In this document: positions 1 through 64,000 of the stretch, one piece after another
Layout: each line of letters starts with the position of its first letter
Position numbering within the stretch: position 1 is the first letter of the stretch
Source of the DNA: Escherichia phage vB_EcoM_SA21RB
Sequence record: OL960580
Reading direction: 5' to 3' (one strand)
Length of the DNA stretch: 64,000 bases
Notes under the pieces: generated by a model
Databases searched by the model: none
What the model was told of the DNA's origin: nothing
Seen by the model: the letters and a program-made list of their open reading frames with translations, nothing else
Made by a program: the position numbers and the translations under genes

Positions 1-11
1 AATTTTCCTTA

Positions 12-2189
12 TTAGGCCGCAAGGGCCTTCATAGTTTTAGCGATTTGGGAAACTTCATCATCACTTAAAGAGTTGCGATAACCGATGAAGTCGGAAACAA
101 TACGGAATTTCTTGGTAAACTCAGCAACCATTTTATCACTATTTTTTGAAGCATTACGTGATAATTCATCAAAGAGATTAGTTACTGTCCAGATATCATG
201 ACCGATGGTACCTTTTCCACCGTTGAAATATATGCCCTGCAATGAACTAACCATATTACCAAGGCGAGTATATTCTTCAGAAACTTCATCTACACTGAAG
301 TACTTCATCATAAAATCGAGTTCAGGATACTTAATAATTTTATCAATATATCGTTTAGCTGAACTTGAATAACCTACATACTTATCATAATCTACAGCAT
401 CAAAAGCATCTACATATAAATCACGCAGAGTTTCAAAAATACATTGGCACTGACCAAGTTCTTTTACCTTTTTCTGTAAAAGTGGACGAATAACATAAAA
501 TTCATTAATGCCAATAAGATTAGCCATACGAGTCAAAATACTCGTAGATGGATGACAAAGCGATGTAGTACCATCCATAGAGAAAATATCAGAACGATGC
601 ATATACGCTACATAACCAGTAATTTCATCTGCTTCTGACGTAAGTGTAAACAGTTCCTCTTTTTCCCAGCGCCCGTCTTTAATTTCAAACTTAAACGCAG
701 TAGCAGCTTTAGGACGAGGAGCTTTACTTTTAACTGCCTTCGGAATATAACTTTTAACTAAAGCTTCAATTTCTGACAAATAATGAATGTTAACTTCATC
801 ACTTTCAAACATTGCCATAATATCAGGGAGTAAATCAATCTGCGATTCTACTTCCGGATTAATAAACAGAAGACGCTCATTATGATGAATATTCAAAGTG
901 TTGTTAAATTCTTTATCATCTAACGCATGTGCTAATCCACGGACAATATTAACACGATTTTTAATATTATCAATAACGATATTAATTTTTGTTGTATTAA
1001 TACCGAACAGACGATAACTTGATGCAACGGCTGAAGTTTCATGGCTTTGCTTAATGCGTTTCAGTCGAGGGTCAAGATTTACTTCATACACAACTCCTGC
1101 ATTGCATAGTTTACTATCAGGTTCAAACATGCTTTGCATCTTCTTATATGACAGATTTTTAGTCGTGAATTTGACTGAATTACTAATCATATAATCTCGA
1201 GCAGAATATCCCATCTTCATCAATTCACGGTATGTATGACGAGGAGATGTAGATTCTTTAAATCGTTTTACATCTTCATTGAATGCCTTTTCACTAAGCT
1301 CTTTAACACGCTCAATAATATTTTTACGAGTACGATCATCTAGTGAAAGAGCTTCGCGTGATGGAGCAATATCAAGTGAACCCATTGGAAACTTAATGTA
1401 ATTCACTTCATTGCGGATGCTTAACCAGTTACGGTCTCTAATAACACCATCAATAGGATAAACAATACCACCATAGATAGCATACAATCCACCACGATCT
1501 GGCCAGTATCTTTCTGGATTTACGCCGTAATAGTCATCAAAATCCGGAAAATAATCAATTTCGCGGTCAAGACCATTAATGATAGCCAAATCTTTGAATG
1601 GCCGCATGATATAAGAAACTTCATAAGCAAAGTTTCTAAAGTCTTTTTCTTCAACTGGAACTACGATTTCAATACCAGTTTTATCATTTGGACCCATTTC
1701 TTTTACGAATGTAGGTTTAATCTGCGGACCGTCACCATCCATGTAAGCTACATAACCACGAATTTCGCCTTTATGATATGAAGTAATACTAAATGTATCA
1801 GTATAACTAAACGGAGATTTAGAACCTAAACCAAATCCGCCAATGAAATCGTTAGATTCAGCCTTAGATGAACTGAAGTATGAATTATACAACCCAGGAG
1901 AATTATCATCACCTTGAATATCAAAATCGCTCATACCCGGACCAAAATCTCGGCAAACAAATCGCGGATCTAATCGTCCTGGAACTTGAATGATAAATTT
2001 TTCAGGATTTCCATTGAGAGCATGGGCATCAATCATGTTGGTAATCAATTCACGGACTACTGCGCGAATCTTGTTTGTATACAAATCAGATGATAGAATT
2101 TTAAATACTTTAGGATTTGCTGCGATGCTAAATGCCTTTGATTTAGAACCATTACCAAGAATTGTTTCTTTTTCAGTGGTGATAATCAT
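12..2189 (-). CDS. rIIA: RIIA protein (membrane-associated, rapid-lysis / Rex-exclusion locus)
   Basis: 725-aa ORF with ATG start; N-terminus [20 protein letters not shown] and length match my memory of T4 RIIA; GHKL-ATPase-like N-terminal region. Confidence 0.93.
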
Positions 2190-2199
2190 AATTTCCTCA

Positions 2200-2403
2200 T
2201 TAATTCATATTGCGTTTAATAACTTCAGCAACTTCTAGTAGTTCATCTTTAGTTGCGGTGTCGGATTGAATTTTATCTCTAATATCCTTAAAGCGGTTTT
2301 TAAACTCTTCGGCTTCTCCCATATCGAAAAAGCGTTGAATGATTCTATATTCTCGATGAACTGCTTTATCAAAAAGTTCTAAATTTACTTTATATGATTT
2401 CAT
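2200..2403 (-). CDS. small hypothetical protein (position of T4 rIIA.1)
   Basis: 67-aa ORF with ATG start, tightly packed between rIIA and gene 39; early promoter just upstream. Confidence 0.6.
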
Positions 2404-2427
2404 TTCAATATCCTCATTTGCCCAATT

Positions 2428-2457
2428 AATTATACCACATCCTTGTGGTAAAGTAAA
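2428..2457 (-). promoter_or_regulatory. T4-type early promoter for the rIIA.1-rIIA unit
   Basis: minus strand reads GTTTAC (-35), about 18 nt, TATAAT (-10); sits between the gene 39 stop and the rIIA.1 start. Confidence 0.55.
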
Positions 2458-4275
2458 CTATTGGCTCATCCATTCTTTACGAAGGTCAGCATTATCTCCC
2501 ATGAGCATTTCAAAAAGCTCTTTCCAGTTCTCAGGAAGTTTAACAACATCATATACTGGGTTTTGAATCATCTCACGATATTCAGATTTTTCCAAAGAGC
2601 CAAGTCCCTTAATATAACGGATGCTATGTTTAGGTAGAGCATCTTTGGCACTCTCATATTCAGTGACTGTATAAAACCATTCTTGTTTTTTACCGACCTG
2701 AGCGATGATTACAGGAGTTTTGACGAAGCGAATTCTTCCTTGTTCAAACAGTTCTGGCCAATTACTAAAAAATCCGAGCAGAGAAGGATAAATGCTCCCT
2801 AGACCATCATGGTCAGCATCAGTCATAATAGCAATATTATGATAATTCAAGTTTTCAGCCTTTTCACCAAGAACTAATCCAGTGATTGCGCAAATATCAA
2901 ACAGTTCTTTGTTTTTAAGCATATCAGCATATGACATACCCCAACTGTTGAGAACTTTACCACGCAATGGATAACCACCATGAAGTTCTTTATCACGAAC
3001 ATCAATAAGATATCCGATAGCAGAATCACCCTCAGTCAAGAAAAGAGTCGTGTCAGCATCTTTACCACAAAGATTCGCTTTAATATGTTTATGAACCTTA
3101 GCTTTAGAAGCCTTTTTAGCTGCTTTAGTTTCTGCTGCTTTTTCTGCCGCCAATTTACGAGCCAAGGCAGCTTCAATAATTGGCATTAAAATTGCTTCAT
3201 TATTTAAAATAGCGCGTGAAATCTTTTTAGCATCAAGCTGAATATGACTACGAATTTCACCAAATGGAGAAGTCAAACGCTCTTTAGTCTGAGAATCAAA
3301 TCGCATGTTTTTCATATCACGAACAAACATAACGATAGTCAAACATTCTTTAACACGTGCTTTAGTTACATCAATTTTGAACTTACGTTTGATTTGTGGA
3401 ATAAGGTCTTCACAAATATCATCCATAACACAGTCAATGTGATGACCACCATTCTTAGTATGAATGTTATTGACGTATGTTAATTGACGAAAACCATCCG
3501 GTGAACGACCAACCGCAATAGAACAATTTTCTTGTTCTTGAACAATAGCATGCTCATCATATTGGCGTGCATATTTCTTAAAATTACCCTGAACCTTTTT
3601 ACCGTTAAAGGTAAATTGAATATCAGGATAAACTACTGCAAGTGTCTGGAGACGATCTAGTGTAATGTCAAGATAAACCTGAGATAGCTCATTAGTTTCA
3701 AATGACATAAAATCAGGAATGAAAGTAACACGAGTTCCTTTCCATTTTCCAGGAATATCTTCCCATGATTTATTTTCCATGCCATTTGAACAACGAACTA
3801 CAATATTATTTTGACCGTCGCCAGTTTCACCGACAAACATCACAGAAAAAATGTTAGTTAAACTAGAACCAACACCGTTCATACCGCCAGTGACGCGTTC
3901 TTTGTCATCACCAAAGTTACCACCTGCTTTTGGAATAGTCCAAGCTGCAACAGGACCAGGAATTTCTTCACCAGTAGGTGTTTTAACCATCGCTTGTGGA
4001 ATACCACGACCGTTATCTTCAACTGTTACTTGATTGTTTTTAATAGTAACATTAATTTTATTCGCGAATTTAAACTTAGTACGAATACCTTCATCTACTG
4101 AGTTATCGATAATTTCATCAATAAGCTTAACAAGACCAGGTACATACTGAACACTTTCCCATTTACCAAACAGAAAGCGCTCATGCATTTCATTAGCAGA
4201 AGAACCAATGTACATGCCGCTACGCTTTTTGATATGTTCAATATCGCTCAGAATTTTAATTTCATTCTTAATCAT
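2458..4275 (-). CDS. 39: DNA topoisomerase II large subunit, single uninterrupted ORF covering the T4 gp39 and gp60 regions
   Basis: ORF track starts at GTG 4278; next codon is ATG 4275 with GAGGA SD, giving 605 aa; GyrB-like ATPase N-terminus; C-terminus NIAIMTDADHDGLGSIYPSLLGFF...RKEWMSQ matches my memory of T4 gp60. Confidence 0.9.
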   Translation of the reverse strand: MIKNEIKILSDIEHIKKRSGMYIGSSANEMHERFLFGKWESVQYVPGLVKLIDEIIDNSVDEGIRTKFKFANKINVTIKNNQVTVEDNGRGIPQAMVKTPTGEEIPGPVAAWTIPKAGGNFGDDKERVTGGMNGVGSSLTNIFSVMFVGETGDGQNNIVVRCSNGMENKSWEDIPGKWKGTRVTFIPDFMSFETNELSQVYLDITLDRLQTLAVVYPDIQFTFNGKKVQGNFKKYARQYDEHAIVQEQENCSIAVGRSPDGFRQLTYVNNIHTKNGGHHIDCVMDDICEDLIPQIKRKFKIDVTKARVKECLTIVMFVRDMKNMRFDSQTKERLTSPFGEIRSHIQLDAKKISRAILNNEAILMPIIEAALARKLAAEKAAETKAAKKASKAKVHKHIKANLCGKDADTTLFLTEGDSAIGYLIDVRDKELHGGYPLRGKVLNSWGMSYADMLKNKELFDICAITGLVLGEKAENLNYHNIAIMTDADHDGLGSIYPSLLGFFSNWPELFEQGRIRFVKTPVIIAQVGKKQEWFYTVTEYESAKDALPKHSIRYIKGLGSLEKSEYREMIQNPVYDVVKLPENWKELFEMLMGDNADLRKEWMSQ

Positions 4276-4302
4276 CACTTATCCTCGTTTGGTTTCGGGA
4301 AT

Positions 4303-4328
4303 ATTATACTCCGGTAATCATAAAGCTA
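4303..4328 (-). promoter_or_regulatory. possible middle-type promoter upstream of gene 39
   Basis: minus strand TAGCTTTA (MotA-box-like), 10 nt, AGTATAAT; about 25 nt upstream of the gene 39 ATG. Confidence 0.3.
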
Positions 4329-4345
4329 AAGGCCCGAAGGCCTTT
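4328..4345 (-). terminator. C(UUCG)G tetraloop hairpin after the lipoprotein gene
   Basis: minus-strand RNA GGCC-UUCG-GGCC immediately 3' of the stop at 4345; weak U tract. Confidence 0.4.
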
Positions 4346-4605
4346 TATTTAAAACGGATAGTCGAATCCTTGAAGAATAGACCAGAACATACGGTTCCTT
4401 CTACTTTCTGCCCGGTAGGTCCAATAGCACGAAATCCAGTATGTTGGAAATCATTTTCAGAGCAACCGAACCAATTGTATCCAGTGATTTCAATATTAGT
4501 AAAACCACTTGAAGACAAAACTTTGGTTGCATTATCAGCATCAGTACATCCTGCTAAAGACACTGCTAATACTAATGCTGCGATAGAACGATTAATATAT
4601 TTCAT
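4345..4605 (-). CDS. small lipoprotein
   Basis: ORF track start is TTG at 4617; in-frame ATG at 4605 gives 86 aa MKYINRSIAALVLAVSLAGC with lipobox LAGC. Confidence 0.55.
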   Translation of the reverse strand: MKYINRSIAALVLAVSLAGCTDADNATKVLSSSGFTNIEITGYNWFGCSENDFQHTGFRAIGPTGQKVEGTVCSGLFFKDSTIRFK

Positions 4606-4609
4606 AATT

Positions 4610-4981
4610 TCACTCAAATTTAATGGCTTGAAGAAGACTAATAATTCTCAAGCGACTTCTTTCATCTTTAACCGTAAATGAAAGAGGGTCACCAGATTTC
4701 ATAGTGATAGTACATTCAAAATCAAAATCTTCAGGAACTTCTTCGAAGAAGTCAAATTCTTCGTCATAAATTAGAACATTACTCTGAAAACTGTGAAGAA
4801 TTTTTCCATCATTTCCAGATGCTGTACTAATCATTGTAACATTATGGCCTTTCATATCTTCAACGATAAATTCGCTTGTAGATATTACGGCATTAATAGA
4901 ACCATTCCTATAAATAGAAGAAAGTAAATATTTCTTTTCTTCACCTTCGCGAACACGATATTTCTTACCGATTTTAAACAT
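4610..4981 (-). CDS. hypothetical protein
   Basis: 123-aa ORF with ATG start, tightly tiled with neighbours. Confidence 0.5.
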   Translation of the reverse strand: MFKIGKKYRVREGEEKKYLLSSIYRNGSINAVISTSEFIVEDMKGHNVTMISTASGNDGKILHSFQSNVLIYDEEFDFFEEVPEDFDFECTITMKSGDPLSFTVKDERSRLRIISLLQAIKFE

Positions 4982-4983
4982 AA

Positions 4984-5160
4984 TTACCCTTTAAGTAAGT
5001 CGTAAAAACCACCATTCACATGCTTAGGAGCAGAAGGCCGACGAGTAGACAGACGATGACATTTAGGGCAAACATCATTTTCTCGTTCAGAAATCTTTTT
5101 AATTTTTTCATATTCATGCCCGCAATCTTCGGATTGGCATTTATAATCATACATTGGCAT
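4984..5160 (-). CDS. FmdB-like zinc-ribbon small protein
   Basis: 58-aa ORF below the track cut-off: MPMYDYKCQSEDCGHEYE...CPKCHRLS has two CxxC pairs; fills the gap exactly. Confidence 0.5.
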   Translation of the reverse strand: MPMYDYKCQSEDCGHEYEKIKKISERENDVCPKCHRLSTRRPSAPKHVNGGFYDLLKG

Positions 5161-5162
5161 AA

Positions 5163-5582
5163 TTATTCCTTAAAGTGTGCTTTCAACATCTGATACAAGG
5201 ACCATGCCTGTTCATTATTTTCAATAGTAACTTTCATGACAGGAAATGCTGTGAAATCTTCTATTTGTTCTTGCTCTTCCTGCTCTTGCTCTTCAGCTGC
5301 CTGGTATGGATTTTCAACTTCATCAAAGAACCCAGCTTCGTTAGTAGAGAGCCAGATAAAGTTTTCGTCAAGGATATCACCATGTTTTGCATATCCAATT
5401 GTGCCAGTAAATGACATAATTTTAGTAGGACGACCAAGATGGTCAGCATCTAAAATTTTAAAAGGTTCCATACCTAAACGTCGTGCATAGATTCCGTTAT
5501 CAGTATGGTCTTTAATAAAATTTTCTTGAGCCTGTTTATTTTTAAATTGATACCATTTATTAACTTCAAATTTAATAGCCAT
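5163..5582 (-). CDS. hypothetical acidic protein
   Basis: 139-aa ORF with ATG start; [10 protein letters not shown] acidic tract. Confidence 0.55.
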
Positions 5583-5797
5583 TAATAAATTTCCTTCCAG
5601 TAAGTTGTACCGTCTTCAGTGATTTCACGGAATACACCGTAAATTGGCTGTTTATCACCAACCTTTTCATAAACATAAACCGAAGTCAAGTGAGTAAACT
5701 TAATGGTGTGTTCCTTTTGAACCACTACCAAATCTGGATCGAATAATACATCTTCAAATTCGTCATTAGTGCAATTCTGAACAGTTTTACGTTTCAT
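5582..5797 (-). CDS. hypothetical protein
   Basis: 71-aa ORF with ATG start; stop/start abuts the neighbour. Confidence 0.5.
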
Positions 5798-5810
5798 TAC
5801 AATTTCCTCA

Positions 5811-6080
5811 TTAATTGAACAGTGGAGCGATGCGTTTCAGAAGAGTAGCAGCACCTTTGGCGAATTTTACATCATGAAAAACAGTTTCTTCTTCCGTTAC
5901 AACACGAGCTTTAATGTTTTCACAATCCCAATTTTTACGAACAATCTTCAAAAGCTGCAGTAAATCTTTACATTCAGCAATATCGATAACACATCCACGA
6001 GAATCTTCCATTATCGCACGATAACCGTAAGCCATACCATAATCGTTGAAAGACTGTTCGATGATAATTAAGTTTTCCAT
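5811..6080 (-). CDS. hypothetical protein
   Basis: ORF track start is TTG 6092; ATG at 6080 with GGAG SD gives 89 aa; preceded by a promoter-leader cassette. Confidence 0.5.
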   Translation of the reverse strand: MENLIIIEQSFNDYGMAYGYRAIMEDSRGCVIDIAECKDLLQLLKIVRKNWDCENIKARVVTEEETVFHDVKFAKGAATLLKRIAPLFN

Positions 6081-6187
6081 TTTATTCTCCAAGTTGTTTT
6101 CTGTATCAGTAGTTGATATTGATATAGTACCATAATCAACTACCGATGTATATAGTTTTATGAAAAAATTTTAAACTTTATGCAAAT

Positions 6188-6607
6188 TTATGCTAAAGCT
6201 GCTTCGCACCATTTTTTAATTTGGAATTCAGGAACTACCATGAACTGGCCTGCAAAAACAATATTGTAGAGCTTGACGCCATCTTCTACCCAACGGTCCG
6301 AAATAAAACCAGCGACTTGATTCGTTGTCCATGGAGTTCCATCTGTTGCCGCCGCAATTGTGAATTTATGGTCTTTTACAACTAAAACTGAAGAACAAAG
6401 TTTCCATTTAAATGCGCTTTCTTCTGGCTCAATGAACTGGCTTGAGACATAACCAATGTTACCATCAGCGTCACGAACTTTAACCTCGTTACGACCAAAA
6501 ACTGGATCACTCACAGAAAGAACTTCAACCAGCTTTCCTGCAACTTTAGAACGAGAAGCAACGGATACATATACGTAATCACCAGTAGAGAGATTTACAA
6601 TATTCAT
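6188..6607 (-). CDS. hypothetical protein, paralogue family member A
   Basis: 139 aa; N-terminus and C-terminal motif GFISDRWVEDGVKLYNIVFAGQF shared with the next two genes. Confidence 0.6.
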   Translation of the reverse strand: MNIVNLSTGDYVYVSVASRSKVAGKLVEVLSVSDPVFGRNEVKVRDADGNIGYVSSQFIEPEESAFKWKLCSSVLVVKDHKFTIAAATDGTPWTTNQVAGFISDRWVEDGVKLYNIVFAGQFMVVPEFQIKKWCEAALA

Positions 6608-6616
6608 AATAATTCC

Positions 6617-7093
6617 TTAAGCTTTACGAGGAGAAGCATAACGAGTGATTTCAGATTCTTCAACAACCCGGAAGTCACCTAAAAATACAATATTGTATAG
6701 CTTTTTACCGTCTTCAATCCATTGGTCTGTAATGAAGCCACACATCCTATCAGTTTTACTTGGACCAGCGAAATCATCAATATAATCGAATTTTTCAGCA
6801 GTTACAAATTCAACGCCTTTGCACAATGGCCATTTAAATTGTGCATTAGGCTTAGTGGATTCAACTTCTTTAACAGAAGCAAAATGAGCGCTAACACGAG
6901 TTTCCAGAAATTTAGGACTTACGTAAGCGTACTGAGTTTCAATTTTTCCAGAACTAGGAATGATTCGAACTTTAACTTCTTTAACACGACCAGTACCATT
7001 AGTACGAAGTCCTACCACTTCAACTAGACGACCTGCAGCTTTAGAACGGGATTTATCAGATACACGAGCAATTTCACCAATATTAATAATCAT
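6617..7093 (-). CDS. hypothetical protein, paralogue family member B
   Basis: 158 aa; ...SRSKAAGRLVEV and GFITDQWIEDGKKLYNIVFLGDF motifs. Confidence 0.6.
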   Translation of the reverse strand: MIINIGEIARVSDKSRSKAAGRLVEVVGLRTNGTGRVKEVKVRIIPSSGKIETQYAYVSPKFLETRVSAHFASVKEVESTKPNAQFKWPLCKGVEFVTAEKFDYIDDFAGPSKTDRMCGFITDQWIEDGKKLYNIVFLGDFRVVEESEITRYASPRKA

Positions 7094-7137
7094 AGTTATC
7101 TCTCACTTGTTAAAAAGATTTTATACTCCGCGGGACC

Positions 7138-7167
7138 ATTATACTCTGGTCCCAAGAGTTTGTAAAC
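7138..7167 (-). promoter_or_regulatory. T4-type early promoter
   Basis: minus strand GTTTAC, 18 nt, TATAAT in the gap between paralogues B and C. Confidence 0.5.
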
Positions 7168-7169
7168 TA

Positions 7170-7712
7170 TTAATTTAAAATAGCTACCACAGCACTACGA
7201 GGTACTACACTAAAATCACCTGCATGAACAACGTTCAGAAGTTCAACACTATCTTCAACCCACTGGTCTGTTACCCAACCACAGACCGAAATAAATGGGG
7301 TCTTGATAGCTACAGCACGAGTTAGAAGGTCGGTAGGGTCTTGTTCTTCAACTTCTTGGAACAGGATGAACTCTGCTTCATAAACCAGGATTTTCTCCAT
7401 TTTGTTATTGTCTAAACGACGACCGTGGACAATATAAGATTTAGTAAACCATTTACTTTTTTCAAAGTCTTCAACGGTAAATTCGCCTTCGCCAAAAACA
7501 TCAGTCAAAGTTTTATGGCCGGAAATCAAGGCATTAGTTTTAATTTCAGGTTCAACCAGTTTGTAGGTTTTGCCGATTTCAATAGCAGTAGTCATAGTAG
7601 GTTCCTTAATTTCCAGTGGTTTAACAGGGCATACATAAGTGCTTACAACATCAAAATCAATCAGTTTAGCTACCGGATTTGGTGTGTATTCAGGATTATA
7701 ATTAAATTTCAT
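7170..7712 (-). CDS. hypothetical protein, paralogue family member C
   Basis: 180 aa; C-terminal GWVTDQWVEDSVELLNVVHAGDF motif. Confidence 0.6.
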   Translation of the reverse strand: MKFNYNPEYTPNPVAKLIDFDVVSTYVCPVKPLEIKEPTMTTAIEIGKTYKLVEPEIKTNALISGHKTLTDVFGEGEFTVEDFEKSKWFTKSYIVHGRRLDNNKMEKILVYEAEFILFQEVEEQDPTDLLTRAVAIKTPFISVCGWVTDQWVEDSVELLNVVHAGDFSVVPRSAVVAILN

Positions 7713-7714
7713 AT

Positions 7715-8218
7715 TTATCTCATTTCAATAAAATCTACGAGTTCAGCATGCGATTTACGGAACATTACTTGGTGTCCGCCAATTATAACTTCATCTTCAG
7801 GAACTTCGTATACAGCGAGATAAAATCCTTTGGAAGATAATTCTTCACGCTCTTCTCGAGTAAACCATCTCATCATATCATATTCACTAGCGAAAGCAAA
7901 ATGATAAAGAGCTATAAACCATCCTGGAATATAGTGATCTACGCCTACATATTCCTCTTTCTCAAATTTAGTATTAATTGCTATATTAGCATTTTTAACT
8001 AATAATTTGTCTTCGCGCGGAAGAGGAATTCTTTTGTTATCATTACTATGATGTGTAAAATTAGGTCTATCATAACCTACGTGTAATAACCACTCTTCGC
8101 TCCATGAATCTATTATACTCCTGTATGGCGTTATTTGAACACAAAGATTTCGACGTATTGTTATAGCATCTTCACAATTAAGAATACTAAACGATGATTC
8201 AACACGATAAATTTTCAT
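7715..8218 (-). CDS. MotB-like protein (by position and size)
   Basis: ORF track extends to 8365 through the dexA 3' end and promoter; ATG at 8218 with GAGG SD gives 167 aa MKIYRVESS... Confidence 0.5.
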   Translation of the reverse strand: MKIYRVESSFSILNCEDAITIRRNLCVQITPYRSIIDSWSEEWLLHVGYDRPNFTHHSNDNKRIPLPREDKLLVKNANIAINTKFEKEEYVGVDHYIPGWFIALYHFAFASEYDMMRWFTREEREELSSKGFYLAVYEVPEDEVIIGGHQVMFRKSHAELVDFIEMR

Positions 8219-8244
8219 TTTATTATCCTCAGTAGCTATGGTTG

Positions 8245-8276
8245 TTATAATACCACAACTAACCGAGGAAGTAAAC
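8245..8276 (-). promoter_or_regulatory. T4-type early promoter
   Basis: minus strand GTTTAC, 18 nt, TATTAT between the dexA stop and the 8218 start. Confidence 0.5.
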
Positions 8277-8282
8277 AACTTT

Positions 8283-8966
8283 TTATCGTTTTGTTGGAAG
8301 AGAAAGAGGATCGCACTCTTCCTCTGACGGAGCATCTTCAAGACCCATAGCATATCGCAAAGCATACTTCATCATCAGGATGTCTTTCGCACAGTCATGA
8401 ATAGAATCATGTGCAACGAATCCATCTAAAGTTCCCTTTGGAAGAGGACACGTGGTCATATCACGAACAAGCAGAAGTGCTTCAATTCTGGTACGAATAT
8501 CACGTTGATTCCAGAATTTACATGGTTCTAACTTAAATGTGTCAAGTTCATTCTCGGAAACGCCGTTAAGACGTTGAATATCACGAATGAGATCAACTAA
8601 AATTGGAAAATCAAACGACATTCCACGGCACCAGCCCTGAGATTTCCAAGGATCGATATTATGCGCATTGATGTAATCATTAAATTTTGCAATACCATCG
8701 ATAGTGCTTACATCTTCATCTGATGGCGCAATATTTTTTCGAGCTTCAGGAGATTGATTTTTCCACCATTCGATAGTGCTTTTAGTAAAAAGACGATGTC
8801 CTTTTTGGCTTTTTAAATCAAACTTGATTTTAATGCCGCGTGAAACTAATTCATCAAAGGATTCAACTACTTCTGGGTTAGGGTCAAAGGCAATAACAGC
8901 TAAGTCAATAACAGCTGCCTTTTCACCGCTTCCCATTGTTTCAAAATCTATAATAAAATCAAACAT
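8283..8966 (-). CDS. dexA: exonuclease A (DnaQ-like 3'-5' exonuclease)
   Basis: 227 aa with ATG start; DFETMG exonuclease motif; length and position next to dda as in T4. Confidence 0.85.
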   Translation of the reverse strand: MFDFIIDFETMGSGEKAAVIDLAVIAFDPNPEVVESFDELVSRGIKIKFDLKSQKGHRLFTKSTIEWWKNQSPEARKNIAPSDEDVSTIDGIAKFNDYINAHNIDPWKSQGWCRGMSFDFPILVDLIRDIQRLNGVSENELDTFKLEPCKFWNQRDIRTRIEALLLVRDMTTCPLPKGTLDGFVAHDSIHDCAKDILMMKYALRYAMGLEDAPSEEECDPLSLPTKR

Positions 8967-9208
8967 TAAATTTTCCTCGCTAAATCGCGAATTTGACCTA
9001 CAGTATAATCTTGGATATAAACTTTATTAATGGGCTCATCAATAAATTTTGCCATAGATTCAATATCTTTTTGTATCTCTTCAAGACTGTATACTATCTT
9101 TAAAGCTTTTTCGCGAATAGTAACATTATCAGGTCCTGAATTTTCTTGAATGACAGCTTTAACATTTGTCATAAGAGATTTAAACTGCTGCAAACTTAAT
9201 TCAATCAT
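8966..9208 (-). CDS. small hypothetical protein (paralogue of 9201..9446)
   Basis: ORF track start is GTG 9241; ATG at 9208 with AAGGCGG SD gives 80 aa. Confidence 0.45.
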   Translation of the reverse strand: MIELSLQQFKSLMTNVKAVIQENSGPDNVTIREKALKIVYSLEEIQKDIESMAKFIDEPINKVYIQDYTVGQIRDLARKI

Positions 9209-9446
9209 TAATAACCGCCTTATAAAGATGGCTAATTTCACCTAAAACATAATCACTGATTGTAACAGTTTTCACTTCGCCGCAAAAGAATTCTAATGCA
9301 ATCAAATCTCGTTCAATTTCTTCCAATTGAAGCATTAACTTGCCTGATTCAATTTTTACATTTGTACGATTTTTACTATAAGCTATTTCATAAATTTCAC
9401 TCACTTTATCTTGAAGCAGATAAAACTGGTCTTTAGTTATTTCCAC
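9201..9446 (-). CDS. small hypothetical protein (paralogue of 8966..9208)
   Basis: ORF track start is TTG 9461; GTG at 9446 preceded by GAGGAAG SD gives 81 aa; shared LEEI(Q/E)(K/R)D...Y..G(Q/E)I pattern. Confidence 0.45.
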   Translation of the reverse strand: MEITKDQFYLLQDKVSEIYEIAYSKNRTNVKIESGKLMLQLEEIERDLIALEFFCGEVKTVTISDYVLGEISHLYKAVIND

Positions 9447-9693
9447 GAATAGCTTCCTCAAATTTAATCAACAGCTTACAGACACTTTCATCTAATGTAA
9501 TTACCGTGTCTGTGTTACTATGATATGATTGTTTTTCAATTCGTTTAATTGCTAGTATAGTATCACTTATAAGATTAAGCTTATAAAGGAGCTCAGCTCC
9601 TGTTACCATAACACTGAGGTTATCTTGCTTATCAGTATGCTTCTTTATACCATCTATTAGACGATTTAAATATTTTGAATTGATGTTAATCAT
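9433..9693 (-). CDS. small hypothetical protein
   Basis: 86 aa; ATG with GAGGA SD. Confidence 0.5.
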   Translation of the reverse strand: MININSKYLNRLIDGIKKHTDKQDNLSVMVTGAELLYKLNLISDTILAIKRIEKQSYHSNTDTVITLDESVCKLLIKFEEAIRGNN

Positions 9694-9699
9694 ATATCC

Positions 9700-11019
9700 T
9701 CACACATAAAACACATCATAACGACCACGAGTGACACCAACATAAAGAAGCTGCTGAGCCAATTCAGCATCTGCATAATGAATACAAGGCGTATAGATGA
9801 AAGCACGGTCTACAGACATGCCCTGAGCTTTGTGGAATGTTGATGCAGGAAGTGCTTTCACTTTACTAAACTGCGATTTAGCATCCCAAAAATCACTCCA
9901 CGGAGCTTTTCCACCTTTATTCCAATTTTTATAAGTTTCTGCCGTTTTACCTAAAAATAAGTTAAACTTATACAGCTCTTCATCAGATGAAATTATTTTA
10001 ATCTTTTCACGATAATATTCATCATCGCCGTAAGTTTCTACTGTTAAATCCCAATGACGAATTAGATATTCTCCAGAAACACCACGAGCTTTAACAAACG
10101 TCGATGTATACTCTGCTTCTATAATACGAACTAATTGTCCGTTATTAAAAATAATTTCTGACACAGGCTTTCCATCAATTTTATATGTTTTAATTAATGG
10201 TTCCTGCATTACAATAATTTCACCAACGATAAAATCTTTATCAGTTTCAAAAATCTTTTTGCGAATAATGCTATTTAACTTATCAACAGATTTATTCGTA
10301 AATGCCATTACGCGATTTTCAAACAAATCATCTAGTGATTTTACGATTGAAAAATAATTTACCATAAAATCGCGTAAAGCGGTATCACCAGTAAATCCAC
10401 GTACTCCATGCCCGTCAACAACTTTATCATAAATCCACTTACCGTTACGAACATCAGTAGCTACATCAATAATAGGAGCATTACTGCGTTTAACTTCAGT
10501 GAGTTCACACTGATAAAAATCTTTATGCGTAAAGAATGGACTGATATAAGCAGTGTTTTCTCCTGGGTCAACAGGTCTAATTTGCTTATTATCGCCTATT
10601 CCAATTATAGTACACCACGGCGGGATAGTTGAAAGCAGAATTTTGAATAGCTTTCTATCATACATTGACACTTCGTCGCAGATTAATACCCTGCATTTAG
10701 CTAAATCCGGTACTTCTTTTTGTTCAAAAAGAACGTTTTCTTCATATGTTACTGGGTTAATTTTAAGAATACTGTGAATAGTACTCGCTTCTTTCCCTGA
10801 CAGTTTTGAAAGAATCTTTTTAGCTGCATGAGTAGGAGCTGCTAAAATAATGCCAGTTTCGCCCGTAGATATTAAGGCTTCAATGATGAACTTAGTAAGA
10901 GTAGTCTTACCAGTACCAGCAGGTCCATTAATAGTTACATGATGTTTCTTTTCTTTAATAGCCCTCATAACGATGTTAAAGGCATTTTTCTGGCCTTCTG
11001 TTAAATCATCAAATGTCAT
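9700..11019 (-). CDS. dda: Dda DNA helicase (SF1)
   Basis: 439 aa; MTFDDLTEGQKNAF..., Walker A GPAGTGKTT; length matches T4 Dda. Confidence 0.95.
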   Translation of the reverse strand: MTFDDLTEGQKNAFNIVMRAIKEKKHHVTINGPAGTGKTTLTKFIIEALISTGETGIILAAPTHAAKKILSKLSGKEASTIHSILKINPVTYEENVLFEQKEVPDLAKCRVLICDEVSMYDRKLFKILLSTIPPWCTIIGIGDNKQIRPVDPGENTAYISPFFTHKDFYQCELTEVKRSNAPIIDVATDVRNGKWIYDKVVDGHGVRGFTGDTALRDFMVNYFSIVKSLDDLFENRVMAFTNKSVDKLNSIIRKKIFETDKDFIVGEIIVMQEPLIKTYKIDGKPVSEIIFNNGQLVRIIEAEYTSTFVKARGVSGEYLIRHWDLTVETYGDDEYYREKIKIISSDEELYKFNLFLGKTAETYKNWNKGGKAPWSDFWDAKSQFSKVKALPASTFHKAQGMSVDRAFIYTPCIHYADAELAQQLLYVGVTRGRYDVFYV

Positions 11020-11327
11020 CGTAAATTCCCTGCAATTGGTATACTAACAATACGCCCAGTATCTAAAATTCGCCGATATAATCTTTGTGTGTCTACATCA
11101 GGCTTAACGTGTTTAACTTCTATTTTATTAAACCAAAACTTGCGTGGAGTCTCAACTAATCTCGGAATTCCCATACCTAAAGCTAGCCGATACTGCTCTT
11201 TAAGCGTGGTAAATACTTTATCAGCAATCTCCCTTTCAAAAAATACAGCAGGGCGATGTTCATCAAGAGGAACAGGCACCGCAAATCCATCTTTATCTCT
11301 ATACACTATCGCATATACATAAAACAT
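11016..11327 (-). CDS. hypothetical protein (position of T4 dda.1)
   Basis: 103 aa; ATG with GAGGA SD; stop overlaps the dda start. Confidence 0.55.
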   Translation of the reverse strand: MFYVYAIVYRDKDGFAVPVPLDEHRPAVFFEREIADKVFTTLKEQYRLALGMGIPRLVETPRKFWFNKIEVKHVKPDVDTQRLYRRILDTGRIVSIPIAGNLR

Positions 11328-11328
11328 A

Positions 11329-12075
11329 TTATCCTCGGATAAGTTTAAAAATTGAACAATTTAGCGGGTATCCTCTTTTCAGTTTAAGTTTATCAATAAA
11401 AGACAAGTTTTGATACCGCTCTACACCTTGAATAATTTTATCACACATATCATATTGCATTTCTGCTTCTGACAACTTTTTCACAGTTTTCCAATCAGAG
11501 CCTTTAAGAAGAACGTTCAATTTAACAACTTCAGTGCCTTCTGCTATACGAGAACCATCAATACGAGCTTTGAGTGCTACAATCGTTAGCTTAATATCAG
11601 AGGTTTGTTTTGATTTAGAAAGCTGAGAAATGTGTTCAATTCGGTTTTCACGTTTTTTCTGTATAGCTTTAATTTGATTATAAGTCTTTTTGATTTTAGC
11701 CCATTTCTTTTCATCTAAATTTAGTTTATGAACTTTTTTCGCAGATGAACGACCAATTCGCAAAGCAAATAAATCACGCTTTTCAATCAACTCTTCTAAA
11801 GTATAATCAGAACGAAATGTATTATACTTTTTCTTTACTGCAATAACATTCCCTTTAATGTATCCAACGTTATTATCAAAACGTTCTAATGATAATTTCT
11901 CTCCTTCAATACGATTATCAAAAGGTTCTCCAGAGTAAGCGCAAACTTTCTGATCTAAAATGTTCTTAATGTAATTGAAGTCTAAGTTAAAATCTTTAGA
12001 ACGTCTTTTAGCAGATGCCTGAGTATGCTCTAGACGACGTGTAATTTTACGAATTTGATTTTTAGACAGTTTCAT
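11329..12075 (-). CDS. hypothetical protein at the T4 srd position, with a degenerate His-Me-finger-like segment
   Basis: 248 aa, ATG start; segment CAYSGEPF...LSLERFDNNVGYIKGNVIAV; identity as Srd is positional only. Confidence 0.5.
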   Translation of the reverse strand: MKLSKNQIRKITRRLEHTQASAKRRSKDFNLDFNYIKNILDQKVCAYSGEPFDNRIEGEKLSLERFDNNVGYIKGNVIAVKKKYNTFRSDYTLEELIEKRDLFALRIGRSSAKKVHKLNLDEKKWAKIKKTYNQIKAIQKKRENRIEHISQLSKSKQTSDIKLTIVALKARIDGSRIAEGTEVVKLNVLLKGSDWKTVKKLSEAEMQYDMCDKIIQGVERYQNLSFIDKLKLKRGYPLNCSIFKLIRG

Positions 12076-12104
12076 ATTTTTCTCACGGACGGTTAACTAC
12101 TTAT

Positions 12105-12134
12105 ACTATAACATTTTTACTTCAGCTTGTAAAC
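12105..12134 (-). promoter_or_regulatory. T4-type early promoter
   Basis: minus strand AT-rich upstream, GTTTAC, 18 nt, TATAGT; about 25 nt upstream of the 12075 start. Confidence 0.5.
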
Positions 12135-12190
12135 AACTTTATGAAAAATGCTTTAAAACTTTCATGGTATAATGAATCTAAGTCCTTCCA

Positions 12191-12793
12191 TTATAGATTA
12201 AATCCTTCAAAGTCAAGAGTATAGATAGTGTATGTTGAATACTTTTTATACTCGTATCTATCCGCAATTTTAAATACACTTCCAGCCGGTATCATTACTT
12301 CTTGTTCATCTGAAACTAATTCCATATTACGATAGCGATGGCTATCTGAAAACTTAAAACTCGGACTATATTCTTTACAACGTAGAGCTTTTATAGCATA
12401 CTCCTGGAAATTAAACACCATAGGAGCTTTGAATTCAAAAATAACTTGTGTGTTGTATTCTAATCCAGAAGCAAAATGTAGAGCTATATTTTTATCATAT
12501 GAAGCTGATACTACTTTATCAAATGTAATAATATCAATTCCTTGATTTAATACCTGTTTAGTTTCAACTGGAACACCTCTCCAAAGAGGTTTATCGTTTG
12601 AAACCAAACGAGATTTGATTATTTCATTTAACCAAGAATGATCGTCTGGCTTATTAGTAATACAATGAATTAAAAGTTCAATTTCGGATAAATTAAATCC
12701 TTCGGAAAGTAATTCTTCACGAATAGAAGCACGCACCGATGCATCCATTGATTTGATTTTAAAATCTTTTAATTGCATTGCTGAATATTTCAT
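12191..12793 (-). CDS. modA: ADP-ribosyltransferase ModA
   Basis: 200 aa; R (LWRG), S-x-S and QEVMIP elements typical of ARTs; length and position match T4 ModA; modA versus modB assignment rests on length. Confidence 0.7.
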   Translation of the reverse strand: MKYSAMQLKDFKIKSMDASVRASIREELLSEGFNLSEIELLIHCITNKPDDHSWLNEIIKSRLVSNDKPLWRGVPVETKQVLNQGIDIITFDKVVSASYDKNIALHFASGLEYNTQVIFEFKAPMVFNFQEYAIKALRCKEYSPSFKFSDSHRYRNMELVSDEQEVMIPAGSVFKIADRYEYKKYSTYTIYTLDFEGFNL

Positions 12794-13413
12794 TCAACTA
12801 CCTCAATATCATACACTTTAAATGTTCCAAATGAATCGTGCAATTTTTCTTTTGAAATAGAAGTTATTTTATACTTTCCAATTGGAATCATCCATTCTTG
12901 TTCACGTACAATCATCATTAAGTTATCAGTACGTTCTGAATCTAATCCATCAGTATCTTCATATGTATACTTAAACTCAGTATTAGGAGAAGAAAGTATA
13001 ATATCGCTGATATGGTCAGAGTAATTAAAAGCTTTATCAGTTTTTAAGCGAAATATTATTTCAGTGAAATACTCAACATAAGAAAAACCGCATGCTGTGT
13101 GCAAACTAGTAGTAAATGAATCTACTCTGTTCGTTGAAAACACTTCTCCAACTTGTAAATCTTTAATGAGTTCTTTTGTCGATTTTGATATACCACGATA
13201 TAGCTGATAAGGCGATTTAGTTAAATGCTTTTTAACGATTTTATTCAACTGCTGATGAAGGGCTTCATTCTTTTTGGCTTCCATACATTGCCAAAGAACT
13301 GACTGTTCAAAGTCCGTAAATTTTTCACAGACCTTTTTATACATATCATATTGAAAATCGACACTTTCAGCTTTTATAGATAACTGTTCAACATCTGCAA
13401 GATTAATAATCAT
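12790..13413 (-). CDS. modB: ADP-ribosyltransferase ModB
   Basis: 207 aa paralogue of the previous gene (YRG...STN...QEWMIP); stop overlaps the modA start. Confidence 0.7.
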   Translation of the reverse strand: MIINLADVEQLSIKAESVDFQYDMYKKVCEKFTDFEQSVLWQCMEAKKNEALHQQLNKIVKKHLTKSPYQLYRGISKSTKELIKDLQVGEVFSTNRVDSFTTSLHTACGFSYVEYFTEIIFRLKTDKAFNYSDHISDIILSSPNTEFKYTYEDTDGLDSERTDNLMMIVREQEWMIPIGKYKITSISKEKLHDSFGTFKVYDIEVVE

Positions 13414-13439
13414 GATAGCCTCCGTATACTTCAGAAGCT

Positions 13440-13469
13440 ATCATATCATTGTTAGGAAGGAAAGTAAAC
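13440..13469 (-). promoter_or_regulatory. T4-type early promoter
   Basis: minus strand GTTTAC, 18 nt, TATGAT directly upstream of the modB SD and ATG. Confidence 0.5.
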
Positions 13470-13480
13470 AACTTTTTGAA

Positions 13481-13663
13481 TTATTTTGCCCAGGGAGCCC
13501 AGGGCGGAGGGTCAAGATGGTATGAAGCTAGTTCTTCTAGAAGAGCATCTGGGGCTTCAATTCCATAATTCTGTAATACTATACGGTACTCTTTCTTATA
13601 ATCACTAGAATCATTCTGGATATTCGTAGAATGATTATCTTCTAACATCTCAAATAAATCCAT
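13481..13663 (-). CDS. small hypothetical protein
   Basis: 60 aa, ATG start. Confidence 0.45.
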   Translation of the reverse strand: MDLFEMLEDNHSTNIQNDSSDYKKEYRIVLQNYGIEAPDALLEELASYHLDPPPWAPWAK

Positions 13664-13671
13664 ATTAATTC

Positions 13672-14142
13672 CTAGCGATAAAAACCAAATTTACGATTAG
13701 TTTCAATAATCTTTCTTTCTTCTTCGGACATTCTCCAACGTAGTCCAACATCAAAATGAGCCCAGACCATCTTAACAAATGCATTTATATCTTTAATATC
13801 TTCAATAATGAATGTTTTACTTTTAGAAGGTTGACTAGCTAATTTAACTTTATCGTCTTCAAACAGGTCAAAAAGACCATATTCATGAGCTCTTTTATAG
13901 CCTTTAATAGTTAAAGCTTCAGAAGAAGAAAACGGTGAATCAGTATTCTGCAAAATATCTTCAGTATGCTTTATAATTAGAATAACATTTTCTGGATATT
14001 TTCTTTCTTTTATATCTTTAATTAAAATATCCGGATTTTCTGCTAAAGGAATAATTAATGAGCACTCTTTATCAAGTGTATTTACTGATTTACCTTCTTT
14101 AGACATAAATTCTATTGAATAATGTTTTGCTACTTCAATCAT
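13672..14142 (-). CDS. hypothetical protein
   Basis: 156 aa; ATG overlaps the upstream stop (ATGATTGA). Confidence 0.55.
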
Positions 14143-14299
14143 GTGATTTCCTCTTGCCTACTAATGGGCCGTCAGGAATTTTGTTTTCCTGGATATATTT
14201 CTCATTTTCTTCCATCATTTTACTGCCAATTTTAAGAAGCAAATCCATTGCTTCATTTGCTTTAGCTTTAGCCTCTTCTAGCGTCATATCTCTGTTCAT
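14135..14299 (-). CDS. small hypothetical protein
   Basis: 54-aa ORF below the track cut-off, [21 protein letters not shown]...; start and stop both overlap neighbours. Confidence 0.4.
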
Positions 14300-14499
14300 G
14301 ATTTATCCCCATAGATGTCTCTCATCAATTTAAGCGCTGAGCGTTCTAATTTCTTTTCTTTCTCAGCACTAATCATTGATTTCATCCATTCTTCTGATTC
14401 GTTCTGCATTTCTTTATTTGCTTGTTCAACCCAACCATCATCAATGTACATTGAGTTTGGTCTACTGAACCATTCAAGCATTTTCTTCAGAACTTTCAT
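14296..14499 (-). CDS. small hypothetical protein
   Basis: 67 aa, ATG start. Confidence 0.5.
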
Positions 14500-14959
14500 T
14501 TGTTTTACCTAAAACAACAGTAGGAGCATCATCAAATTCATGAATTTTTAGCAAATTTGGATGTAAACTATTCCATACAGAAGAAATAAAGTATGATAAA
14601 GCATCTTCACTCACAATTATAAATTTATTTCCTTTATCTATTTTCCAGCTATATACTGAATCATACGAATAGAAAGATAAAGGTTTACCATTATATTGTT
14701 CTGCGCTAACATTAATGTATTCGGATTTAGTAAATGCTTGAATTGCCATAAATGGAGAATTTTGTACAGTTTCAATAATTCCGATCTTTTTAAGTTTTAT
14801 TTCAACATCTTCTGGAACTGGCATTGAAATAAAATCTTCTACTAGATACATGTCATTGTCATATCTTTTATCAATCATTACTGCTACTGTAATTGGAACA
14901 TCCTTGACAAACGCCATATTAATACTATTGATAGACATTTCAAACAAAATCGCTTCCAT
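14474..14959 (-). CDS. hypothetical protein
   Basis: ORF track start is TTG 14971; ATG at 14959 with GAGGAAAA SD gives 161 aa. Confidence 0.55.
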
Positions 14960-14967
14960 AATTTTCC

Positions 14968-15309
14968 TCAATCACAAGATGTAGATGAACAACTAGAATC
15001 ACAAGAACTTCCACATGAATCGCCCGTCCATACATGAACAGGAACATTAGTATCATATGAATCAGAACTAGACTGTGTATTCTGTGCATTAGATGATGTA
15101 GTAGGTACTGACCAGCGCCAAGGATTTTTATAATATTCTTGGGCTTCTTCATAAGTCATAGTAACTGCTTCTACTGTTCCATCTCCCATATAAACATATT
15201 CAACTACAGTTAAAGGAAGGTAGTCATTTGAAATAGGAACTACACCTTCTCCCGGAGTTGTAGAGAAAAAATCTGTAAAGAAATTTTTAAACCAATTAAA
15301 GATAAACAT
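14968..15309 (-). CDS. hypothetical protein with Cys/Ser-rich C-terminus
   Basis: 113 aa; C-terminal [15 protein letters not shown]. Confidence 0.5.
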
Positions 15310-15515
15310 TACAAAAAGCCTCTTTTGAATTCGACTTGCTTATCGCCATAATCATATCGAATCTCTGCATTAAATTCGACAGAACCATCTGCGTACATCA
15401 TAAATGAATGCACAACAACTTCTGTAGACCATGGTTGCAATTCATATTTCTTCATTACATGCCGTGAAATGATAATATCTAAATCTTCATTTGGTTTAAT
15501 CCAACGATTTAACAT
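15309..15515 (-). CDS. small hypothetical protein
   Basis: 68 aa; ATG with AGAGGAG SD. Confidence 0.5.
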   Translation of the reverse strand: MLNRWIKPNEDLDIIISRHVMKKYELQPWSTEVVVHSFMMYADGSVEFNAEIRYDYGDKQVEFKRGFL

Positions 15516-15541
15516 AGTGCTCTCCTCTATAAGATAATTCT

Positions 15542-15571
15542 ATTATACCATACTCATTTTGATATGTAAAC
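15542..15571 (-). promoter_or_regulatory. T4-type early promoter
   Basis: minus strand GTTTAC, 18 nt, TATAAT; lies just downstream (in transcription sense) of the soc terminator. Confidence 0.5.
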
Positions 15572-15580
15572 CATTTAAAT

Positions 15581-15604
15581 GAAAAAGGACTCCCGAAGGA
15601 GTCC
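15581..15604 (-). terminator. intrinsic terminator after soc
   Basis: minus RNA GGACUCC-UUCG-GGAGUCC followed by UUUUU. Confidence 0.65.
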
Positions 15605-15613
15605 TTAAATTAT

Positions 15614-15871
15614 TTAACCACCTACACCTGGTGTAGGTGTAACAGTCCAAAGACCTTCATTAGCAGTAATCCATTCAGTACGCTGATTTTCTTCATATAC
15701 TGTAGAATATGCTGCTTTTTCTGAAGGGAACGTCTGGTAATGAGCACCAGAAATTTTGTGAACATCAGAATAAAGAGGGAAAGCTACAGAAATTTCTTTA
15801 CCCTGAATTGTACCACCATCAACTGCTTGGTCAAATGTTTTAATATTAACATAACCGCGAGTACTAGCCAT
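15614..15871 (-). CDS. soc: small outer capsid protein
   Basis: 85 aa; MASTRGYVNIKTF...ISVAFPLYSDVHKISGAHYQTFPSEKAAYSTVYEENQRTEWI matches my memory of T4 Soc; AAGGAG SD. Confidence 0.9.
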   Translation of the reverse strand: MASTRGYVNIKTFDQAVDGGTIQGKEISVAFPLYSDVHKISGAHYQTFPSEKAAYSTVYEENQRTEWITANEGLWTVTPTPGVGG

Positions 15872-15887
15872 GTAATTCTCCTTTTAT

Positions 15888-16097
15888 TTAAATTACATGA
15901 CTATTTATAATAAATTCTCGCGGAACGTTAAAATACCCAATTTTAGTTAATATAACAACATCACCGTTAATAATTACCGGAGAATAATCTTCTGGAGCAT
16001 TAAATTTCCAATGGGCTCTAATATTATATCCATCAGAACCAAATGCTCGAGTAGCCGGTCTCCCGGCTTTTTGCCACGCGTAGAAATCAAATTTCAT
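15888..16097 (-). CDS. small hypothetical protein
   Basis: 69 aa, ATG start, between soc and gene 56. Confidence 0.45.
   Translation of the reverse strand: MKFDFYAWQKAGRPATRAFGSDGYNIRAHWKFNAPEDYSPVIINGDVVILTKIGYFNVPREFIINSHVI
15902..15909 (-). promoter_or_regulatory. T4 late promoter for soc
   Basis: minus strand reads exactly TATAAATA about 30 nt upstream of the soc ATG. Confidence 0.55.
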
Positions 16098-16288
16098 TTT
16101 GAATGATCTATAATTAATTTTAAAGCTTCTTCACTGACAAAAATTTCGTCAGGACCTTCTATAACTTCAACCATACGAAGTTGATTAGTTAAGAGCTCAC
16201 ACACGAGCTCTTTGTTATAATCTTTAAATAGCTGGTCAATACGTTTCTTATGGGCTTTCTTAAGCTGACGCTTATTTAAACGAGCCAT
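16094..16288 (-). CDS. small hypothetical protein
   Basis: 64 aa, ATG start; overlaps neighbours by a few nt. Confidence 0.45.
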   Translation of the reverse strand: MARLNKRQLKKAHKKRIDQLFKDYNKELVCELLTNQLRMVEVIEGPDEIFVSEEALKLIIDHSK

Positions 16289-16806
16289 TAATAACCTCGG
16301 TCTTGACGAGCGAAGTTTTCAGCATTTTTCAGATAATAAAGTTTAAAGATTTCTTCTGCTGTAAGACCAAGACCTTGGAACATGTTCAGAACGAAATGGA
16401 GAATATCAATCATTTCAAACTTAATTTCTAACTGGTCTTGTGGAGACAAATCAGTAATCAGAGTTTCACGACGTTCACCATGCTGCGACTTCCAAGGTTT
16501 CCATACAGCAGATGCATCTTTTTCACCATTACTCATACCACCAAGAGAAGTCAGAAGTTCACGGAATTCATCGTCAATATAATCTTTCTGATTACGCAAC
16601 CAATCAACAACTTCACCTGCAGTAGCCAAATCATCAGGATGACGGTTATATTCAGGTTTATCTTTAGCTAAACGAATCTGCAGAGATTTCTGCATGTCAA
16701 GCATTACCTGCAGCGGGTCTTTTTCATCACCGAGAATATCCCAATATTCATTTTGAGCTTTATCAGCGCCTTCAATCAGTTGTGAACATTCATTAAAATA
16801 TGCCAT
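16288..16806 (-). CDS. 56: dCTP pyrophosphatase (MazG-like)
   Basis: ORF track extends to 16899; ATG at 16806 with AAGGA SD gives 172 aa MAYFNECSQ...; position between soc and 61. Confidence 0.8.
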   Translation of the reverse strand: MAYFNECSQLIEGADKAQNEYWDILGDEKDPLQVMLDMQKSLQIRLAKDKPEYNRHPDDLATAGEVVDWLRNQKDYIDDEFRELLTSLGGMSNGEKDASAVWKPWKSQHGERRETLITDLSPQDQLEIKFEMIDILHFVLNMFQGLGLTAEEIFKLYYLKNAENFARQDRGY

Positions 16807-16877
16807 TATTTTTCCTTTCAATTCATGGGTTAGTAGATTAATTATACAATAAATATATAAAGCAATAAGGAGGACAT

Positions 16878-17078
16878 ATGGTACAAAAATTAATGGCACT
16901 TGTTGATGCCATAAAAGGTAATAAAAAACGTATAGCTTTTACTATTTCTGCTATGGTAGGAATTTTACTCTGGAACTTTATTTTATCACCCATTGCAATT
17001 GCACATGGTATTAATATTCCAGTAGTTACTCTTGATACATTCGTAGATTTAGCATTTGCTTTAGTTGGGTTAATTTAA
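16878..17078 (+). CDS. plus-strand small hydrophobic membrane protein
   Basis: 66 aa; perfect SD AAGGAGG 5 nt before the ATG; fills the 56-61 gap exactly; two hydrophobic segments. Confidence 0.45.
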   Translation: MVQKLMALVDAIKGNKKRIAFTISAMVGILLWNFILSPIAIAHGINIPVVTLDTFVDLAFALVGLI

Positions 17079-18103
17079 ATCTTAGCATATTTAGATAACC
17101 GCATTTTAGCCATCAACCCCTGTGCAATATTATTTTTCATATATTCCATAATTTGTTCAGGGGTTGCACCTTCCTTTCTAATCATATCATTAACATCTTT
17201 TGATTTCCATGGAGATTTATCCCAAAACATAACTCTTTCTCCTGCATCAACTAATTTAGTCATTCGCTTGATAGTGTCAGGATGACGAGGTTCATTATCT
17301 AAAACCCACGCTCGTCTATCTTTAAATGGAACAACTTCTAGGTCTAATTGACCACCCGTAATAGCTATACCATTTTCAATAAAAAGCGAATCTATAGGTC
17401 CTTCTAGAACATATACATCACCATCTTTAACTCGTTCGACTCCATATATTTTTGTTGCCTCAGGATAAGCTTTAATGGTGATATATTTTTGAGGAGCATC
17501 TTTCTTTAATGCACGTCCTTGAAAAGACTCAGCTTTTCCATTAGCATTATAAATTGGAATAACAAGACGAGGCTCAGGTATTTCCTTTTTATATGTTCCC
17601 GGTGCTATACTATTAACTAATTTAGGCCATTCGGTTGTAAACCAAAGATATTTCCATTTATCCTTTGGAATACAACGAGCTTTTACATATTTTATAATTG
17701 GATGGTCTTCCGCCAGTTTATCTAATCTAACACATGACGGAAGAGATTTAATTATTTTCTTCTCAGGTTGTTTAGGAAGTTCTTTAGGTTTTTCTACTGG
17801 ACGACTTTTACCTTTTTCTTTTCTTATTTCAAAGATATACTCACGATATAAATCGGGTTCAAACTCCTTTAAATATATTCCGATTGGTGCATGATAGTTA
17901 CAGTTATAACAATGAATATTTCCTTCATTATTATCACCATAATACCATCCACGAGCTTTATTTTGGTCGGTTTTTGAATCTCCACAAACCGGGCATCTAA
18001 ACCGCAATTTAAAAGTTGAACTATTATTTACTTGTGTGAATTTAGGTAAATGAGCTAATGCACGGTATGCAAACTCATTATCAATCCAAGGTATTGATGA
18101 CAT
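17075..18103 (-). CDS. 61: DNA primase
   Basis: 342 aa; Zn ribbon CPVCGDS...CYNC and TOPRIM-like core; length matches T4 gp61. Confidence 0.93.
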   Translation of the reverse strand: MSSIPWIDNEFAYRALAHLPKFTQVNNSSTFKLRFRCPVCGDSKTDQNKARGWYYGDNNEGNIHCYNCNYHAPIGIYLKEFEPDLYREYIFEIRKEKGKSRPVEKPKELPKQPEKKIIKSLPSCVRLDKLAEDHPIIKYVKARCIPKDKWKYLWFTTEWPKLVNSIAPGTYKKEIPEPRLVIPIYNANGKAESFQGRALKKDAPQKYITIKAYPEATKIYGVERVKDGDVYVLEGPIDSLFIENGIAITGGQLDLEVVPFKDRRAWVLDNEPRHPDTIKRMTKLVDAGERVMFWDKSPWKSKDVNDMIRKEGATPEQIMEYMKNNIAQGLMAKMRLSKYAKI

Positions 18104-18105
18104 TT

Positions 18106-18270
18106 TTACTCTTCTTTTTCTTTAGATTCCTCTTTTTTCTTTTTAGGAATCTGTTCAGGACCTTTATTTACTACAGCGCCTGACGTTGTTCCAGTAGAGA
18201 TATTTTCAGGATTACCACCTGAATCTCCAGCTACCATATCTTCTTTGATAAATTCTTTATATGTTTTCAT
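18106..18270 (-). CDS. small hypothetical protein with MKTYKEFI N-terminus
   Basis: 54-aa ORF below the track cut-off; TAA then ATG of gene 61 two nt later; lysine-rich C-terminus. Confidence 0.4.
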   Translation of the reverse strand: MKTYKEFIKEDMVAGDSGGNPENISTGTTSGAVVNKGPEQIPKKKKEESKEKEE

Positions 18271-18271
18271 A

Positions 18272-18628
18272 TTAACCTCTATTCATAAAAGCATTAAAAA
18301 TTTGGTCATCAATAGATGGTGCAGTAATATTTTCTGCATCATTTAGCAAATCATTAATTTCATCAGATAGCATAACACATGTACCTTTATTTCCTGTAAT
18401 TGTTACTGCGCAATTACGAACGTTTTCTTTATTAAATTTTAGGTTAATATTTTCGTAATGAAAATCCTTTAATGCTGAATATATTTTTAAAATAAAATTA
18501 TCTTTTACTACAATAAACCCAACCTCACTATTAAAACGTGGTTCATGGAAACTGTAATAAACCTTTTCATCTATAAAATCGTATGAAATTTTTTCCATTT
18601 TTAAATATGAAAATTCAGAACTATACAT
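18272..18628 (-). CDS. hypothetical protein (paralogue of 18630..19262)
   Basis: 118 aa; C-terminus SIDDQIFNAFMNRG shared with the next gene. Confidence 0.5.
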   Translation of the reverse strand: MYSSEFSYLKMEKISYDFIDEKVYYSFHEPRFNSEVGFIVVKDNFILKIYSALKDFHYENINLKFNKENVRNCAVTITGNKGTCVMLSDEINDLLNDAENITAPSIDDQIFNAFMNRG

Positions 18629-18629
18629 A

Positions 18630-19262
18630 TTAACCTTTATTCATAAAAGCATTAAAAATTTGATCGTCAATAGAAACTTTTACTTTAGGCTGTTCTTCAA
18701 ACGGTAATTCATATCCACATATTACAATTTTGTGATCGATACCAAAATACACAGAAGCAATATGATTAATGTTGTTTTCAGTAAAGTCTAAATCAACATC
18801 AATATCTTTTTGACCACAGCCCAAAGGATAAATAATGCGAGTAATTCGATTATCTTTAACAAATATTCCACCGACATACTCTGTGCTGCGTTTAAAGTCT
18901 ACACGCCGACGAAATGAAAAATATTCAGGCTCTCTATGAGCTCGGCTCATAGGACACAACGAGTAACTAGAATAAGAGATGTCAAATCCTACGCCTTCAA
19001 TATGAGCCAACGTGTCATGATTAAACCAATTATAATCATACGCCAAGTCCATTAGATTATAATATGTAAAAGGCACCGGATTAACATCATATATTGTACC
19101 TTTAAAATCTGCCCAGGCAACGATTTCATTATCTTTAACAATTACAAAAATTGTGCCAATAAGATATCCACGGTTATTTTCATCAGGCGTTATATTATAA
19201 CATTGTGCATCAGGAAATTTACCATATTTAAACGGTGGATTTTTGTGCATATAATAAATCAT
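18630..19262 (-). CDS. hypothetical protein (paralogue of 18272..18628)
   Basis: ORF track start is GTG 19271; ATG 19262 with AGGTGA SD gives 210 aa; C-terminus SIDDQIFNAFMNKG. Confidence 0.5.
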   Translation of the reverse strand: MIYYMHKNPPFKYGKFPDAQCYNITPDENNRGYLIGTIFVIVKDNEIVAWADFKGTIYDVNPVPFTYYNLMDLAYDYNWFNHDTLAHIEGVGFDISYSSYSLCPMSRAHREPEYFSFRRRVDFKRSTEYVGGIFVKDNRITRIIYPLGCGQKDIDVDLDFTENNINHIASVYFGIDHKIVICGYELPFEEQPKVKVSIDDQIFNAFMNKG

Positions 19263-19263
19263 A

Positions 19264-19557
19264 TTATTCACCTGTGATTTCGGTTACGATATTTTTGTTA
19301 TTAAAGTTTTTATCGCAATACAGAACATAATTATACTGCATTACACCACCAGACTTAAGTTGTTTTTGTACTTCAGCTTTCATTTCAGGACGATCACGCT
19401 CAACGATATTCATAATATCCGCTTCAATTTGAGTTTCAACTTCAGTCTGATCCGCAGTCATAGACCATTCGCACAAATCTTTATCATATCCTGCCATAGC
19501 AGGCTGAGCAGCACAAGAAGCCAAAGTAAAAATTGTAGCAAAGATAAATTTTTTCAT
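19264..19557 (-). CDS. sp: Spackle periplasmic protein (superinfection exclusion)
   Basis: 97 aa with signal peptide; GAGGAG SD; length and position (between 61 and 41) as in T4. Confidence 0.75.
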   Translation of the reverse strand: MKKFIFATIFTLASCAAQPAMAGYDKDLCEWSMTADQTEVETQIEADIMNIVERDRPEMKAEVQKQLKSGGVMQYNYVLYCDKNFNNKNIVTEITGE

Positions 19558-19617
19558 GATAATCTCCTCAGTAGTTTATGTTTATATAGTATCTCAATTT
19601 CCAATAAAAGTAAACAG

Positions 19618-19875
19618 TTATTTTAAAATTTCTGCGTAATCACATGTTACAAACTGTTTCTCTAACTTGACGATTTTACGAAAATACCTTTTACACTGAC
19701 GAATCTGCCTCTTCGTAGGACGTACAGCAAACTTAATAAATTCCACTCGACCAAATGGAGGACTTTCTTCTGCTGGAATATCTAACACCAATTCCCACGT
19801 ATCTGCAATAAGTGCTTTGAATTGCGTATTTTTCCTGACGTTATACGGAGTAGGTTTAAATAAAACAATATGCAT
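19618..19875 (-). CDS. hypothetical protein
   Basis: ORF track start is TTG 19929; ATG 19875 with strong GAGGA SD sits right after the dmd stop, giving 85 aa. Confidence 0.5.
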   Translation of the reverse strand: MHIVLFKPTPYNVRKNTQFKALIADTWELVLDIPAEESPPFGRVEFIKFAVRPTKRQIRQCKRYFRKIVKLEKQFVTCDYAEILK

Positions 19876-19876
19876 A

Positions 19877-20059
19877 TTATCCTCGGCAATCCACTTCATA
19901 CACTTTCTTGTCATCAATGAAAGCTTCAACTAATGCTTTATTAACTTCAGCATATTGAGTAGTAGCCCATTGAACGTCATCTTTCATCATTGTGATTTCT
20001 TTAGTAAACATGCTTTCATTCTTAAACCACCCCATAAAAACTACCTTTACCAATTCCAT
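19877..20059 (-). CDS. dmd: Dmd, antitoxin against RnlA/LsoA
   Basis: 60 aa MELVKVVFMGWFKNESMFTKEI... matches my memory of T4 Dmd; directly downstream of gene 41. Confidence 0.85.
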   Translation of the reverse strand: MELVKVVFMGWFKNESMFTKEITMMKDDVQWATTQYAEVNKALVEAFIDDKKVYEVDCRG

Positions 20060-20088
20060 AACAATCTCCTCATTTAACCAACAAGACT

Positions 20089-20118
20089 ACTATACCACAG
20101 TCTTGTAAGCTTGTAAAC
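20089..20118 (-). promoter_or_regulatory. T4-type early promoter for dmd
   Basis: minus strand GTTTAC, 18 nt, TATAGT overlapping the 3' end of gene 41. Confidence 0.5.
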
Positions 20119-21545
20119 TAAAATTTTAATTCATTTGCCAAAGCATCTAACTGAGCTCGAGCGGATTCGTTTCTTTGATAGCGATTCTGTTCAGCCTGAA
20201 TCTGCTGTGAACCTGCTACTTCGTTCACTTCAGTTGGAGTAGAATCTTGTTCAATTTCTACCCATTTCTGATTTCCTTTTTGAACACCCATCAAAAACTT
20301 ATTCCATTTATTCTTATCACCGTATCGTGATTTGATTTGCTTAATGAGTTGTTGTTCAGCAGCTGCTAACTCCTCAGTTTCAATGACCGCAAGCATAAAA
20401 TCGGCTGTTGCTGGAAGACCGGCAGATTCTGCAATATCGCTCATGTTAACATCAGAAGAATCCCAAGCTTGCTTACCAACCTGTGCTGCAGTCCAAAGAA
20501 CAGTTTCGGTTTCAACAGCCAGAGCACGCAATTCTTCTGCGATGGCTTTAACAGTTGTGTAACTATTTTCTGAGTAAACTCTGATGCGGCAAGATTTACA
20601 AATACCTAGATAGTCGACAATAATGATTGTTGGAACAAAATTCTTCTTGAGCTTTAATTCATTCAAGAGAGACCTGAATGTGTTAGCGTCTGCTCCACCA
20701 GTAGGATACTGTTTAACGATTAAACGACCGAGAGTAGATTTCTCACGCCATTTTTCCATTTTTCCTTTATACTCAGCGTAAGAAATATGTCCATCATCAA
20801 TGTCATCAAGAGAAACATCAAGCATATTAGCGTCAATACGTTTAGCACAGACTTCTTCTGCCATTTCCATTGAAATGTAAAGAACATTATGACCGAGCTG
20901 TAAATAATCTGCTGCCAATGAACATAGACCTAATGACTTACCAACGTTAACACCAGCCATTAAAACGTTCAGTGTTCCAGTCTCAGCTCCGCCTTTAGTA
21001 ATTTTATTTAGAATTTTGAGTTTAAATGGAACCTTACGAGCTTTATTCATATAAGATAGCCAACGTGCTTCATAGTCATCCATCCAATCATGACCAACGT
21101 AACTATCAAATGAAATTGATAATGCTTGGCGCATGATGTCAGGAATAGCACCTACATCTGGCATTTTCTTATTTCGTTTTTCTGGAGGAAGCTCAGCATT
21201 AGTTTGAATTTCAATTATTTTAGACGTAGCATTAAACATCGCCCTTTGCTGAACATATTTTTCTGTTTCTTTTACTAACCAGCTGTGGTCTTCCGGAGAA
21301 TCGGCTAGTTTTGAAATAAGTGTTTTTACACCAGAATATTCTGTTTCAGTAAATGAACTATTTTCTAATGCAACATTTAACGCATTAATGGATGGAACGC
21401 TATGGTACTCATTAACATGAGATTTAATTAATTTGAACGTATTTTTAGCTGGACCACTTTCAAAATATTCTGAATCCATATATGGCCAAACTTTTGAAAA
21501 ATAAGCTTGATCAAATATGAGATGAGAAAGAATAATTTCTACCAC
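20118..21545 (-). CDS. 41: replicative DNA helicase (DnaB-like)
   Basis: 475 aa; MVEIILSHLIFDQAYFSKVWPY...; Walker A GVNVGKS; first codon reads GTG. Confidence 0.95.
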   Translation of the reverse strand: MVEIILSHLIFDQAYFSKVWPYMDSEYFESGPAKNTFKLIKSHVNEYHSVPSINALNVALENSSFTETEYSGVKTLISKLADSPEDHSWLVKETEKYVQQRAMFNATSKIIEIQTNAELPPEKRNKKMPDVGAIPDIMRQALSISFDSYVGHDWMDDYEARWLSYMNKARKVPFKLKILNKITKGGAETGTLNVLMAGVNVGKSLGLCSLAADYLQLGHNVLYISMEMAEEVCAKRIDANMLDVSLDDIDDGHISYAEYKGKMEKWREKSTLGRLIVKQYPTGGADANTFRSLLNELKLKKNFVPTIIIVDYLGICKSCRIRVYSENSYTTVKAIAEELRALAVETETVLWTAAQVGKQAWDSSDVNMSDIAESAGLPATADFMLAVIETEELAAAEQQLIKQIKSRYGDKNKWNKFLMGVQKGNQKWVEIEQDSTPTEVNEVAGSQQIQAEQNRYQRNESARAQLDALANELKF

Positions 21546-21554
21546 ACTTACTCC

Positions 21555-21917
21555 TTAAAAGAATTTAAATTTTTTCTTTGACCTTTTATTAAATGCATCT
21601 TGTAGTTGCATTGTAATACATTTTTCTACATGAGGAGCTAACTCAGCTTTTCTTTCTTGGTCAAGAACAGCAAAGTCCATTACGACTTTTCCATCAACCC
21701 AATCTAATTTTGTCACATACACAATGTGTGTAGAACCATCTTCTAGTTTAATGACAATCTCCTGGATAACATTTTCCATGGCAGATTTAATTATCTTAAG
21801 AGATTCATTAAAAAGACGTTCTTTTCTTTCTTCTTCCCCCTCCGAAGAGGGGGACTCGTCGATAATTTCTAGATCTAAATCTAAATCATCTTTATTCATT
21901 AAATTCTTCCATATCAC
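21555..21917 (-). CDS. 40: gp40-like protein (head assembly factor), start uncertain
   Basis: ORF track start is GTG 21917 (120 aa); alternative ATG 21899 lies 2 nt after the uvsX stop; identity by position between 41 and uvsX. Confidence 0.6.
   Translation of the reverse strand: MIWKNLMNKDDLDLDLEIIDESPSSEGEEERKERLFNESLKIIKSAMENVIQEIVIKLEDGSTHIVYVTKLDWVDGKVVMDFAVLDQERKAELAPHVEKCITMQLQDAFNKRSKKKFKFF
21836..21853 (-). other. C(UUCG)G-type hairpin inside the gene 40 coding sequence
   Basis: minus RNA CCCCCUC-UUCG-GAGGGGG, 7-bp GC stem, encodes ...PSSEGEE... Confidence 0.4.
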
Positions 21918-23073
21918 TTAACTGATCTAGGTCAGTTTCTAAATCAGCTGCTGATTTACTTTTACTTTCTGGAGATTTAAATTTTTCAACCTTTGAGTTA
22001 ATTAATTCGTCAACTTCAGCTTCAACAATTTCATTACTATCAATAGCACCTAACTGATAAGCACGTTTAATAGCATCTCGGAATGGCTGATGTTTAAATA
22101 AAGGACCCCAGAATGTAGTGCAATTGGTATCTTTTGCGCGCCAAGATTTTTCTTCGCGAATCATCTCACCGGTTTCTTCATCAAGAAATTCACGAGCATA
22201 CCAGCCATTTTTAGGTTTTACCACAAATCCTAATTCAAGAGCCATATCTAACAATCCAGAATAAGGATCGATACCACCGTCAAATTTAACATCAATAAAG
22301 AATTTACTTTTTTCTTTGACGGTACGAGATTTTTCTACATTTAGAACAAATTGATACCCCTGAAGATCAGAACCATCTTTAATCTGGCGCTTACCGATAA
22401 TGAATACAGTATCAGCCGAATACATTACGCCTGTACCACCTGTCATCACGGTTTTACTAAACATTTCAATTGTTTCAATTGTATGGTTAACCGCAACGCA
22501 CGGAATGTTTTTAATACTAAAATAAGGAGTAACAATACGGAATAATGACTTCAGTGATTTAGCACGAGTCATATCTGCCACGGATTTTTCATTCAAGGCA
22601 TCTTCCGTTTCTTTCTTAGAAGCCATATTACCGATTGAGTCGATGAATACAATAACTTTTTCACCACGCTCAATAGCTTCAAGCTGATTCACCATATCAA
22701 TTTTCAGCTGTTCAACTGACTGAATTGGCGTATGAATTACTCGTTCCGGGTCAACTCCCATGGATCGCAAATAAGCTGGAGTAATACCAAATTCGCTATC
22801 ATAGAATAAACAAACCGCATCAGGATATTTGTTCAAATACGCCGCAACCATAGTCAAAGACATATTTGATTTAAAGTGTTTAGAAGGACCTGCAAAAATA
22901 GTTAAACCAGACTGCATACCACCATCAATCGCGCCGGAAATAGCGATATTGAGCATTGGAATTTTTGTACGGATTACATCCTTTTCATTAAAGAATTTAG
23001 ATGTAGTCAGTTCAGCAGTCATTTTAGAAGTGGAAGCTTTAATCAAACGGGATTTTAAATCTGCAATAGACAT
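21892..23073 (-). CDS. uvsX: UvsX recombinase (RecA-like)
   Basis: 393 aa MSIADLKSRLIKASTSK...; RecA-fold Walker A GPSKHFKS; matches my memory of T4 UvsX. Confidence 0.95.
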   Translation of the reverse strand: MSIADLKSRLIKASTSKMTAELTTSKFFNEKDVIRTKIPMLNIAISGAIDGGMQSGLTIFAGPSKHFKSNMSLTMVAAYLNKYPDAVCLFYDSEFGITPAYLRSMGVDPERVIHTPIQSVEQLKIDMVNQLEAIERGEKVIVFIDSIGNMASKKETEDALNEKSVADMTRAKSLKSLFRIVTPYFSIKNIPCVAVNHTIETIEMFSKTVMTGGTGVMYSADTVFIIGKRQIKDGSDLQGYQFVLNVEKSRTVKEKSKFFIDVKFDGGIDPYSGLLDMALELGFVVKPKNGWYAREFLDEETGEMIREEKSWRAKDTNCTTFWGPLFKHQPFRDAIKRAYQLGAIDSNEIVEAEVDELINSKVEKFKSPESKSKSAADLETDLDQLSDMEEFNE

Positions 23074-23126
23074 TCATTTTTTCCATAGGCATCATTATAT
23101 TTTCCTCACTGGTTAAAGATAGAGTA

Positions 23127-23151
23127 ATTATAACACAATAAATTTAGGCAT
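23127..23151 (-). promoter_or_regulatory. middle-type (MotA-box) promoter for uvsX
   Basis: minus strand AATGCCTAA (MotA-box-like), 11 nt, TATAAT. Confidence 0.4.
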
Positions 23152-23993
23152 TAATCAACTGCTATTGGATGAATAGCATTAAACTTATGAAACGCTTCTG
23201 ATTTTTCTTTGCGCGAAACACACATGCGAAGAACCTTTAATGGCTCGTCTTCTTCACCCAACGATTTTCGTTTTTCAATATTAGAAGTTTTCCAACGAGC
23301 TTGCTCTGGAAACTCTTTATTGATTTGCTCAAGAGCTCTATTATGTTTTGAATTACTACGAATTGAACTACATCCGCCTGGAGCTTGTGCTTTTCCAGAC
23401 ACAACCAGATATTTGAACAAAGCCAAATGCGGATAACCTTGGTTAATTAAATTGAGAAATGCATACATATCTTCGCATAAATCAATTTTTCCATACCCAA
23501 TTTGTTCTGTAGTAAGTTTCCCGAGGTCATACCAAGTATTCGTGAATCCATATGAATTTTCACGATAATTACCCCAAGATGAAGTAATTTTAAAAATAGG
23601 TAGACGAGCATGACCATGATAATACCCGCAATCCATGGCATCTTCAACGTATTGAATCAATTCATAGAACTGTTCACGAGTTAATTGATTAATTTTATCT
23701 ACGCAGCGACGATCATCTCTCTTTCGCATTGAACTCATACGAATAGTAGTATCATCATCAATCATCCAAATTCGTTGACCTGCATACATATCAGTAATTG
23801 CTTTACGAGTTCCAGCAATTCCATTAACATCATCAGGAATAGTTATAATTTTAGCCCTAGACCCGTAAGCGTCATAATAAGCTTTTTCTTCATGTTCACG
23901 TACTACAATATGAGGTTCATAATCAGTCGGAAACATATCAAGGGCAGAAACTGCCCCTACGCGTTGATAGCTTGGAATTACGAATTGAATCAT
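23151..23993 (-). CDS. DXD-motif glycosyltransferase at the T4 beta-gt locus (not T4 beta-gt)
   Basis: ORF track start is GTG 23999; ATG 23993 overlaps the gene 42 stop (ATGA), giving 280 aa; WMIDDDTT DXD motif; no resemblance to the T4 Bgt sequence I recall. Confidence 0.7.
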   Translation of the reverse strand: MIQFVIPSYQRVGAVSALDMFPTDYEPHIVVREHEEKAYYDAYGSRAKIITIPDDVNGIAGTRKAITDMYAGQRIWMIDDDTTIRMSSMRKRDDRRCVDKINQLTREQFYELIQYVEDAMDCGYYHGHARLPIFKITSSWGNYRENSYGFTNTWYDLGKLTTEQIGYGKIDLCEDMYAFLNLINQGYPHLALFKYLVVSGKAQAPGGCSSIRSNSKHNRALEQINKEFPEQARWKTSNIEKRKSLGEEDEPLKVLRMCVSRKEKSEAFHKFNAIHPIAVD

Positions 23994-24730
23994 TTCCACT
24001 CACCGTTATAATCTTTTTTCGCAATATGAGTTTCGCCAGTTTTCCACCAATGGTCAACCAAATAAAAATGACGGGAATACACATGAAGGCTTCCGACATT
24101 CCATATAATGGAACCTGCTTTATACTGACGAGTTGAATCACCTGCATTCAAATCAGATACTAATTTATCTAGTACATATTTTTGCCATGCATAATCATTA
24201 CGGAATCCGAAGACCACGTCATTTGAACGCATGTTAACCACTGCATTAATTTTCTTATCACGAATCAGGTATTGTACTGTATTAGTACACATGAAATCTG
24301 ACATACCATCTTTATTGTAGTCAAACTGCATGGATGGACGAGTATAAATCATGATACCACGTCGAGAATCAGGATTTTGACCAAGTTCAGCTAAACACAT
24401 GTCATACTGGGCATAGTTATCTTCTGACCAGATGGCCCAACCATAATTCGAGTTAATTTCGCCTTTAGAAGATGCTACCTGCTGCCAAATCTTTGGTGTT
24501 TCACCTGGAATATCTTTAACAAACAGACTTTGAGACTTATACCATTCAAGTTCACGCTGAATGTATTCATCATTAAGAGCGCCAAAAATAAAAGGTTCAT
24601 CTGCTACAAATGATGCACCAATAATTTCAATAGTTTTAACCCCGGTTTTATCAATTACGAAATCTTTTTCCTTTAATGCAAGACCCAAATCAAGACGGAT
24701 TTCTTCAACTGTCATATAATCGTTAATCAT
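23990..24730 (-). CDS. 42: dCMP hydroxymethylase
   Basis: 246 aa; thymidylate-synthase-like fold; length and position as in T4. Confidence 0.93.
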   Translation of the reverse strand: MINDYMTVEEIRLDLGLALKEKDFVIDKTGVKTIEIIGASFVADEPFIFGALNDEYIQRELEWYKSQSLFVKDIPGETPKIWQQVASSKGEINSNYGWAIWSEDNYAQYDMCLAELGQNPDSRRGIMIYTRPSMQFDYNKDGMSDFMCTNTVQYLIRDKKINAVVNMRSNDVVFGFRNDYAWQKYVLDKLVSDLNAGDSTRQYKAGSIIWNVGSLHVYSRHFYLVDHWWKTGETHIAKKDYNGEWK

Positions 24731-24837
24731 TTAAACCTCAATTGATGCATTCATATTTAATTTGTAACAGTAATAAACTCCAACCTATAATAAGTGGCGG
24801 AATCATAAGAGGAACTGTTACGCTATAGTATATACTT

Positions 24838-24866
24838 ATTATAATCATCAAGATTAAAAGCAATAC
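24838..24866 (-). promoter_or_regulatory. middle-type promoter for gene 42
   Basis: minus strand TTGCTTTTA (MotA box), 11 nt, TATAAT in the imm-42 gap. Confidence 0.45.
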
Positions 24867-24883
24867 TGCTAAAATTTTGCTTT

Positions 24884-25135
24884 TCATTCCTTCTCTCTGA
24901 TGATAATTACTCGATTTTGCTGTACAGATTTTTTAGTTTCACCCGCAATTGACCAAATAAATGTAATAAACCAACCAATGATTGACCAGTTAAACAGTAA
25001 AGATGTGAAAAAGATTCCTACTGTCGATTTTGACCCACGCATCAAGGCGATGAACCATGGAAGCATGTATATAATAATAGCCAACACGCCTGAAACTAAA
25101 ACCATAAAAATTGAACCTGCTACTAAAGTTTCCAT
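24884..25135 (-). CDS. imm: Imm superinfection immunity protein
   Basis: 83 aa with two TM segments; length and position as in T4. Confidence 0.85.
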   Translation of the reverse strand: METLVAGSIFMVLVSGVLAIIIYMLPWFIALMRGSKSTVGIFFTSLLFNWSIIGWFITFIWSIAGETKKSVQQNRVIIIREKE

Positions 25136-25142
25136 GTTTTCC

Positions 25143-25523
25143 TCACTTAGTCAAATTTTTTACACATGAATTATAAGAATTTACTACATACTCCATCGGA
25201 GCATTTTTACCGGTACGCCATTGGTAATTATTAGCCCAATTTGCCCAAAGTTCAGCACAGTAGTTTTCAATTTTTTCTTCACGCGTAATCACATCTGAAT
25301 TACGATATGCTTGTGCAGATTCATCTGGACGAATAGCTTCGTCAAAATTCGCCTGCATTTGTTCTACTGTCTGTTTTGGAGCCTCTTTATAACACTTGAC
25401 GTTAGGATTATAAAATTTGCTTGAACAGTTTACAATTTTTCCTACATCAGACTGATTTACTACTGGTCCTTGAGCTACACATCCAGTAAGACCCAATGCA
25501 ATAACCAAAATAGCGATTTTCAT
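25143..25523 (-). CDS. lipoprotein
   Basis: 126 aa; MKIAILVIALGLTGC lipobox. Confidence 0.55.
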   Translation of the reverse strand: MKIAILVIALGLTGCVAQGPVVNQSDVGKIVNCSSKFYNPNVKCYKEAPKQTVEQMQANFDEAIRPDESAQAYRNSDVITREEKIENYCAELWANWANNYQWRTGKNAPMEYVVNSYNSCVKNLTK

Positions 25524-25533
25524 AATAATTTCC

Positions 25534-25770
25534 TCAAATACAAGTAGTAATTACTCCAGTAGTGCTTACACAGGTATTACCTAATTGAACACCCAGCGTT
25601 CCATTAGTATTCATATGAAGATTATCATCAATTTTTGTTGATACTTTACCATTCATGTGAATAATAGTATTAGATTCAATCACATTCTGAGTGTCATTTT
25701 CAATATCAATAAATGGAACAGTTGCTAATGCAACTAAACACACTGCTAAACAACCATAAACAATTTTCAT
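25534..25770 (-). CDS. small secreted protein
   Basis: ORF track extends to 25881 through the promoter; ATG 25770 with GGAG SD gives 78 aa MKIVYGCLAVCLVALATVPF... Confidence 0.5.
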   Translation of the reverse strand: MKIVYGCLAVCLVALATVPFIDIENDTQNVIESNTIIHMNGKVSTKIDDNLHMNTNGTLGVQLGNTCVSTTGVITTCI

Positions 25771-25804
25771 TTTATTCTCCAAATCCGTATCAGTTGATAG
25801 TTGT

Positions 25805-25834
25805 ATAGTACCATGGAAGAACGGGAATGTAAAC
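25805..25834 (-). promoter_or_regulatory. T4-type early promoter within a conserved promoter-leader cassette
   Basis: minus strand AAAATTTTTTTCACAAAACTGTTTAC...TGGTACTATACAACTATCAAC; same cassette at 50810, 52511 and 56099. Confidence 0.55.
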
Positions 25835-25913
25835 AGTTTTGTGAAAAAAATTTTTAATGAATTTACAGGACCTAGAATCATCTATTTTTCCTAAGTATAG
25901 ATTTATATTACTT

Positions 25914-25939
25914 GTATGAAAAAGGGACCCGGAGGTCCC
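25914..25939 (-). terminator. intrinsic terminator after gene 43
   Basis: minus RNA GGGACC-UCCG-GGUCCC followed by UUUUUC. Confidence 0.6.
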
Positions 25940-25952
25940 TAGATTTATTCTA

Positions 25953-28649
25953 TCAGCCAAACAGGAAGTCTAACGAAGCTTTTTCTTCATAGTCCATACC
26001 CGCCGATTCACACATACCCGCAAGCGGTTTAACAAACGATTTTTGGAACAAAGTTGAGTAGTCAATCCAAGATAGTACGTCAGAGCGAATTTCTTTTGGA
26101 AGTTCCGTACCCGACGGCCAAGCAATACACTTGTCACCAAATGGATTTCCCTCACGTAATGGAAGAACCATTACCTTATTTCCATCCAAAATTGGAGCTA
26201 CACCTAAACCACTAACAGCTCGACGATAAGTTAGTACACCACGAATATGGAACGGGCATTTAAACCCTGGCCAACCTTTATCGTCATATTTCGCTATATC
26301 GTTCGCGGTTTTTACTTCAGCAATAACTTTATAGTCAAGTTGACGGTATTCTTTCTCAAAGTTCTTATAGTATTCTTGGACAGACTCTTCGCCTTCCTGA
26401 AGAATACGACGAATACTTTCTTCGAGAGCTTCTTGTACTGCTTTTGGTGTTGAACTCTGCTGAGTTTCCATACCCATGATTTTTAGATGCGGTTCAGCAA
26501 ATCGCTTATCTTCCATATCATAAACGTTCAGAGCATAACGTTTTTTCGCTTTCCAAAATCCACCAACACCCTTTGAACCAAGTGGAGGGCAAGAAATAGC
26601 TTCACGGTCCATATGCATCAGATGCTCGCGGTTATTCATATAATCACATAACTCACGATATGCAACATCAATCATAGGTTCCATCTTTTTCTTACCAAAC
26701 TGATTCATGAATTCAACTAAATCATTTTGTTCTTTAAAGCGGTCAAGACCTACTTTTTCAATTACTTTATCTACACAAACATATACCGAATCAGTATCAC
26801 CCGCGGCGATGAAATCTTCACCATCAGTTCCACATACTTTATTCAGATATTCATTAATTTTGCGAGCAATCCACTGAATACCGACTTGACCGAAAATTGT
26901 GATAGCAGTAGCATTTCGCAAATCATAGTAACGGAAATGAATATTACCAAGAGCACCATAAAGACTGTTGATAAGAATTTTACGGTTCAGCTGATTTGTG
27001 TTAGCAAGTGTAGCTGCTTTTTCACATTCTTCGATCAGACTATTAAGAACAGATTCAGTGTAATTCGATAATTCGTTTAAGAAATCATCACTGAACTTAA
27101 CATATCGTTCAACTTCTGGTTTAGTTGAGCAAGACCCTGCACCTTTCATAATAATCTTTTTAATAGCTTCGGCATTCATTTCTTCAGCGAACATTTTCTT
27201 TTTCCAATCTTTACGCTGGAAAAATACTTTAGCGATTTCCTTTGGAATGATACCTTCTTGGTGCTTATCATACATCCATCCATTCGGAGAGCAAGAATAT
27301 TCATCACTTGGCTTAGGAGCTGTTCCTGCGATATATTCATGAATTGGATGAACTTTAAACTGTCCACGAATAGTCTCAGGACTAATGTTAACCTGACGAA
27401 TAATGCTAGGATACAGAGATGTCAAGTCAAAACTCATAATGTATCGACGGGCAATCGGTTTAGGTTCAAACACAAATGCGCCTGGAAAACTCTGCTTAAC
27501 GTGCGAACCTTGTTGAGGAATAACCTTATGTTCACTTTTCAGTGAGTTAAAAATAATAGCATCCCAAGTTTTAATAGGACTCATTACACCAGAAAAAGGC
27601 ATTTTAGCATAATAAGACATACTTAAAACTAGATCGATAAACCCACGAATTTTATCAATTGCTTGAACTGATTCTACGTCAATAATGTTATAACTAATGT
27701 ATCGTTGATGATTAGTCTCACGAAGTTTATTAATAGGACCATCGTACGGCAATTTACCTTTTTTGGTTTCATGTTGAGCAACTGATTCCAAAGAGAATGA
27801 TGGCAAATTAGTAAATGCGAATTTCTTGTACAAATCTAAATAATCAAGAATAGATACGCCATCAATAGAATAAATTTCTTTGCTACCGTACATATTTTGA
27901 ATTAGTTTAGATTTTACTCGACCGATTGGAGAGAAGCGTTTCATACTACGTTCACCAAGAACCATTTTAACGCGATTCATGATATACGGAACGTCAAATC
28001 CCTCAATATTCCAACCAGTAAAAATAGCAGGTCGTTTCTGTTCCCAGAGATTAATATATTCCATGAGCATATCACGCTCATTATCAAATGGCATATAAAT
28101 TACTCGGTCAAGAATTTCTTGAGGAACTTCATCACCACCTTCACAGTCAAGTTTAGCAGCTAACTTTGCATCCCATTTTGATACTGAACCGTACATTGAA
28201 TTCAACAAATCAAAGACGTAAAAACGGTCGTCAATTGAATCATAATGAGTGATAGCATCAATTTCATATTCTGCTTTCATTGGGTCAGGAAATTTATCGC
28301 CAGTAACCTCAATGTCACAGTTAGCTACACGAACAAATTTTCGGTCATAAACAATTTCTGAACCATATGTATCACTGATATAAGCGAGTTTAAAATCGTT
28401 CATACCAAGAGCTTCGAGACCGATGTCTTCCATTCGCTTCATCCAGTCTCGTGCATCTTTCATTGATGGAAATTTTTGAGGAGCACAGTTTTTACCATAA
28501 ATGTCTTTGTATTTTGACTCTTCCTTACAATGCCTAAACATAGTTGGAAGATATTCTACTTCACGAGTACGTTCCTTTCCATTTTCATCAATATAACGCT
28601 CAACAATGTTATTTCCGACTGTTTCGATAGAGATATAAAATTCTTTCAT
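25953..28649 (-). CDS. 43: DNA polymerase (family B)
   Basis: 898 aa; MKEFYISIETVGNNIVERYIDENGK...; exonuclease and polymerase motifs (YGDTDS); matches T4 gp43. Confidence 0.97.
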   Translation of the reverse strand: MKEFYISIETVGNNIVERYIDENGKERTREVEYLPTMFRHCKEESKYKDIYGKNCAPQKFPSMKDARDWMKRMEDIGLEALGMNDFKLAYISDTYGSEIVYDRKFVRVANCDIEVTGDKFPDPMKAEYEIDAITHYDSIDDRFYVFDLLNSMYGSVSKWDAKLAAKLDCEGGDEVPQEILDRVIYMPFDNERDMLMEYINLWEQKRPAIFTGWNIEGFDVPYIMNRVKMVLGERSMKRFSPIGRVKSKLIQNMYGSKEIYSIDGVSILDYLDLYKKFAFTNLPSFSLESVAQHETKKGKLPYDGPINKLRETNHQRYISYNIIDVESVQAIDKIRGFIDLVLSMSYYAKMPFSGVMSPIKTWDAIIFNSLKSEHKVIPQQGSHVKQSFPGAFVFEPKPIARRYIMSFDLTSLYPSIIRQVNISPETIRGQFKVHPIHEYIAGTAPKPSDEYSCSPNGWMYDKHQEGIIPKEIAKVFFQRKDWKKKMFAEEMNAEAIKKIIMKGAGSCSTKPEVERYVKFSDDFLNELSNYTESVLNSLIEECEKAATLANTNQLNRKILINSLYGALGNIHFRYYDLRNATAITIFGQVGIQWIARKINEYLNKVCGTDGEDFIAAGDTDSVYVCVDKVIEKVGLDRFKEQNDLVEFMNQFGKKKMEPMIDVAYRELCDYMNNREHLMHMDREAISCPPLGSKGVGGFWKAKKRYALNVYDMEDKRFAEPHLKIMGMETQQSSTPKAVQEALEESIRRILQEGEESVQEYYKNFEKEYRQLDYKVIAEVKTANDIAKYDDKGWPGFKCPFHIRGVLTYRRAVSGLGVAPILDGNKVMVLPLREGNPFGDKCIAWPSGTELPKEIRSDVLSWIDYSTLFQKSFVKPLAGMCESAGMDYEEKASLDFLFG

Positions 28650-28651
28650 AG

Positions 28652-28686
28652 ATATTCCTTAGTTTATAGCCCGAGTTATTAGGCTC
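28652..28686 (-). promoter_or_regulatory. gene 43 translational operator
   Basis: minus RNA GAGCC-UAAUAACUCG-GGCU hairpin with AAUAACUC loop, then AAGGAA SD and ATG. Confidence 0.7.
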
Positions 28687-28709
28687 TTGATATATTATAC
28701 TCCAAATAA

Positions 28710-28723
28710 GGGGCCGAAGCCCC
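28710..28723 (-). other. intercistronic C(UUCG)G hairpin between regA and gene 43
   Basis: minus RNA GGGGC-UUCG-GCCCC; TATAAT-like -10 just downstream. Confidence 0.45.
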
Positions 28724-28727
28724 TTGC

Positions 28728-29096
28728 TTAATTACCAATCGTATATTTAGGAACGAGTTTCCATTCATGTTTTTGTTTAAAAGAAATAACTCGGAAGTTA
28801 TTGGTTAAATCTTTCATAAAAGTTCTTTGACCAGGAACGATTTCAATCAGCCCCCAATCTTCTAACAGCCATGCAATCGAATCACGACGAACTTCATCTT
28901 CTTCTGTCATTTCAACCTGGCGGCCATCCATACGAAGCATTTCTTTAAAATGAACGATATAGTATAGTCCTTTTTTCTGAAGAATGTGGCAGGACTGATA
29001 CAGAACTTTATCTTTATTATTAGCAATTCCCATACGAGTCAAAGTTTCTTTTACTTTCAGAAAATCTTCAGGTTTTTTAAGAGTAATTTCAATCAT
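28728..29096 (-). CDS. regA: RegA translational repressor
   Basis: 122 aa MIEITLKKPEDFLKVKETLTRMG...; length and position (62-regA-43) as in T4. Confidence 0.85.
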   Translation of the reverse strand: MIEITLKKPEDFLKVKETLTRMGIANNKDKVLYQSCHILQKKGLYYIVHFKEMLRMDGRQVEMTEEDEVRRDSIAWLLEDWGLIEIVPGQRTFMKDLTNNFRVISFKQKHEWKLVPKYTIGN

Positions 29097-29097
29097 T

Positions 29098-29661
29098 TTA
29101 CCATTCCAATGCTAGTTTTTTGAGTTGTTTCTGTTCTTTTACGTTCTTAGTCACTTCTTTCAAAAAATCATCCGTGACTAAACCTTTTAGTTCTTTTAAT
29201 ACTAAAGGAAGTTTTCCATTTTTAGTAAGAATTGATTTATAATTAATTGCATCATTTGTATTAACTTGATACCGCTTAGCAAGTAACTTAATAATCAATA
29301 CTTCGGTAGAATCTTCGACAAGTTTTGCCCATTTACCATATCTTTTACCCCGAGGAACAGCAGCCATCAGATAATTAAAATGGGCTTCATCGCTTAAACC
29401 TGATCCAATTAAATTCATAGCATATACAGCTGGCATGCATTCAGGAAATTGTGATAATGCATTCTCAACCATGTATTTTGAATAATCTTTTTGAGCAATA
29501 GAGCATTTAGTTTTATTATTGATAGCTCCAATTATTTCAAAAAATTCATTTTCAGCTTTTTCTTTAAAAGAATCAGCAGCGGATTGGACAGCTGTCCAAT
29601 CTTTTGAATACCAAGCAACTTGATGCTCGTTTAATTGAATATCATCTTCAAATAAGCTCAT
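29098..29661 (-). CDS. 62: clamp loader small subunit
   Basis: 187 aa; immediately downstream of gene 44. Confidence 0.85.
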
Positions 29662-29662
29662 A

Positions 29663-30622
29663 TCACTTCCATTGCATTTCGCATGCCAATTGAATGAAAA
29701 GATATGCTAAATGTAATTCCGTATTAGCCGCAATTCCGTGATACTGGTTATTTTCACCAACAATTTCATACATACGAATAATACTTTGCGGAGTTACGCG
29801 TGTATAGATTTCTTCGGCAAGTTTACCAACGAACCACGAATAATCAGCCGCATATTTTGGTGCTAAAGCTCTGAGTTGTTTAACATCTTTATTTTTGAGA
29901 GACTCAAGAACATCATCAATAGCACCACGATCGTTAGTAACCAGTGATAAAATACCAGCATCCAAAACACCTTTAGACGAATAACTATCGAGCTCGCCAA
30001 TAGTTTTACGAAAATCAGGAAAATTCTTTTTAACCAAAGCTGCTACAACTTTCATATCAGCTATAGCAATTCCTTCATGCTTACAGATTTCAGTCAATCG
30101 GCGAATCATCTGCTTCATCATTTCAATTTTATCTTCATCGGTTGGTTGACCGAACGTAATAACTCGGCAGCGTGACTGAAGCGGTTTAATAATACCATCA
30201 ATATTGTTAGCAGTAATAATAATACTACAGTTTGAACTATAAGCTTCCATAAAGGAACGAAGATGTCGCTGAGACTCTGCTAACCCTGAACGGTCAAATT
30301 CATCAATAACGATTACTTTTTGACGACCATCAAATGAAGCTGCACTAGCAAAATTAGTCAAAGGACCGCGAACGAAATCAATTTTACAATCTGACCCATT
30401 CACAAACATCATATCAGCATTTACATCATGGCACAATGCTTTTGCTACGGTTGTTTTACCTGTTCCTGGAGAAGGAGAATGAAGAATAATATGTGGAATC
30501 TTACCTTTACTTGTAATAGATTTAAAGGTTTCTTTGTCAAAGGCGGGAAGAATACATTCATCGATAGTAGATGGACGATATTTCTGTTCAAGAATGTGTT
30601 CTTTTTCATTTACAGTAATCAT
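29663..30622 (-). CDS. 44: clamp loader large subunit (AAA+)
   Basis: ORF track extends 5 codons upstream; ATG 30622 gives 319 aa [20 protein letters not shown]...; Walker A GTGKTT. Confidence 0.95.
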
Positions 30623-30656
30623 AATTTCCTCATTCAAGTTTTAGTGTAAATTATAA

Positions 30657-30670
30657 AGGGCCGAAGCCCT
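30657..30670 (-). other. intercistronic C(UUCG)G hairpin between genes 45 and 44
   Basis: minus RNA AGGGC-UUCG-GCCCU, 4 nt after the gene 45 stop. Confidence 0.45.
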
Positions 30671-30673
30671 CTA

Positions 30674-31360
30674 TTAAAAATCGTGGGTAGAATCAGCTTC
30701 AAGAGCTACTACATAATTCGCGTGTTCACCTTCAAATTTAGCAGCGCCTTGTTTACCTTTTGCCCAGAGCAGAAGTTTATAATTTCCCGGTTGCATTTTC
30801 ATATTTGCCATATTGATAATGAAATTAAATGTATTTTCACCATCATAATCACCAAGAGTCAAAGAATATTTAACACGAGTCAAAGCAGAATCTTCTACTT
30901 TATTAAAACCGTTAATTACGATTTTACCTTCTTTTACTGTGATAGCAATTGTATCAATCTGCAGACCACGAGATACACGCAACAGCTGTTGAAGGTCTTC
31001 AGCTTTAATTTCAGTAACAACAGATGCTACCGGGAATGGAATTGGTTTATTAGGAGCAACTACTGTACTCGGATCGGCTGCTGGCCAAAAAATTGTTGAA
31101 CGGGCATCAGCAATTTTAATATTTCCATCTTCTGACTGGGAAATTTCTGCATCGTCATTAACTAGAGACAGAATACCGAGAAAACCATTCAAATCGTAAA
31201 TTGCTACATCAAAATCAATAGTGTCAGAAATATTTGCTTCTGCATAAGTTGTACCATTAACTGCGCGAGTCATAATAAATTGACCAGATTTAAGCATAAT
31301 ACCAGAGTTAATAGTAGCGAAATTTTTAAGCAGAGCAGTAGTATCTTTAGACAGTTTCAT
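30674..31360 (-). CDS. 45: sliding clamp
   Basis: 228 aa MKLSKDTTALLKNFATINSGIML... matches my memory of T4 gp45. Confidence 0.93.
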   Translation of the reverse strand: MKLSKDTTALLKNFATINSGIMLKSGQFIMTRAVNGTTYAEANISDTIDFDVAIYDLNGFLGILSLVNDDAEISQSEDGNIKIADARSTIFWPAADPSTVVAPNKPIPFPVASVVTEIKAEDLQQLLRVSRGLQIDTIAITVKEGKIVINGFNKVEDSALTRVKYSLTLGDYDGENTFNFIINMANMKMQPGNYKLLLWAKGKQGAAKFEGEHANYVVALEADSTHDF

Positions 31361-31391
31361 GTAATTTCCTTCATTTCAAATGAGATTTAAT

Positions 31392-31415
31392 TTTATAACT
31401 AATTTAATAAAGCAA
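31392..31415 (-). promoter_or_regulatory. middle-type promoter for gene 45
   Basis: minus strand TTGCTTTA (MotA box), about 10 nt, TATAAA. Confidence 0.45.
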
Positions 31416-31805
31416 TTAACGATTAAAATCAGCAGCAATTGTTTCTGCAACAATTTGAGCAGCAACAATTAGACGTTCATCTGCATTACCGCAATAATCA
31501 TCTTCAAGGCGTTCACCGCATGAAGTCATAATAAATTTAGCACCAGCATTTAGAGATTCTGTCGTATGTTTGCGCATTAGTTCAATCCATTTATCACTCA
31601 CTTCACGATCGATAGCTTCATAATACGCATGACGAGCAGGTGCAGATTTAATTTTATTCTGAATAACTTCCATTGCGTTATCAGAAAGAGACAAAACCCA
31701 TGCTCGACGAATTTTATTTTGGTTTTGTGGATTTGAATCAGAACGCACGTGTTTTGGCTGAATATCTTTTACATCAACAGTATAATTCACAGTAATTTTA
31801 GTCAT
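31416..31805 (-). CDS. rpbA: RNA polymerase binding protein RpbA (by position and size)
   Basis: 129 aa ORF directly upstream of gene 45. Confidence 0.65.
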
Positions 31806-31814
31806 AATACACCT

Positions 31815-32003
31815 TTAGTCATAATAATCAGTAACAGTCCAAGCTTCATTCCTGTTGGACATTATTTTCGTATATTCTGATTTAAATGCATTCTTAAGCA
31901 TAGATTCAGTAACTATATGCTCTTCATTAGAAAAATTATTTCTCAGAATATATCGTTTTATTTCAGGAATAGTTAATAGATGCTGTCCAGTTGAATATTC
32001 CAT
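31815..32003 (-). CDS. small hypothetical protein (position of T4 45.2)
   Basis: 62 aa, ATG start. Confidence 0.5.
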   Translation of the reverse strand: MEYSTGQHLLTIPEIKRYILRNNFSNEEHIVTESMLKNAFKSEYTKIMSNRNEAWTVTDYYD

Positions 32004-32058
32004 GTTTTTCCTCCATAGAGATTATACTCTAATAAATTAAAGCATAATCTCTTATAAA

Positions 32059-33741
32059 TTAAACCATTACAGTAAATCGACCAACTTTCTTCATTTGAAG
32101 ATGCTGACCATATGCTTGTGGGTCATGGTCTCTATGCGAAATAACAAAAACGTTAGTATTTTTTAAACTATCTAAAATAGTTGAAATAGCTTTTACACCT
32201 TCAACATCGGTCGCTGAATCAAAAACTTCATCAAGAATTAATGTGTTTATTTTAACACCTGAAACTTTTTCAGCAATATCACGCCAAGTAAATAAAAGAG
32301 CAATATCAATTCGTGCTTTTTCACCTTGACTAAATGAAGCATAACTAAAATCTTCACGACCACGGGATTTAATTGTCTCATTAAATTCTTCATCTAATGT
32401 AAACACATAATCCGCTTCCATTATTTTAAGATAATGGTTAATCTGCTTATTAAATAATGGAATGTACTTTTTAATAATAGCACCTTTAATACCAGAATCT
32501 TTGAGCATATCAGTCAAAATTCCTCTGTGGTATTTTTCCATTACTAAATTAGTTTTTGTCTTAACAATTTTATCAAGTTCTTCTTGAAGCAGTGCTATTT
32601 CATCAGCATGGTCAATAAACTCAGATGATGCTTTTTCTATAGCCGCTTTAACTTTTTTAGCTTTATCTACCGTCGTGATTAAGGATTGCTTTTTATTGCG
32701 AATATCATTTGCCAACGTCTGCTGGGTTTTAATATTATCTCGGTATTCGTCAACAAGAACTTTTAAATTATCACGATGTGTTGAAAGCTGTTCAAATGAA
32801 TGCGTGCATTCAGAAACTTTATCTTTAATTTTAGAAACAACTTTATCACCGGAACTTAATTGTGACAAACAGGTTGGACATAATCCACCTTCGTGATACA
32901 TATTAATGACTTTATTATACGAGTCAATTTTTGATTTAATTAAAAATGCTTCTTGACCGATTTTATTAAATGCATCAGTCGGGTCTTCATCCAAAACAAT
33001 ATTAACTAATCTTTCATTAGCTTCTTCTATTTCCGATTTTAGCGTTCTAGCTTCTTTTGCCAAATCATCATACATATTCTGTAGACGAGTAAGGTTATCA
33101 CCTGTTAATTTTTTCTGACGTTCAACGTTATCATTATATATTTTAATTTGTTGGATAATACTATCTTTTTTAACATCAAGCACTTGGTTTTGTGAATTTA
33201 ATTCACGTATTAGTGCTTTATTAAGCTTATCCATTTCAGCTAATGTTCCTACCTCAAGCAGGTCTTCCACAAGCTTTCTTCGCGCAGGGGTCGACAAACC
33301 CATGAAAGGGGTATACCCTGCTGTACCAAGGACAACAATCTGCTTGAAACTGGCATATGACATTCCGATAAGCTGTTCAAATTCTGCTTGGAAATCTTTA
33401 CTGCTGGCAGATTCATTAAGACGTGTACCGTTAACGGTGATTTCGAAAACGTTTGGTTTTTGTCCTCTTTTGATATAGTACTTTTTCTCATCATATTCCA
33501 TCCACAGTTCAACTAAAAGTTCTTTCTTATTTGTGCTGTTTATTAATTGGCCTTTCTTTACATCACGAAATGGCTTGCCAAAAAGCCCAAATGTGATGGC
33601 TTCTAACATAGTAGACTTACCACCGCCATTTCGTCCAGTAATAAGAGTTTTTTGAACCTTATCTAGTTGAATGTCAATAGGATTTCCACCTACTGACATT
33701 ATATTTTGATACCTAACTCGATTTAGTTTAAAATTCTTCAC
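32059..33741 (-). CDS. 46: recombination endonuclease subunit (SbcC/Rad50-like)
   Basis: 560 aa; Walker A GRNGGGKST, zinc hook CPTC, coiled coils, C-terminal Walker B LILDEVFD; first codon reads GTG. Confidence 0.93.
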   Translation of the reverse strand: MKNFKLNRVRYQNIMSVGGNPIDIQLDKVQKTLITGRNGGGKSTMLEAITFGLFGKPFRDVKKGQLINSTNKKELLVELWMEYDEKKYYIKRGQKPNVFEITVNGTRLNESASSKDFQAEFEQLIGMSYASFKQIVVLGTAGYTPFMGLSTPARRKLVEDLLEVGTLAEMDKLNKALIRELNSQNQVLDVKKDSIIQQIKIYNDNVERQKKLTGDNLTRLQNMYDDLAKEARTLKSEIEEANERLVNIVLDEDPTDAFNKIGQEAFLIKSKIDSYNKVINMYHEGGLCPTCLSQLSSGDKVVSKIKDKVSECTHSFEQLSTHRDNLKVLVDEYRDNIKTQQTLANDIRNKKQSLITTVDKAKKVKAAIEKASSEFIDHADEIALLQEELDKIVKTKTNLVMEKYHRGILTDMLKDSGIKGAIIKKYIPLFNKQINHYLKIMEADYVFTLDEEFNETIKSRGREDFSYASFSQGEKARIDIALLFTWRDIAEKVSGVKINTLILDEVFDSATDVEGVKAISTILDSLKNTNVFVISHRDHDPQAYGQHLQMKKVGRFTVMV

Positions 33742-34001
33742 AAAAGATTCCTTTTAATGTATCTTTTAGACCATTCTATCATATCATCATAATCTAAAAA
33801 GTATTCATCAAATTCAGCCATGCAAACAACACCTTGTGCTGCTTTTGATGTGATATAAATTATTCCAACATATCTAGAATCTTCTTCGGTGTAATCAATA
33901 TTTGCTATGAATTCATCGTTAATGTCAAATGTCGAAAACTTCACAGTATGCATCCTTAATACAAGATACAGCCATATCTTGTAATGATTTAGGTGTGTCA
34001 T
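33738..34001 (-). CDS. small hypothetical protein
   Basis: 87-aa ORF between 47 and 46; N-terminus overlaps the next ORF, start uncertain. Confidence 0.45.
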   Translation of the reverse strand: MTHLNHYKIWLYLVLRMHTVKFSTFDINDEFIANIDYTEEDSRYVGIIYITSKAAQGVVCMAEFDEYFLDYDDMIEWSKRYIKRNLL

Positions 34002-34188
34002 TATCTAAAATGTTGAAGTTAAAAGATACAGCCCAGTCAGTGCAGACCGTAACCTTTTTAATACAATTATCTTCAACCTCTAACGGTTCAAACCAATATT
34101 CAATAATTTCTTTATGACCAATATCATCTTTTACTTCGCATTCAAAATGCTGGCTCATCATAACATTTTTAAATTCATCAAAAGTCAT
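33925..34188 (-). CDS. small hypothetical protein
   Basis: 87 aa, ATG start; overlaps the gene 47 stop region. Confidence 0.45.
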   Translation of the reverse strand: MTFDEFKNVMMSQHFECEVKDDIGHKEIIEYWFEPLEVEDNCIKKVTVCTDWAVSFNFNILDNDTPKSLQDMAVSCIKDAYCEVFDI

Positions 34189-35204
34189 TGTGTTGCCTCT
34201 ACATATAACTGATTTGCATATTGAATAAGTGCTTCGCGGTCAGAATCAGTGATGTCTGGAATTGCATTAATGTATTCTTCCATCAACGTCTGAAGAGATT
34301 GAACTTCAACTTCTTCACTATCATCTGACTCGACAGAGTTATCAATCTTTGACACAACTCGTAATGAATGCACAACTTTTTCTAGTTCAGATTCGAACTT
34401 CGTCAGATTTTTGTCTACCTCAGTTACTATAACACGTACTGATAGATTTGTAAAATCTTTATAGTCAATTTTTCCCTTAAATGGATATTGAATTCGACGA
34501 TGCCAGGTAGTGTTGTTTGGAATAAATTCCATTCGTTCTGTTTCTGTATCAAACACCCAGAACCCACGAGGGTCATTCTCGTCACCTGCAGTTAGTGTCC
34601 ATGGTGTCCCAATATATCTGACGTTAGCAGCCTCAGAGATAGTATGGAAGTGACCAGACCACACCTCTTTATAAGTCTTAAGGAAATCAGGTTCAAGACC
34701 GTGAGATTTCATTCCTTTATAAAAATAAAATCCATTCAGTTCCCAGTGACCAACACAAAAAGAAGCAGATGAAGTTTTGATGTGTTCAAGAATTTCACCA
34801 GTATTTTCTTCGCACATCCAAGGAATTAAATCAATCAAACATCCGTCAAAATCTACTGTAGTAGGCTTATCATATACTTTAACATTAGGATATTTAGCCA
34901 AAAGCTCAGTAGAAGCATTTGGAGTTAAAGTATTTTTAAAGTGCATATCATGGTTTCCTACAACAGTATGCAGGGTAATACCAGCATCATCAAGCATTTG
35001 AACTATTTCACGGGCGAACTCCATAGTTTTATGCGTGATTGCTTTTCGCACATCAAAAATATCGCCGTATTGAATCCATGTAGTAATTCCATTTTTCTTA
35101 GAATATTCTATTGCTTGTTTAATTCCATCCAACTGAATGGATTGAATCCACTCATCATCGGCTTTAACACCTAAATGCCAATCACCTAAATTTAAAATTT
35201 TCAT
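34185..35204 (-). CDS. 47: recombination endonuclease subunit (SbcD/Mre11-like)
   Basis: 339 aa; calcineurin-like phosphoesterase motifs (GDWHLG, GNHD). Confidence 0.93.
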   Translation of the reverse strand: MKILNLGDWHLGVKADDEWIQSIQLDGIKQAIEYSKKNGITTWIQYGDIFDVRKAITHKTMEFAREIVQMLDDAGITLHTVVGNHDMHFKNTLTPNASTELLAKYPNVKVYDKPTTVDFDGCLIDLIPWMCEENTGEILEHIKTSSASFCVGHWELNGFYFYKGMKSHGLEPDFLKTYKEVWSGHFHTISEAANVRYIGTPWTLTAGDENDPRGFWVFDTETERMEFIPNNTTWHRRIQYPFKGKIDYKDFTNLSVRVIVTEVDKNLTKFESELEKVVHSLRVVSKIDNSVESDDSEEVEVQSLQTLMEEYINAIPDITDSDREALIQYANQLYVEATQ

Positions 35205-35360
35205 ATATCAAGAACCGTCATTGAAATGCAAAATAAAATTATTGAAATAAACCCATCTGGTGTGCTAAAGAACCCAATCCAACATGCTCTAGTGAATAGA
35301 TAAAACGCAAGAAAAAGTATCACATATCCAAGAAATATCATTATATCAAACTCCGTATAA

Positions 35361-35378
35361 AGCTAAAGGGCCGAAGCC
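35361..35378 (-). other. C(UUCG)G hairpin at the 3' end of alpha-gt
   Basis: minus RNA AAAGGGC-UUCG-GCCCUUU immediately after the alpha-gt stop. Confidence 0.45.
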
Positions 35379-35380
35379 CT

Positions 35381-36583
35381 TTATTTTGTAATAATGTCAA
35401 ACTGCTCTTTAAAGCAGAAGCTTGAATCTTGATGCTGATACAAAAATTCATATGCTTTTTCTCGCTCACGATCATAAAGAGCTCGGTCAGATGACAGTTC
35501 TTTAATACGTTCAAATGTTGATTCCATATCATTTTCATCAAACCAAATGATACCGCTATCATGCGAGGTCAAAGGAGTATTATCAACACGGAATTTTAAA
35601 TTTTCGCCAGTAGATTTCCAAAATACCGGAATTGTTCCACATGCACCAAGCTCGAGATGAGTATATTCTAAAGAACGTTGTAGATATTTTTTATCTAATT
35701 TACTCAGCTGATAACCAAATCCGGATTTACTCATGCGTTCAAGCATTTCGCTATTTACATAACGGTCGAGAATTTGCGTTGGCAAATTAGGAGCAATTTT
35801 AATTTGGTCTACTTGATGAAGACGATAATACTCGTATGGAATTCCTTTTTCTTTAATAGGAATGAATGCTGGAGAACGTTCCAGACCTTCCATAATAGTA
35901 CTTAGTCCTGCAGGTTTAAGATGTTTTTCGTGAAAATCAAACATCTGATAAAAGCCTTTCCATGTAGTAGTACGACCAATCCAACGGTTGATATTCATGT
36001 TAATTTCAGAAACATCTTTCCAGTAAGTTGATCGAACCTTCGCAATATCCATAGGAGGCTGGAAGTTATATACGGTCGGTGCTTCTTCAATATCATCAAA
36101 CAGAGAAACAGTTTCCGGATACCATTCTTTCATCAGAACTTTATTAAAATCACCATTATCAGAATGACTAAAAATAACATCAGCTCGACGAACAGTTTCT
36201 TCTAATCCCAAATTTCGACGTAAAGAAAGAGAAGAATGGTCATGTTGATAAACTACAACACGAACCGAAGGTTTAATGTTATCAATAATTTTTTTATAGT
36301 TATTAATTGTGTCTTCTTCGACTGAAGTAGCAGGAACTGAATTGATAATTAGAATATCACAATCATTTACCAGCTTAAGTGTTTTATCGTATTCTTTTGC
36401 CAATAAAACCGGAATTGAAAATGACTTATAATCATGCGCGCAATTACGAGTAAATGATTTATCTTTAGCATAAACCAAAGTTACTTCATGACCATTTTTA
36501 ATAAACCAATCACGCTGCTCAAGAGAAAATTTAGTTACGCCACAACCTTCAAGACCTCGAGCCATAAAAATGCATACTTTCAT
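35381..36583 (-). CDS. a-gt: alpha-glucosyltransferase (hmC DNA)
   Basis: 400 aa; ...CIFMARGLEGCGVTKFSLEQRDWFIKNGHEVTLVYAKDKSF... matches my memory of T4 Agt. Confidence 0.9.
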   Translation of the reverse strand: MKVCIFMARGLEGCGVTKFSLEQRDWFIKNGHEVTLVYAKDKSFTRNCAHDYKSFSIPVLLAKEYDKTLKLVNDCDILIINSVPATSVEEDTINNYKKIIDNIKPSVRVVVYQHDHSSLSLRRNLGLEETVRRADVIFSHSDNGDFNKVLMKEWYPETVSLFDDIEEAPTVYNFQPPMDIAKVRSTYWKDVSEINMNINRWIGRTTTWKGFYQMFDFHEKHLKPAGLSTIMEGLERSPAFIPIKEKGIPYEYYRLHQVDQIKIAPNLPTQILDRYVNSEMLERMSKSGFGYQLSKLDKKYLQRSLEYTHLELGACGTIPVFWKSTGENLKFRVDNTPLTSHDSGIIWFDENDMESTFERIKELSSDRALYDREREKAYEFLYQHQDSSFCFKEQFDIITK

Positions 36584-36633
36584 TTAATATCCTCATTGTT
36601 TTGGTTTATTTTACCAAAAATTTATAAAGCAAT

Positions 36634-36653
36634 ATAGGAGCCGAAGCTCCTAT
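36634..36653 (-). other. C(UUCG)G hairpin
   Basis: minus RNA AUAGGAGC-UUCG-GCUCCUAU followed by AU-rich sequence. Confidence 0.4.
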
Positions 36654-36823
36654 CCGCATAATACACCATACAGAGGCTCATTAGAGCTTCTAAATTTTAT
36701 ACGCTTATATGTTATAGTTCCTTCTGCTTTAGCTTTATCATGAGATTCTTTAAAGCGTCTCATCATTTCTACTTTAGAGGAACGAATTTTATTATAATCT
36801 ATTTCACAAGTCTGGGCGTTCAT
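36650..36823 (-). CDS. possible small basic protein
   Basis: 57-aa ORF below the track cut-off (MNAQTCEIDYNKIRSSKVEMMRRFKESHDK...); no obvious SD. Confidence 0.3.
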   Translation of the reverse strand: MNAQTCEIDYNKIRSSKVEMMRRFKESHDKAKAEGTITYKRIKFRSSNEPLYGVLCG

Positions 36824-36826
36824 CTT

Positions 36827-37030
36827 TCACAGCTGCCACCATTTTTTGACTTGATAGGAATCAACCCACACTTTCATATTAGGGTCTGCTCTTACAATAG
36901 GAGGATTAACTTCTTTAATTGAACTATCGTGGTATTCTTTTTCAGAAATTTTCACACAAAGATGACCATTCAAAGATTCAGTAAATCCTGCATTAATTTT
37001 AAGACGCTTGAATTTTACGTGTGTAAGCAT
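36827..37030 (-). CDS. small hypothetical protein
   Basis: ORF track start is TTG 37033; ATG at 37030 gives 67 aa. Confidence 0.45.
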   Translation of the reverse strand: MLTHVKFKRLKINAGFTESLNGHLCVKISEKEYHDSSIKEVNPPIVRADPNMKVWVDSYQVKKWWQL

Positions 37031-37316
37031 CAATCATATCCTCAATCTGTGATCTAGTAGTCTTCCAAAGAATACTAATGAGTTCATCGTTATATGGCTG
37101 TTTTAGAATATCCCGACTTTTCTTGATAGCATATTCGTATTGAGCAAAATTATTGTTTTCAGCTGCAATCTGAGCGTGCTTATAAAGACGATTCAGTTCG
37201 CGTTTGTTTTTAGACAATAACTTATTTGCTTTTCTTTCTGCTTCAAGACGGTTCTTTTCTTCAATAGAAGAAATAAGCTTTTCCACTTCATCATTAATTT
37301 CGGGTTTATCAGTCAT
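36999..37316 (-). CDS. hypothetical coiled-coil protein
   Basis: 105 aa. Confidence 0.5.
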   Translation of the reverse strand: MTDKPEINDEVEKLISSIEEKNRLEAERKANKLLSKNKRELNRLYKHAQIAAENNNFAQYEYAIKKSRDILKQPYNDELISILWKTTRSQIEDMIDAYTRKIQAS

Positions 37317-37317
37317 A

Positions 37318-37536
37318 TTATTTCTCTAATATAAAATAAAAATCATCATCTGTTAAATGATACCGATAGTTTAATTCTACACCATTAGATTTAAAAGCGG
37401 TATCATACGGATTTTCTGGATCAATATCAATGTCAAGAGCTAAAACTTCCCTGAGATACATTTTAAGTAAATAGGGAATAGCTTCAACTTCAGGTATTTC
37501 TTCCAAGAATCCGGAGAGGTTAATCGTTAGCCTCAT
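37318..37536 (-). CDS. small hypothetical protein
   Basis: 72 aa; overlaps the gene 55 3' end by a few codons. Confidence 0.45.
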
Positions 37537-38077
37537 ATAAAAAATCCAAACTAGGAGAATCGTCTACAACACTTTTCTTTTCAGCCCCCGGTGTTCTATA
37601 GGTTGATTCTTCGTAATGCGTCATTTTATCGTAGATGTCTTGAATAAAAGTTTCATCTACTAACGCAACCATATCGTCGTCACGACTGTCATAGACATTG
37701 TGAACGAAGTAACTATATTTCTTTGCAACTTCCTTACGTTCTTTTTTAATACGTTGGACGAATGCATTAAAACAAGCTTGAGTTATATATGCATGTGGGT
37801 TTTTATATTTCGTTTCATCAAAATTATGAAGCCCCTTAATAGAAGCTTCTATACCATCTGCAATCATTTCTTGTTTCCAAGATTGGGTGTATCCTGAAAA
37901 GTTGAAACGTTTAGATAAGCCTTCTGCAATAAGCATAATGGCTAATCCGATAGTATCATTCTGACGAACTACTTTATTTGGGTCTTTATTATTTGCTAAT
38001 TCTGTTTTCCAATCAATAATAGCTTGTAAAAGCTCTTTATTGTTTACGTAATTATATTTAGGCTTAGTTTCTGACAT
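37520..38077 (-). CDS. 55: late transcription sigma factor
   Basis: ORF track starts at GTG 38083; ATG 38077 with AAGAGGTGA SD gives 185 aa [24 protein letters not shown]... matching my memory of T4 gp55. Confidence 0.9.
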
Positions 38078-38155
38078 TTTCACCTCTTAGCTCAATTCAT
38101 AGATCTATTATATCATAATATTTGAAGATCTATCTTAAAGCATAGAGGATATCAG

Positions 38156-38425
38156 TTATCTAAGTAAGCAGTATGCTTGAAACACTTTCTCCATCATCTT
38201 TTTAAATTCGTGAATATCTATATAATGACTAGTTAAATCAGCATGATATAAAAAGTCTAAAAACTTTTCATGTGTGCTAGCATATTCACTTTCATTTAAT
38301 TCAGAAACATGGCTTTCCCAATACCCAACACCAGTCTTATTTGGGAAAAATGAAATTTTCATGCATTGATCAACATAGAAAATGCCATAATTTTCAATAG
38401 TAATAGAAATATTAATAAATTTCAT
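38156..38425 (-). CDS. hypothetical protein
   Basis: 89 aa. Confidence 0.5.
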   Translation of the reverse strand: MKFINISITIENYGIFYVDQCMKISFFPNKTGVGYWESHVSELNESEYASTHEKFLDFLYHADLTSHYIDIHEFKKMMEKVFQAYCLLR

Positions 38426-38637
38426 GCATTCATCAACTTAGCCGCTCCAAGAGCTGCATCTAGTGAATCAAATTGGTCAACGTATTCAATCAATTCGCCG
38501 TAATTGGCATATAACCACCATTGGCTAAATTCATACTCAAGGATGAATCCATTTCCTTCAATTTGAGTTAAACCATTGCCGTTTGTATTTACTTCATACC
38601 CAGCGAGACGCAAATCGTTAATAAGAGCTTCGTTCAT
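38422..38637 (-). CDS. small hypothetical protein
   Basis: 71 aa; stop overlaps the next start. Confidence 0.5.
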   Translation of the reverse strand: MNEALINDLRLAGYEVNTNGNGLTQIEGNGFILEYEFSQWWLYANYGELIEYVDQFDSLDAALGAAKLMNA

Positions 38638-38639
38638 AA

Positions 38640-38966
38640 TTATACCTTAGTAATTTTCAGGTCTGCAAATTTTTTCTTGCGTTGATTTTTCATGCGACGA
38701 ATAGTTTTATCGGAAATTTCATGCTTTTGATAAGCTTTAGATTCTACACCAAAAGCTTTAACATCAAATTCTGACAAGATATATTGAACCAACAATTCAC
38801 GGATAGTATTACGTCCAATCTTCTGATCATTCTGTTTCATCGTCTGATGAAGCTCTTTTTCCCATTTATCCAAAATTTGAGGAGTTACAATATCGCCTTT
38901 TTCTAGCAAAGAAACTACTTTATCATATGCGTAAGAATTGATGGCGTTTTTAATTTGAATAGTCAT
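38640..38966 (-). CDS. hypothetical protein
   Basis: 108 aa. Confidence 0.5.
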   Translation of the reverse strand: MTIQIKNAINSYAYDKVVSLLEKGDIVTPQILDKWEKELHQTMKQNDQKIGRNTIRELLVQYILSEFDVKAFGVESKAYQKHEISDKTIRRMKNQRKKKFADLKITKV

Positions 38967-38994
38967 ACATTATCCTCAATTACGTTAAAATTTT

Positions 38995-39020
38995 ATTATC
39001 CAAAAAGGGCCGAAGCCCTT
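38995..39020 (-). terminator. intrinsic terminator / C(UUCG)G hairpin
   Basis: minus RNA AAGGGC-UUCG-GCCCUU followed by UUUUG and AU-rich sequence. Confidence 0.5.
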
Positions 39021-39219
39021 AGCTAAACTTTTTGGCACCCTTCCAGCCTTCATACATCATTGCGGCTGATATTAATATTGCTCCTGAGCAACTTGAATAT
39101 TTGTGATTCCAAAACCAGTTTAGAAAAACTTCGTCATCAATACCTTGGGCTATCATATTTTCAAAGAACTGACGACGAGCTTCGGCAATTCGCTGCGATA
39201 ATTTAGATTCAGGATTCAT
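39019..39219 (-). CDS. small hypothetical protein
   Basis: 66 aa; stop codon sits within the hairpin. Confidence 0.45.
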   Translation of the reverse strand: MNPESKLSQRIAEARRQFFENMIAQGIDDEVFLNWFWNHKYSSCSGAILISAAMMYEGWKGAKKFS

Positions 39220-39351
39220 TTAAATTTTCCAGTTACCATTTTCATCAATAAATTTAATCCAGTCATTTACTGACCACTTAGTTGTATCACCTTTTGGAGT
39301 AACATTTAAAGTGTATAACCCCTGCTTAAAAAGCACTCGTTTGATATTCAT
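39220..39351 (-). CDS. small hypothetical protein
   Basis: ORF track extends to 39435; ATG 39351 with GAGGAAAAT SD gives 43 aa. Confidence 0.35.
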   Translation of the reverse strand: MNIKRVLFKQGLYTLNVTPKGDTTKWSVNDWIKFIDENGNWKI

Positions 39352-39358
39352 ATTTTCC

Positions 39359-39652
39359 TCAGCTGTAACGATAACACTCGTTTGATTTACGTTTAGCAAC
39401 TCGTTGAGAAGTATTATAATCAAAATCATCGTCAATGTAAACTGATTTTTTCAACTTTCTTACTTCACCGCGTAATTGACGATTTAGCTCATCTTTAACT
39501 TCTGAATCAATACCTTTCATTCTACGCCATTTATCTGAGCGAAAAATGTTTTCAACCATATCTTTATGACTTACACCATCAGGAGCTTTACGCTTTCCGA
39601 AATAGTCATAATCACGTACTTTTAAATCTTTACGACGATACGTTTTACCCAT
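39359..39652 (-). CDS. highly basic small protein (putative nucleic-acid binding)
   Basis: ORF track extends to 39697; ATG 39652 with AAGGAAA SD gives 97 aa, Lys/Arg-rich. Confidence 0.45.
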   Translation of the reverse strand: MGKTYRRKDLKVRDYDYFGKRKAPDGVSHKDMVENIFRSDKWRRMKGIDSEVKDELNRQLRGEVRKLKKSVYIDDDFDYNTSQRVAKRKSNECYRYS

Positions 39653-39821
39653 GGAGTTTAATTTCCTTAGCAACTGAACTAAATACAGCACGATCACAAA
39701 CCATGCGTTTGTTCCATTTAATCACAGTATAATGAACATCTAGATCATCGACTGCTGTAACAATAACGATATGTCCGTTAACACGATAGTACTGGTCAAT
39801 TTTAATCTCTTTATCAACCAT
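39645..39821 (-). CDS. small hypothetical protein
   Basis: 58-aa ORF below the track cut-off; GAGGAA SD; stop overlaps the next ATG. Confidence 0.4.
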   Translation of the reverse strand: MVDKEIKIDQYYRVNGHIVIVTAVDDLDVHYTVIKWNKRMVCDRAVFSSVAKEIKLHG

Positions 39822-39851
39822 ATCAATTCCTCAAAGGTAATTCATATGTTA

Positions 39852-39881
39852 ATAATACCACGGTTTGAACCTGTTGTAAAC
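39852..39881 (-). promoter_or_regulatory. T4-type early promoter
   Basis: minus strand AT-rich upstream, GTTTAC, 18 nt, TATTAT. Confidence 0.5.
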
Positions 39882-39962
39882 AACTTTGTGAAAAATATTT
39901 TAGGGAATGATAAGAAAGGAACGATAGCTTAGAATGGTAATATACAGAATGTAAGAAAGAAA

Positions 39963-39975
39963 GGCCCAGAGGGCC
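39963..39975 (-). terminator. hairpin terminator after the glutaredoxin-like gene
   Basis: minus RNA GGCCC-UCUG-GGCC followed by UUUCUUUCUU. Confidence 0.5.
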
Positions 39976-39978
39976 GTC

Positions 39979-40302
39979 TTAATCTTCTATGATATCTCTA
40001 TCATATCCAAGTGAAATGAGAGTTTCTTTGAAGTGTTTAATGTTCTTTTGTCTAGAATCATTAATGAAAATGACTGGATAACGAATGTTAAGAGATGTGA
40101 ATCCAGCGCGTTTAGCAAGAGATACAATCAGTGGACGATCATACTCAATCTTACCATTATTAGTGAGGACTTTATAAAATGTATAAGGAGCATTGAGCTC
40201 CTTTAAAAGTTTTGTAACTGATTGACATCCAGGACAACGACCTACTTCATCTGGAATTCCATAGACTTCAATCTTATTCTTTAAGTTCGAGTTTTGTTCC
40301 AC
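39979..40302 (-). CDS. glutaredoxin/NrdH-like redoxin, start codon uncertain
   Basis: CPGC active site in ...IEVYGIPDEVGRCPGCQSV...; no in-frame ATG nearby; candidates are GTG 40302 or ATT 40272; the track's 150-aa extension from GTG 40431 looks spurious. Confidence 0.55.
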   Translation of the reverse strand: MEQNSNLKNKIEVYGIPDEVGRCPGCQSVTKLLKELNAPYTFYKVLTNNGKIEYDRPLIVSLAKRAGFTSLNIRYPVIFINDSRQKNIKHFKETLISLGYDRDIIED

Positions 40303-40585
40303 GAGAAATAATTCCTTGGTAAGCCCAATAAGGAGGATTAACAGAATCCTCACCAGAGTTTTCTTCAGGAAAATAAACCTGGATAACAAATCCAGACGCA
40401 TCAAAGGTAAAATAAACCGTAGGTAGTTCACCTAACAATTCGGCACGAGTATTAATTTCTTCGAGATCTCGTTCACGTCCAGCCCAAAAACTAGGATTTA
40501 GACTACATTCGTAAAAATAATAGTCATTACCGAACATATCAAAACCCTTCCAACTCTCTACCACATACCGCTCAAAACTAATCAT
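40274..40585 (-). CDS. hypothetical protein
   Basis: 103 aa. Confidence 0.5.
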   Translation of the reverse strand: MISFERYVVESWKGFDMFGNDYYFYECSLNPSFWAGRERDLEEINTRAELLGELPTVYFTFDASGFVIQVYFPEENSGEDSVNPPYWAYQGIISRGTKLELKE

Positions 40586-40587
40586 AA

Positions 40588-40803
40588 TTAAGCCTTTTTA
40601 TCAAGAACAGAATTCAGCTTGTTAGTAATTTTATCCAGACGCTCATTAAACTCACTAGAAGATAAGCCCTTTTCTGGAGAAATTAAACTAATAACGAAAA
40701 ATATAGCAATAAAAGGAATAAGGAAAATAGCTCCAACTGCCATAAACAGAAAGAATGTTACAGTTGTAAGAAAATCAGCTAAACCTTTACGAAATTTATA
40801 CAT
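40588..40803 (-). CDS. small membrane protein
   Basis: 71 aa with one long hydrophobic segment. Confidence 0.5.
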   Translation of the reverse strand: MYKFRKGLADFLTTVTFFLFMAVGAIFLIPFIAIFFVISLISPEKGLSSSEFNERLDKITNKLNSVLDKKA

Positions 40804-40918
40804 ATTTTACCCTTAATTAATTAACAAAGCATTGATAAGTACTAAACTATATTGGGAATAAAATTCTGGACCAAAATGAAAAATCATATCATTTATAGTG
40901 TCCATAATATAATTCAAT

Positions 40919-41389
40919 TTAATCATGTTTCCACACCCCATCGGTATTTGACCAAAGTCGCTGATTATCTGATCCTCTCCACAGCTTTTTGGTAGGAAGA
41001 TTTTTCTCATACTTCCCATCAATAATAACATCAACATATTTAAGCATTTCTAGTTGTTTAATATCTTCAAATTTATATCCTGTCCACAACCAAATGCTTT
41101 TATTTGGATAAAGATTTTTTACTGTTTGAACAATGCAATGAACAACATCTCTGTTATCAGGATAAAGAGGGTCACCCCCAGTTATAGTTAATCCTTCTAT
41201 ATAATCATTATTTAAACATTCAATTAATTGTTCTAGTGTTTCACCAGTGAATGGAACGCCATTTCTAGCATTCCATGTTGATTTATTATAACATCCTTCA
41301 CATTTATGCAAACATCCCGTAACGAAAAGAACGACCCTGCATCCAGGGCCATTCACAAAATCACAGGGATAAAATCTATCGTAATTCAT
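40919..41389 (-). CDS. nrdG: anaerobic ribonucleotide reductase activating protein (radical SAM)
   Basis: 156 aa; CxxxCxxC-type cluster (GCLHKCEGCYN); adjacent to nrdD. Confidence 0.9.
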   Translation of the reverse strand: MNYDRFYPCDFVNGPGCRVVLFVTGCLHKCEGCYNKSTWNARNGVPFTGETLEQLIECLNNDYIEGLTITGGDPLYPDNRDVVHCIVQTVKNLYPNKSIWLWTGYKFEDIKQLEMLKYVDVIIDGKYEKNLPTKKLWRGSDNQRLWSNTDGVWKHD

Positions 41390-43203
41390 TGGTGTTTAAC
41401 CCTATGCATGATTTCTTTATTTTTGCCAAGATTAAATCCGCGTTCGTTCGGATTTCCCAAATAACCACAAGTTCTTCTTATTGTGTTCATCTTTTTAGGA
41501 TCAGTTTCTCCACAAATAGAACAAACAAATCCGTTTTCAGTAGGAGTCATTTCATGGGTACTTCCACATGTAAAACATTTATCTACTGGCATGTTAACAC
41601 CAAAATAATCTAAATGTTGTGCAGCATAATCCCATACAGCCTCAAGACCTTTTAGGTTATTTTTCATATCAGGAAGTTCAACATAAGAAATGTGACCACC
41701 TGTCGCAATGAAATGATATGGGGCTTCTCGAGAAATCTTTTCAAACGGAGTGATATTTTCTTCTACTGAAACGTGGAAACTATTAGTGTACCATCCTTTA
41801 TCAGTAACATCCTTTACACTTCCATATTTTTCGGTATCGAGTTTACAGAAGCGATAACACAAGTTTTCAGCAGGTGTAGAATACAAGCTAAAAGCAAAAC
41901 CAGTTCTTTCAGTCCACTGCTTAAGACGAGCATTCATTTTAGTTAAAATTTCCTGTCCAATATCACGACCGACAAGAATATTCAATTCGTGAATACCGAT
42001 GTATCCTAGGGACACTGAACTTCTACCATTTTTAAATAACTCAATTATGTCATCATCAGGTTTAAGACGAACCCCGAATGCACCTTCTTGGTAAAGAATA
42101 GGAGCAACAGTCGCTTTAACTCCTTTTAAGGAACTAATTCTACACATCAAAGCTTCAAAACACAAATCCATTCGTTCATTGAACAATTCAACAAATTTCT
42201 GTTCATTGAACTGTGTTCCAATATAAGAATCTAATGCAATACGAGGAAGATTCAGTGTTACAACGCCAAGATTATTACGTCCATCAAGAATTTCATTACC
42301 AGTCGAATCTTTCCATACACTCAAGAAACTGCGGCAACCCATTGGAGAAACAGGAATAGATGAACCTGTGATAGCTTTATTGTTCTTAGCCGAAATGATG
42401 TCAGGATACATTCTTTTGCTTGCGCACTCTAAAGCAAGCTGCTTAATATCATAGTTCGGATCGTCTTTATAAAGATTAACACCTTCTTCAACGAACATAA
42501 CAAGTTTAGGGAAAATAGGAGTTATCCCATCACGACCGAGACCTTTAATACGATTTTTCAGAATTGCTTTCTGAATCATTCGTTCAGTCCAGTCAGTTCC
42601 CGTACCAAATGTAATTGTTACAAAAGGCGTTTGCCCGTTTGAACTAAAGAGAGTATTTACTTCATACTCATAAGCTTGAAATGCATCGTATACGTCTTTT
42701 TCTGTTTTAGATTGGGCGTAATTCAACGCATCAGCGATTTGCCATTTTTCTGCGTCCTCAATATGTTTTGCATAGGTGCGTTTAACATAAGGAGAAAGTA
42801 CTTTATCTACATTCGCAAAAGTCGTTCCGCCATATTGGTGGGAAGCAACCTGTGCAGTAATTTGCGCCATAATTGCAGTAGCAACGCCGATTGATTTAGG
42901 AGTTTCAATCTGTGCATTACCGAGCTTAAATCCGTTCTCAAGCATTCCTTTTAAATCTACTAAACAGCAATTAGTAAATGGAAGAGCAGGGGAATAATCA
43001 ATATCGTGGAAATGGATAATTCCGCTTTCATGCGCTTTCATAATAAAAGACGGGACCATATTTTTGGCAATGTGTTTAGACACAATACCAGCCATAAGGT
43101 CCCGTTGAGTTGGAAAAACACGAGAATCTTTATTAGCATTCTCGTTTAAAAGGTCTTTATTAGTTTTATGAATTAGTCCTTCAATTTCTTTTTCAATCGT
43201 CAT
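41386..43203 (-). CDS. nrdD: anaerobic ribonucleoside-triphosphate reductase, uninterrupted
   Basis: 605 aa continuous ORF; C-terminal Zn ribbon CFTCGS...CSICG and glycyl radical region RTCGYLG. Confidence 0.95.
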   Translation of the reverse strand: MTIEKEIEGLIHKTNKDLLNENANKDSRVFPTQRDLMAGIVSKHIAKNMVPSFIMKAHESGIIHFHDIDYSPALPFTNCCLVDLKGMLENGFKLGNAQIETPKSIGVATAIMAQITAQVASHQYGGTTFANVDKVLSPYVKRTYAKHIEDAEKWQIADALNYAQSKTEKDVYDAFQAYEYEVNTLFSSNGQTPFVTITFGTGTDWTERMIQKAILKNRIKGLGRDGITPIFPKLVMFVEEGVNLYKDDPNYDIKQLALECASKRMYPDIISAKNNKAITGSSIPVSPMGCRSFLSVWKDSTGNEILDGRNNLGVVTLNLPRIALDSYIGTQFNEQKFVELFNERMDLCFEALMCRISSLKGVKATVAPILYQEGAFGVRLKPDDDIIELFKNGRSSVSLGYIGIHELNILVGRDIGQEILTKMNARLKQWTERTGFAFSLYSTPAENLCYRFCKLDTEKYGSVKDVTDKGWYTNSFHVSVEENITPFEKISREAPYHFIATGGHISYVELPDMKNNLKGLEAVWDYAAQHLDYFGVNMPVDKCFTCGSTHEMTPTENGFVCSICGETDPKKMNTIRRTCGYLGNPNERGFNLGKNKEIMHRVKHQ

Positions 43204-43673
43204 TTTAAACTCTTTCTAAGCTGCTTCTTAAATGAAGCTATTAATTGTGTTTTAGTGTCAGATTCATTATATTCAAATCCTCTTTGAAGCATCTCAGCCA
43301 TCATTTCCTCTTTTCCTAAACGAGAAAATTCCTTTGATTTATCTCCAACAAAGTTAGGGTGAATATTATTTTGGGTGTAATCGGATTTTAAATAAGTAAG
43401 TAAATTTTCTAACCATTCAAGATAATCAACACCTTGTCCCTTTAAGCCAGAACGATTAAATTTATGCTTCATTTGACCTTCTGCAGCATTGCAGAGATTA
43501 CATAGCAACCCACGTACCTTTCCTGCTTTTGGTCCATTTAATTCATGGTCATGGTCAAGGTGATTAGCTTGAACATCAGGATTTAATTCTCGTTGGCAAA
43601 TTAAGCATTTACCATTTTGTGCATTATAAAATTTTTGTTTTTCTTCTTTGTATAATTTGCCAGTCAATAACAT
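43200..43673 (-). CDS. 49: endonuclease VII (Holliday junction resolvase)
   Basis: 157 aa; His-Me finger / Zn motif CLICQ...HLDHDHEL...CNLCN. Confidence 0.9.
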   Translation of the reverse strand: MLLTGKLYKEEKQKFYNAQNGKCLICQRELNPDVQANHLDHDHELNGPKAGKVRGLLCNLCNAAEGQMKHKFNRSGLKGQGVDYLEWLENLLTYLKSDYTQNNIHPNFVGDKSKEFSRLGKEEMMAEMLQRGFEYNESDTKTQLIASFKKQLRKSLK

Positions 43674-43721
43674 AATAAACCCTTACCTTAAATAGATAAG
43701 GGTATTTATTATTTTCAAGTA

Positions 43722-44186
43722 TTAAAACGCTCGGTCAGAAAAAGAAATTCGAGTTTCAAGCCATTCAATGTATTCTGCCGCAGCTTGCATCAAATTTCCT
43801 TCGTAATCATCAATATCTTTTTTCAACGCCGATTTAGATAATGCATATGAAATACGTTCACCCTGAAAAGCGGCTTTAGGTTTATGAATAGCTTGATCAA
43901 CTCGTTCTACAACTTCTTCAATTTCGCCATTTTCTACTGATTCAGTATTCCACAAGCACCAATACGTAATTGGCTTATCATAGATGTTAATAACCTTTCC
44001 GTCAGAAAGTTCAATTTCAATAATTCCAGTATCAGGTTCTATATCATCTTCACATTCTTTTGCAAGTTCACGAACTTTAAAGACAGTACCTGCACTAAGT
44101 TCTGGCCAATAATTACATAGCCCTTTATCAGCACGATTAATTCTAAACCACTTATCTACTGTAATCATGTCCCATCTCCATATCAA
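43722..44186 (-). CDS. hypothetical protein (position where T4 has pin)
   Basis: 154 aa; identity positional only. Confidence 0.5.
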   Translation of the reverse strand: MIWRWDMITVDKWFRINRADKGLCNYWPELSAGTVFKVRELAKECEDDIEPDTGIIEIELSDGKVINIYDKPITYWCLWNTESVENGEIEEVVERVDQAIHKPKAAFQGERISYALSKSALKKDIDDYEGNLMQAAAEYIEWLETRISFSDRAF

Positions 44187-44291
44187 TTATGTCATTTATT
44201 GTAGGTTCATTATATACTGTTTCTTCATCAGTGTAAACCGGTTCTTCCGGCTCTGGCTCTACTGTTTCCCATCTAGCCGCCCACCAAGGTT

Positions 44292-44612
44292 TTATAGCGT
44301 AATCCATTCTCGTATTGTCTGAGTTACTACACGTTCACGGGGCTCGACTAGTTCAACAGTCGGAACTGCATAATACCAGTCAGAATGGTAAGAACCTGAG
44401 CGAGATTCATTTACAGACACATGTACGTTATGTTTTGGACTAAAATAAACGCACTGCCGATATTGGCATTTGCCATCTTGTACCCAATCTTCTATTTCGA
44501 CAGGTTTAAGATAATCCGAAAAATCGAAATCATAATTTTCTGAAAATGCATCATGGTCTTCGATGATTTCACTCAGAACTGCATCAACATCTAATTTATT
44601 TTCAATATTCAT
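44292..44612 (-). CDS. hypothetical protein
   Basis: 106 aa. Confidence 0.5.
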   Translation of the reverse strand: MNIENKLDVDAVLSEIIEDHDAFSENYDFDFSDYLKPVEIEDWVQDGKCQYRQCVYFSPKHNVHVSVNESRSGSYHSDWYYAVPTVELVEPRERVVTQTIREWITL

Positions 44613-44622
44613 TTTTCACCAA

Positions 44623-44832
44623 TTAATTTCGCAATTTATTAAGTTCTTCATAATCAATCCAGGATTCTAATCCTGATGGCAAATCAGATTCAATTTCCCA
44701 AAGAAGCTCTTCAATTTTCTGAAGACGATCTAATTCTTCGGCTGGAATAGTAACCATTGACGGAGTTCTTGATACACTAATATCGTAAATCATATTTACC
44801 CCAGTTTGACCATGCAATCGCCATATTTCCAT
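44623..44832 (-). CDS. small hypothetical protein, start uncertain
   Basis: 69-aa ORF; alternative ATG at 44793 would give 56 aa without overlap. Confidence 0.4.
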   Translation of the reverse strand: MEIWRLHGQTGVNMIYDISVSRTPSMVTIPAEELDRLQKIEELLWEIESDLPSGLESWIDYEELNKLRN

Positions 44833-45011
44833 TTAGAAATAGACTTTTCACCGTTAGAATAATAAACTTCGAGTTTAGCACGATTATTTTTAATTTGAAT
44901 AACCTTTGCTGTCATCAAAGTTCCATACCCGTAATAAACTGCGACTTCATCACCTACATATACCGCGCTTCCGCGGTAGTCATGGATATAATCAGTTCCT
45001 TCGAGCATCAT
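44796..45011 (-). CDS. small hypothetical protein
   Basis: 71 aa; start overlaps the nrdC stop. Confidence 0.45.
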   Translation of the reverse strand: MMLEGTDYIHDYRGSAVYVGDEVAVYYGYGTLMTAKVIQIKNNRAKLEVYYSNGEKSISKWKYGDCMVKLG

Positions 45012-45271
45012 TTAAAGTATTCCCGCAATTGGTCAAATCCACCAATATGACTTCCATCAGGAGCAAATACTTGCGGCATCGTCAATCCGATTTGAGTATC
45101 ACGACCCAGTTTAGTCAGAAGCTCAGCAATTTTCTCATCATCAAAAACACCTTTTTCCGGCATAATGTTGATAAATTCAAACGGCTGTTTCTTCACAGTC
45201 AAGAGACGTTTTGCATTATCGCAATACACGCATTTATGGATGCTGCTATCATAACCATATACCTTAAACAT
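45008..45271 (-). CDS. nrdC: thioredoxin/glutaredoxin NrdC
   Basis: 87 aa MFKVYGYDSSIHKCVYCDNAKRLL... matches my memory of T4 NrdC; CVYC active site. Confidence 0.92.
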   Translation of the reverse strand: MFKVYGYDSSIHKCVYCDNAKRLLTVKKQPFEFINIMPEKGVFDDEKIAELLTKLGRDTQIGLTMPQVFAPDGSHIGGFDQLREYFK

Positions 45272-45272
45272 A

Positions 45273-45515
45273 TTATTCCTTAATTCCTAGTACTTGTTTA
45301 AAAGTCTCGTCGTAATCAAGACTTTGACCCGTTTGTTCTTTATGTTTGTATATAATATCACTTACTTCTGATAGCATATTTTTATATGAACGAGTTAAAG
45401 CAGATTTAAGCACGCTGTATCTATCAGGAAATTTACCGTGTTCATTATAATAAGCTATTGCTAATTCACGGACTGCTTTTTCAGCAGTCTCCATATATTC
45501 TTTACGCTTTGTCAT
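45273..45515 (-). CDS. small hypothetical protein
   Basis: ORF track extends to 45674 in a frame overlapping the next gene; ATG 45515 gives 80 aa. Confidence 0.4.
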
Positions 45516-45819
45516 TTTCTTCTCGGTTAAATCGGTGTTTGCAATGACGGCATTTATAACGAAGATTACTAGTCTGCCAATGGACCAATTGAACCTGTTC
45601 AGTACCGCATTCAGGACAATTAGGAACGTTTTTAGAAGCCCTTTCACGCCGTTCAACCATAGCCATAATGGCATCCCAAGCTGGAGGTTTAAAATCTAAA
45701 TCGTCACAACCATGAATCTTTCCACGCATTTCTAAATCGTCTTCTTCACCAGCCATAATAATTTTAATTAGGCTAGAATTACTTGAAGCTGCAATGTCTT
45801 CTAATAGACGCTTTTTCAT
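45502..45819 (-). CDS. zinc-ribbon protein
   Basis: 105 aa; C-terminal CPECG...CRHCKH. Confidence 0.5.
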
Positions 45820-46745
45820 TTTAATACCTCAATAGCATTACGTAAACCATTTGCTTTGGCAGTTAAATCTTTAAGAACTTTAGTATGCTCTTCAATCTGT
45901 TTTTCAACTTCAATTAAGCGAGCATTAAGATATTCGCGTTCTTCGCTCAGGCTATCAACCTTTTCTACTTTAGGTTCTTTTACAATTGGCTTGTATGTAT
46001 TAGGGTTCTTCAGTTTAATTAGAATGCGTGAGCTGTATAACATTGAACCATTATCTTCGGTTTCGTCATACATTTCTACTACGTCCATGATTTTTAGCAT
46101 CATGCGGAGTTTATAAGACAACGAACGAATAGTTTTGTTGTGCTTATTAATTTCTCTAGCTGTCATGGTGCCGAGATTACGTGAGTAATAATAAGGAACC
46201 TGGATATTAATTAATACTGATGAACCACCTGGCATGTGTGTTACTTCATCAGCAATAACCCAGTCCTTAACATGAACTGTATTTGTACGGTCATCACCCG
46301 CGGTAAATAGTTTGCGAGCATGCTTAAAAAGCATATTCACTTGGTCATTGAATTGACAAGCAAATTTATCAGCAAATTTAGTTTCAGGAATGGTAGATAA
46401 CCAATCAGCCAAATGGGTCTTTTTAACATCGTTAACAATAGTAAATTCAACCAAATCAGTTATAGATGTCTCAGATTTAATAAAGCTCGGCTTCATAAAG
46501 TTTTTAATGTTATCGCGAGCTACAGTAGAAGATAACATACGAGAACGTTTAAACCATTGAAGCAAATTGCCCAACGAATGAGAATAAGCGTTTTGAGTAT
46601 CTTTACAGATATGATTTTCCTGGCCAACATATTGAAGGAAATCACGAAGAATATTATTGATTACTGCTCTGTGTCCGATCTGATAATTACGGTGTTTAGT
46701 AATAAGACTGTCAAAATAATCAATATAATGTTTACGAGTTTTCAT
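45816..46745 (-). CDS. coiled-coil paralogue array member 1
   Basis: 309 aa; MKTRKHYIDYF N-terminus; C-terminal coiled coil; shares architecture with the next three genes. Confidence 0.6.
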   Translation of the reverse strand: MKTRKHYIDYFDSLITKHRNYQIGHRAVINNILRDFLQYVGQENHICKDTQNAYSHSLGNLLQWFKRSRMLSSTVARDNIKNFMKPSFIKSETSITDLVEFTIVNDVKKTHLADWLSTIPETKFADKFACQFNDQVNMLFKHARKLFTAGDDRTNTVHVKDWVIADEVTHMPGGSSVLINIQVPYYYSRNLGTMTAREINKHNKTIRSLSYKLRMMLKIMDVVEMYDETEDNGSMLYSSRILIKLKNPNTYKPIVKEPKVEKVDSLSEEREYLNARLIEVEKQIEEHTKVLKDLTAKANGLRNAIEVLK

Positions 46746-46797
46746 ATTCTTCTCACTTGGTTAATGATTTATACTCCGAGCCATCCCTGGCTTTAAA

Positions 46798-47799
46798 TTA
46801 CTTAATTAACTGTAAAGCTTGTTCAAGACGATCAAGACGATTAACGGATTCTTCCCAAATCTTTTTAGCCTGCTCATATTCTTTCTGCGCTTTATTAGAA
46901 ATTTCTAGAACTTCTTTATAAGCTTTTTCTAGTGCAATAACTTCTGGACGAATTTCTACCGGTTCAGGCGAATCGTCAAGATTATCCATTAGTTCCTCAA
47001 GGGTAGTTTCTTCTTTAGGAGTATTCACAATTTCTTCACATTTTTGTTGGTAAATTTCTTTATCAGTCGGTAAATAAGCACATTTCACTTCACGAAGACT
47101 AACTACAATTTTATATCCTTCCCAACCGCATATATTCTTAAAAGGATACGTATGAATATTTTCTACTGTTTCCATACAAAGTAATGCGGTTTCTAATTGA
47201 CGAGTTATAGTGCTAGCAATTGAGAAAAATTTATTAATGTTCTTTTGGTTAGTTTCTGGTGTAAAAAATCCATAATTCACAAAAATAGATACTTTATTTT
47301 TATCAAGTTCATATTCTTTTACGATAATCATATCAGAAGCCAAAGGATGAATTTGACGATAATCGCCATAACATAATTTAGAAGCTGATTTTAGAATTTG
47401 CTTTTTGAAAAGTCTGAAATTACTAATCCAACGACGAGTAAAAATATTCTCAGGGTCTTCTTTATTATTAAGATGATAAGAATTAACATCACCGAACCAA
47501 TTATATCCTACTACATCTTTGGTTCGTTTAATTTCTTTCCCAAAATTACCAAGAATATCCCGATTAACCAAATATGAAAGAAGACGAGACTCTTTAAAGG
47601 TTTTCTTGATAACATCTTTATCTACACGACTAGAAATTTTACGAATTTCATGAATAAATTTAGTAGAAGAAACAATACCTGCATCAACACTATTGAGCCA
47701 TTGATTGATAATAGAAAGAACGCTATTTTGGCCAAACATCGGTATAGCTTTATCATCAATAACGCTATTGAATGATTTGATATATTCGTTACGAGTCAT
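46798..47799 (-). CDS. coiled-coil paralogue array member 2
   Basis: ORF track extends to 47850; ATG 47799 with GAGGAG SD gives 333 aa MTRNEYIKSF... Confidence 0.6.
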   Translation of the reverse strand: MTRNEYIKSFNSVIDDKAIPMFGQNSVLSIINQWLNSVDAGIVSSTKFIHEIRKISSRVDKDVIKKTFKESRLLSYLVNRDILGNFGKEIKRTKDVVGYNWFGDVNSYHLNNKEDPENIFTRRWISNFRLFKKQILKSASKLCYGDYRQIHPLASDMIIVKEYELDKNKVSIFVNYGFFTPETNQKNINKFFSIASTITRQLETALLCMETVENIHTYPFKNICGWEGYKIVVSLREVKCAYLPTDKEIYQQKCEEIVNTPKEETTLEELMDNLDDSPEPVEIRPEVIALEKAYKEVLEISNKAQKEYEQAKKIWEESVNRLDRLEQALQLIK

Positions 47800-47827
47800 A
47801 TTAATCTCCTCAGTAGAAAGTAAGAAC

Positions 47828-47857
47828 ATTATACCACATCCTTGTGGCAAAGTAAAC
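47828..47857 (-). promoter_or_regulatory. T4-type early promoter, near-identical to the one at 2428..2457
   Basis: attataccacatccttgtggcaaagtaaac versus attataccacatccttgtggtaaagtaaac. Confidence 0.55.
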
Positions 47858-48885
47858 TAGTTCAGTGCATTTAGTGCATTGTTCAGTTTAGAACGTTGCT
47901 TCGTGAGATTTTTGACTTTTTCTTGAGCTTTTTCTAGCATCTTTTCAGCTTCTAGCACTTCATTAGTTGCTTTAACGAGTTCATCATCTACTGCCTTGAT
48001 AGACTTCTCAATCGCATCTGCATGCCATTTTTCAACAGGTTTAAGACTCGGATTTTCAACAGGAAGAAAATTCACTTTATTGAATTTCCATGCATCCTTA
48101 TTACCTGAACTATACATCCAAAATTTAGGATCGTTTGATGAGTAATTGGATAAATTTAAATTTAAGTTATCTTGCACTTCTTGCTTTTTCTCTTGCGTGA
48201 CTTCGTCCTTTCTCAAAAAATCGTATTTAAATGAAACGATCATATCAAGTTCATACGTTGTTGTATGTTCCCAATTTCGCTCAAAACGAGGTAAAATCTT
48301 AGAATGAACTGCAGCAACAACATCCATATACTTAAATGCTTCTGTCAACTGCGATTTAAGGCATTCGCAAATTGAAAGAGAATTTTTTGTATTAGGTTTA
48401 AAGCTAATTCGTGCAGTTCTGTTATTTTCTTTTAATGGTCTTACTTCCATCTGAAGAGTATAACCATCAAATTTCAGGTTCTTTAAGTTAATATCAGAAC
48501 CTTTTAATCGACTCGCAGTTGATAAAATTTGCTTTAATTGTCTACGGAACAGAGCAATAAATCTCCATTCAATACGATAATGATTTGGATTGAAAAATCC
48601 AGATGATAAATCGACCTTACTTTGACCAACGCCTTGAACAAATAGAGGATTTTTATAATCAATAGTTTTACAGAAATCTGTGAGCTGCTCACGAGCCGTC
48701 ATTTGTGTAATATACCCTGCTTTACTAAAATTACGTATCCATTCACTGCTATTTGTATACTTAAAGTGATGAATAACATGATTAACTTTATCAGGGTCTA
48801 AATTATTTTCACACAAAAATGTCATAACATCACGAGTATAGCTGGCATTACGAACCATATCTTCAATTTGAGAACGAGTTTTCAT
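47857..48885 (-). CDS. coiled-coil paralogue array member 3
   Basis: 342 aa; MKTRSQIEDM N-terminus; central RFIALFRRQLKQILSTASRL segment. Confidence 0.6.
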   Translation of the reverse strand: MKTRSQIEDMVRNASYTRDVMTFLCENNLDPDKVNHVIHHFKYTNSSEWIRNFSKAGYITQMTAREQLTDFCKTIDYKNPLFVQGVGQSKVDLSSGFFNPNHYRIEWRFIALFRRQLKQILSTASRLKGSDINLKNLKFDGYTLQMEVRPLKENNRTARISFKPNTKNSLSICECLKSQLTEAFKYMDVVAAVHSKILPRFERNWEHTTTYELDMIVSFKYDFLRKDEVTQEKKQEVQDNLNLNLSNYSSNDPKFWMYSSGNKDAWKFNKVNFLPVENPSLKPVEKWHADAIEKSIKAVDDELVKATNEVLEAEKMLEKAQEKVKNLTKQRSKLNNALNALN

Positions 48886-48893
48886 GGTATTCC

Positions 48894-49820
48894 TTAAGAT
48901 TTAAGTAAATCGACAATTTTAATTAACTTTTCACGCTCAGATTTAGCTTTACTACTCAATCCAGATAGTCTGAAAATTTCATCGTCATATTGTTGAATAG
49001 AAATATTCAGCTCTTCAATCTGCTTATTAAAATAATCAATTTGTTCAGAATGTTTTTCGTTACTACGAACTGGTACAGGTTTTGTAGGCAATGTAGTTGA
49101 ACTGGATTCATTCGGGCGATAAATTAAAATACAACTTGAACCAATAGGGCATTTTGCACCAGATGAATATTCTAATGTTCCAGCTTCTTTTAAAACTTCA
49201 AAAGCTAAACAGAGATGATGCCCCATATTAACATAATCTGTAGAGTGAGCTCTGATGTAATAATCATCTCCACGAATACTAAATTTAAAGCATTTAAGGT
49301 CTTCTGTATTATTGGTCTTAAAAATCATTTGTTTATCTAGACCTTTAGCTAATCGAGCGCCTAATGCTAATAATCGTCGTTGATTTTCCCACAAATCTGC
49401 AATCATTTGGTCGAATGATAATTTCGGCATTAGTCGACCATAAAGGTCATATCCTTTATTATAATTACGAAGGATTTCACTCGCGTTAATACGAGACAAC
49501 GCTCCAATTTTATTAAGGGCTTTCATAATGCGATTAGATAAACTCATTCCAGATCCATTTGTTCGCTGTAAATGTTTTTCTAATCCAAATCCAATATCAA
49601 CTTTAAACTTATCTAAAATTTCAGCATGAACATCTCTGTCGATAACATTCAAATCCAAAGTTGGGTTAAATCTGTGAAAAAATTTATCTGGCTCTCCACG
49701 ACGAAGTACAGTCCATTCATTCATCATTTTTTTATTAACTAATGATTTAATTACTGCATTGACATTATTAATTACTACTGACATATTTTCCTCACTCAAT
49801 TTCAATTTTACTAAATACAC
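48894..49820 (-). CDS. coiled-coil paralogue array member 4
   Basis: 308 aa; central WENQRRLLALGARLAKGL segment; C-terminal coiled coil. Confidence 0.6.
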   Translation of the reverse strand: MYLVKLKLSEENMSVVINNVNAVIKSLVNKKMMNEWTVLRRGEPDKFFHRFNPTLDLNVIDRDVHAEILDKFKVDIGFGLEKHLQRTNGSGMSLSNRIMKALNKIGALSRINASEILRNYNKGYDLYGRLMPKLSFDQMIADLWENQRRLLALGARLAKGLDKQMIFKTNNTEDLKCFKFSIRGDDYYIRAHSTDYVNMGHHLCLAFEVLKEAGTLEYSSGAKCPIGSSCILIYRPNESSSTTLPTKPVPVRSNEKHSEQIDYFNKQIEELNISIQQYDDEIFRLSGLSSKAKSEREKLIKIVDLLKS

Positions 49821-50199
49821 AGAATATGATTGAACAGACTACATAAGCGCCACACACGGATTGAACTAATACCATCCCAAAGAACCAAACAATATTATCA
49901 AACAGTGTCTGTTTTACGTCGAAAGGACGTAAACTTACAGTAATATTATCACCTTTTTCTATTGAAGAATACATCTCTGGGGAAATATATTCACTAAATC
50001 TATAACCGTCTTTGAGTTCATATACGGCAATAAACGATAAACTAGACCCCTTTCCTTGTGTTCCTGTAATAGTATTAACTACAGTAACATCATAATCTTT
50101 ATAGTGCATATAATCATTAATTGCGTAATAACCATATGCAACTACTACACATAAACAACATATCAATAAATTCAATCTTTTAATTATCAACTGTTTCAT
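49792..50199 (-). CDS. membrane protein
   Basis: 135 aa with N- and C-terminal hydrophobic helices. Confidence 0.5.
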   Translation of the reverse strand: MKQLIIKRLNLLICCLCVVVAYGYYAINDYMHYKDYDVTVVNTITGTQGKGSSLSFIAVYELKDGYRFSEYISPEMYSSIEKGDNITVSLRPFDVKQTLFDNIVWFFGMVLVQSVCGAYVVCSIIFCVFSKIEIE

Positions 50200-50254
50200 A
50201 ATAATCTCAATTAAAAGGGCTTAGAACCATTATACCATCCTTGGTATAAAGCGG

Positions 50255-50782
50255 TTATGCGAGTACCGTCTTTAACCGTTCTTCAAACTTCCGAAGAGTA
50301 TTTTGGCGTTCAGCTCTTTGCTTTTTGTAAGTTTCAATACGCTCTGAAATGAGAGAGTATCGTTCATTTACTGATTCTTTCATAAAATCAGGAATTTCAC
50401 GAGAAGCTTTAATTTCGTCAAATTTATCAATAACAGCTTGCTCTTCAGCAATTAAATTATCATACATTAAAATATCTTTCTTGATGAACTCAATATCTTC
50501 TTGAGTTACACGAGACATTTTAGATGCTTTATCCTTTTTGTACTGTTCGTTAGTATCACGAGACCAGTGTAATGTACGATTTTTATTCGTATTCTTGTAA
50601 ATTTCTACAATACCAATCTCATCAATAATAACGATCCAATTCCAACGGGATTTGTAAATTTGTCCTCCATCAACTGTGATTTCACCTCCGATTGAGATGT
50701 CGTTAAAGAACTTGCTTTGTGCTTCTGATTTAAATTTACCATCATTGTAATTTACCAGGTTGAAAATATCTTTAGCGTTCAT
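50255..50782 (-). CDS. hypothetical protein
   Basis: 175 aa; preceded by a promoter-leader cassette. Confidence 0.5.
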   Translation of the reverse strand: MNAKDIFNLVNYNDGKFKSEAQSKFFNDISIGGEITVDGGQIYKSRWNWIVIIDEIGIVEIYKNTNKNRTLHWSRDTNEQYKKDKASKMSRVTQEDIEFIKKDILMYDNLIAEEQAVIDKFDEIKASREIPDFMKESVNERYSLISERIETYKKQRAERQNTLRKFEERLKTVLA

Positions 50783-50809
50783 TTTCTGTTCCTCCGTAGT
50801 TGATAGTTG

Positions 50810-50840
50810 TATAGTACCATAGAGGAACAGTCTTGTAAAC
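50810..50840 (-). promoter_or_regulatory. T4-type early promoter (conserved cassette)
   Basis: minus strand GTTTAC...TGGTACTATACAACTATCAAC. Confidence 0.55.
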
Positions 50841-50842
50841 CA

Positions 50843-51157
50843 CTAAAAGAAACTTCTTTCACAATTTTTTCCACTGAACCATGCGCTCACTGCTTTCTTA
50901 GTCTCAGGAGCAGTGTTATCCATAAACCATTCAAAGGCAGCCTTTTTATGATTCTGGAGGGCTTCTCGGGCTTTAATCTGCTCACGGTCTATTAACACTA
51001 ACATATGAGCCTTTCTTGTCACCAAGGGCTTCTTATGATTCTTGGAGTATTCCCAGTCATTTGTCCAACGCATTGTCGTTGCGAACTGATGAACCGCGTC
51101 TTTAATTTTAGTTTCGTAAATTTCACGAGCCTTTGAGTATAACATCATTACCTCCAT
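50843..51157 (-). CDS. hypothetical protein
   Basis: 104 aa. Confidence 0.5.
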   Translation of the reverse strand: MEVMMLYSKAREIYETKIKDAVHQFATTMRWTNDWEYSKNHKKPLVTRKAHMLVLIDREQIKAREALQNHKKAAFEWFMDNTAPETKKAVSAWFSGKNCERSFF

Positions 51158-51246
51158 TTACCAGTTTAATTCTAGTCATCTTTTTAATGGCAGTCCATAT
51201 AATCTATTTCTGAACTGCCTTTTTATCTTAGAAGGCCTCTTATGAA

Positions 51247-52215
51247 TTATTTCAGAAGAGTAACCTCAGCGATTTCTTCCCAACCGTTTTTGTCGGTCAT
51301 AATAAAGTCAGCAAGATAAAGAGCAGTACGCAGTGAAACATTGCGTAAACGATTAACATTGACTTTCATCCATGATAATGCTTTATAAGTTTCTTCATCA
51401 GAAAGACCGCGCTTTTGCATCATGTCAGTTGAAAGAATAACATCTTCAACCCTAACCATAATTTCTTCATTAGTGTGAACACCCAAATCCAAATAAACTG
51501 AGCGGGACACTAATGCTTGTAAATGTGGAGCAAGTTTAGTACCACGGTCTAATTCGCGGTCAATGTCAACGTTTGTGATAAAAACAATCGTTCCTTTAAA
51601 TTCAAACTCGCGCTCAATGCCTTTTTCTTCTAAGTAAGAAGATGCAGTGCTCCAGCAGACTTTACGGGTCTCTCCAGTGTCCAGAGCAGCTTTCAGAAGA
51701 TTAAGAATGTCCATATCAGAGAAAACATCCACATCATCAATCAAAAGGACAGAATTCTCTTCACGATTATTCCAAAGTTGTTCATAAAGACCGATACCGG
51801 AGATTTTACCGTTAATGCTTTTATATTCAATGTATCCATTATCATTTGCTTTATTTAAAGCTTTATCTAAAGAATACGTTTTACCAATACCCGCCGCACC
51901 AGAGATAATTAATGAACGAATGTTTCCGTTAATAATACCATTCGTCATCATTCCCATAACATTAAATCTTTTATTAATGCGGGTTTTCATATCTTCATAC
52001 GATTCTTTAACTTCTTCAACTTTTACACCATCATATGAAATGTCTGATTTGTAAACCCAAACACCACGACGTTTACCGTCAATTTCAACAAAAACTTTAC
52101 CATCTCCTTGTGCATCTACCGGAGCATTATCTGGGAACCATTCACCTAAGAGCTCAAAAGTTCCAGAGATTTCTTTACCGAAGTAGATACCCTTATTGAT
52201 AGTTACAGTTTTCAT
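51247..52215 (-). CDS. P-loop ATPase (AAA-like)
   Basis: 322 aa; Walker A GAAGIGKT, Walker B VLLIDDVD. Confidence 0.65.
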   Translation of the reverse strand: MKTVTINKGIYFGKEISGTFELLGEWFPDNAPVDAQGDGKVFVEIDGKRRGVWVYKSDISYDGVKVEEVKESYEDMKTRINKRFNVMGMMTNGIINGNIRSLIISGAAGIGKTYSLDKALNKANDNGYIEYKSINGKISGIGLYEQLWNNREENSVLLIDDVDVFSDMDILNLLKAALDTGETRKVCWSTASSYLEEKGIEREFEFKGTIVFITNVDIDRELDRGTKLAPHLQALVSRSVYLDLGVHTNEEIMVRVEDVILSTDMMQKRGLSDEETYKALSWMKVNVNRLRNVSLRTALYLADFIMTDKNGWEEIAEVTLLK

Positions 52216-52272
52216 TTTATTCTCCTTTGATTTGATAGGACTACTATAACATAGTCCTATCAGTTTGTATAC

Positions 52273-52473
52273 TTATTTTGACATTTCTTCGATGTCACGA
52301 CGATACCCGTCACGAACTTCACGAAGAGCTTCAAGGCCACACATAGGCTCGATACCAGTAATGTGAACTTGATTAATCTGATACTCTACATCTTCTAACT
52401 GAGTGAAAACATAACGACGTTCAGCTGCGCACCCAGATTTAGCTTTACCGAAACGTTTATTCAAAGTAGTCAT
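52273..52473 (-). CDS. small hypothetical protein
   Basis: 66 aa directly behind a promoter cassette. Confidence 0.5.
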   Translation of the reverse strand: MTTLNKRFGKAKSGCAAERRYVFTQLEDVEYQINQVHITGIEPMCGLEALREVRDGYRRDIEEMSK

Positions 52474-52510
52474 TTTGTATCTCCAATTTACTCATTTGTT
52501 TTGATAGTTG

Positions 52511-52541
52511 TATAGTACCATAAAGCTTTATGCTTGTAAAC
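52511..52541 (-). promoter_or_regulatory. T4-type early promoter (conserved cassette)
   Basis: minus strand AAAAATTTTTCACAAAACTGTTTAC...TGGTACTATACAACTATCAA. Confidence 0.55.
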
Positions 52542-52561
52542 AGTTTTGTGAAAAATTTTTG

Positions 52562-52590
52562 AAATAAAAAAAGGGAGCCCGAAGGCTCCC
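52562..52590 (-). terminator. strong intrinsic terminator
   Basis: minus RNA GGGAGCC-UUCG-GGCUCCC followed by UUUUUUUAUUU. Confidence 0.7.
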
Positions 52591-52592
52591 TA

Positions 52593-53606
52593 TCATTTAT
52601 AATAACTTCGGTGGTTTTCAAGATAGACCTTCTCAAGGAAGTCATCCCAGAAACCCATGTCCACTTTTTGCTGCATACCGTTCTTAGAAGCTTCAGTAGA
52701 TGCTGCTTCTACTTGATCGACCACATCTTCCAAAAACTCTTGAACTGTTTTAAATGGATGTTTACCCAACTTCACGTCGAGAATAAATGGAGCATCTTGG
52801 AGTGGATAAACCAAGTCACCAGTTTTGTAAATTTCCAATAGTTGAAGTCCACCACGACAAGCATGGCTCAGAGCTTTCCAGTCAATGCCTTCATTGGCTT
52901 CGGCCTTACGAGCACGTTCACCGTATTCAGCATCTAATTTGTTCAGTGACTGTTTAAGCTCAATAAGAGAAAGAGTTGTCTGATATTTACGACCCAACAC
53001 AGTGTAGAACGTTTGTGGGCCTGTTTTCTCATGATTATGGAACACCCATTCACAGAATTCGTTTTCTGGAAGACGATGCTTAATATCTTCAACTTTAGTG
53101 CGACGTTGCTTAATGGAACCGTCTTCTTGGTAATCAACCCATTGCTCAGGGATTTGATTAACTACTTTCAATACATCACGTAATGCAGCCAAACGAGAAC
53201 CCTTGACACCGTATTTAGAAGCTTGCTTGCGAACATATCCTAAATAGGATTTCATGTTAGTCGTATAAAAACGAGAACGATTGTCTTGAATAAACTTCCA
53301 CACATCAGGCAAATCAGATTTAACCACTAGTTCAGGTGGAGTGTGAAGCATATCCAATGCTACAGTTTCACCATCTGCTGCTAATTTAAAGAAATATTTA
53401 AGACTGTATAGTTCATGGTCAATATCATCTTTAGTGTTTTTAGATGATGTGTTGTTAGTGTTTTTACTCATGTGTTCTTTGACATTTCCGATAAGAATAT
53501 CGCGAGCAGGAGGAACAAAGATTTCTTTAAAATCTACATCAGATTCTGGAGTAGAAGTTCCATAAAGATGACTACCAAAATAGCTTTTCATTACTGTTTT
53601 CATCAT
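52593..53606 (-). CDS. Pol-beta-superfamily nucleotidyltransferase
   Basis: 337 aa; N-terminal GSHLYGTSTPESDVDF (G[SG]x9-13DxD) and a downstream acidic residue (VALDML). Confidence 0.6.
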   Translation of the reverse strand: MMKTVMKSYFGSHLYGTSTPESDVDFKEIFVPPARDILIGNVKEHMSKNTNNTSSKNTKDDIDHELYSLKYFFKLAADGETVALDMLHTPPELVVKSDLPDVWKFIQDNRSRFYTTNMKSYLGYVRKQASKYGVKGSRLAALRDVLKVVNQIPEQWVDYQEDGSIKQRRTKVEDIKHRLPENEFCEWVFHNHEKTGPQTFYTVLGRKYQTTLSLIELKQSLNKLDAEYGERARKAEANEGIDWKALSHACRGGLQLLEIYKTGDLVYPLQDAPFILDVKLGKHPFKTVQEFLEDVVDQVEAASTEASKNGMQQKVDMGFWDDFLEKVYLENHRSYYK

Positions 53607-54064
53607 TCAGCCTTATATTCAATAACAGGACATACTTTAGCTTTACGAGCTTTTAAAAATTCGACGATAATCGATTTCTTGGGTTGAATAGGAGGTAAAC
53701 CTTTATACGCTCTATCAATATTTTCTACGTGTAAAGCATAATCCTTTTTCCATTTATAATCTTTATATTTTTCACGCAAATGTGCAGGAATAACAAATGA
53801 ACCGATAATAAGTAAAACAACCAAAAGTGCAAGTATAAATGCCGATGGAAGAAGAGTCCATAAACTACCGAAAATAAGCCAACGTTGTAGGCTTTCTGCA
53901 CAAATAATTGTTAACCCTACGAGTATAGCACACCCAAAAATAGAAACGAAAAATGTAGGAATGGCAATAGACCAAAAATATGCGCATAATGTCTTAGGTC
54001 GTTGCCATTCATCGTTAAACAATTTGAATAATTTATAGTGCCAAGAGTTTTCATTAATAATCAT
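53603..54064 (-). CDS. membrane protein
   Basis: 153 aa with at least three hydrophobic helices. Confidence 0.55.
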   Translation of the reverse strand: MIINENSWHYKLFKLFNDEWQRPKTLCAYFWSIAIPTFFVSIFGCAILVGLTIICAESLQRWLIFGSLWTLLPSAFILALLVVLLIIGSFVIPAHLREKYKDYKWKKDYALHVENIDRAYKGLPPIQPKKSIIVEFLKARKAKVCPVIEYKAE

Positions 54065-54066
54065 AA

Positions 54067-54588
54067 TTATCCTTTCATTGAAGGCGTAACGGTTGTTAAA
54101 TACTTAATCATAGCTTCAGCTTCTGATTTTGATAATGAAATTTCTCCATTGTTTTGACGAATAGAAATAAAATCCGGATGACGGTCACCACCAGCTTTTA
54201 AAACACACATATAAGTATCAACTTCACCTTCAATATTTGAAATGATTGAAGCAGTTCCACATGAATGTGGTTTTTGATAAATCAATGCAGCTTTTCTTCC
54301 ACCGTTTGACTGTTCATAGGCTTTTAATACATCAAGCAAATCAGTTCTTTTATCAATAGCTAAAATGTTATTTTCATCCTCAATGTTAAATCCTTCGGAT
54401 ACTTCATAAAGTGTTACCCATAAATCACCGATGTCAATAACAGCATTTACGCTTCCACGGCTTTCAAGAGTATGACAAATTTTCTTGATTTCATCATAAC
54501 TCATTTTAATAATATCATCTCCTTGACTAAGGAAGATGTCATTTTTAAATTCAACACGAATTAAACCACTTTCACTTGAAATAAACAT
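54067..54588 (-). CDS. hypothetical protein (paralogue of 54595..55152)
   Basis: 173 aa; C-terminus SKSEAEAMIKYLTTVTPSMKG resembles the neighbour's. Confidence 0.55.
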   Translation of the reverse strand: MFISSESGLIRVEFKNDIFLSQGDDIIKMSYDEIKKICHTLESRGSVNAVIDIGDLWVTLYEVSEGFNIEDENNILAIDKRTDLLDVLKAYEQSNGGRKAALIYQKPHSCGTASIISNIEGEVDTYMCVLKAGGDRHPDFISIRQNNGEISLSKSEAEAMIKYLTTVTPSMKG

Positions 54589-54594
54589 ATTTCC

Positions 54595-55152
54595 TCACTT
54601 TGAAATCATAGTTGGAATAACAGAATCAAGATAAGTCTTTAGTGCAATAGCTTCGTCTTTGTTTAATGTAATGATATGTGATCGAAAATCGTCAATTTGA
54701 CGAATAGATACTACATCTCCCTCTTCATAGCATTTTGACACATTTAAAATAGTTTCATCATTCTGATTACAGGAGTTAGTAATAATAGCATTACATTTTT
54801 TAAACCATTTTAAATTATGTTTTCTTTTAGTAGAATCATAAAAATATTTAATGTTAGTTATAAAATTATCCCAATTATTAATTGATAAGCACATTGACTC
54901 GCTTTTAATATTAAATCCTGGGCATGAAGAATAAAAATGAATTTTATGCTCATCATTAATGCTTACAATTTTATCAGTGTAAGCATATTCAATTTGGGTT
55001 AAACGAACAATTTCACTAGGCGTAAAATATAACATATCATCTTCTTGCGTCAAACGATACATGTTATTTACTTTTTCGATCGCTAATTCACCAAAAAGCA
55101 CACTATCTTCTAATACTAATCGTTTCATATTGATTCTCTTCGACTCACTCAC
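54595..55152 (-). CDS. hypothetical protein (paralogue of 54067..54588)
   Basis: 185 aa; C-terminus NKDEAIALKTYLDSVIPTMISK. Confidence 0.55.
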   Translation of the reverse strand: MSESKRINMKRLVLEDSVLFGELAIEKVNNMYRLTQEDDMLYFTPSEIVRLTQIEYAYTDKIVSINDEHKIHFYSSCPGFNIKSESMCLSINNWDNFITNIKYFYDSTKRKHNLKWFKKCNAIITNSCNQNDETILNVSKCYEEGDVVSIRQIDDFRSHIITLNKDEAIALKTYLDSVIPTMISK

Positions 55153-55287
55153 AATTACATACTCCTTTGAATAATATCAATAATGTTGTTCACCAGATTA
55201 TAAGTAAACAATGGGTAATTATATTGAATCATCACATACACAACAAACAAAACTTTCATTCTCTTCTCCTTGGCAGTTGGCAAGATT

Positions 55288-55317
55288 ACTATACCATAAC
55301 CTTGCCAACTTGTAAAC
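55288..55317 (-). promoter_or_regulatory. T4-type early promoter
   Basis: minus strand GTTTAC, 18 nt, TATAGT. Confidence 0.5.
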
Positions 55318-55319
55318 CA

Positions 55320-55493
55320 TTAAATGACGTTTTCGATAAAATTCTGAAGCTTTGTATGAGCATCAACCATGATTTTCATTTCTTCTTTGGCGAAAGCTGT
55401 ACCTCTTTCCCGAGAAGAACATTCATAGTCAGAAACTGCATTAGCATATTCTTCAATTAGCTTCATTAAAAACATCTGCTTTTCAGTTTTCAT
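55320..55493 (-). CDS. possible small protein
   Basis: 57-aa ORF below the track cut-off (MKTEKQMFLMKLIEEYANAVSDYECSS...) in an otherwise ORF-free 330-bp gap. Confidence 0.35.
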   Translation of the reverse strand: MKTEKQMFLMKLIEEYANAVSDYECSSRERGTAFAKEEMKIMVDAHTKLQNFIENVI

Positions 55494-55677
55494 TATTCCA
55501 CCTAATCATTTCAAGATATTGAACTAACTTAGCTTTGGATTTATCCAAATCCTTTTTAGCTGCTTCTATACCGTCGTATGAATATCCTTCACAATGCTCA
55601 ACTGCTAATTGATATGAATCTATTTCAATATCACGTGCTAATTTAATGATTTTTTCAAACTGTTCGCGTGTTAGCAT
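55483..55677 (-). CDS. small hypothetical protein
   Basis: 64 aa. Confidence 0.45.
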   Translation of the reverse strand: MLTREQFEKIIKLARDIEIDSYQLAVEHCEGYSYDGIEAAKKDLDKSKAKLVQYLEMIRWNNEN

Positions 55678-55679
55678 AC

Positions 55680-55919
55680 TTAAACTCTCGTATTATGATC
55701 GATAATTTCATCAAGAAACATATCTAACGCTTCTAAAGCATTATCAACTTTAGCTTCAAGTTCATCAATACCTTTATTTGCAATGCCTGACGAAAACCAA
55801 GCAAAGTCACTAAGTTCCTCATCTGCTTTACGAATTAAAGCTACCAATTCTTTAATCTTATCAGCTTGTTCGATACTAATCATTATTCCACCACATATGA
55901 AAGAGAGAATATTGCACAC
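55680..55919 (-). CDS. small hypothetical protein
   Basis: 79 aa. Confidence 0.45.
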
Positions 55920-56071
55920 GCCATATGAGTTGCAACTTCATCACACATATTATAACGTTTCTTAAGAAGTTCTACAAGTTCTTCACTAGTAACTTCATCC
56001 ATGTCGACGAAAAAATCACCATTAATGATGACGTAGATATTTCCTTCTTGATTGAGTGCTTCAATTTTCAT
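55883..56071 (-). CDS. small hypothetical protein
   Basis: ORF track extends through the promoter to 56116; ATG 56071 with GAGGAG SD gives 62 aa. Confidence 0.45.
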
Positions 56072-56098
56072 GATGTTCTCCTCTTTATCCGATAGTTG

Positions 56099-56129
56099 TA
56101 TAGTACCACAGCTCAAACGGAAAGTAAAC
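56099..56129 (-). promoter_or_regulatory. T4-type early promoter (conserved cassette)
   Basis: minus strand GTTTAC...TGGTACTATACAACTATC. Confidence 0.55.
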
Positions 56130-56137
56130 CGGTAAAA

Positions 56138-56161
56138 TGAAAAAAGTCTCCCGAAGGAGAC
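56138..56161 (-). terminator. intrinsic terminator
   Basis: minus RNA GUCUCC-UUCG-GGAGAC followed by UUUUUUCA. Confidence 0.65.
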
Positions 56162-56166
56162 TAATG

Positions 56167-56553
56167 TTATTCGAGGGAAAGAAGATACTTACTCTGGTAA
56201 AACATCCCAGTAATATCATCTATCGTGCTTTGAATGGCTGGAGGCATTTCTTTATAAATGCTGTTAGATTGGTCTAGTATGCGATCAATCATTTTAATTG
56301 TGTCGGTAGGAAGTTTACTGGCATCTGGAATTGAAGGCGTGTATTTTCTACCAGAATACCCCAAATATTGCTCACCAAATTTATCAATCAAATCTGGCAA
56401 CTCGGAGAAAATAAAATCGTATGCTTTGTGTCTAGCATAACTTTTAGTTTCAAAATGTGCAGAATGAAAATAAGCTTGTGCAGCCATTAATAAACCTAAG
56501 TATTCATCTGCCTTTGAAGGTTTTCCACTTTGTGAAAAGTCGCTGAATTTCAT
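56167..56553 (-). CDS. hypothetical protein (position of T4 rI.-1)
   Basis: 128 aa immediately downstream of rI. Confidence 0.55.
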
Positions 56554-56843
56554 TCAGTCTCCAATTTAATTTTCATAATTCTAGCGTATGATTGTGCCAT
56601 CTCCGCGCCTCGCTCTATACATTCAAAATCAGAAGAGCACGGGTCATTTTTATAGGTCGTTCTCATAAAACTATAGAATTGTTCAGACGATTCTACACTT
56701 TTATTTTCAAAAAGTGTATAAACGTGCCTAATACCAGATTCCATAAATTTATCAAAATGAGGATCGACATTCGCTTCAATCGATGGAGATAAAACAAATG
56801 ACAATCCTAGCATGGCAAAAAGTGCCGTTGCTTTTAAGGCCAT
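56550..56843 (-). CDS. rI: lysis inhibition regulator RI
   Basis: 97 aa MALKATALFAMLGLSFVLSPSIEANVDPHF... matches my memory of T4 RI; signal-anchor. Confidence 0.88.
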   Translation of the reverse strand: MALKATALFAMLGLSFVLSPSIEANVDPHFDKFMESGIRHVYTLFENKSVESSEQFYSFMRTTYKNDPCSSDFECIERGAEMAQSYARIMKIKLETE

Positions 56844-56855
56844 AAAGGCCTCCTA

Positions 56856-57068
56856 TCATTTTTGTCCTGTATTTACTTTATGCCGATGCACGGCCTTAAC
56901 TTTATCAAGGTATTTTTCAAAATTTCGCAATCTAGTATAGTCTGCCGGAGATTGGTTGAGTGATACTTCTCGACGCAAAGCTGAAATAACATTTCCAACT
57001 TCCCTACGAATTTCATCTAATTGAAGAACAGTAAGATTGCGAAGTTGCTTTTCAGTTAATTGTAGCAT
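56856..57068 (-). CDS. small hypothetical protein (position of T4 rI.1)
   Basis: 70 aa. Confidence 0.5.
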
Positions 57069-57110
57069 ATATACCCCTTTAGTTAGATAAACCTATTTAT
57101 AACTTTTGCA

Positions 57111-57692
57111 CTAACCGAGCTTTTTAGTTAATTCATTCCAATGTTTTCTACACAAAGAAACATAAATTTCATCACCAATACAGATTTGATTACCTTCTTT
57201 AACTGGTGTTCCATCTTCCATTAATCGAGCTGTCATAATCGCTTTTTTACCACAATGACAAACTGCTTTTAGTTCAATAAGTTTATCTGCAATCGCCAAA
57301 AGTTCTTTAGAACCTTCAAATAATTTTCCAGCGAAATCAGTCCTTAGCCCATAAGCCATAACAGGAACATTATATGTATCAACAATTCGGCTTAATTGAT
57401 GCACTTGTTCAGTTTTTAAAAACTGAGCTTCATCTACAAATACGCAATGAATATCTTTTTGTGCTTCAGCCCATTTATAGAACTCAAAAATATCCATATC
57501 ATCCGTAATAATATTCGCTTCCTGTTTAATTCCAATGCGAGAAACGACTTCACAGACAGAATCGCGAGTATCAATAGCAGGCTTAAGAACTAATACACTC
57601 ATTCCACGTTCTTTATAATTATGTGCAGCAGTCAAAAGAGAAGCAGATTTTCCAGCATTCATTGCTGCATAAGTAAAAATTAAACTCGCCAT
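57111..57692 (-). CDS. tk: thymidine kinase
   Basis: 193 aa; P-loop AMNAGKS and Zn ribbon CHCGKK...C..H. Confidence 0.95.
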   Translation of the reverse strand: MASLIFTYAAMNAGKSASLLTAAHNYKERGMSVLVLKPAIDTRDSVCEVVSRIGIKQEANIITDDMDIFEFYKWAEAQKDIHCVFVDEAQFLKTEQVHQLSRIVDTYNVPVMAYGLRTDFAGKLFEGSKELLAIADKLIELKAVCHCGKKAIMTARLMEDGTPVKEGNQICIGDEIYVSLCRKHWNELTKKLG

Positions 57693-57701
57693 ATCACCTT
57701 C

Positions 57702-57887
57702 TTAAAGCGTATTCACATAAGCTATTAATTCGTTTTCTTTCTTATCAAACCGATCAGCAAATTCTTCTTGCTGTTCGGGAGATAGCGGGCCGTATTCATC
57801 ATAAAAGGTGTTTGCTTCTGTATGCTCATCTAGAAGTTCATGGATAAGCTCAAACAATTTATCTTTTTGTTCTTTACTCAGACTCAT
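57702..57887 (-). CDS. small hypothetical protein
   Basis: 61 aa, acidic. Confidence 0.45.
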   Translation of the reverse strand: MSLSKEQKDKLFELIHELLDEHTEANTFYDEYGPLSPEQQEEFADRFDKKENELIAYVNTL

Positions 57888-58056
57888 ATATTAATTCCAG
57901 GAGTTTTAAAATAATTCGCTTTTGCTTAAATATTTCCATAGTTAAATGACCAGTATCTTTTTGACCGATTCCAATGGCAAAACCTTTATTAACAGCGAGT
58001 TCAATTAAATTATCAAGCTCACGTAACACTTCGTATTGTAACTCAAAACTATTCAT
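57874..58056 (-). CDS. small hypothetical protein
   Basis: 60 aa. Confidence 0.45.
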   Translation of the reverse strand: MNSFELQYEVLRELDNLIELAVNKGFAIGIGQKDTGHLTMEIFKQKRIILKLLELIYESE

Positions 58057-58280
58057 TTTGGTTTACCTTCTTTAACGAAATCAGGATAAGGATAAAATCC
58101 TGAATAAAATCCTTCACCTTTATGATTGATGCATCCTTTATTAGAACAATAGCACCAATAATCGAAATCACAAGTCATTTCATCGTTGCATAAAGCAAAA
58201 ACAACCGGCCACTTACACTTTTCACAGTGGGCATTTTTAAGAATACTAGTTTGGCTCATAACCATGTAACCTTTAAGCAA
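58053..58280 (-). CDS. small Cys-rich protein
   Basis: 75 aa; CEKCKW...CNDEMTC...CYCSNKGC. Confidence 0.45.
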   Translation of the reverse strand: MLKGYMVMSQTSILKNAHCEKCKWPVVFALCNDEMTCDFDYWCYCSNKGCINHKGEGFYSGFYPYPDFVKEGKPK

Positions 58281-58468
58281 TATTCTTCTACATGTTGTTT
58301 ACGACCTTTCTTATCAATAAAGGTATATTCAACGAATGTTCCAATGTAGTCTTTATCTACATCATGTGGACTATTAATTGGACATTTAGTGCGGCAAATG
58401 CGTTCCCATTGACGAATAATTACTGCTTTGTTTTTAGGATCAAACGGATGTGGGTAATGTACTTTCAT
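58256..58468 (-). CDS. small hypothetical protein
   Basis: 70 aa. Confidence 0.45.
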   Translation of the reverse strand: MKVHYPHPFDPKNKAVIIRQWERICRTKCPINSPHDVDKDYIGTFVEYTFIDKKGRKQHVEEYCLKVTWL

Positions 58469-58919
58469 AATCCACCACTATTAAATCAATATCAGGAGTA
58501 AACATGTCGATTAATTTAGAAACCTTATCCCAATCACCGCCAGCAATACCACAACCTATGCGTGGAATGTAAATTACTGGTTTAAACAAAAGGGTTTCTG
58601 CCTGTAGATTTAATTCTATCATGCAGTTTACTAAAGCACCATAATCAAGATTAGGACCTGGTTCGTATTGCGTATACAGGTTATAGCATATACCAAATCC
58701 CGTAGGACTATGTTTAAAAACAATAGACATATCGCCTAATTTATCACGAGAACCGTACTCAGTAGTGGTTTTATCTATTTCTAAAATTTTGGGATAGGCT
58801 CTTGCTAATTGACCCGCTACGCCTGAACCCATAGTATGAAAACAATTGCACCCGTGCGCAATAATATTACCTTGAAGAAATAGGGCGACAATATCGCCCT
58901 TGATATATTTTACAATCAT
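58440..58919 (-). CDS. macro-domain-like protein
   Basis: 159 aa; GDIV...HGCNCFHTMGSGVAGQL and IPRIGCGIAGGDW resemble the two glycine-rich loops of macro domains. Confidence 0.55.
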   Translation of the reverse strand: MIVKYIKGDIVALFLQGNIIAHGCNCFHTMGSGVAGQLARAYPKILEIDKTTTEYGSRDKLGDMSIVFKHSPTGFGICYNLYTQYEPGPNLDYGALVNCMIELNLQAETLLFKPVIYIPRIGCGIAGGDWDKVSKLIDMFTPDIDLIVVDYESTLPTSV

Positions 58920-59257
58920 CTAGTACTCAATCCTCGATTATAAGAATCTACCAAACGGTCAACCATTGAATGACAAGCGGCTTTATCTTTTTCCTCCGCA
59001 ACTGAACATTCTAGGGTATTCCACTTTTTAGCATATCGTTTTAACAATGTATCATTTTTGTATCTGCTTGATTTATCTCTTTCTCCGTCTTTATATGCAT
59101 ATATTAATTTCTGTGCAAATTCAGCTTGGCATGCTTTATTTTTCCCGCAATAATCCGCTGCAGTACGGTTTACATACTCTCTAATTTCAGTATATGATGT
59201 ATCTGCTAACGCAGAAAATGAAATTAATCCTATACATAAAACCAAAATTTTAGTCAT
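58916..59257 (-). CDS. secreted small protein
   Basis: 113 aa; signal peptide MTKILVLCIGLISFSALA; four Cys. Confidence 0.55.
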   Translation of the reverse strand: MTKILVLCIGLISFSALADTSYTEIREYVNRTAADYCGKNKACQAEFAQKLIYAYKDGERDKSSRYKNDTLLKRYAKKWNTLECSVAEEKDKAACHSMVDRLVDSYNRGLSTR

Positions 59258-59795
59258 TTACTATTTCCAAAAGTTTATTATTTTTAAGGTAATTAGCCTT
59301 TTCTAGGACTTCAGAAGCATATTTAGAACCTGCTTTAACATTCCATCCCGAATTATAAGAGGATATTGCTTTTCTTATATCGCCCTTATGTATATTTAAC
59401 CAATAAGAAAGTTCAATGTACGCCCAGGAAGCTGAATTGGATCGTTTATTCAACATTCTTTTTATTTCAGCATCGGTCATATTATAACCAAGTTCCTTAA
59501 CTCTTGCTCGCATAGTAGGCAAATAATTTTGGAACATTCCATAAGCGTGATGCTTTGGTTTAGATTTTAAATTAACTCCGCCAGAGCTTTCTTGCCATAA
59601 AATAGCAGCCATTATATGACCTAATCCGCTCTTGTGGATATTTTTGTGTGTTTTATATTTTCCATCCTTAGAAAATTGTTCCCCGAATTGATACGCGTAA
59701 CGCATGTTATCGAGTTGGACATTACTGAAAGTATGCTCGGAGCTATGTGCCATCATTGAAATGGCCAATAGACCAGCGAGTAGTGCTTTTCTCAT
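59250..59795 (-). CDS. secreted lytic-transglycosylase-like protein
   Basis: 181 aa; signal peptide; LWQESSGG followed by Y..GMFQ, SLT-like. Confidence 0.5.
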   Translation of the reverse strand: MRKALLAGLLAISMMAHSSEHTFSNVQLDNMRYAYQFGEQFSKDGKYKTHKNIHKSGLGHIMAAILWQESSGGVNLKSKPKHHAYGMFQNYLPTMRARVKELGYNMTDAEIKRMLNKRSNSASWAYIELSYWLNIHKGDIRKAISSYNSGWNVKAGSKYASEVLEKANYLKNNKLLEIVND

Positions 59796-59802
59796 GCTTA
59801 CC

Positions 59803-60264
59803 TCATTGAGTTTTAATTACTGCTTTAGAAGCCTTTCCTGGTAAACGACGACTGTTAATAATTGCCATCCTGCATTGAAGCGACGGGTCTTTGAACTTCG
59901 CATTAGGTTTACAAACTGTAAATCCAAGCCAAAGATTTCCATCTGTGATTTCTAAACGTCCAGGACGATATTCAACCCCATCAATAAAATCCTCGTCAAT
60001 GTCAGGACGAGGAGGCATACTCAGGAATTCATTAACTTCTAAAACATGGTCTTTTATTTTATGGAATAATTCAAAAACGTATGTCTCATCAATCTCCCGT
60101 TGAATTGCACGATCAAGAAGATGTTGAGAATATTTTAGATGAAACGATGAGACCCCTGCTGCTTTTGATGCCTCACGAATCTCATTGTTAATTTGACGAA
60201 ACTCCGACTCAAAGTGACGACGAAGCTTATTTCGACGGATAAAAACTTCTGTGTTGATAGTCAT
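59803..60264 (-). CDS. regB: RegB endoribonuclease
   Basis: 153 aa MTINTEVFIRRNKLRRHFESEF...; length and neighbourhood as in T4. Confidence 0.85.
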   Translation of the reverse strand: MTINTEVFIRRNKLRRHFESEFRQINNEIREASKAAGVSSFHLKYSQHLLDRAIQREIDETYVFELFHKIKDHVLEVNEFLSMPPRPDIDEDFIDGVEYRPGRLEITDGNLWLGFTVCKPNAKFKDPSLQCRMAIINSRRLPGKASKAVIKTQ

Positions 60265-60291
60265 GTTATTCTCCTCTTAACTGATAGAAAA

Positions 60292-60321
60292 ATTATACCA
60301 CAGTCAAGAGGAAAAGTAAAC
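60292..60321 (-). promoter_or_regulatory. T4-type early promoter for regB
   Basis: minus strand GTTTAC, 18 nt, TATAAT directly upstream of the regB SD and ATG. Confidence 0.5.
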
Positions 60322-60323
60322 AG

Positions 60324-60644
60324 TTATTCTTTAAATCTAATCAATTTATTCATAGACTTTGAAACTTCTGCACGAACCTCATGTAGATTTTTGAGCTGTT
60401 CAAGGCGCTGCGTATAGTAAGCAATTTCATCTTCTTCGAGACAGTCCTGTGAATCTTCTTTAAGATAACGTGCATAGTCCTGGAAAGCGTTACGGATTAC
60501 TTCCTGGAAATCATCAAGACTTTGAATTTTCTTAGGAGCAGCAGATACACGACGAGGGGCAGTATAATACTCATAACCAAACCCTGCACTTAATTGAGCC
60601 ATTAATATTTTTCCTCTGGTTGGAACATTGCACGACAAGCCCAC
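60324..60644 (-). CDS. hypothetical protein
   Basis: 106 aa. Confidence 0.5.
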
Positions 60645-60904
60645 ATACTGGCTTCTTTGAGTTTCGTTTTAGCAATAGTTAACTGATCGAGGCTTTCAGC
60701 ATAATTCTTCGCGAGTTCATCATCTTCACAGCTATCGAATGCTTCCCAGAATTCATCATATAAAGCATCAAAGATAAGTCCTAAACGAACTTCAGCGTCT
60801 TTGATAGCATTCACTTTACCGATTTTCTCTTCAGTATGCGGCTTATAACCTTTAATGTCTTCAATCATATTTGACTTCCTCACCAGTACATAAATCATAT
60901 TCAA
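60602..60904 (-). CDS. hypothetical acidic protein
   Basis: 100 aa; overlaps the neighbour by 43 nt, start uncertain. Confidence 0.45.
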
Positions 60905-61082
60905 CTAAACGAATAGGTTCATGAATGCCATATCCCTGAACAGAAATTTCTGTCGTAGGATAAATTCCATCAATATCACCCATATTCCACGCTTCGTTAA
61001 ATTGCTGTTCGCCTGAATTACTAAACCACTCGGCGAAAGCATTTAGCACATCTTTAGAACCTTCAATAATTATCTTTGCCAT
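60861..61082 (-). CDS. small hypothetical protein
   Basis: 73 aa. Confidence 0.45.
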   Translation of the reverse strand: MAKIIIEGSKDVLNAFAEWFSNSGEQQFNEAWNMGDIDGIYPTTEISVQGYGIHEPIRLVEYDLCTGEEVKYD

Positions 61083-61444
61083 TACAAACTCTCGGTAAAG
61101 GTACGAGCGATAACGTCGCGCTGCTGTTCCGGAGTCAGAGAGTTAAAGCGAACTGCATAACCGGATACACGGATGGTCAGCTGCGGATATTTTTCCGGAT
61201 GCTTAACTGCATCTTCCAGAGTTTCACGACGCAGAACGTTAACGTTCAGGTGTTGACCACCTTCAACTTTAACTGTAGGCTGTTGCTCAATTTCAATTTC
61301 ACGGGCATGCAAACCGTAGAAAATTTCTGGGTCTACAAAAGAGTCCTCTTTAAAGGTTTTAGAGACAATAATTCGTGCTTGAATACCATCTTCAAAATAA
61401 ATAGTACCTTTATGTGTGCCTTCAAGAATTTGATATGCTTTCAT
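61082..61444 (-). CDS. autonomous glycyl radical cofactor (GrcA/YfiD-like)
   Basis: 120 aa; C-terminal [25 protein letters not shown] glycine-radical signature. Confidence 0.7.
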
Positions 61445-61451
61445 ATAAACC

Positions 61452-61832
61452 TCAATTAGAAAATAAATTTATCCAAGATTGTTCTTTAATTAAAAATGGC
61501 TCAGAATCATATGCCATTAAACTCTGCGTGATTAGTCCTTTAAAAGGTCCATCAATAAATTCCATGGTAAAATATGGAATTTTATTCATTAGCCGTGCAT
61601 TAGGAGCAGTACATAAAACTTTGCATCCTTTGAATACACCCTTTTGTAATTTGTATTGCTTGGGATAAAATTCGCTCAAAATGTTATTATTTGCTAAAAT
61701 TTCAAAATGATTCACCAATTTATTTTTAATAGTTTTTGGCGAAAAATAAAGATATTCGAAAAGCTGAGTGTCTGTCATCATTGCATTCCGATTACGAAAA
61801 ACTGTGGACGAGTAATACCGCCAATACAACAT
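61452..61832 (-). CDS. hypothetical protein
   Basis: 126 aa; overlaps the upstream gene in another frame, start uncertain. Confidence 0.45.
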
Positions 61833-62317
61833 TTAATATTACAGCAGCAGTGTACGGTGTCAATATGGACACTATAAATCTTATCCATATCAGGAGATTT
61901 GACAGGCTCGTCAATTATATACAAAATTCGCGAAAGCGATAAACCTCTGAACTTGCTTCCTTTATTACCTATAAAACTGCGCACAGAATCAGTAAATAAA
62001 CGAAAACGTATATCATCATTAGAATAACGCGAAAATTCCTTTTTAATGTTATTTGCAGAAATTTTAGCGTAAGCTGAAGTATTAGAAAGAACAATAACTG
62101 TTCCACCGTCATACAACCAATTAGCGGCAAAATTAGTTACTGCAGTTGATTTACCAGATTGACGTCCACCATCTAGTCGAAGTGTGCAATACTGCTTAAG
62201 TAAGTCTTCAAATGGCGGGATATATTCGTTTTTACAAATTTCTTCTACTCTAGCGTCAGAATGGTGTGTAAAAGCATTCATCAGGGATAGATAAGGACCA
62301 GTTAAAAATGTTCTCAT
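61778..62317 (-). CDS. P-loop NTPase-like protein
   Basis: ORF track extends to 62365; ATG 62317 gives 179 aa; Walker A GGRQSGKST. Confidence 0.5.
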   Translation of the reverse strand: MRTFLTGPYLSLMNAFTHHSDARVEEICKNEYIPPFEDLLKQYCTLRLDGGRQSGKSTAVTNFAANWLYDGGTVIVLSNTSAYAKISANNIKKEFSRYSNDDIRFRLFTDSVRSFIGNKGSKFRGLSLSRILYIIDEPVKSPDMDKIYSVHIDTVHCCCNIKCCIGGITRPQFFVIGMQ

Positions 62318-62470
62318 TTTCTTCTCTCTAAATTTGGGCCATTCCATGGCGCATGAATTGTCCATTTCTGTATTTACCCATTACCGCACTTGGGCTCGAC
62401 CTTATTACAGGTTGGCGGGAATCCCTCATAGAATCATGAGGTCCAGCTTGTTCCCATATTTCTTATTTGC

Positions 62471-62944
62471 TTATTTGAATGATTTGACGTACTGAATAGA
62501 ACCTTTACTATTCACGAAAGCGATTTTACCATTTTTATTATACATGGTAGCAGTACGCTGATAGCCATAAGTTTGTTTACCAGATTGATAACCAACTAAT
62601 GCGAAATTATCTTCACCCATTTTATTCTGTTTAGCGCGAATACGTTCATGACCGTGTGCCATAAGAACCTTAGCATCACCAGTTGCAATGGATCGACGAG
62701 TTTTTTCATCTTCAACTGTATTAACAAAGTCGTCAAATGAATCAAATTTAGCATGAGATTTATTATACAGTTTTCCATCTACTGCATAATTATATCCTTG
62801 TACATCCATCTCAACTTCTGTACCATCATCCAATACAGCAGTGATTTTCTGACCTTTTTTAAATTTCAAAAGATCAGTAAAAGATTCAGCAATAATTTGA
62901 GAATTAATAGCTGCTTCAGTAATAAATTCTTGATATGTTTTCAT
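62471..62944 (-). CDS. internal-protein-like head protein with capsid targeting sequence
   Basis: 157 aa starting MKTYQEFITEA, the conserved N-terminal targeting sequence of T4 internal proteins; length differs from T4 IPII. Confidence 0.7.
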   Translation of the reverse strand: MKTYQEFITEAAINSQIIAESFTDLLKFKKGQKITAVLDDGTEVEMDVQGYNYAVDGKLYNKSHAKFDSFDDFVNTVEDEKTRRSIATGDAKVLMAHGHERIRAKQNKMGEDNFALVGYQSGKQTYGYQRTATMYNKNGKIAFVNSKGSIQYVKSFK

Positions 62945-62985
62945 ATGTTTCCTTTAAATGTAAATAGGTCTGAGTATTAGCTTTA

Positions 62986-63567
62986 TTAAGAATTACCACG
63001 GGCTGCATTAGCAACGGCGTAAGCGTACTGAACATTAGCGTCTTTAAACGTACCTTTAGAGGTATCTAGTTCTGCCTTAAAGCCGCCTTTAGTCATAACC
63101 TCGGCGAATTCTTTACGGAAAGCCATTGCATCAAGGCTTCTCCATGATGATTTGTGCTTGGCGAATTCAAGACCAGCGTAGTTGACAGCCTTAGCTAATT
63201 TATTATCAATAACCCATTTACCAGATTTAGGCACAAACACCGGGCCTTTCTGTTTAGAGAATAGTTTTAAATTCCAGCGACGAAGGTCACCGTCAGCTTT
63301 AACAAAAGCTGCGTCCAAGTTACTAGCAACAACATCTTGAATATGACCAAATTTAAGCCCATCAACTTCAATATTTAAATCGGTACGCCAGCGAAGTCCT
63401 TCCCAAGCGAAGGCTTTAAAGTCGGAAGCCTTTGTAGCTAAGTACCGTTCAATAGGAGCTGTTTTAGGGTCAAAGCCGTTTCCCGATCGGTAGGTCCACT
63501 CATCTTTATTAATGCCTTTGGCCTTTACTACAGAAGCTTCGGCAATAAATTCTTGATAGGTTTTCAT
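62986..63567 (-). CDS. ipIII: internal protein III
   Basis: 193 aa starting MKTYQEFIAEA; length matches T4 IPIII; directly upstream of e. Confidence 0.7.
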   Translation of the reverse strand: MKTYQEFIAEASVVKAKGINKDEWTYRSGNGFDPKTAPIERYLATKASDFKAFAWEGLRWRTDLNIEVDGLKFGHIQDVVASNLDAAFVKADGDLRRWNLKLFSKQKGPVFVPKSGKWVIDNKLAKAVNYAGLEFAKHKSSWRSLDAMAFRKEFAEVMTKGGFKAELDTSKGTFKDANVQYAYAVANAARGNS

Positions 63568-63627
63568 GTGTATCCTTTAAATGTAATTATTTTAATTAAT
63601 AATTTATCTCTTCAAGTAACTGTGAAT

Positions 63628-63657
63628 ATACTATCACAATTCCAAGAGAAAGTAAAC
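63628..63657 (-). promoter_or_regulatory. T4-type early promoter for the internal protein genes
   Basis: minus strand GTTTAC, 18 nt, TAGTAT between e and ipIII. Confidence 0.5.
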
Positions 63658-63661
63658 GGCT

Positions 63662-64000
<339 letters not shown>

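Follow-up and report, generated by a model that had tools for sequence, protein, structure and literature searches.

What are three adjacent small phage genes whose products end in the same motif: a local triplication, a chance resemblance among short ORFs, or members of a family known from related phages? The question arises in the cef-dexA segment of a 64-kb stretch of phage DNA (hereafter, the window, meaning the whole stretch that was analyzed), where the three ORFs described in the initial annotation (139, 158, and 180 aa) are present exactly as claimed, all on the minus strand (Table 1). The closest genome match of the window is phage PP01 (99.1% DNA identity), and by sequence the window is of the T2/PP01-like Tequatrovirus type. 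The gene order across the segment is the same as in PP01 and T4, with synteny also to RB69, and the PP01 annotation of the three genes reads MotB-like, motB, and motB.1. All three proteins pass the gathering score of the Pfam family PF17613 (motB; 25 bits), with 72.1 bits for ORF1, 150 bits for ORF2, and 32.5 bits for ORF3. The best overall explanation, which we consider probable, is that together they make up the MotB family cluster in a T-even phage of the T2/PP01 type. This family of small early proteins (MotB, MotB-like, and MotB.1) is already described in T4-like phages, and the three-gene observation is accordingly correct but ordinary; what the present analysis adds is the charge pattern, the position and rarity of the shared module, the combinations of KOW-type and MotB.1-type parts, and the frameshift origin of truncations in reference records.

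Table 1 Features of the motB cluster, with coordinates in the window
Feature	Position	Strand	Extent in protein	Assignment or basis
ORF1	6188-6607	-	139 aa	Second full-length MotB paralog
ORF1 C-terminal module	6212-6322	-	residues 96-132	Alignments; motif HMM 79.3 bits (ORF), 77.0 (best match)
ORF1 KOW-like N-domain	6419-6607	-		
ORF2	6617-7093	-	158 aa	motB ortholog; annotated motB in PP01
ORF2 C-terminal module, DRMCGFITDQWIEDGKKLYNIVFLGDFRVVEESEITR	6641-6751	-	residues 115-151	hhalign columns; motif HMM 83.9 bits
ORF2 KOW-like N-domain	6902-7093	-		Carries SRSKAAGRLVEV element
Hairpin GGGACCA-GAGTATAA-TGGTCCC	7132-7153	-		Overlaps -10 hexamer; read from sequence
Early-type sigma-70 promoter, (G)TTTACA-17-TATAAT	7138-7166	-		11/12 consensus positions
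ORF3	7170-7712	-	180 aa	motB.1, long-form subtype
ORF3 C-terminal module, ISVCGWVTDQWVEDSVELLNVVHAGDFSVVPRSAVVA	7182-7292	-	residues 141-177	hhalign; motif HMM 81.5 bits
ORF3 GoF/Frd.2-type (LSm/SH3-like) N-domain	7338-7583	-	residues 44-125	phrog_622, E=1.7e-6
ORF3 N-terminal extension	7596-7712	-	residues 1-39	Predicted disordered, pLDDT 32-34
ORF3 linear motif DFDVVSTY	7635-7658	-	residues 19-26	

MotB and MotB.1 were previously reported to share a C-terminal domain while having unlike N-domains, with additional copies present in some phages (PMC7827196, Patterson-West et al. 2021), and the N-domain common to MotB.1, GoF, and Frd.2 has been described as an LSm-like family (PMC12152347, Kim et al. 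2025). T4 MotB, the subject of Patterson-West et al. 2018 and 2021, is early and abundant, shows tight, non-specific DNA binding in the manner of nucleoid-associated proteins, and changes the placement of H-NS on DNA such that H-NS-silenced host genes are de-repressed (PMC7827196). Its DNA-dependent co-purification with H-NS/StpA and its toxicity in E. coli were reported for T4 MotB only (PMC7827196).

The C-terminal motif that had been noticed in all three ORFs is statistically well supported, with significant results from pairwise BLASTP, hhalign, PF17613, and a motif HMM. The common stretch is a module of ~37 residues with the consensus [G]-[FW]-[IV]-[TS]-D-[QR]-W-[IV]-E-D-...-L-x-N-[IV]-V-x-x-G-x-F-x-V-V. 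ORF1 and ORF2 align end to end (41% identity, E=1e-28), and ORF3 resembles them over the last ~35 residues only (52-53% identity; BLASTP E=5e-10 and 5e-11), its PF17613 match being confined to residues 142-175. Profile-profile comparison of MotB with MotB.1 (hhalign, 73 versus 41 sequences) yielded a match of 37 columns (probability 98%, E=2e-13) and no homology outside the motif, so that the co-alignment of the N-domains by MAFFT is not evidence of homology. Across the six frames of the window, the motif HMM hit exactly three places (E=1e-23 to 2e-25), and no fourth copy of the module was detected, the next best match being at E=0.32.

Outside the window, the module is rare: it occurs in just 27 protein clusters among 1.84 billion representatives, is C-terminal in all of them save one spurious repeat protein, and is restricted to the C-terminus of small Tevenvirinae-type proteins. 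Across the family, it is joined to KOW-like, GoF/LSm-like, or tandem N-domains, and combinations of a KOW-type N-domain with a MotB.1-type module exist. In the structural models, the module is the 3-4-strand conserved core of a predicted small C-terminal beta domain, with strands predicted at residues 110-127, 130-137, 140-145, and 149-152 of ORF2 and at residues 142-153, 156-163, 166-171, and 175-179 of ORF3. Searching the PDB by sequence and by profile with both families returned nothing significant, and a fold search of BFVD (viral) recovered essentially only family members and uncharacterized phage proteins; KOW, Tudor, and SH3-like small beta-barrels (NusG, Spt5, and the tandem Tudor of 53BP1) are among the closest known systems.

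ORF2 is the motB ortholog. PF17613 matches it end to end (positions 1-158 of 162), it is assigned to phrog_1671 (E=2e-66), and it shares with T4 MotB the location between cef and motB.1, an identical early promoter, and a basic composition; at 49% identity to T4 MotB, it is a diverged allele. The protein consists of a KOW-like N-domain (residues 1-64), a disordered linker (67-83), and a C-terminal beta domain (93-152), and its AlphaFold2 model (pLDDT 80) likewise contains two beta domains separated by a disordered linker. The overall pI is 9.2, and that of the N-domain is 10.2 (net charge +6).

ORF1 has the same two-domain layout as MotB, with a KOW-like N-domain carrying SRSKxAG and a MotB-type C-terminal domain, and is also assigned to phrog_1671 (E=9.8e-51); this layout places ORF1 and ORF2 with full-length MotB, Category 1 of PMC7827196. 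The SRSKxAGxLVEV element that had been pointed out at the N-termini of ORF1 and ORF2 is indeed found in both, as part of a full-length alignment, and 47 columns are invariant when T4 MotB is added. Hence, the generalization of conserved C-termini and divergent N-halves stands for ORF3 versus ORF1 and ORF2, but not for ORF1 versus ORF2, both of which possess the KOW-like N-domain. Unlike ORF2, ORF1 has no counterpart of the ~20-residue disordered linker of MotB, and its pI of 5.4 makes it acidic; given also that its identity to MotB proteins is just ~37-41%, the DNA-binding behavior of T4 MotB is not simply transferable to it. The ORF1 ATG is preceded, at a distance of 7 nt, by an AAGGA ribosome-binding site. 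T4 has no ORF1 counterpart at all, whereas PP01_010, RB51ORF010, and RB69ORF010c are orthologs; the latter two, 'similar to motB' and listed as a second motB copy in Table S4 of PMC7827196, are also 139 aa long, lie directly downstream of motB, and show no substantive difference from ORF1. Across 773 phage records, identities to ORF1 follow a bimodal distribution: 207 records reach at least 80% (range 84-100%), and 566 stay below 60%. The intact orthologs span Tequatrovirus and Mosigvirus. On this sequence evidence, ORF1 represents an old, separately conserved MotB paralog.

ORF3 does not share the two-domain layout of MotB, as its N-domain belongs to the GoF-related phrog_622, which is also matched by goF in the window (E=1.5e-40) and by the ORF at 4610-4981 (E=2.7e-29). 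GoF and Frd.2, T4 early proteins of the same PHROG family (phrog_622/PF03197), lack the MotB C-terminal module according to the motif HMM search of the window. Over its full length (residues 1-180), ORF3 matches phrog_2333 (E=4.9e-83), the family of T4 MotB.1, which corresponds to Categories 2-4 of PMC7827196. It resembles T4 MotB.1 (only ~35% identity) in its place downstream of motB.2 and ahead of motB and in its domain order, a GoF/Frd.2-related N-domain followed by the DPTDLL linker and then the common module, and differs from it by a 39-aa N-terminal extension containing the DFDVVSTY motif. The protein is acidic (pI 4.8). The AlphaFold2 model comprises a disordered N-extension (residues 1-41 with pLDDT <50) and, as in ORF2, two beta domains, the first of which is the five-stranded small beta-barrel described for GoF-related proteins (PMC12152347). 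Confidence in this model is moderate (pLDDT 65), which counts against the best explanation given above.

The length of ORF3 depends on the choice of start codon. GenBank places the start of PP01 motB.1 at an internal ATG at 7595, giving a product of 141 aa (7170-7595). Most other annotations and the sequence conservation pattern favor the 180-aa form, and more than 100 homologs of 176-183 aa are found among the matches listed. The extension is also present in Dhakavirus IME08 and Yersinia phage PYps35T; comparison with IME08 revealed 7 differences in 117 nt, with four synonymous and three non-synonymous codons, too few to decide. Recurrence of the DxDVxSxY motif within other family members suggests that the extension is translated: D-x-D-[VIL]-x-x-x-Y was identified in 10 of the 26 family representatives, in inter-domain linkers or at N-termini.

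MotB.1 of the T4 reference, in turn, is only 119 aa long because of a frameshift specific to that record, which cuts inside the module; re-sequenced T4 yields 143 aa. Biological inactivation as the cause of this truncation was rejected, the extra G being absent from every re-sequenced T4 record, and the '29-aa peptide' of RB69 likewise comes from a frameshift in an old reference record. Neither of these reference products defines a separate protein class, and the correction matters if constructs followed the reference annotation.

The early promoter that had been placed between ORF3 and ORF2 was recovered as the best sigma-70-like site in 5700-8400, directly after the ORF3 stop codon, and is base-for-base the same in T4, where motB is an early gene (PMC7827196). 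The overlapping hairpin is kept in T4 as well; the ORF3-ORF2 intergenic region folds as RNA at -24.4 kcal/mol, and no intrinsic terminators were predicted in 5700-8400. In the proposed arrangement, the promoter (7166-7138) would drive ORF2 and ORF1, and ORF3 would be transcribed from further upstream.

How the three copies arose, and whether all of them are functional, can be judged from the same comparisons. The idea that unrelated small AT-rich phage ORFs resemble each other by chance or through composition has the shortness of the common stretch in its favor and nothing else; E values of 5e-10 to 1e-28, Pfam scores above threshold, the hhalign result, and the lack of any further match across the six frames of the window refute it, and we give it practically no credence. 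Nor did a single triplication, as initially proposed, take place: the data indicate two old events, with a DNA identity of just 52-63% among the three copies of the module and exact runs that extend to 6-11 nt at most. Each pair of modules has 17-21 identical residues, 7-11 of which are encoded by different codons, so that conservation acts at the protein level. This codon-level comparison led us to reject both recent gene conversion and an artefact driven by repeats. The same observations bear on the proposal that ORF1, ORF3, or both are functionless, decaying duplicates in which the motif survives through recent duplication or gene conversion. The absence of ORF1 from T4, the lack of a laboratory phenotype upon deletion of T4 motB.1 (PMC12152347), and the dispensability of the region (PMC7827196) would fit such decay, but the low DNA identity, the short exact runs, and the many synonymous differences speak against recent conversion, the ORF1 orthologs are intact in all 207 records, more than 100 clusters among the matches listed hold intact proteins of the ORF3 type, and what look like truncations in T4 and RB69 are limited to old reference records. 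We therefore regard decay as largely refuted and very improbable.

Under the favored explanation, a MotB family cluster, ORF2 is MotB, ORF1 is a full-length MotB paralog that has lost its positive charge, and ORF3 is MotB.1, a chimera in which a small beta-barrel N-domain of the GoF/Frd.2 type precedes the MotB C-terminal module. DNA binding by MotB would then depend mainly on its basic KOW-like N-domain and not on the module; the acidic, strictly conserved module, with its exposed TDQW-ED turn, may be a common protein-contact or oligomerization element, and different nucleic-acid or partner specificity may come from the N-domains, which are exchangeable (basic KOW, acidic KOW, and LSm-like). 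The earlier suggestion, an interaction module whose specificity varies, agrees at the level of inference with the charge pattern: MotB is the only basic protein, the other two paralogs and the module being acidic. The net charges of the three C-terminal domains are -2, +1, and -3, net charge being only a crude proxy for DNA binding, and 21 of the 26 family representatives have a pI below 7. A possible alternative, to which we assign a minor but appreciable share of the probability, is that the module itself is a nucleic-acid-binding OB-fold or cold-shock-like domain, such that all three proteins bind DNA or RNA and the N-terminal barrel is a second binder; the MotB authors predicted that the C-terminal domain adopts a cold-shock-type OB fold with a potential for DNA binding of its own (PMC7827196). 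This prediction counts against the favored explanation, as do three further results: the same authors repeatedly sought a DNA-independent MotB/H-NS contact and detected none (PMC7827196), loss of T4 motB.1 had no effect under laboratory conditions (PMC12152347), and AlphaFold3 gave no confident MotB.1 homomultimers (PMC12152347). More speculative, and in our view rather unlikely, is the extension of the contact model in which the module is a docking or hetero-oligomerization handle by which ORF1 and MotB.1, the non-basic paralogs, would join MotB on DNA or vie with it for a single host target, with all three acting as a tunable remodeler of H-NS-coated DNA instead of three independent proteins, and the D-x-D-V-x-S-M-Y linker peptide being a second, previously unrecognized short binding motif.

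The family being known and the old reference records being frameshifted, the practical value of these results lies mostly in record correction. MotB is among the few phage proteins that counter H-NS silencing via DNA binding, not H-NS binding, and domain-by-domain roles would help explain how, in the first minutes of infection, T-even phages reorganize the host nucleoid. It is also of interest why about a quarter of these phages retain a second, acidic MotB copy beside MotB.1.

Three adjacent genes of the minus strand, here ORF1, ORF2 and ORF3, have the coordinates and lengths reported by the initial annotation, which described them as tandem paralogues with a common C-terminal motif and divergent N-halves. 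The divergence holds for ORF3, whose matches to ORF1 and ORF2 are confined to its last ~35 residues (52-53% identity, E=5e-10 and 5e-11), but not for ORF1 against ORF2, which align end to end (41% identity, E=1e-28, including the N-terminal SRSKxAGxLVEV element previously noticed in both) and, together with T4 MotB, have 47 invariant columns. All three proteins score above the curated threshold (25 bits) of Pfam motB, PF17613 (ORF1, 72.1 bits; ORF2, 150; ORF3, 32.5, over residues 142-175 only). In a profile-profile comparison of 73 MotB-type with 41 MotB.1-type sequences, 37 columns aligned (98% probability, E=2e-13) and nothing outside them did. With all stop-to-stop segments of the 64-kb window as target, a motif HMM matched ORF1-ORF3 only (E about 1e-23 to 2e-25) and found no fourth copy (next match, E=0.32). 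The motif is thus genuine, with firm statistical support, and the window holds exactly three copies.

The pairwise E-values and PF17613 scores rule out chance similarity, and pseudogenes are ruled out by the numerous full-length homologues of ORF3 and the many records with ORF1 orthologues, both detailed below. Recent duplication and gene-conversion tracts are ruled out at the codon level: the motif copies are 52-63% identical in DNA, their longest exact runs are 6-11 nt, and, where 17-21 residues are identical in a pair, 7-11 of them are specified by different codons, which points to old paralogues kept by selection on the protein.

Annotated records name ORF2 motB, ORF1 PP01_010 ("MotB-like transcriptional regulator") and ORF3 motB.1, identities that we consider almost certain; ORF2 is the MotB orthologue. 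In PHROG, ORF1 and ORF2 belong to phrog_1671 (MotB-like) and ORF3 to phrog_2333, with a second match of the ORF3 N-half to phrog_622, the GoF family, also obtained with the N-domain taken alone (7338-7583, E=1.7e-6). As goF and the ORF at 4610-4981 match the same family, ORF3 is a chimera of the two paralogue families of this island, its N-domain being of GoF type and its C-terminal module of MotB type.

Both the family and the C-terminal domain common to its members have been published, and the initial observation, although correct, was known. From an alignment of 102 phage MotB homologues, Patterson-West et al. (2021; PMC7827196) reported that MotB and MotB.1 have a C-terminal domain in common but unlike N-domains. 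They also noted extra copies in some phages; RB69, for instance, has one motB.1, two motB and a peptide of 29 aa. RB51ORF010, Sf24_gp134 and RB69ORF010c in their supplementary table are ORF1 orthologues from close relatives of the window. Kim et al. [quoted passage not shown]

Over positions 5500-8500, identity is 99.1% to the T2-like Tequatrovirus PP01, an Escherichia phage, and 85-95% to several hundred further T-even phages, and the gene order bears out the earlier label "39-dexA accessory island".

Genes of the 39-dexA region, all on the minus strand, in window order
Feature	Position	Strand	Remarks
gene 39	2458-4278	-	fused 60+39 form, 606 aa
39.1	between gene 39 and ORF 4610-4981	-	
unnamed ORF	4610-4981	-	123 aa; phrog_622, E=2.7e-29
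39.2	between ORF 4610-4981 and goF	-	
goF	5163-5582	-	phrog_622, E=1.5e-40
cef	5582-5797	-	
93-aa ORF	5811-6092	-	between cef and ORF1
ORF1	6188-6607	-	139 aa
ORF2	6617-7093	-	158 aa
ORF3	7170-7712	-	180 aa
motB.2	7715-8218	-	167 aa; start as annotated in relatives
dexA	8283-8966	-	
dda	beyond dexA, last in order	-	

The phrog_622 family is interleaved in the island (ORF 4610-4981, goF and the ORF3 N-domain). Gene 39, a single ORF for the topoisomerase subunit, is unsplit as in RB69, whereas it is split in T4, and the 93-aa ORF belongs to phrog_3720 (function unassigned in PHROG). Read mechanically, motB.2 extends over 7715-8365 (216 aa from the ATG at 8365) and overlaps the 3' end of dexA; a weak promoter-like site, TTTACT-17-TATTAT, lies at 8275-8247. 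Between dexA and dda (8966-9693), three small ORFs stand in tandem, the first two of which, equivalents of dexA.1 and dexA.2, are paralogous to each other (E=5e-8, 25% identity over 79 aa). The third, of 86 aa (9433-9693), is missing in PP01 and T4 and has no significant similarity to these two (E=0.5); three small ORFs also occupy the equivalent position in Yersinia phage PYps35T.

By tblastn, the last 52 residues of ORF2 matched 1679 places across 784 phage records; among 60 records sampled at even spacing, three places were seen in 15, two in about 41 and one in 4. With ORF1 as the query, best-match identity was bimodal, at least 80% in 207 records (Tequatrovirus and Mosigvirus), which hold true ORF1 orthologues, and below 60% in 566, where the best match is MotB itself. 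Hence about one in four T-even genomes with MotB has the three-gene arrangement. RB69 has all three members, with RB69ORF010c in the ORF1 position, whereas T4 has motB and motB.1 and lacks ORF1 and the adjoining 93-aa ORF.

Two reference records contain frameshifts in motB.1. The T4 reference (AF158101/NC_000866) carries an extra G inside the motif, changing ATTGAAGAT to ATTGGAAGAT (NC_000866 7261-7340, or 4262-4341 of the T4 comparison stretch L003; counterpart of window 7182-7292), through which the annotated MotB.1 ends at 119 aa (...GWVTDQWIGRWR), with the remaining motif, EDGVELLNVVHAGEYSVVPRSAVVAILN, intact in the next frame. The truncation is peculiar to this record, since all 13 other T4, T4T and RB55/RB59 records among the matches listed show a one-base gap in the 80-nt stretch and lack the extra G, and MotB.1 is annotated at 143 aa in re-sequenced T4 (MT984581); published T4 MotB.1 work quotes 13.8 kDa, the truncated size. 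In the RB69 record (AY303349; L004 2480-2650), motB.1 is split by two frameshifts, and RB69ORF012c, the "29-aa peptide" of Category 3 in PMC7827196, is no mini-gene of its own but the C-terminal tail of motB.1; the protein collection includes an intact RB69-type protein of 164 aa, P0253.

In the PP01 GenBank record, motB.1 begins at an internal ATG (7595), yielding 141 aa. A strong AAGGA ribosome-binding site precedes this codon by 7 nt, whereas ATG 7712, 2 nt past the motB.2 stop, is preceded only by a weak GAGA. The 180-aa reading is nevertheless probable, given over 100 homologous clusters with called lengths of 176-183 aa that align with 100% of ORF3, conservation of the N-terminal extension in another genus (Dhakavirus IME08) and a recurrent linker motif within it (DFDVVSTY, residues 19-26, 7635-7658). 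The extension is predicted to be disordered, and the codon-position test there had too few substitutions to favour either start; an additional shorter product from 7595 is possible.

The early promoter proposed between the second and third genes is present directly past the ORF3 stop codon, as (G)TTTACA-17 nt-TATAAT at 7166-7138 (-). With 11 of 12 consensus positions matched, it ranks first in the 2.7 kb scanned; its whole stretch (GTTTACAAACTCTTGGGACCAGAGTATAATGGTCCC) is identical in T4, and it fits motB being an early gene. Because only 9 nt separate the ORF2 stop from the ORF1 start and ORF1 has its own AAGGA ribosome-binding site, ORF2 and ORF1 downstream of this promoter are most simply read as a single early transcription unit. 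The -10 TATAAT falls within a hairpin at 7132-7153, whose stem is G+C-rich and 7 bp long (GGGACCA/TGGTCCC). This hairpin is unchanged at every base in T4; it may regulate the promoter, or serve the upstream transcript as a 3'-end or stability element of the RNA.

No solved structure of any family member was found by sequence or profile search. The AlphaFold2 model of ORF2 (73-sequence alignment, mean pLDDT 80) comprises two beta domains, N-terminal with strands up to residue 58 and C-terminal with five strands (93-152), on either side of a disordered linker (67-83, where pLDDT is under 50), and agrees with the KOW-like N-domain published for MotB (PMC7827196). That of ORF3 (41 sequences, pLDDT 65) has a disordered segment (1-41), an N-domain (49-120) and a five-strand C-terminal domain (133-179); the shared 37 residues account for the final three to four strands of each model. 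Among 1.84 billion representative proteins, a profile built from the three C-terminal domains retrieved only 27 clusters, of which one is a spurious repeat protein. All true members (43-251 aa) carry the module at the extreme C-terminus. Three domain combinations are seen among the representatives: a KOW-like N-domain with a MotB-type C-terminal domain, a KOW-like N-domain with a MotB.1-type one (8 clusters), or one or two GoF-like N-domains with a MotB.1-type one. A short linear motif, D-x-D-[VIL]-x-x-x-Y (typically DTDVASMY), occurs in the disordered inter-domain linker or N-terminus of 10/26 family representatives, including P0246, P0253-P0255, P0259, P0260 and P0263, usually 15-20 residues ahead of a DPTDLL linker, against a rough chance expectation of about 0.006 matches per protein; the portions of PMC7827196 and PMC12152347 available contain no description of it. 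The 43-aa metagenomic protein P0265 joins the first 13 residues of MotB.2 (MKIYRVESSFSIL..) to the last ~28 of the MotB.1 module, implying a deletion that would have removed most of motB.2 and motB.1.

In published experiments, T4 MotB binds DNA tightly and non-specifically, co-purifies with H-NS and StpA in a DNA-dependent manner, alters H-NS footprints and raises expression of about 75 host genes, one third of which belong to the H-NS regulon; its overexpression is toxic, and the phage gains fitness. ORF2 is basic (pI 9.2), with positive charge concentrated in the N-domain (+6, pI 10.2), ORF1 (pI 5.4) and ORF3 (pI 4.8) are acidic, and pI is below 7 in 21/26 representatives; the C-terminal domains of the three proteins carry net charges of -2, +1 and -3. 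This charge distribution and the mosaic architectures tentatively suggest a division of labour in which the basic KOW-like N-domain would supply most of the DNA affinity of MotB, the exchangeable N-domain would set the target of each paralogue, and the shared acidic module, with its invariant TDQW-x-ED turn, would be a common protein-contact or self-association element. The main rival, which we think rather unlikely, has been suggested in print: the C-terminal domain, assigned an OB-fold in PMC7827196, would itself bind nucleic acids. The earlier interpretation of a shared interaction module with variable specificity is partly supported.

Follow-up and report, generated by a model that had tools for sequence, protein, structure and literature searches.

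A conserved mini-gene converging on the primase gene of T4-like phages encodes a predicted small membrane protein with probable remote similarity to a holin core

Escherichia phage vB_EcoM_SA21RB (sequence record OL960580) carries a short open reading frame (ORF) between genes 56 and 61, on the strand opposite to both, and the locus raises the question of whether this frame is a gene and, if it is, what its product would do. The analysis covered 64,000 nucleotides of the record, a stretch referred to here as the window. The ORF, found where the preliminary description had placed it, runs from ATG to TAA and encodes a protein of 66 aa, MVQKLMALVDAIKGNKKRIAFTISAMVGILLWNFILSPIAIAHGINIPVVTLDTFVDLAFALVGLI. 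The 601 bases around it were 97–99% identical to several hundred Tequatrovirus records, which identified the locus as a segment of a T4-type phage. The features of the locus are collected in Table 1.

Table 1. Features of the mini-gene locus, in window coordinates
Feature	Position	Strand	Evidence
Gene 56 (dCTPase)	16288..16806	-	
Middle-promoter pattern for gene 56, TTGCTTTA-N11-TATAAT (MotA box and -10)	16841..16865	-	1 match versus 0.01 expected
T4 late-promoter-like -10 box, AATAAATA (TATAAATA consensus, A at -13)	16848..16855	+	sequence and conservation
Predicted late transcription start, 17-nt leader	~16861	+	counted from the box at -13 to -6
Shine-Dalgarno sequence AAGGAGG	16867..16873	+	4 nt before ATG; GGAG(G) conserved
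Coding sequence of the 66-aa protein (PHROG 2024)	16878..17078	+	PHROG match, open frame in 13 lineages, dN/dS
Hairpin in codons 6–12; minus-strand terminator-like stem-loop and U-run, 160 nt downstream of gene 61	16893..16912	-	folding
Main transmembrane helix, codons 19–42, with invariant W32, N33, P38 and A40	16932..17003	+	hydropathy, AlphaFold2, invariant columns
C-terminal hydrophobic/amphipathic helix, codons 49–66, with two Asp and nearly invariant G64	17022..17075	+	hydropathy, AlphaFold2
Gene 61 (primase)	17075..18103	-	
TTAA, interlocked stops of the mini-gene (+) and primase gene 61 (-)	17075..17078	.	sequence; overlap kept in relatives

The ORF had been described as filling the gap between genes 56 and 61 exactly, which holds only approximately: the gap measures 268 nt (16807–17074), gene 56 starts at 16806, and the 71 nt upstream of the mini-gene ATG contain promoter-like elements on both strands. 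The Shine-Dalgarno (SD) sequence was present as described, with a spacer (ACAT) of 4 nt and not of 5 nt. At its 3' end the mini-gene was indeed convergent with gene 61 and overlapped the stop of that gene by 4 nt, because the two TAA codons interlock in a TTAA palindrome. The description of the mini-gene as the only convincing plus-strand ORF was also borne out. Of the ATG ORFs that reach 40 aa on the plus strand of the window, 86 in all, it was the sole one with a strong and properly spaced SD; the other GGAGG among these ORFs had a spacing of 13 nt and was located within a minus-strand gene. Length alone was unremarkable, as 35 ATG ORFs on the plus strand of the window reach 60 aa or more, and it is because of its signals and its conservation, not its length, that the mini-gene is more than a chance ORF.

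The dam methyltransferase gene, which T4 has between gene 56 and the mini-gene, is missing from the window (16807–17074 in the window versus 16786–17934 in NC_000866), as is segF between soc and gene 56. In some close relatives (ph0021, FL08 and PsgM02F), a homing endonuclease is inserted nearby.

To assess conservation, we compared the locus with those of other phages. The protein was found by tblastn in 692 phage records, in 685 of which at least 80% of its length was covered, and the annotation in these records was almost always "hypothetical protein". The ORF was present at 80% identity or more in 502 records, and the primase at 80% identity or more in 502 records, compared as totals; the equal counts suggest that close relatives rarely or never lack the ORF. 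Syntenic and convergent homologs were found in nine genera, namely Tequatrovirus, Mosigvirus, Gaprivervirus, Dhakavirus, Moonvirus, Jiaodavirus, Gelderlandvirus, Kanagawavirus and Marfavirus. Homologs outside Tequatrovirus shared 20–55% identity, were located on the plus strand and converged on the 3' end of the primase gene, and the synteny persisted across the nine genera although the DNA was no longer alignable. The neighbors in all T4-like genera examined were the primase gene plus dCTPase, dam or small ORFs. The same 4-nt stop overlap was annotated in T4-type, Mosigvirus, Gaprivervirus, Dhakavirus, Moonvirus, Gelderlandvirus and Marfavirus records, and the ORF of Kanagawavirus PEi20, which was unannotated and was called here, fits the same 4-nt overlap. 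Scans for related loci with single proteins retrieved only nine loci.

Comparison of 13 lineages showed that frame +1 alone was stop-free in all of them. The dN/dS values of divergent pairs (Nei-Gojobori) were 0.16–0.41, with saturated synonymous sites (pS 0.57–0.96). An intact ORF together with its SD in related phages had been proposed as a check on the mini-gene, and both were kept in 13 of 13 lineages, with GGAG(G) located 4–6 nt before the ATG in each. The family comprised two subfamilies, the T4 type and the "MGTLFYQIWKL" type, which were found in tandem in phage VR25 (locus positions 1495–1692 and 1701–1901). In TH40, a relative of VR25, the second copy is only a degraded remnant (locus positions 1700–1810). 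A naive gene-picking pass selected a 51-aa ORF on the minus strand (16838–16993) that overlaps the mini-gene; we rejected it as a real gene, since it is an antisense shadow frame that is interrupted in most lineages.

Synteny in nine genera, a unique open frame and purifying selection all support the earlier view of a real convergent plus-strand gene for a small hydrophobic protein, and we regard the mini-gene as almost certainly genuine. The alternative that it is no gene, and that an AT-rich intergenic stretch left this frame open by chance or as a shadow of signals on the minus strand, could appeal to the 35 plus-strand ORFs of that length that arise by chance in the window, to the minus-strand signals themselves (terminator of gene 61, promoter of gene 56), and to the lack of a gene here in the reference T4 annotation, but it is effectively refuted by the comparative data, in which one frame only stays open in 13 lineages with dN/dS well below 1, synteny spans nine genera with unalignable DNA, two paralogous subfamilies stand in tandem in VR25, and the antisense 51-aa ORF is broken in most lineages.

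The family corresponds to PHROG 2024, which is of unknown function (E 3.9e-31, 107.6 bits, residues 2–66 versus profile positions 1–65 of 65). In the reference T4 records NC_000866 and AF158101, the 309-nt gap between dam and gene 61 (17626–17934) is unannotated, and the ORF and its SD are present at 17738–17938; a recent automatic annotation of T4 calls the ORF. No NCBI or UniProt accession was found for the exact T4 protein sequence in a collection of 15 billion proteins. One UniProt entry, from phage OE5505, is named "Holin", without visible evidence. The gene is already recorded in hundreds of automatic annotations and not in reference T4, and the link to the holin superfamily described below appears to be undocumented in the libraries and papers searched.

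We then considered what the protein would be. Two transmembrane (TM) helices had been predicted in the preliminary description, of which one was strong (approximately residues 19–42, Kyte-Doolittle 19-residue mean 2.0) and the second was uncertain. The C-terminal helix (residues 49–66), which includes two Asp, is short and hydrophobic and could, but need not, cross the membrane. In the family alignment, W32, N33, P38 and A40 were invariant, and G44, L47, P48 and G64 were nearly so. Four to six K/R residues were found in the N-terminal 18–22 residues (five in the window protein) and none or one in the rest of the protein, which suggests that the N-terminus is cytoplasmic. AlphaFold2, run on a 30-sequence alignment, predicted helices at residues 2–12, 16–42 and 52–63 with a mean pLDDT of 74. 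From these features, the protein is very probably located in a membrane. A Pfam scan of the window protein yielded no match to any family, even at E values up to 10, and an NCBIfam scan yielded nothing meaningful. A sequence search of the PDB returned noise only (TM helices of nicotinic receptors at E ~0.1), and a Foldseek search against viral models returned family members only, one of which is labeled "Holin" in UniProt.

Signals upstream of the mini-gene pointed to the time at which it would be expressed. The T4 late box, TATAAATA, extends from -13 to -6 when counted from the start site, and T4-like phages show little conservation of its T at -13 (PMC1524935). In 11 of 13 lineages, the motif ATAAATA preceded the ATG by 12–22 nt, in register with the SD and despite differing flanks and a differing upstream gene, and it has only four plus-strand occurrences in the 64-kb window. 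The complete box read AATAAATA not only in the window but also in Mosigvirus and Dhakavirus; T4 had GATAAATA, Gaprivervirus, Jiaodavirus and PEi20 shared CATAAATA, and TATTAAATA was found in Moon and Gelderlandvirus NP4. Kanagawavirus IME523 and Marfavirus EK29 matched TATAAATA perfectly. The locus agrees with the promoter layout of T4 late genes, in which a TATAAATA-type box ends about 6 nt before the start site and a -35 element is lacking, and it has the A(-13) variant of the box; position -13 deviates from the consensus and is occupied by G in T4 itself, by C in several genera. An A at -13 is found in 9 of 50 listed T4 late promoters, and early and middle T4 transcripts all have the polarity opposite to that of the mini-gene, with only late transcripts running either way (PMC2988020). 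Because of the conserved box, its A(-13) form and the strand polarity of T4 transcripts, we infer a gp55-dependent late transcript, and late expression of the mini-gene is likely. The mRNA leader had no significant structure (z -1.1). In the T4 literature searched (ribosome profiling, small ORFs, start sites and antisense transcription), no transcript, ribosome-profiling or proteomic support was found for the locus. An internal late promoter is also seen at soc, where a perfect TATAAATA is located at 15902–15909 on the minus strand, 30 nt upstream of the start (15871).

The opposite strand carries elements of its own. The middle-promoter pattern of gene 56 was searched for with the consensus and the 12 ± 1 spacing of PMC2988021. 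The late box lies inside the spacer of this middle promoter on the other strand, placing middle and late promoters back to back in the 71-nt gap. The hairpin within the mini-gene has a folding energy of -8.2 kcal/mol (z -2.2) and carries a terminator annotation in Yersinia phage fPS-65. In Klebsiella phage KEN39 (Jiaodavirus), a GC-rich hairpin, AGGGGC-tttg-GCCCCT, is located exactly between the convergent stops (locus positions 1666–1681); it may be a bidirectional 3'-end element for the mini-gene and the primase gene, and it has no U-run and so was not called by the terminator scan.

No plus-strand intrinsic terminator was found within 4 kb downstream of the ORF, and a plus-strand transcript would therefore run antisense into gene 61. 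Such an antisense transcript at the 3' end of gene 61, foreseen in the preliminary description, would be a secondary consequence of expressing the mini-gene. It could instead be the RNA, or the act of transcription, that matters, with convergent late transcription silencing or processing the gene 61 message or shielding it from read-through, and with the peptide incidental. The conserved 4-nt stop overlap and the missing downstream terminator in the window would fit this, and there are T4 sites at which both strands are transcribed, each at its own time (PMC2988020), but selection is purifying on the amino acids while synonymous sites are saturated, the W, N, P and A residues stay invariant across ~25% identity, the strong SD is always kept, and homologs occur in prophages where no primase gene is a neighbor. 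Antisense read-through is moreover not conserved, because the GC-rich hairpin separates the two genes in Jiaodavirus. A function carried by the RNA is thus very improbable.

A profile search of 1.84 billion representative proteins yielded only 21 clusters, the most distant members of which (50–99 aa) came from enterobacterial prophages and siphophage-like contigs. A Phage_lysozyme gene was found 0–2 kb from these distant members, as part of a module that recurs in several rearranged forms; on one such contig, the member, a 180-aa protein, a 109-aa protein and the lysozyme follow in this order, all on one strand. The linkage to lysozyme amounts to roughly one observation, because the prophage elements are related to one another, and it is also loose. 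The module recurring at the distant loci contains a tail-tip gene, a gene of the T4-lysozyme family, unknowns of ~190 aa and ~108 aa, and the homolog of the mini-protein, in varying order. It also contains a protein of 81–92 aa with a TM segment and a coiled coil (weak match to the holin PHROG 1296) and a SegE-like GIY-YIG ORF. We considered the accompanying ~190-aa (180–196) and ~108-aa (106–110) proteins as spanins and rejected them, as they had no TM segment, no lipobox and no PHROG match.

The distant members also provided a link to holins. Several of them gave sub-threshold matches to PF11351 "GTA_holin_3TM" (14.6–16.9 bits versus the gathering cut-off of 24.8 bits) and to PHROG 3427 "holin", always in the C-terminal part of those profiles, and the weak tblastn matches of one member fell on annotated holins. 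PF11351 includes rcc00556, the release holin of RcGTA (PMC3423380, PMC5026251). [quoted passage not shown] We collected eight PF11351 holins, most of them encoded beside endolysins; four were scanned individually, and three of the four passed the Pfam cut-off, with the RC1 protein at 24.2 bits versus 24.8. Conservation among these holins is centered on a C-terminal core, "WRP, TM, turn, Gly-rich helix".

Profile-profile comparisons with hhalign were then performed. A profile built from T4-like members only matched the four holins with a probability of 91% (E 1e-6, score 38.5) and the eight holins with 87% (E 3.6e-6, score 36.0); with the distant members included, the corresponding values were 96% (E 5.2e-9, score 48.8) and 95% (E 2.8e-8, score 45.7). 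Hydrophobic helices readily give false-positive similarities, and the controls argue against that here: the T4-like-only profile scored 11.0 ± 2.5 (maximum 19.6) and 11.7 ± 2.5 (maximum 23.2) against block-shuffled holin alignments, and about 13 against reversed ones (probability 0.4–0.5%, E 0.12–0.14). When the T4-like-only HMM was searched against 1,681 ORFs from all loci, two PF11351 holins were the top matches outside the family (E 2.5e-4 and 0.05), with noise at E > 2. In the alignments, the TM segment of the mini-protein is placed on the WRP-TM segment of the PF11351 holins, and its C-terminal helix on their second hydrophobic segment.

Both the hhalign comparisons and the T4-like-only HMM thus indicate homology to the C-terminal membrane core of PF11351, and the mini-protein is probably a remote homolog of this core. 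By the Pfam criterion it is not a member of PF11351, as the window protein stays below the 24.8-bit gathering cut-off. The N-terminal amphipathic region of PF11351 (positions 1 to ~60) is absent: the alignment starts at template column 63–70, and only 18 residues precede the TM helix of the mini-protein. Adjacency to an endolysin, as in a lysis cassette, was not seen in the T4-like genera examined, and lysozyme genes lie near the distant prophage relatives only.

Taken together, the best explanation of the whole is, on balance, a late, holin-like inner-membrane protein with a role in tuning lysis, although for the lysis-related function taken by itself our support is tentative and short of even. 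The gene stands on the "late" strand, flanked by genes 56 and 61 of the early/middle class. Its transcription by gp55-RNA polymerase would begin late in infection from the (A)ATAAATA box, which precedes the ATG by ~17 nt, and the short leader would supply a strong SD for translation. The protein of 66 aa is predicted to enter the inner membrane and to keep its basic N-terminus (five K/R) in the cytoplasm. In this predicted topology, the invariant motif W-N-x4-P-x-A falls in the single TM helix, which is followed by a turn (G-x3-P) and then by another, short hydrophobic helix. Such a miniature holin-like protein would act at the inner membrane in the late, lytic phase, where it may tune membrane permeabilization or the time at which the T holin is triggered, and would not be an autonomous holin. 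The "membrane effector" of the preliminary description, a vague term, is compatible with this account and can be sharpened to a candidate late-promoter-driven protein resembling a holin core.

Holin T is the essential holin of T4, and T4 t mutants fail to lyse. The mini-protein therefore cannot be a self-sufficient holin, and because holin T is essential, a tuning role is the most likely one. Lysis and lysis inhibition of T4 form a textbook model that is considered genetically complete, with t, rI, rIII, e and the spanins. A bolder version of the lysis reading, which we consider quite unlikely, is that T4 and its relatives have an overlooked second holin-type protein, a stripped-down PF11351 core expressed from a late promoter on the "wrong" strand of the early region, which would co-assemble with or prime the T holin and set the timing of lysis or its inhibition. 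If this were true, it would be a missing component of the T-even lysis clock that is absent from the reference T4 gene list.

The strongest competing explanation, which we nevertheless hold to be the less probable one, is that of a real late membrane protein whose role is unrelated to lysis, for example late-phase exclusion of superinfecting DNA, membrane anchoring of a step of assembly or replication, or protection against host defense; the likeness to holins would then reflect a shared hairpin architecture or very old ancestry. The position of the gene, far from the T4 lysis genes, among genes of DNA metabolism and always abutting the primase gene, would agree with such a role, as would the failed PF11351 threshold with half of the domain missing, yet the profile similarity is specific to the register of the W-N/Y-H...P...G motifs and far above the shuffled and reversed controls. 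To our knowledge, no lysis phenotype maps at this locus, whereas the distant relatives are located near lysozyme genes. For exclusion in particular, the known T4 exclusion proteins, Imm and Sp, are products of early genes, whereas the mini-gene has a late-type box. If the function were unrelated to lysis, the product would be a small accessory membrane protein of an ordinary kind.

A huge group of phages has T4 as its reference genome, and the gene is kept in every close relative examined yet is unannotated in the reference T4 records. At the least, the T4 gene catalogue is corrected. The several hundred "hypothetical proteins" of PHROG 2024 can probably be placed in the wider PF11351 holin superfamily on the strength of the profile comparisons. 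If the mini-gene is expressed and its product active, a late, holin-like protein of this kind would be an extra player in lysis timing or in late membrane physiology.

Comparison with known systems places the mini-protein as follows. It matches PHROG 2024 over the full length, as do 21 of 21 representative sequences of the family; that group has no functional annotation, and its link to PHROG 3427 or the PF11351 holins is not recorded in the libraries searched. Among T4 late genes located in the early region, soc resembles the mini-gene in its short leader and in a TATAAATA-type box near the SD, and differs in being on the same strand as its early neighbors, whereas the mini-gene, which converges on the primase gene, has no other convincing plus-strand gene beside it in the 64 kb. 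The T4 holin T and the antiholins RI and RIII are, like the candidate mini-protein, small, phage-encoded, late proteins of the inner membrane (lysis scheme in PMC7182436). The T4 lysis proteins are encoded at a different genome location, however, and no sequence match links the mini-protein to the T-holin family in the Pfam scan, in which no family at all was matched. Holin T has a large periplasmic domain, whereas the mini-protein would be almost entirely membrane-embedded.

The closest comparison is that with the PF11351 holins, a family formerly named DUF3154 that includes rcc00556 and TeaA of Vibrio phage ICP1. The mini-protein is half their size (61–69 aa versus ~125–170 aa) and lacks both their N-terminal amphipathic half (~60 residues) and their basic C-terminal tail. 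In T4-like phages, the mini-gene is not beside an endolysin gene and co-exists with a different and essential holin, T. Profile-profile probabilities of 87–96% over 43–53 columns nevertheless connect the two, and their architecture agrees. In both, a juncture that is basic or reads W-R/K is joined to a TM helix bearing the motif aromatic-(N/H)-aromatic...P; a turn that includes a conserved P comes next, and then another hydrophobic helix, rich in Gly. Both are phage-encoded, and the late-promoter-like box of the mini-gene would give it the timing expected of a holin.

Follow-up and report, generated by a model that had tools for sequence, protein, structure and literature searches.

Gene 61.1 of T4-like phages encodes a putative mimic of the major capsid protein N-terminus behind a capsid-targeting-like sequence

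[quoted passage not shown] These features, read from sequence, suggest that 61.1 is an overlooked head-assembly peptide and not a chance resemblance. The gene is considered here in a T4-like (Tequatrovirus) segment from Escherichia phage vB_EcoM_SA21RB ("the window" below is the whole stretch of DNA analysed, 64,000 nt), where its product of 54 aa reads MKTYKEFIKEDMVAGDSGGNPENISTGTTSGAVVNKGPEQIPKKKKEESKEKEE.

The gene has been listed many times. It was named in 2006 among the few function-less ORFs conserved in T4 and five other T4-like genomes (PMC1524935), and searches of the literature by name, accession number and CTS sequence found it in gene tables and lists alone, where no function is put forward. 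Some homologues bear automatic names such as 'major capsid (domain-containing) protein'. These names are the only prior hint at capsid mimicry, and they are misleading, since the HK97-fold body is missing and only the N-terminal segment of gp23 is matched. A preliminary description had correctly placed a 54-aa ORF just upstream of gene 61; its labels "sub-threshold" and "unrecognised" do not apply, the ORF being annotated T4 gene 61.1.

Many Escherichia and Shigella T-even phages share 96-98% identity with the region from 17000 to 19600, and the window protein differs from T4 61.1 (T4p034, NP_049649, 54 aa) at two of 54 residues (96% identity). It matches the PHROG profile of the short form of the family, phrog_1823, over its whole length (E 7e-34, residues 1-54 on profile 1-54), and that of the long form, phrog_2086, over residues 8-53 (E 2.6e-16, profile 109-154). 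The gene sits between 61.2 and 61, approximately 45 kb from the internal-protein genes and outside their polymorphic loci close to gene e or gene 57. Coordinates are given in Table 1.

Table 1. Gene 61.1, its predicted modules and features compared with it in the window
Feature	Coordinates	Strand	Description
Gene 61.1	18106..18270	-	ATG start, 54 codons plus stop; orthologue of T4 61.1; start MKTYKEFIKED
Codons 1-10, MKTYKEFIKE	18241..18270	-	CTS-like decapeptide, predicted short helix
Codons 8-11, I-K-E↓D	18238..18249	-	Predicted gp21 site, [L/I]-x-E, after Glu10
Codons 11-38, DMVAGDSGGNPENISTGTTSGAVVNKGP	18157..18240	-	Putative mimic of mature gp23 66-93, N-fist and start of N-arm
Codons 39-54, EQIPKKKKEESKEKEE	18109..18156	-	Lys/Glu-rich tail, A-rich runs
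Shine-Dalgarno GAGG	18276..18279	-	Read from sequence; 5 nt upstream of the 61.1 ATG
Gene 61, DNA primase	17075..18103	-	Conserved downstream neighbour; begins 2 nt past the 61.1 stop
118-aa ORF	18272..18628	-	Between 61.2 and 61.1
49-nt direct repeats	18268..18316 and 18626..18674		94% identical; bound the 118-aa ORF
61.2 homologue	18630..19271	-	213 aa
spackle	19264..19557		Upstream of 61.2
Second internal-protein gene	62471..62944	-	157 aa; CTS MKTYQEFITE↓A, start MKTYQEFITEA
Internal protein III-like gene	62986..63567	-	193 aa; canonical CTS MKTYQEFIAE↓A, start MKTYQEFIAEA

The TAA stop of the upstream 118-aa ORF (18272-18274) falls inside the spacer between the Shine-Dalgarno sequence and the ATG of 61.1. 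This ORF is inserted between 61.2 and 61.1 and is missing from T4. Each of the direct repeats that bound it spans the 61.2 3' end, ribosome-binding site and ATG, and its product is paralogous to 61.2 over the C-terminal half of the latter (36% identity, E 3e-10), both proteins ending in SIDDQIFNAFMN(K/R)G; the arrangement resembles a duplicated module or one inserted via short homology. The 61.2 homologue contains two internal (F/V)VKDN repeats and is annotated as 'anti-DarT factor A' in the close relative Escherichia phage Ec_O157kw. With dmd placed further upstream of spackle by T4 gene order, 61.1 would stand at the end of a string of counter-defence/exclusion genes.

Between 17900 and 20400 no terminator-like site was found, and promoter-like sites are no commoner than in shuffled sequence; most simply, 61.1 is a member of a polycistronic early unit, which fits the 'early' class assigned to the T4 61.1 transcript (PMC9697503 Table S2). 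No late promoter TATAAATA lies upstream of 61.1 on the minus strand, from the gene up to 57 kb. The motif is scarce in the 64-kb window as a whole (3 occurrences against approximately 10 expected from shuffles), which agrees with a region where nearly all genes are early or middle ones. In T4, the transcripts of ipII and ipIII likewise belong to the 'early' class (PMC9697503 Table S2), so early transcription of 61.1 is compatible with packaging of its product. The gp61.1 protein was not detected in the same T4 infection proteome (PMC9697503 Table S2).

Similarity to gp23 covers most of the protein. Residues 2-38 align without gaps to T4 gp23 57-93, with 16 of 37 residues identical (BLASTP); a Smith-Waterman comparison gives a z-score of 11.2, with the score reached by none of 2000 shuffles, and profile-profile alignment (hhalign) of 61.1 with the gp23 N-terminal alignment gives a probability of 98.3% (E 2.2e-14) over gp23 54-101. 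The HK97-fold capsid domain (Pfam Gp23, PF07068) is absent, gp23 54-101 being the only part matched. Pfam and NCBIfam scans of short and long forms returned no match (for the 54-aa protein, Pfam at E <= 10), and domain libraries miss the similarity because the Pfam Gp23 model starts only at gp23 residue 88. The preliminary description had seen a Gly/Ser-rich stretch followed by a Lys/Glu-rich tail; the tail stands, while the Gly/Ser part is no linker but corresponds, as homologue or mimic, to the cleavage site and mature N-terminus of gp23.

The alignment brings the sequence I8-K9-E10↓D11 of 61.1 (the arrow marks the scissile bond) into register with the gp23 maturation site L63-T64-E65↓A66. 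Across the family, 150 of 161 sequences have an [L/I/M]-x-E motif at most three residues ahead of (M/V)VAGD; the sequences are not independent of one another yet span many genera, and most of the 11 exceptions carry Val or Phe at P3. Both architectures of the family described below retain [L/I/M]-x-E, as do sequences with two-residue insertions (FVKLNE↓DM). To our knowledge Asp at P1', as in D11 of 61.1, is not among the sites cut by gp21. Among tryptic peptides, EDMVAGDSGGNPENISTGTTSGAVVNK and EDMVAGDSGGNPENIS(I/T)GTTSGAVVNK would represent uncleaved 61.1, and the semi-tryptic peptide DMVAGD...VVNK would represent protein cut after Glu10.

The part of gp23 that is copied is a mobile one. In the unexpanded head, gp23 66-105 is flexible, lies inside and probably touches the scaffold; on expansion it shifts to the outer surface and forms the N-arm and the 25-residue N-fist, which binds to four subunits around it and contributes to the Soc site, and the head-length mutations A66D, A94V and G97S map to it (PMC9546572; PMC9958956).

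The C-terminal tail is Lys/Arg-rich across 61.1 homologues and basic in most. In the window its Lys-rich part (18109-18150, minus strand) is encoded by A-runs cctaaaaagaaaaaagagg, and the tail of 62-aa homologues of T6 type (P0002, P0004), …PKKKKRNLKKKKSKNVINTLD, is frameshifted yet Lys-rich and must extend into the beginning of gene 61; variation of the tail may be slippage-prone.

The N-terminus of 61.1 is close to the targeting sequence of the internal proteins encoded approximately 45 kb away, as the preliminary description had noticed: 8 of 10 residues of MKTYKEFIKE are identical to the CTS of either internal protein in the window (MKTYQEFIAE and MKTYQEFITE), and IpI of the RB69-like phage JS09 begins with exactly the same eight residues as 61.1 (MKTYKEFI). 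Residues 4 and 7 of the CTS mainly govern targeting, residues 8 and 10 processing (PMC9026906, section 2.6), and all four mapped positions are kept in 61.1 as Y4 (F in T4), F7, I8 and E10. A six-frame survey of the window gave 736 Met-initiated frames of 35 aa or more, of which 61.1 and the two internal proteins alone match MKTYQEFIAE at six or more of ten positions (scores 8, 10 and 9). Divergent short homologues, down to approximately 45% core identity, start with MK(T/S/I)(F/Y)x(E/D)F(V/I/L) or close variants. The likeness is real and specific, and the coincidence that had been allowed for earlier is therefore unlikely. For the 54-aa protein, AlphaFold predicts a single short helix, spanning residues 4-11. 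The possibility that 61.1 recently recombined with an internal-protein gene was considered and rejected; the codons are alike but the upstream ribosome-binding regions are unrelated.

Homologues of 61.1 are widespread: 1493 phage records contain a tblastn match at E <= 10, approximately 500 of them at 95% identity or more, so the gene is conserved among relatives, a check that the preliminary description had proposed. An exhaustive homologue search yielded 31 cluster representatives at 50% identity, which mostly divide into two types. Short forms are 50-70 aa long and start like a CTS. Long forms, found in most other T4-like phages, have 123-164 aa (most approximately 155 aa; phrog_2086); they lack the CTS and begin with an unrelated N-terminal domain of approximately 100 residues, followed by the same junction, the capsid-like peptide and a Lys/Arg-rich tail. 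The long form is the 'gene 61.1' of Mosigvirus (RB69-like JS09), RB43, Acinetobacter phages, Aeh1 and KVP40, and the Slopekvirus Klebsiella phage 150040 has a long homologue at the same position. The gene lies immediately upstream of gene 61 in JS09, Aeh1, AbaSI_3 and KVP40; a single ORF separates the two in phage 25 and a single gene in phiN3. In Aeh1 it stands directly between the genes for helicase (41) and primase (61), and in phage 25 likewise, with one extra ORF. Since a long form occupies the same locus elsewhere, T4-type 61.1 is interpreted as a shortened gene in which the C-terminal peptide alone survives, behind a CTS-like start that was either acquired or retained. The CTS-type module upstream of the junction in T4-type phages is a sequence known to be sufficient to carry foreign proteins into T4 proheads.

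Some searches of single regions and lineages were negative. No 61.1 was found in the one region of Vibrio phage nt-1 examined, and a 40-kb stretch of Aeromonas phage 25 contains no recognisable internal-protein targeting sequence. Synechococcus phages are absent from the ten most frequent organism names among the 61.1 tblastn matches, and gp23 of cyanophage Syn30 lacks the T4-type motif.

In the AlphaFold model of the long form the N-terminal domain is helical, at moderate confidence (pLDDT 77-88 over residues 10-70), and the capsid-like peptide is disordered. A fold search of the long-form model against the PDB gave no match below E 4, and a search of BFVD returned only uncharacterised phage proteins, some of them large (672, 913, 396 and 387 aa). 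The domain also occurs inside BFVD proteins A0A411BBR2, A0A1B1IT15, A0A6J7WVK5 and A0A7S5R3P1 (387-913 aa) and, with a different C-terminus, in a 203-aa homologue in the Methylophilales phage Melnitz-1 (L024, 2489-3100); a profile search with the domain for large fusions returned only proteins of 61.1 size. Fusion partners of this domain could reveal its function. At the other end of the protein, some homologues from uncultured relatives, P0030, P0048 and P0160 (239-251 aa) and P0045 (149 aa), carry after the 61.1 peptide and Lys tail a further domain of approximately 100 aa, which itself opens with a CTS-like (M)xxxxFKQFVE; these may be fusions with a second CTS-type protein.

If the resemblance to gp23 is functional mimicry, it should follow the capsid protein of the same phage. 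A first matrix of 61.1 and gp23 from five phages was uninformative, the gp23 segment being very conserved within Straboviridae. The set was extended with Aeh1, with KVP40 (61.1 paired with gp23 of the related Vibrio phage nt-1) and with the Sinorhizobium phage phiN3. Summed over seven Straboviridae pairs, cognate identities number 116, where permutation gives a mean of 108.9 (sd 3.1); only 82 of 5040 permutations reach the cognate value. In Aeh1, 61.1 (…DATKIATGEKSGSVT…) and gp23 (…DATKIASGETSGSIT…) have in common the lineage-specific pattern DATKIA.GE.SGS.T.

The distant phage phiN3, a cyanophage-like member of the T4 superfamily, provides a stronger test. Its protein gp354 has the 61.1 N-terminal domain, and the junction …IVE↓VEGSAVPSTNTGNIPDTVAKKSPVL… resembles that of the phiN3 capsid protein, …LQE↓AAPTTNTGNIATYDPVL…, whose gene was located by walking along the genome; in full, the C-terminus of gp354 reads …IVE↓VEGSAVPSTNTGNIPDTVAKKSPVLKRKEK and the capsid protein …LLQE↓AAPTTNTGNIATYDPVLISLVRR. 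The comparison of gp354 with its own capsid protein gives a z-score of 5.1 (2 of 2000 shuffles), whereas z is near 0 for gp354 against gp23 of T4 or Syn30 and for the window 61.1 against gp23 of phiN3 or Syn30. Searching by tblastn with the phiN3 C-terminal peptide found no second locus. Recent gene conversion between genes 23 and 61.1 was rejected, since synonymous sites differ: identical codons encode none of the eight residues common to 61.1 and capsid protein in phiN3, and 6 of 17 in T4. A cognate match with few or no identical codons argues that the resemblance is kept by selection on the protein and not by recent conversion. That the phiN3 homologue copies its own, different capsid N-terminus points to selection for mimicry.

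The reading favoured here, tentative and a little short of an even call, is that 61.1 is a prohead-targeted precursor that is cut by gp21 and releases a mimic of the capsid N-terminus. Such a precursor would consist of three modules: a targeting module, an [L/I/M]-x-E junction, and a copy of approximately 28 residues of the mature capsid protein with a Lys-rich tail. The targeting module would be the 10-residue CTS in T4-type phages and the unrelated helical domain of approximately 100 residues elsewhere; non-homologous N-terminal modules before the same junction and peptide have the look of a removable targeting propeptide. The part of the family retained universally comprises the protease-type junction, the cognate capsid mimic and the Lys-rich tail, whereas the upstream module is interchangeable. 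gp61.1 would be made from an early polycistronic transcript that also carries the primase gene and would be recruited to the prohead scaffolding core by its CTS together with the gp23-like segment, whose counterpart in gp23 is turned towards the core. gp21 would then cut after Glu10, as it cuts gp23 after Glu65, and the released 44-residue peptide would occupy sites of the gp23* N-terminus, on the core or on neighbouring capsid subunits. The predicted disorder of the peptide apart from its N-terminal helix is as expected for a linear binding motif.

Several observations count against this prohead model. The transcript is early and has no late promoter, and the gene lies in the replication module beside primase in every lineage examined, away from any locus of head or internal-protein genes. 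Long forms, which lack the CTS, would need another targeting determinant, and conservation of [L/I/M]-x-E could result simply from copying of uncleaved gp23. The mature T4-type peptide would have a net charge of approximately -2, unlike the basic internal proteins; its P1' residue would be Asp, and the protein is missing from the T4 infection proteome. Mass spectrometry of T4 heads counted nine processed head proteins, and '61.1' does not occur in the text and supplementary material searched of that study (PMC5694885). If structural, 61.1 must be a minor or easily lost component, given its absence from both data sets.

Known head proteins offer partial parallels to the prohead model. The T4 internal proteins IPI, IPII and IPIII, whose CTS is said to go back to work by Mullaney and Black in 1996, have an N-terminal decapeptide of MKTY(Q/K)EFIxE type ending in an I-x-E protease site, as 61.1 does, and ipII and ipIII are transcribed early, like 61.1. 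They differ from 61.1 in cargo (folded basic proteins of 8-20 kDa, compared with a disordered peptide of 44 residues) and in location (polymorphic loci, compared with a position beside the primase gene), and 61.1 homologues in most other genera, unlike the T4 internal proteins, have no CTS. T4 ipII, at the place equivalent to the second internal-protein gene of the window, is only 303 nt long; the window gene presumably represents a different cargo in a polymorphic internal-protein locus. With gp23 itself, 61.1 has cleavage motifs in register and a similarity that, in phiN3 and Aeh1, tracks the phage's own capsid protein, but the HK97-fold body is missing and, past the Gly-Pro, a Lys-rich tail replaces the N-arm. 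The small prohead core proteins gp67 and gp68, which gp21 cuts at [L/I]-x-E into peptides, resemble 61.1 in size and motif; unlike 61.1, to which they have no sequence similarity, they are abundant, encoded in the head-gene cluster and known from gels and mass spectrometry. Finally, head proteins of SPN3US and phiKZ carry propeptides of at least 100 residues that are removed at x-x-E by a T4-like prohead protease and are thought to target the proteins into the prohead (PMC5694885). The N-terminal domain that precedes [L/I/M]-x-E in long 61.1 parallels these propeptides without any sequence relationship; the C-terminal part is a large ejection protein in SPN3US and phiKZ and a putative capsid-protein mimic in 61.1.

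A serious though doubtful alternative is that 61.1 is never packaged and acts in the cytoplasm, where the early protein would imitate the cleavage-site/N-terminus segment of unassembled gp23 and compete for a partner; this partner could be gp21 (with 61.1 as a regulator or inhibitor), a chaperone, a scaffold protein, or a host sensor or protease, for which 61.1 would be an anti-defence decoy. Early transcription and the undetected protein agree with such a role, as do the counter-defence/exclusion genes dmd, spackle and 61.2 nearby in T-even phages. The co-variation fits equally well, since a decoy, too, has to keep pace with the capsid protein of its own phage, and L-x-E conservation follows from copying of the uncleaved junction, the alignment beginning at gp23 54. 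What such a mimic leaves unexplained is the identity of the short-form N-terminus to the portable CTS of the internal proteins. Moreover, conservation across Straboviridae of very different hosts, with a homologue of the N-terminal domain beyond the family, is more typical of a core function than of host-specific counter-defence. The similarity also stops where the Gol peptide that activates Lit begins, which we take to be gp23 93-122; the alignment ends at gp23 93-101 and the Lys/Glu tail follows, so that the Gol-type segment is not part of 61.1.

Less likely is a related role in which 61.1, cut by gp21, serves as a trans-acting 'spare N-terminus' of the major capsid protein that docks in empty N-fist sockets. 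Its N-fist-like end would take the path of gp23* N-termini into sockets such as those beside gp24 pentons or the portal, and its Lys-rich tail would remain inside on DNA or scaffold. Helical density has been reported beneath the P domains of gp24* (PMC9546572). If this reading is true, 61.1 would be a new conserved peptide of the T4 superfamily for capsid completion or control of expansion, co-evolving with the capsid protein.

It is distinctly improbable that 61.1 is a replication accessory that assists the primase-helicase through the long-form N-terminal domain and a DNA-binding Lys-rich tail, with the capsid and CTS likeness secondary. The position of the gene agrees with this, adjoining gene 61 or one gene apart upstream of it in every lineage checked and lying between helicase and primase in Aeh1 and phage 25 (one extra ORF), as do the conservation of the N-terminal domain despite a different C-terminus (phiN3, Melnitz-1) and the basic tail of most homologues. 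This domain has no detectable similarity to known replication folds, however, and co-variation with the capsid N-terminus is not expected of a replication protein. T4-type phages have lost the domain yet keep the capsid-mimic peptide, which marks the peptide as the universally retained part. Chance resemblance, or a decaying, functionless remnant of a longer gene, is scarcely credible: the T4-type gene is indeed a truncated version of an ancestral form of approximately 155 aa with an undetected product, but its ORF is intact with a good ribosome-binding site, its core is invariant among short forms, the family recurs in the 1493 phage records, and the shuffle and profile statistics exclude chance.

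As a candidate head-assembly peptide, 61.1 would link a gene of the replication module to head assembly and adds a predicted substrate to those of gp21. A free-standing mimic is also suggested for the N-fist, the element that stabilises the capsid after expansion and has a part in forming the Soc site. If confirmed, 61.1 would be an extra component or regulator in one of the best-studied virus assembly pathways, and it would have a bearing on T4 capsid engineering based on the CTS.

Follow-up and report, generated by a model that had tools for sequence, protein, structure and literature searches.

The DNA of T-even phages is modified in a pathway that leads from gp42, through incorporation of hmC into the DNA, to alpha-gt and, in T2 and T6, to a second enzyme (PMC6024577; PMC11078745; PMC13216743). 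This second enzyme, beta-glucosyl-HMC-alpha-glucosyltransferase, is referred to as ba-GT, g-gt or TAGT. The DNA of T6 without ba-gt (g-gt) contains alpha-glucosyl-hmC only and becomes a substrate of Brig1 and BapA (PMC11078745; bioRxiv 10.64898/2026.02.25.707755). LC-MS of the Durham-collection Tequatroviruses NR1, EH2, Solly and their relatives detected about 1/3 5hmdC and about 2/3 alpha-gentiobiosyl-5hmdC, with a trace of the alpha-glucosyl and none of the beta-glucosyl form, and TAGT was placed at a position syntenic with T4 beta-GT (PMC13390438). The TAGTs form a sister group to GT2, outside it; their co-occurrence with alpha-GT has been surveyed, an AF3 model of T6 TAGT has the GT-A fold and their biological function was described as "yet to be defined" (PMC13216743). 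As TAGT homologs are also found paired with beta-GT or standing alone (PMC13216743), the members of the wider family do not all share one acceptor specificity.

The sugars on hmC determine the host defences to which a T-even phage is exposed. Bare hmC is attacked by McrBC, hmC by Brig3 and alpha-glucosyl-hmC by Brig1. Glucosylated forms are the targets of GmrSD and BrxU, and the BapA deglucosylase cannot remove gentiobiose. The ba-GT genes of T2 and T6 were reportedly cloned by Winkler and Rueger in 1993.

Genomic organization of the locus

In the 64,000-nt stretch of Escherichia phage vB_EcoM_SA21RB that was analyzed (OL960580; hereafter the window), we identified a gene which is, with high confidence, a T2/T6-type beta-glucosyl-HMC-alpha-glucosyltransferase (ba-GT, g-gt, TAGT; PF20691) that makes gentiobiosyl-hmC. 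The locus, family, fold and product have already been published (PMC13216743; PMC13390438; PMC11078745), so the identification is useful for annotation and for phage choice and does not represent new biology. The first position of the window corresponds to T4 coordinate 1 (rIIA), and over 25 kb its identity with the phages ESh33, Solly, JLBYU24 and teqdroes is about 96%. In a blastn comparison with T4, homology runs through uvsX to position 23061 and is back at 24008, in the last codons of gene 42. The 946-nt segment in between, one of 16 stretches in the window without a T4 counterpart, stands where T4 has 1941 nt (segA and beta-gt). The locus is organized as follows.

21892-23073, minus strand: uvsX, downstream neighbour of the ba-GT gene (open reading frame; 87% nucleotide identity to T4 uvsX)
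23062-24007, no strand: segment without nucleotide homology to T4, replacing T4 segA and beta-gt
23151-23993, minus strand: coding sequence of the T2/T6-type beta-glucosyl-HMC-alpha-glucosyltransferase (280 amino acids plus stop)
23990-23993, minus strand: ATGA overlap of the ba-GT start codon and the TGA stop of gene 42 (read from the sequence)
23990-24730, minus strand: gene 42, dCMP hydroxymethylase making the hmC precursor (open reading frame; 94% nucleotide identity to T4 gene 42; annotated in PP01 and T2)

The first-pass annotation had proposed that the beta-gt locus of T4 is taken by another gene, encoding a 280-amino acid protein at 23151-23993 between uvsX and gene 42. Both the position, on the minus strand, and the flanking genes as read here agree with this proposal, which can be refined in that the T4 interval additionally carries the homing endonuclease gene segA, absent from the interval in the window. 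The mechanical open reading frame spans 23151-23999 on the minus strand (282 amino acids from a GTG at 23999). The ATG at 23993 gives a protein of 280 amino acids and is the start annotated for this gene in PP01, T2, NR1, EH2 and RB32. Gene 42 ends in GAG TGG AAA TGA and the ATG of ba-GT overlaps this TGA; the identical 4-nt overlap is annotated in the same five phages. The ATGA overlap suggests that ba-GT is translated together with gene 42 (translational coupling and co-transcription), which would fit an early DNA-modification function. The GC content across the gene (0.35-0.37) is like that of the neighbouring genes and its base composition is unremarkable.

The ba-GT open reading frame is far beyond chance. 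A megablast search identified the gene at a nucleotide identity of at least 90% in 478 phage records, and a full-length match of the protein (E=4e-89) was obtained with PHROG 842, likewise named beta-glucosyl-HMC-alpha-glucosyltransferase. The 478 records are from T4-like phages of Escherichia, Shigella, Yersinia and Salmonella and are mostly annotated as beta-glucosyl-HMC-alpha-glucosyl-transferase; gene 42 adjoins in all of them. With the protein as a query, tblastn found 689 records, with identities of 99.6% for PP01 and 98.6% for T2, a band of about 65% consisting of T4-like phages of Klebsiella, Enterobacter, Salmonella and Citrobacter, and lower identities for Serratia phages (48%) and PhiJL001 (23%). 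The protein in the window differs by one amino acid from its counterpart in PP01, by two (I101V and K226R) from EH2, by three from NR1 and by four of 280 from T2; the T6 record MH550421 differs by five residues and an amber codon. Comparison with the T2 and T6 glucosyltransferases, as recommended in the first-pass annotation, thus gives near-identity over the full length. The T2/T6-type arrangement that it anticipated is also present, with a protein of 280 amino acids between gene 42 and uvsX, the ATGA overlap, an intact alpha-gt and no beta-gt. We see no difference of substance from the T2 and T6 genes, except that Arg11 is kept, unlike in T2.

Family, fold and conserved residues

A Pfam search assigned the protein to PF20691 (TET-associated glycosyltransferase, TAGT) with 38.3 bits against a gathering threshold of 27.5 (E=1.8e-9). 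Residues 3-207 match profile positions 2-205 of 205, so that the whole profile is spanned, and Arg11, Arg63 and the DDD motif of the family are present. No match to Glycos_transf_2 was reported in this search at E-values up to 10. Eleven relatives were found in a k-mer-indexed homolog search with the protein alone, and 51 when the search was repeated with their alignment; residue conservation was counted in a family alignment of 47 sequences (A3). All five family-invariant residues of this alignment (Arg11, Arg63 and Asp79-Asp80-Asp81) are present in the protein. The positions discussed below are encoded at:

23751-23759, minus strand: DDD, residues 79-81, GT-A DXD metal/nucleotide-sugar motif (metal binding predicted; invariant in 47/47)
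23961-23963, minus strand: codon of Arg11 in the IPSYxR loop after strand beta-1 (invariant in 47/47; CGC in the window, CAT (His) in T2)
23469-23471, minus strand: codon of Asp175 (CEDMY), candidate catalytic base of an inverting GT-A enzyme (Asp in 41/47)

The GT-A-type DXD motif that had been noticed in the sequence, WMIDDDTT, corresponds to residues 76-83 (23745-23768, minus strand) and is a genuine family motif, its DDD being kept in all 47 members. The predicted structure consists of one Rossmann-like alpha/beta/alpha nucleotide-sugar binding domain with a GT-A fold. Structure prediction, which had been suggested as a check against a non-glycosyltransferase fold, therefore supports a glycosyltransferase. 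The structural neighbours of the model are mostly inverting GT-A enzymes, with clear similarity to GT2 enzymes, and among viral structure models the closest are proteins with a TAGT domain.

A search of PDB sequences with the single protein gave chance matches only (E>1). With the family profile the sole match was the GT2 glucosyltransferase 9jma, and this match was weak (E=0.11). In the weak profile alignment the DDD of ba-GT coincides with a DDD of 9jma and IPSYxR with IPTYNR, and the region of Asp175, in a profile segment of low score, lies at the ED of EEDWDF. The match of IPSYxR to IPTYNR suggests a role of Arg11 in nucleotide binding; alignment and fold together make Asp175 the putative catalytic base. 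The inverting, GT2-like GT-A enzymes, such as the PglI-like beta-1,3-glucosyltransferase AvpGT (9jma), TarS, TarP and BcsA, are only 8-16% identical to ba-GT. They act on a lipid, teichoic acid or glycan, whereas the acceptor of ba-GT is a sugar on duplex DNA.

The TAGT family owes its name to an association with the TET/JBP dioxygenases, enzymes that form 5hmC at the level of DNA. In the window, by contrast, the source of hmC is the neighbouring gp42, a dCMP hydroxymethylase of the thymidylate synthase type that works on the nucleotide pool, unlike the DNA-acting TET/JBP enzymes. Likewise, the acceptor of the TAGT in the window would be an already glucosylated base and not 5hmC itself.

Comparison with other phage DNA glycosyltransferases

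BLASTP of ba-GT against T4 beta-gt gave no significant alignment (best E=3.4 over 8 residues), and tblastn of T4 beta-gt, T4 segA and RB69 ORF003c against the whole 64,000-nt window gave no match. The protein had been described as having no resemblance to T4 Bgt, and homology to beta-gt, which would have spoken against a T2/T6-type enzyme, was indeed absent when looked for. A homolog of T4 beta-gt was consequently rejected for this gene: similarity is lacking and the model has a single GT-A domain, not the two domains of a GT-B enzyme. What T4 beta-gt and ba-GT have in common is the syntenic locus beside gene 42, hmC-containing phage DNA as substrate, a beta linkage and UDP-glucose as donor, the latter by inference for ba-GT. 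They differ in that T4 beta-gt is a GT-B enzyme placing the first sugar on hmC, whereas ba-GT is a GT-A enzyme placing the second sugar on alpha-glucosyl-hmC (PMC13216743 for the folds).

The enzyme could nevertheless be a functional analogue of T4 beta-gt that adds a first sugar to the hmC left bare by alpha-gt. The syntenic position agrees with this, as does the occurrence of distant TAGT homologs in phages without alpha-GT or beta-GT, some of which must use a non-glucosylated base (PMC13216743). However, EH2 and NR1, whose enzymes are two to three residues away, retain about one third bare hmC and have no beta-glucosyl-5hmdC (PMC13390438). Moreover, deletion of the gene in T6 turns gentiobiosyl-hmC into alpha-glucosyl-hmC and does not raise bare hmC (PMC11078745; bioRxiv 10.64898/2026.02.25.707755). 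A direct beta-glucosyltransferase of hmC is therefore extremely unlikely.

The acceptor of the T2/T6-type enzyme, alpha-glucosyl-hmC, would be supplied by a gene elsewhere in the window:

35381-36583, minus strand: alpha-glucosyltransferase (a-gt), maker of the alpha-glucosyl-hmC acceptor (400 amino acids, 92% identical to T4 a-gt, no gaps)

The alpha-gt gene is full-length and intact, as had been stated earlier. Since a-gt and ba-GT were found and beta-gt and ORF003c are absent, the window contains exactly two candidate DNA glycosyltransferases.

A second alternative is that the enzyme transfers arabinose, another hexose or some other non-glucose sugar, and a sugar-swap variant of this kind had been left as an option in the first-pass annotation. 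A few substitutions can change the donor specificity of GT-A enzymes. Nevertheless, the arabinosyltransferase candidate of RB69, ORF003c, is unlike ba-GT (BLASTP, best E=0.63), is predicted to be a GT-B enzyme (PMC6024577) and has no homolog in the window; an arabinosyltransferase was rejected on the lack of similarity and of a homolog. The residues in which the protein differs from the enzymes of phages with measured gentiobiose on their hmC (PMC13390438) are conservative replacements at variable columns of the family alignment. The sugar-swap option is accordingly unsupported and we regard it as scarcely credible. An altered specificity of this allele, for either the sugar or the acceptor, is very unlikely.

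Proposed pathway and predicted DNA modification

In the proposed pathway, gp42 would make hydroxymethyl-dCMP, which the phage polymerase would incorporate into DNA as hmC at replication. Alpha-gt would then place alpha-glucose on about 70-75% of the hmC, and ba-GT would transfer a second glucose from UDP-alpha-D-glucose, in beta-1,6 linkage, to alpha-glucosyl-hmC, giving gentiobiosyl-hmC. For the enzyme in the window this reaction is assigned by analogy, the product and the genetic requirement being taken from the literature on its relatives. Within the enzyme, the DDD motif (79-81) would hold the metal and the UDP-sugar, nucleotide binding would involve R63 and the loop after strand beta-1 (P7-R11, IPSYxR), and D175 would be the likely catalytic base. 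A beta product from an alpha-linked donor can arise only with inversion of configuration, in agreement with the GT2-like GT-A fold.

Because ba-GT and alpha-gt are intact and beta-gt is absent, a DNA rich in gentiobiosyl-hmC as in T6 can be predicted, and with it the likely sensitivities to host defences. The intact invariant residues and the only two to three conservative differences from the EH2 and NR1 enzymes lead to the same prediction of T6-like DNA. By analogy with these phages, about two thirds of the hmC is predicted to be gentiobiosyl-hmC and about one quarter to one third bare hmC, with traces of alpha-glucosyl-hmC and no beta-glucosyl-hmC. The quantitative part of this prediction is less certain than the qualitative part, since near-identical alleles differ widely in modification (about 5% gentiobiosyl in T2 and about 72% in T6). 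Among the phages studied by LC-MS, a Dam-like gene occurs only in the subgroup Geo/EL/BGP, which has lower gentiobiosylation and a 1:2:2 ratio (PMC13390438). A tblastn search with T4 Dam methyltransferase found no homolog in the window, where T4 dam would fall near 16-17 kb. In this respect the window resembles the NR1/Solly group and not the Geo/EL/BGP group, a comparison that is a correlation only.

Allelic variation in T2 and T6

Between the ba-GT alleles of the window and NR1, 42 nucleotides differ and only three amino acids. This predominance of synonymous differences indicates strong purifying selection. Laboratory T-even stocks present other variants. All three translated T2 records (PV648363, LC348380 and AP018813) have R11H (CGT to CAT) and P251S. 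In the extracted loci the T2 gene is located at:

PV648363, L005:3001-3843: T2 ba-GT gene with R11H
LC348380, L008:3295-4137: T2 ba-GT gene with R11H
AP018813, L009:3283-4125: T2 ba-GT gene with R11H

With MH751506 included, R11H occurs in 4/4 distinct T2 sequences, as judged by inspection of codon 11 or by an exact 100-nt match. In megablast, a 100-nt T2 query was matched exactly by 8 of the 461 phage records, all of them T2 or SV76, and the sole difference of EH2 and RB32 from T2 in this stretch is codon 11 (CGT vs CAT). Degenerate-pattern scans of IMG/VR found the R11 allele in five contigs and the H11 allele in none, counts too few for a frequency.

The two sequenced T6 stocks carry other lesions, neither of which occurs in the ba-GT of the window. 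In MH550421 (L004:4138-4980) codon 10 is changed from CAG to TAG; the annotated ggt starts at Met20 and its product would be without strand beta-1. In AP018814 (L006:3135-3974) an in-frame change of (GAT)3 to (GAT)2 shortens DDD to DD. Judged from these alleles, gentiobiosylation may be lost or weakened in some sequenced T6 stocks.

Such variants bear on a third alternative, namely that the allele in the window is hypomorphic or inactive, as in T2, and that the DNA would carry mainly alpha-glucosyl-hmC despite the gene. T2 itself has a full-length gene and yet only about 5% gentiobiosyl-hmC (PMC6024577; PMC11078745), and the amber codon and the lost Asp of the T6 stocks demonstrate that lesions at this locus occur. 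The window, however, has Q10, R11, R63 and the full DDD, has neither frameshift nor stop and lacks R11H and P251S, both private to T2; the purifying selection indicated by the synonymous-dominated divergence also argues against inactivity. An impaired allele is thus highly unlikely, and the three alternatives (direct beta-glucosylation of hmC, another sugar and an inactive allele) remain improbable even when taken together. An active T2/T6-type ba-GT is the reading we retain.

The T2 enzyme differs from that of EH2, a phage with high gentiobiosylation, by R11H and P251S only. As R11 is invariant in 47/47 family members, a hypomorphic T2 enzyme could explain the difference between T2 and T6. 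We consider it possible, if rather doubtful, that natural allelic variation at the ba-GT locus sets the ratio of mono- to di-glucosylated hmC and that a hypomorphic T2 enzyme accounts for the approximately 5% in T2 as opposed to approximately 72% in T6. No statement of this hypothesis was found in the literature examined, and it is possibly a new point. If true, it would explain a 60-year-old difference between T2 and T6, and the intact allele in the window would predict the T6-like pattern.

Further features of the window

A 9-bp G+C-rich hairpin, TAGGGGCAG-TTT-CTGCCCTTG, is located at 23939-23959 (minus strand), within ba-GT codons 12-18 and about 35 nt downstream of the start codon. The local sequence of 51 nt has a folding energy of about -13.4 kcal/mol in RNAfold. 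The hairpin is identical in T6 and PP01 and is without a proper U-tract; in Yersinia phage fPS-65 a terminator is annotated within the ba-GT gene. In a promoter and terminator scan of 22900-25300, the count of terminator-like sites was not above that of shuffled controls (1 vs 1.2), and 10 promoter-like sites were found against 11.4 in the controls. The 77-nt spacer that separates the stop codon of ba-GT from the start of uvsX (23074-23150, minus strand) contains TGCCTAAA, 11 nt and TATAAT. On visual inspection this arrangement looks like a MotA-dependent (T4 middle) promoter for uvsX; the sigma-70 scan did not report the site.

At 62471-62944 (minus strand) the window encodes a 157-amino acid variant of an internal virion protein (PHROG 3155, E=6e-102), located in a stretch without nucleotide match to the ipII/ipIII region of T4. 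The protein begins with MKTYQEFI, which we take to be the capsid-targeting sequence that T-even internal proteins typically carry. Some internal proteins inhibit the GmrSD restriction enzymes, which are specific for glucosyl-hmC, and this would make the locus part of the same arms race as the hmC sugars.

No blastn match to T4 1-72000 was obtained for another fourteen stretches, each 200-960 nt long:

First part of the window: 4608-4978, 5873-6072, 6185-7031, 7283-7726, 9471-9699, 15910-16324 and 18317-18625
Remainder: 25524-25759, 38151-38410, 40279-40602, 44620-45006, 52226-52500, 53608-54569 and 57693-58254

The open reading frames in these stretches belong to PHROGs of unknown function, apart from two MotB-like paralogues (6188-6607 and 6617-7093) and a membrane protein (53603-54064). 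The fourteen stretches are the usual hyperplastic accessory content of T-even genomes.
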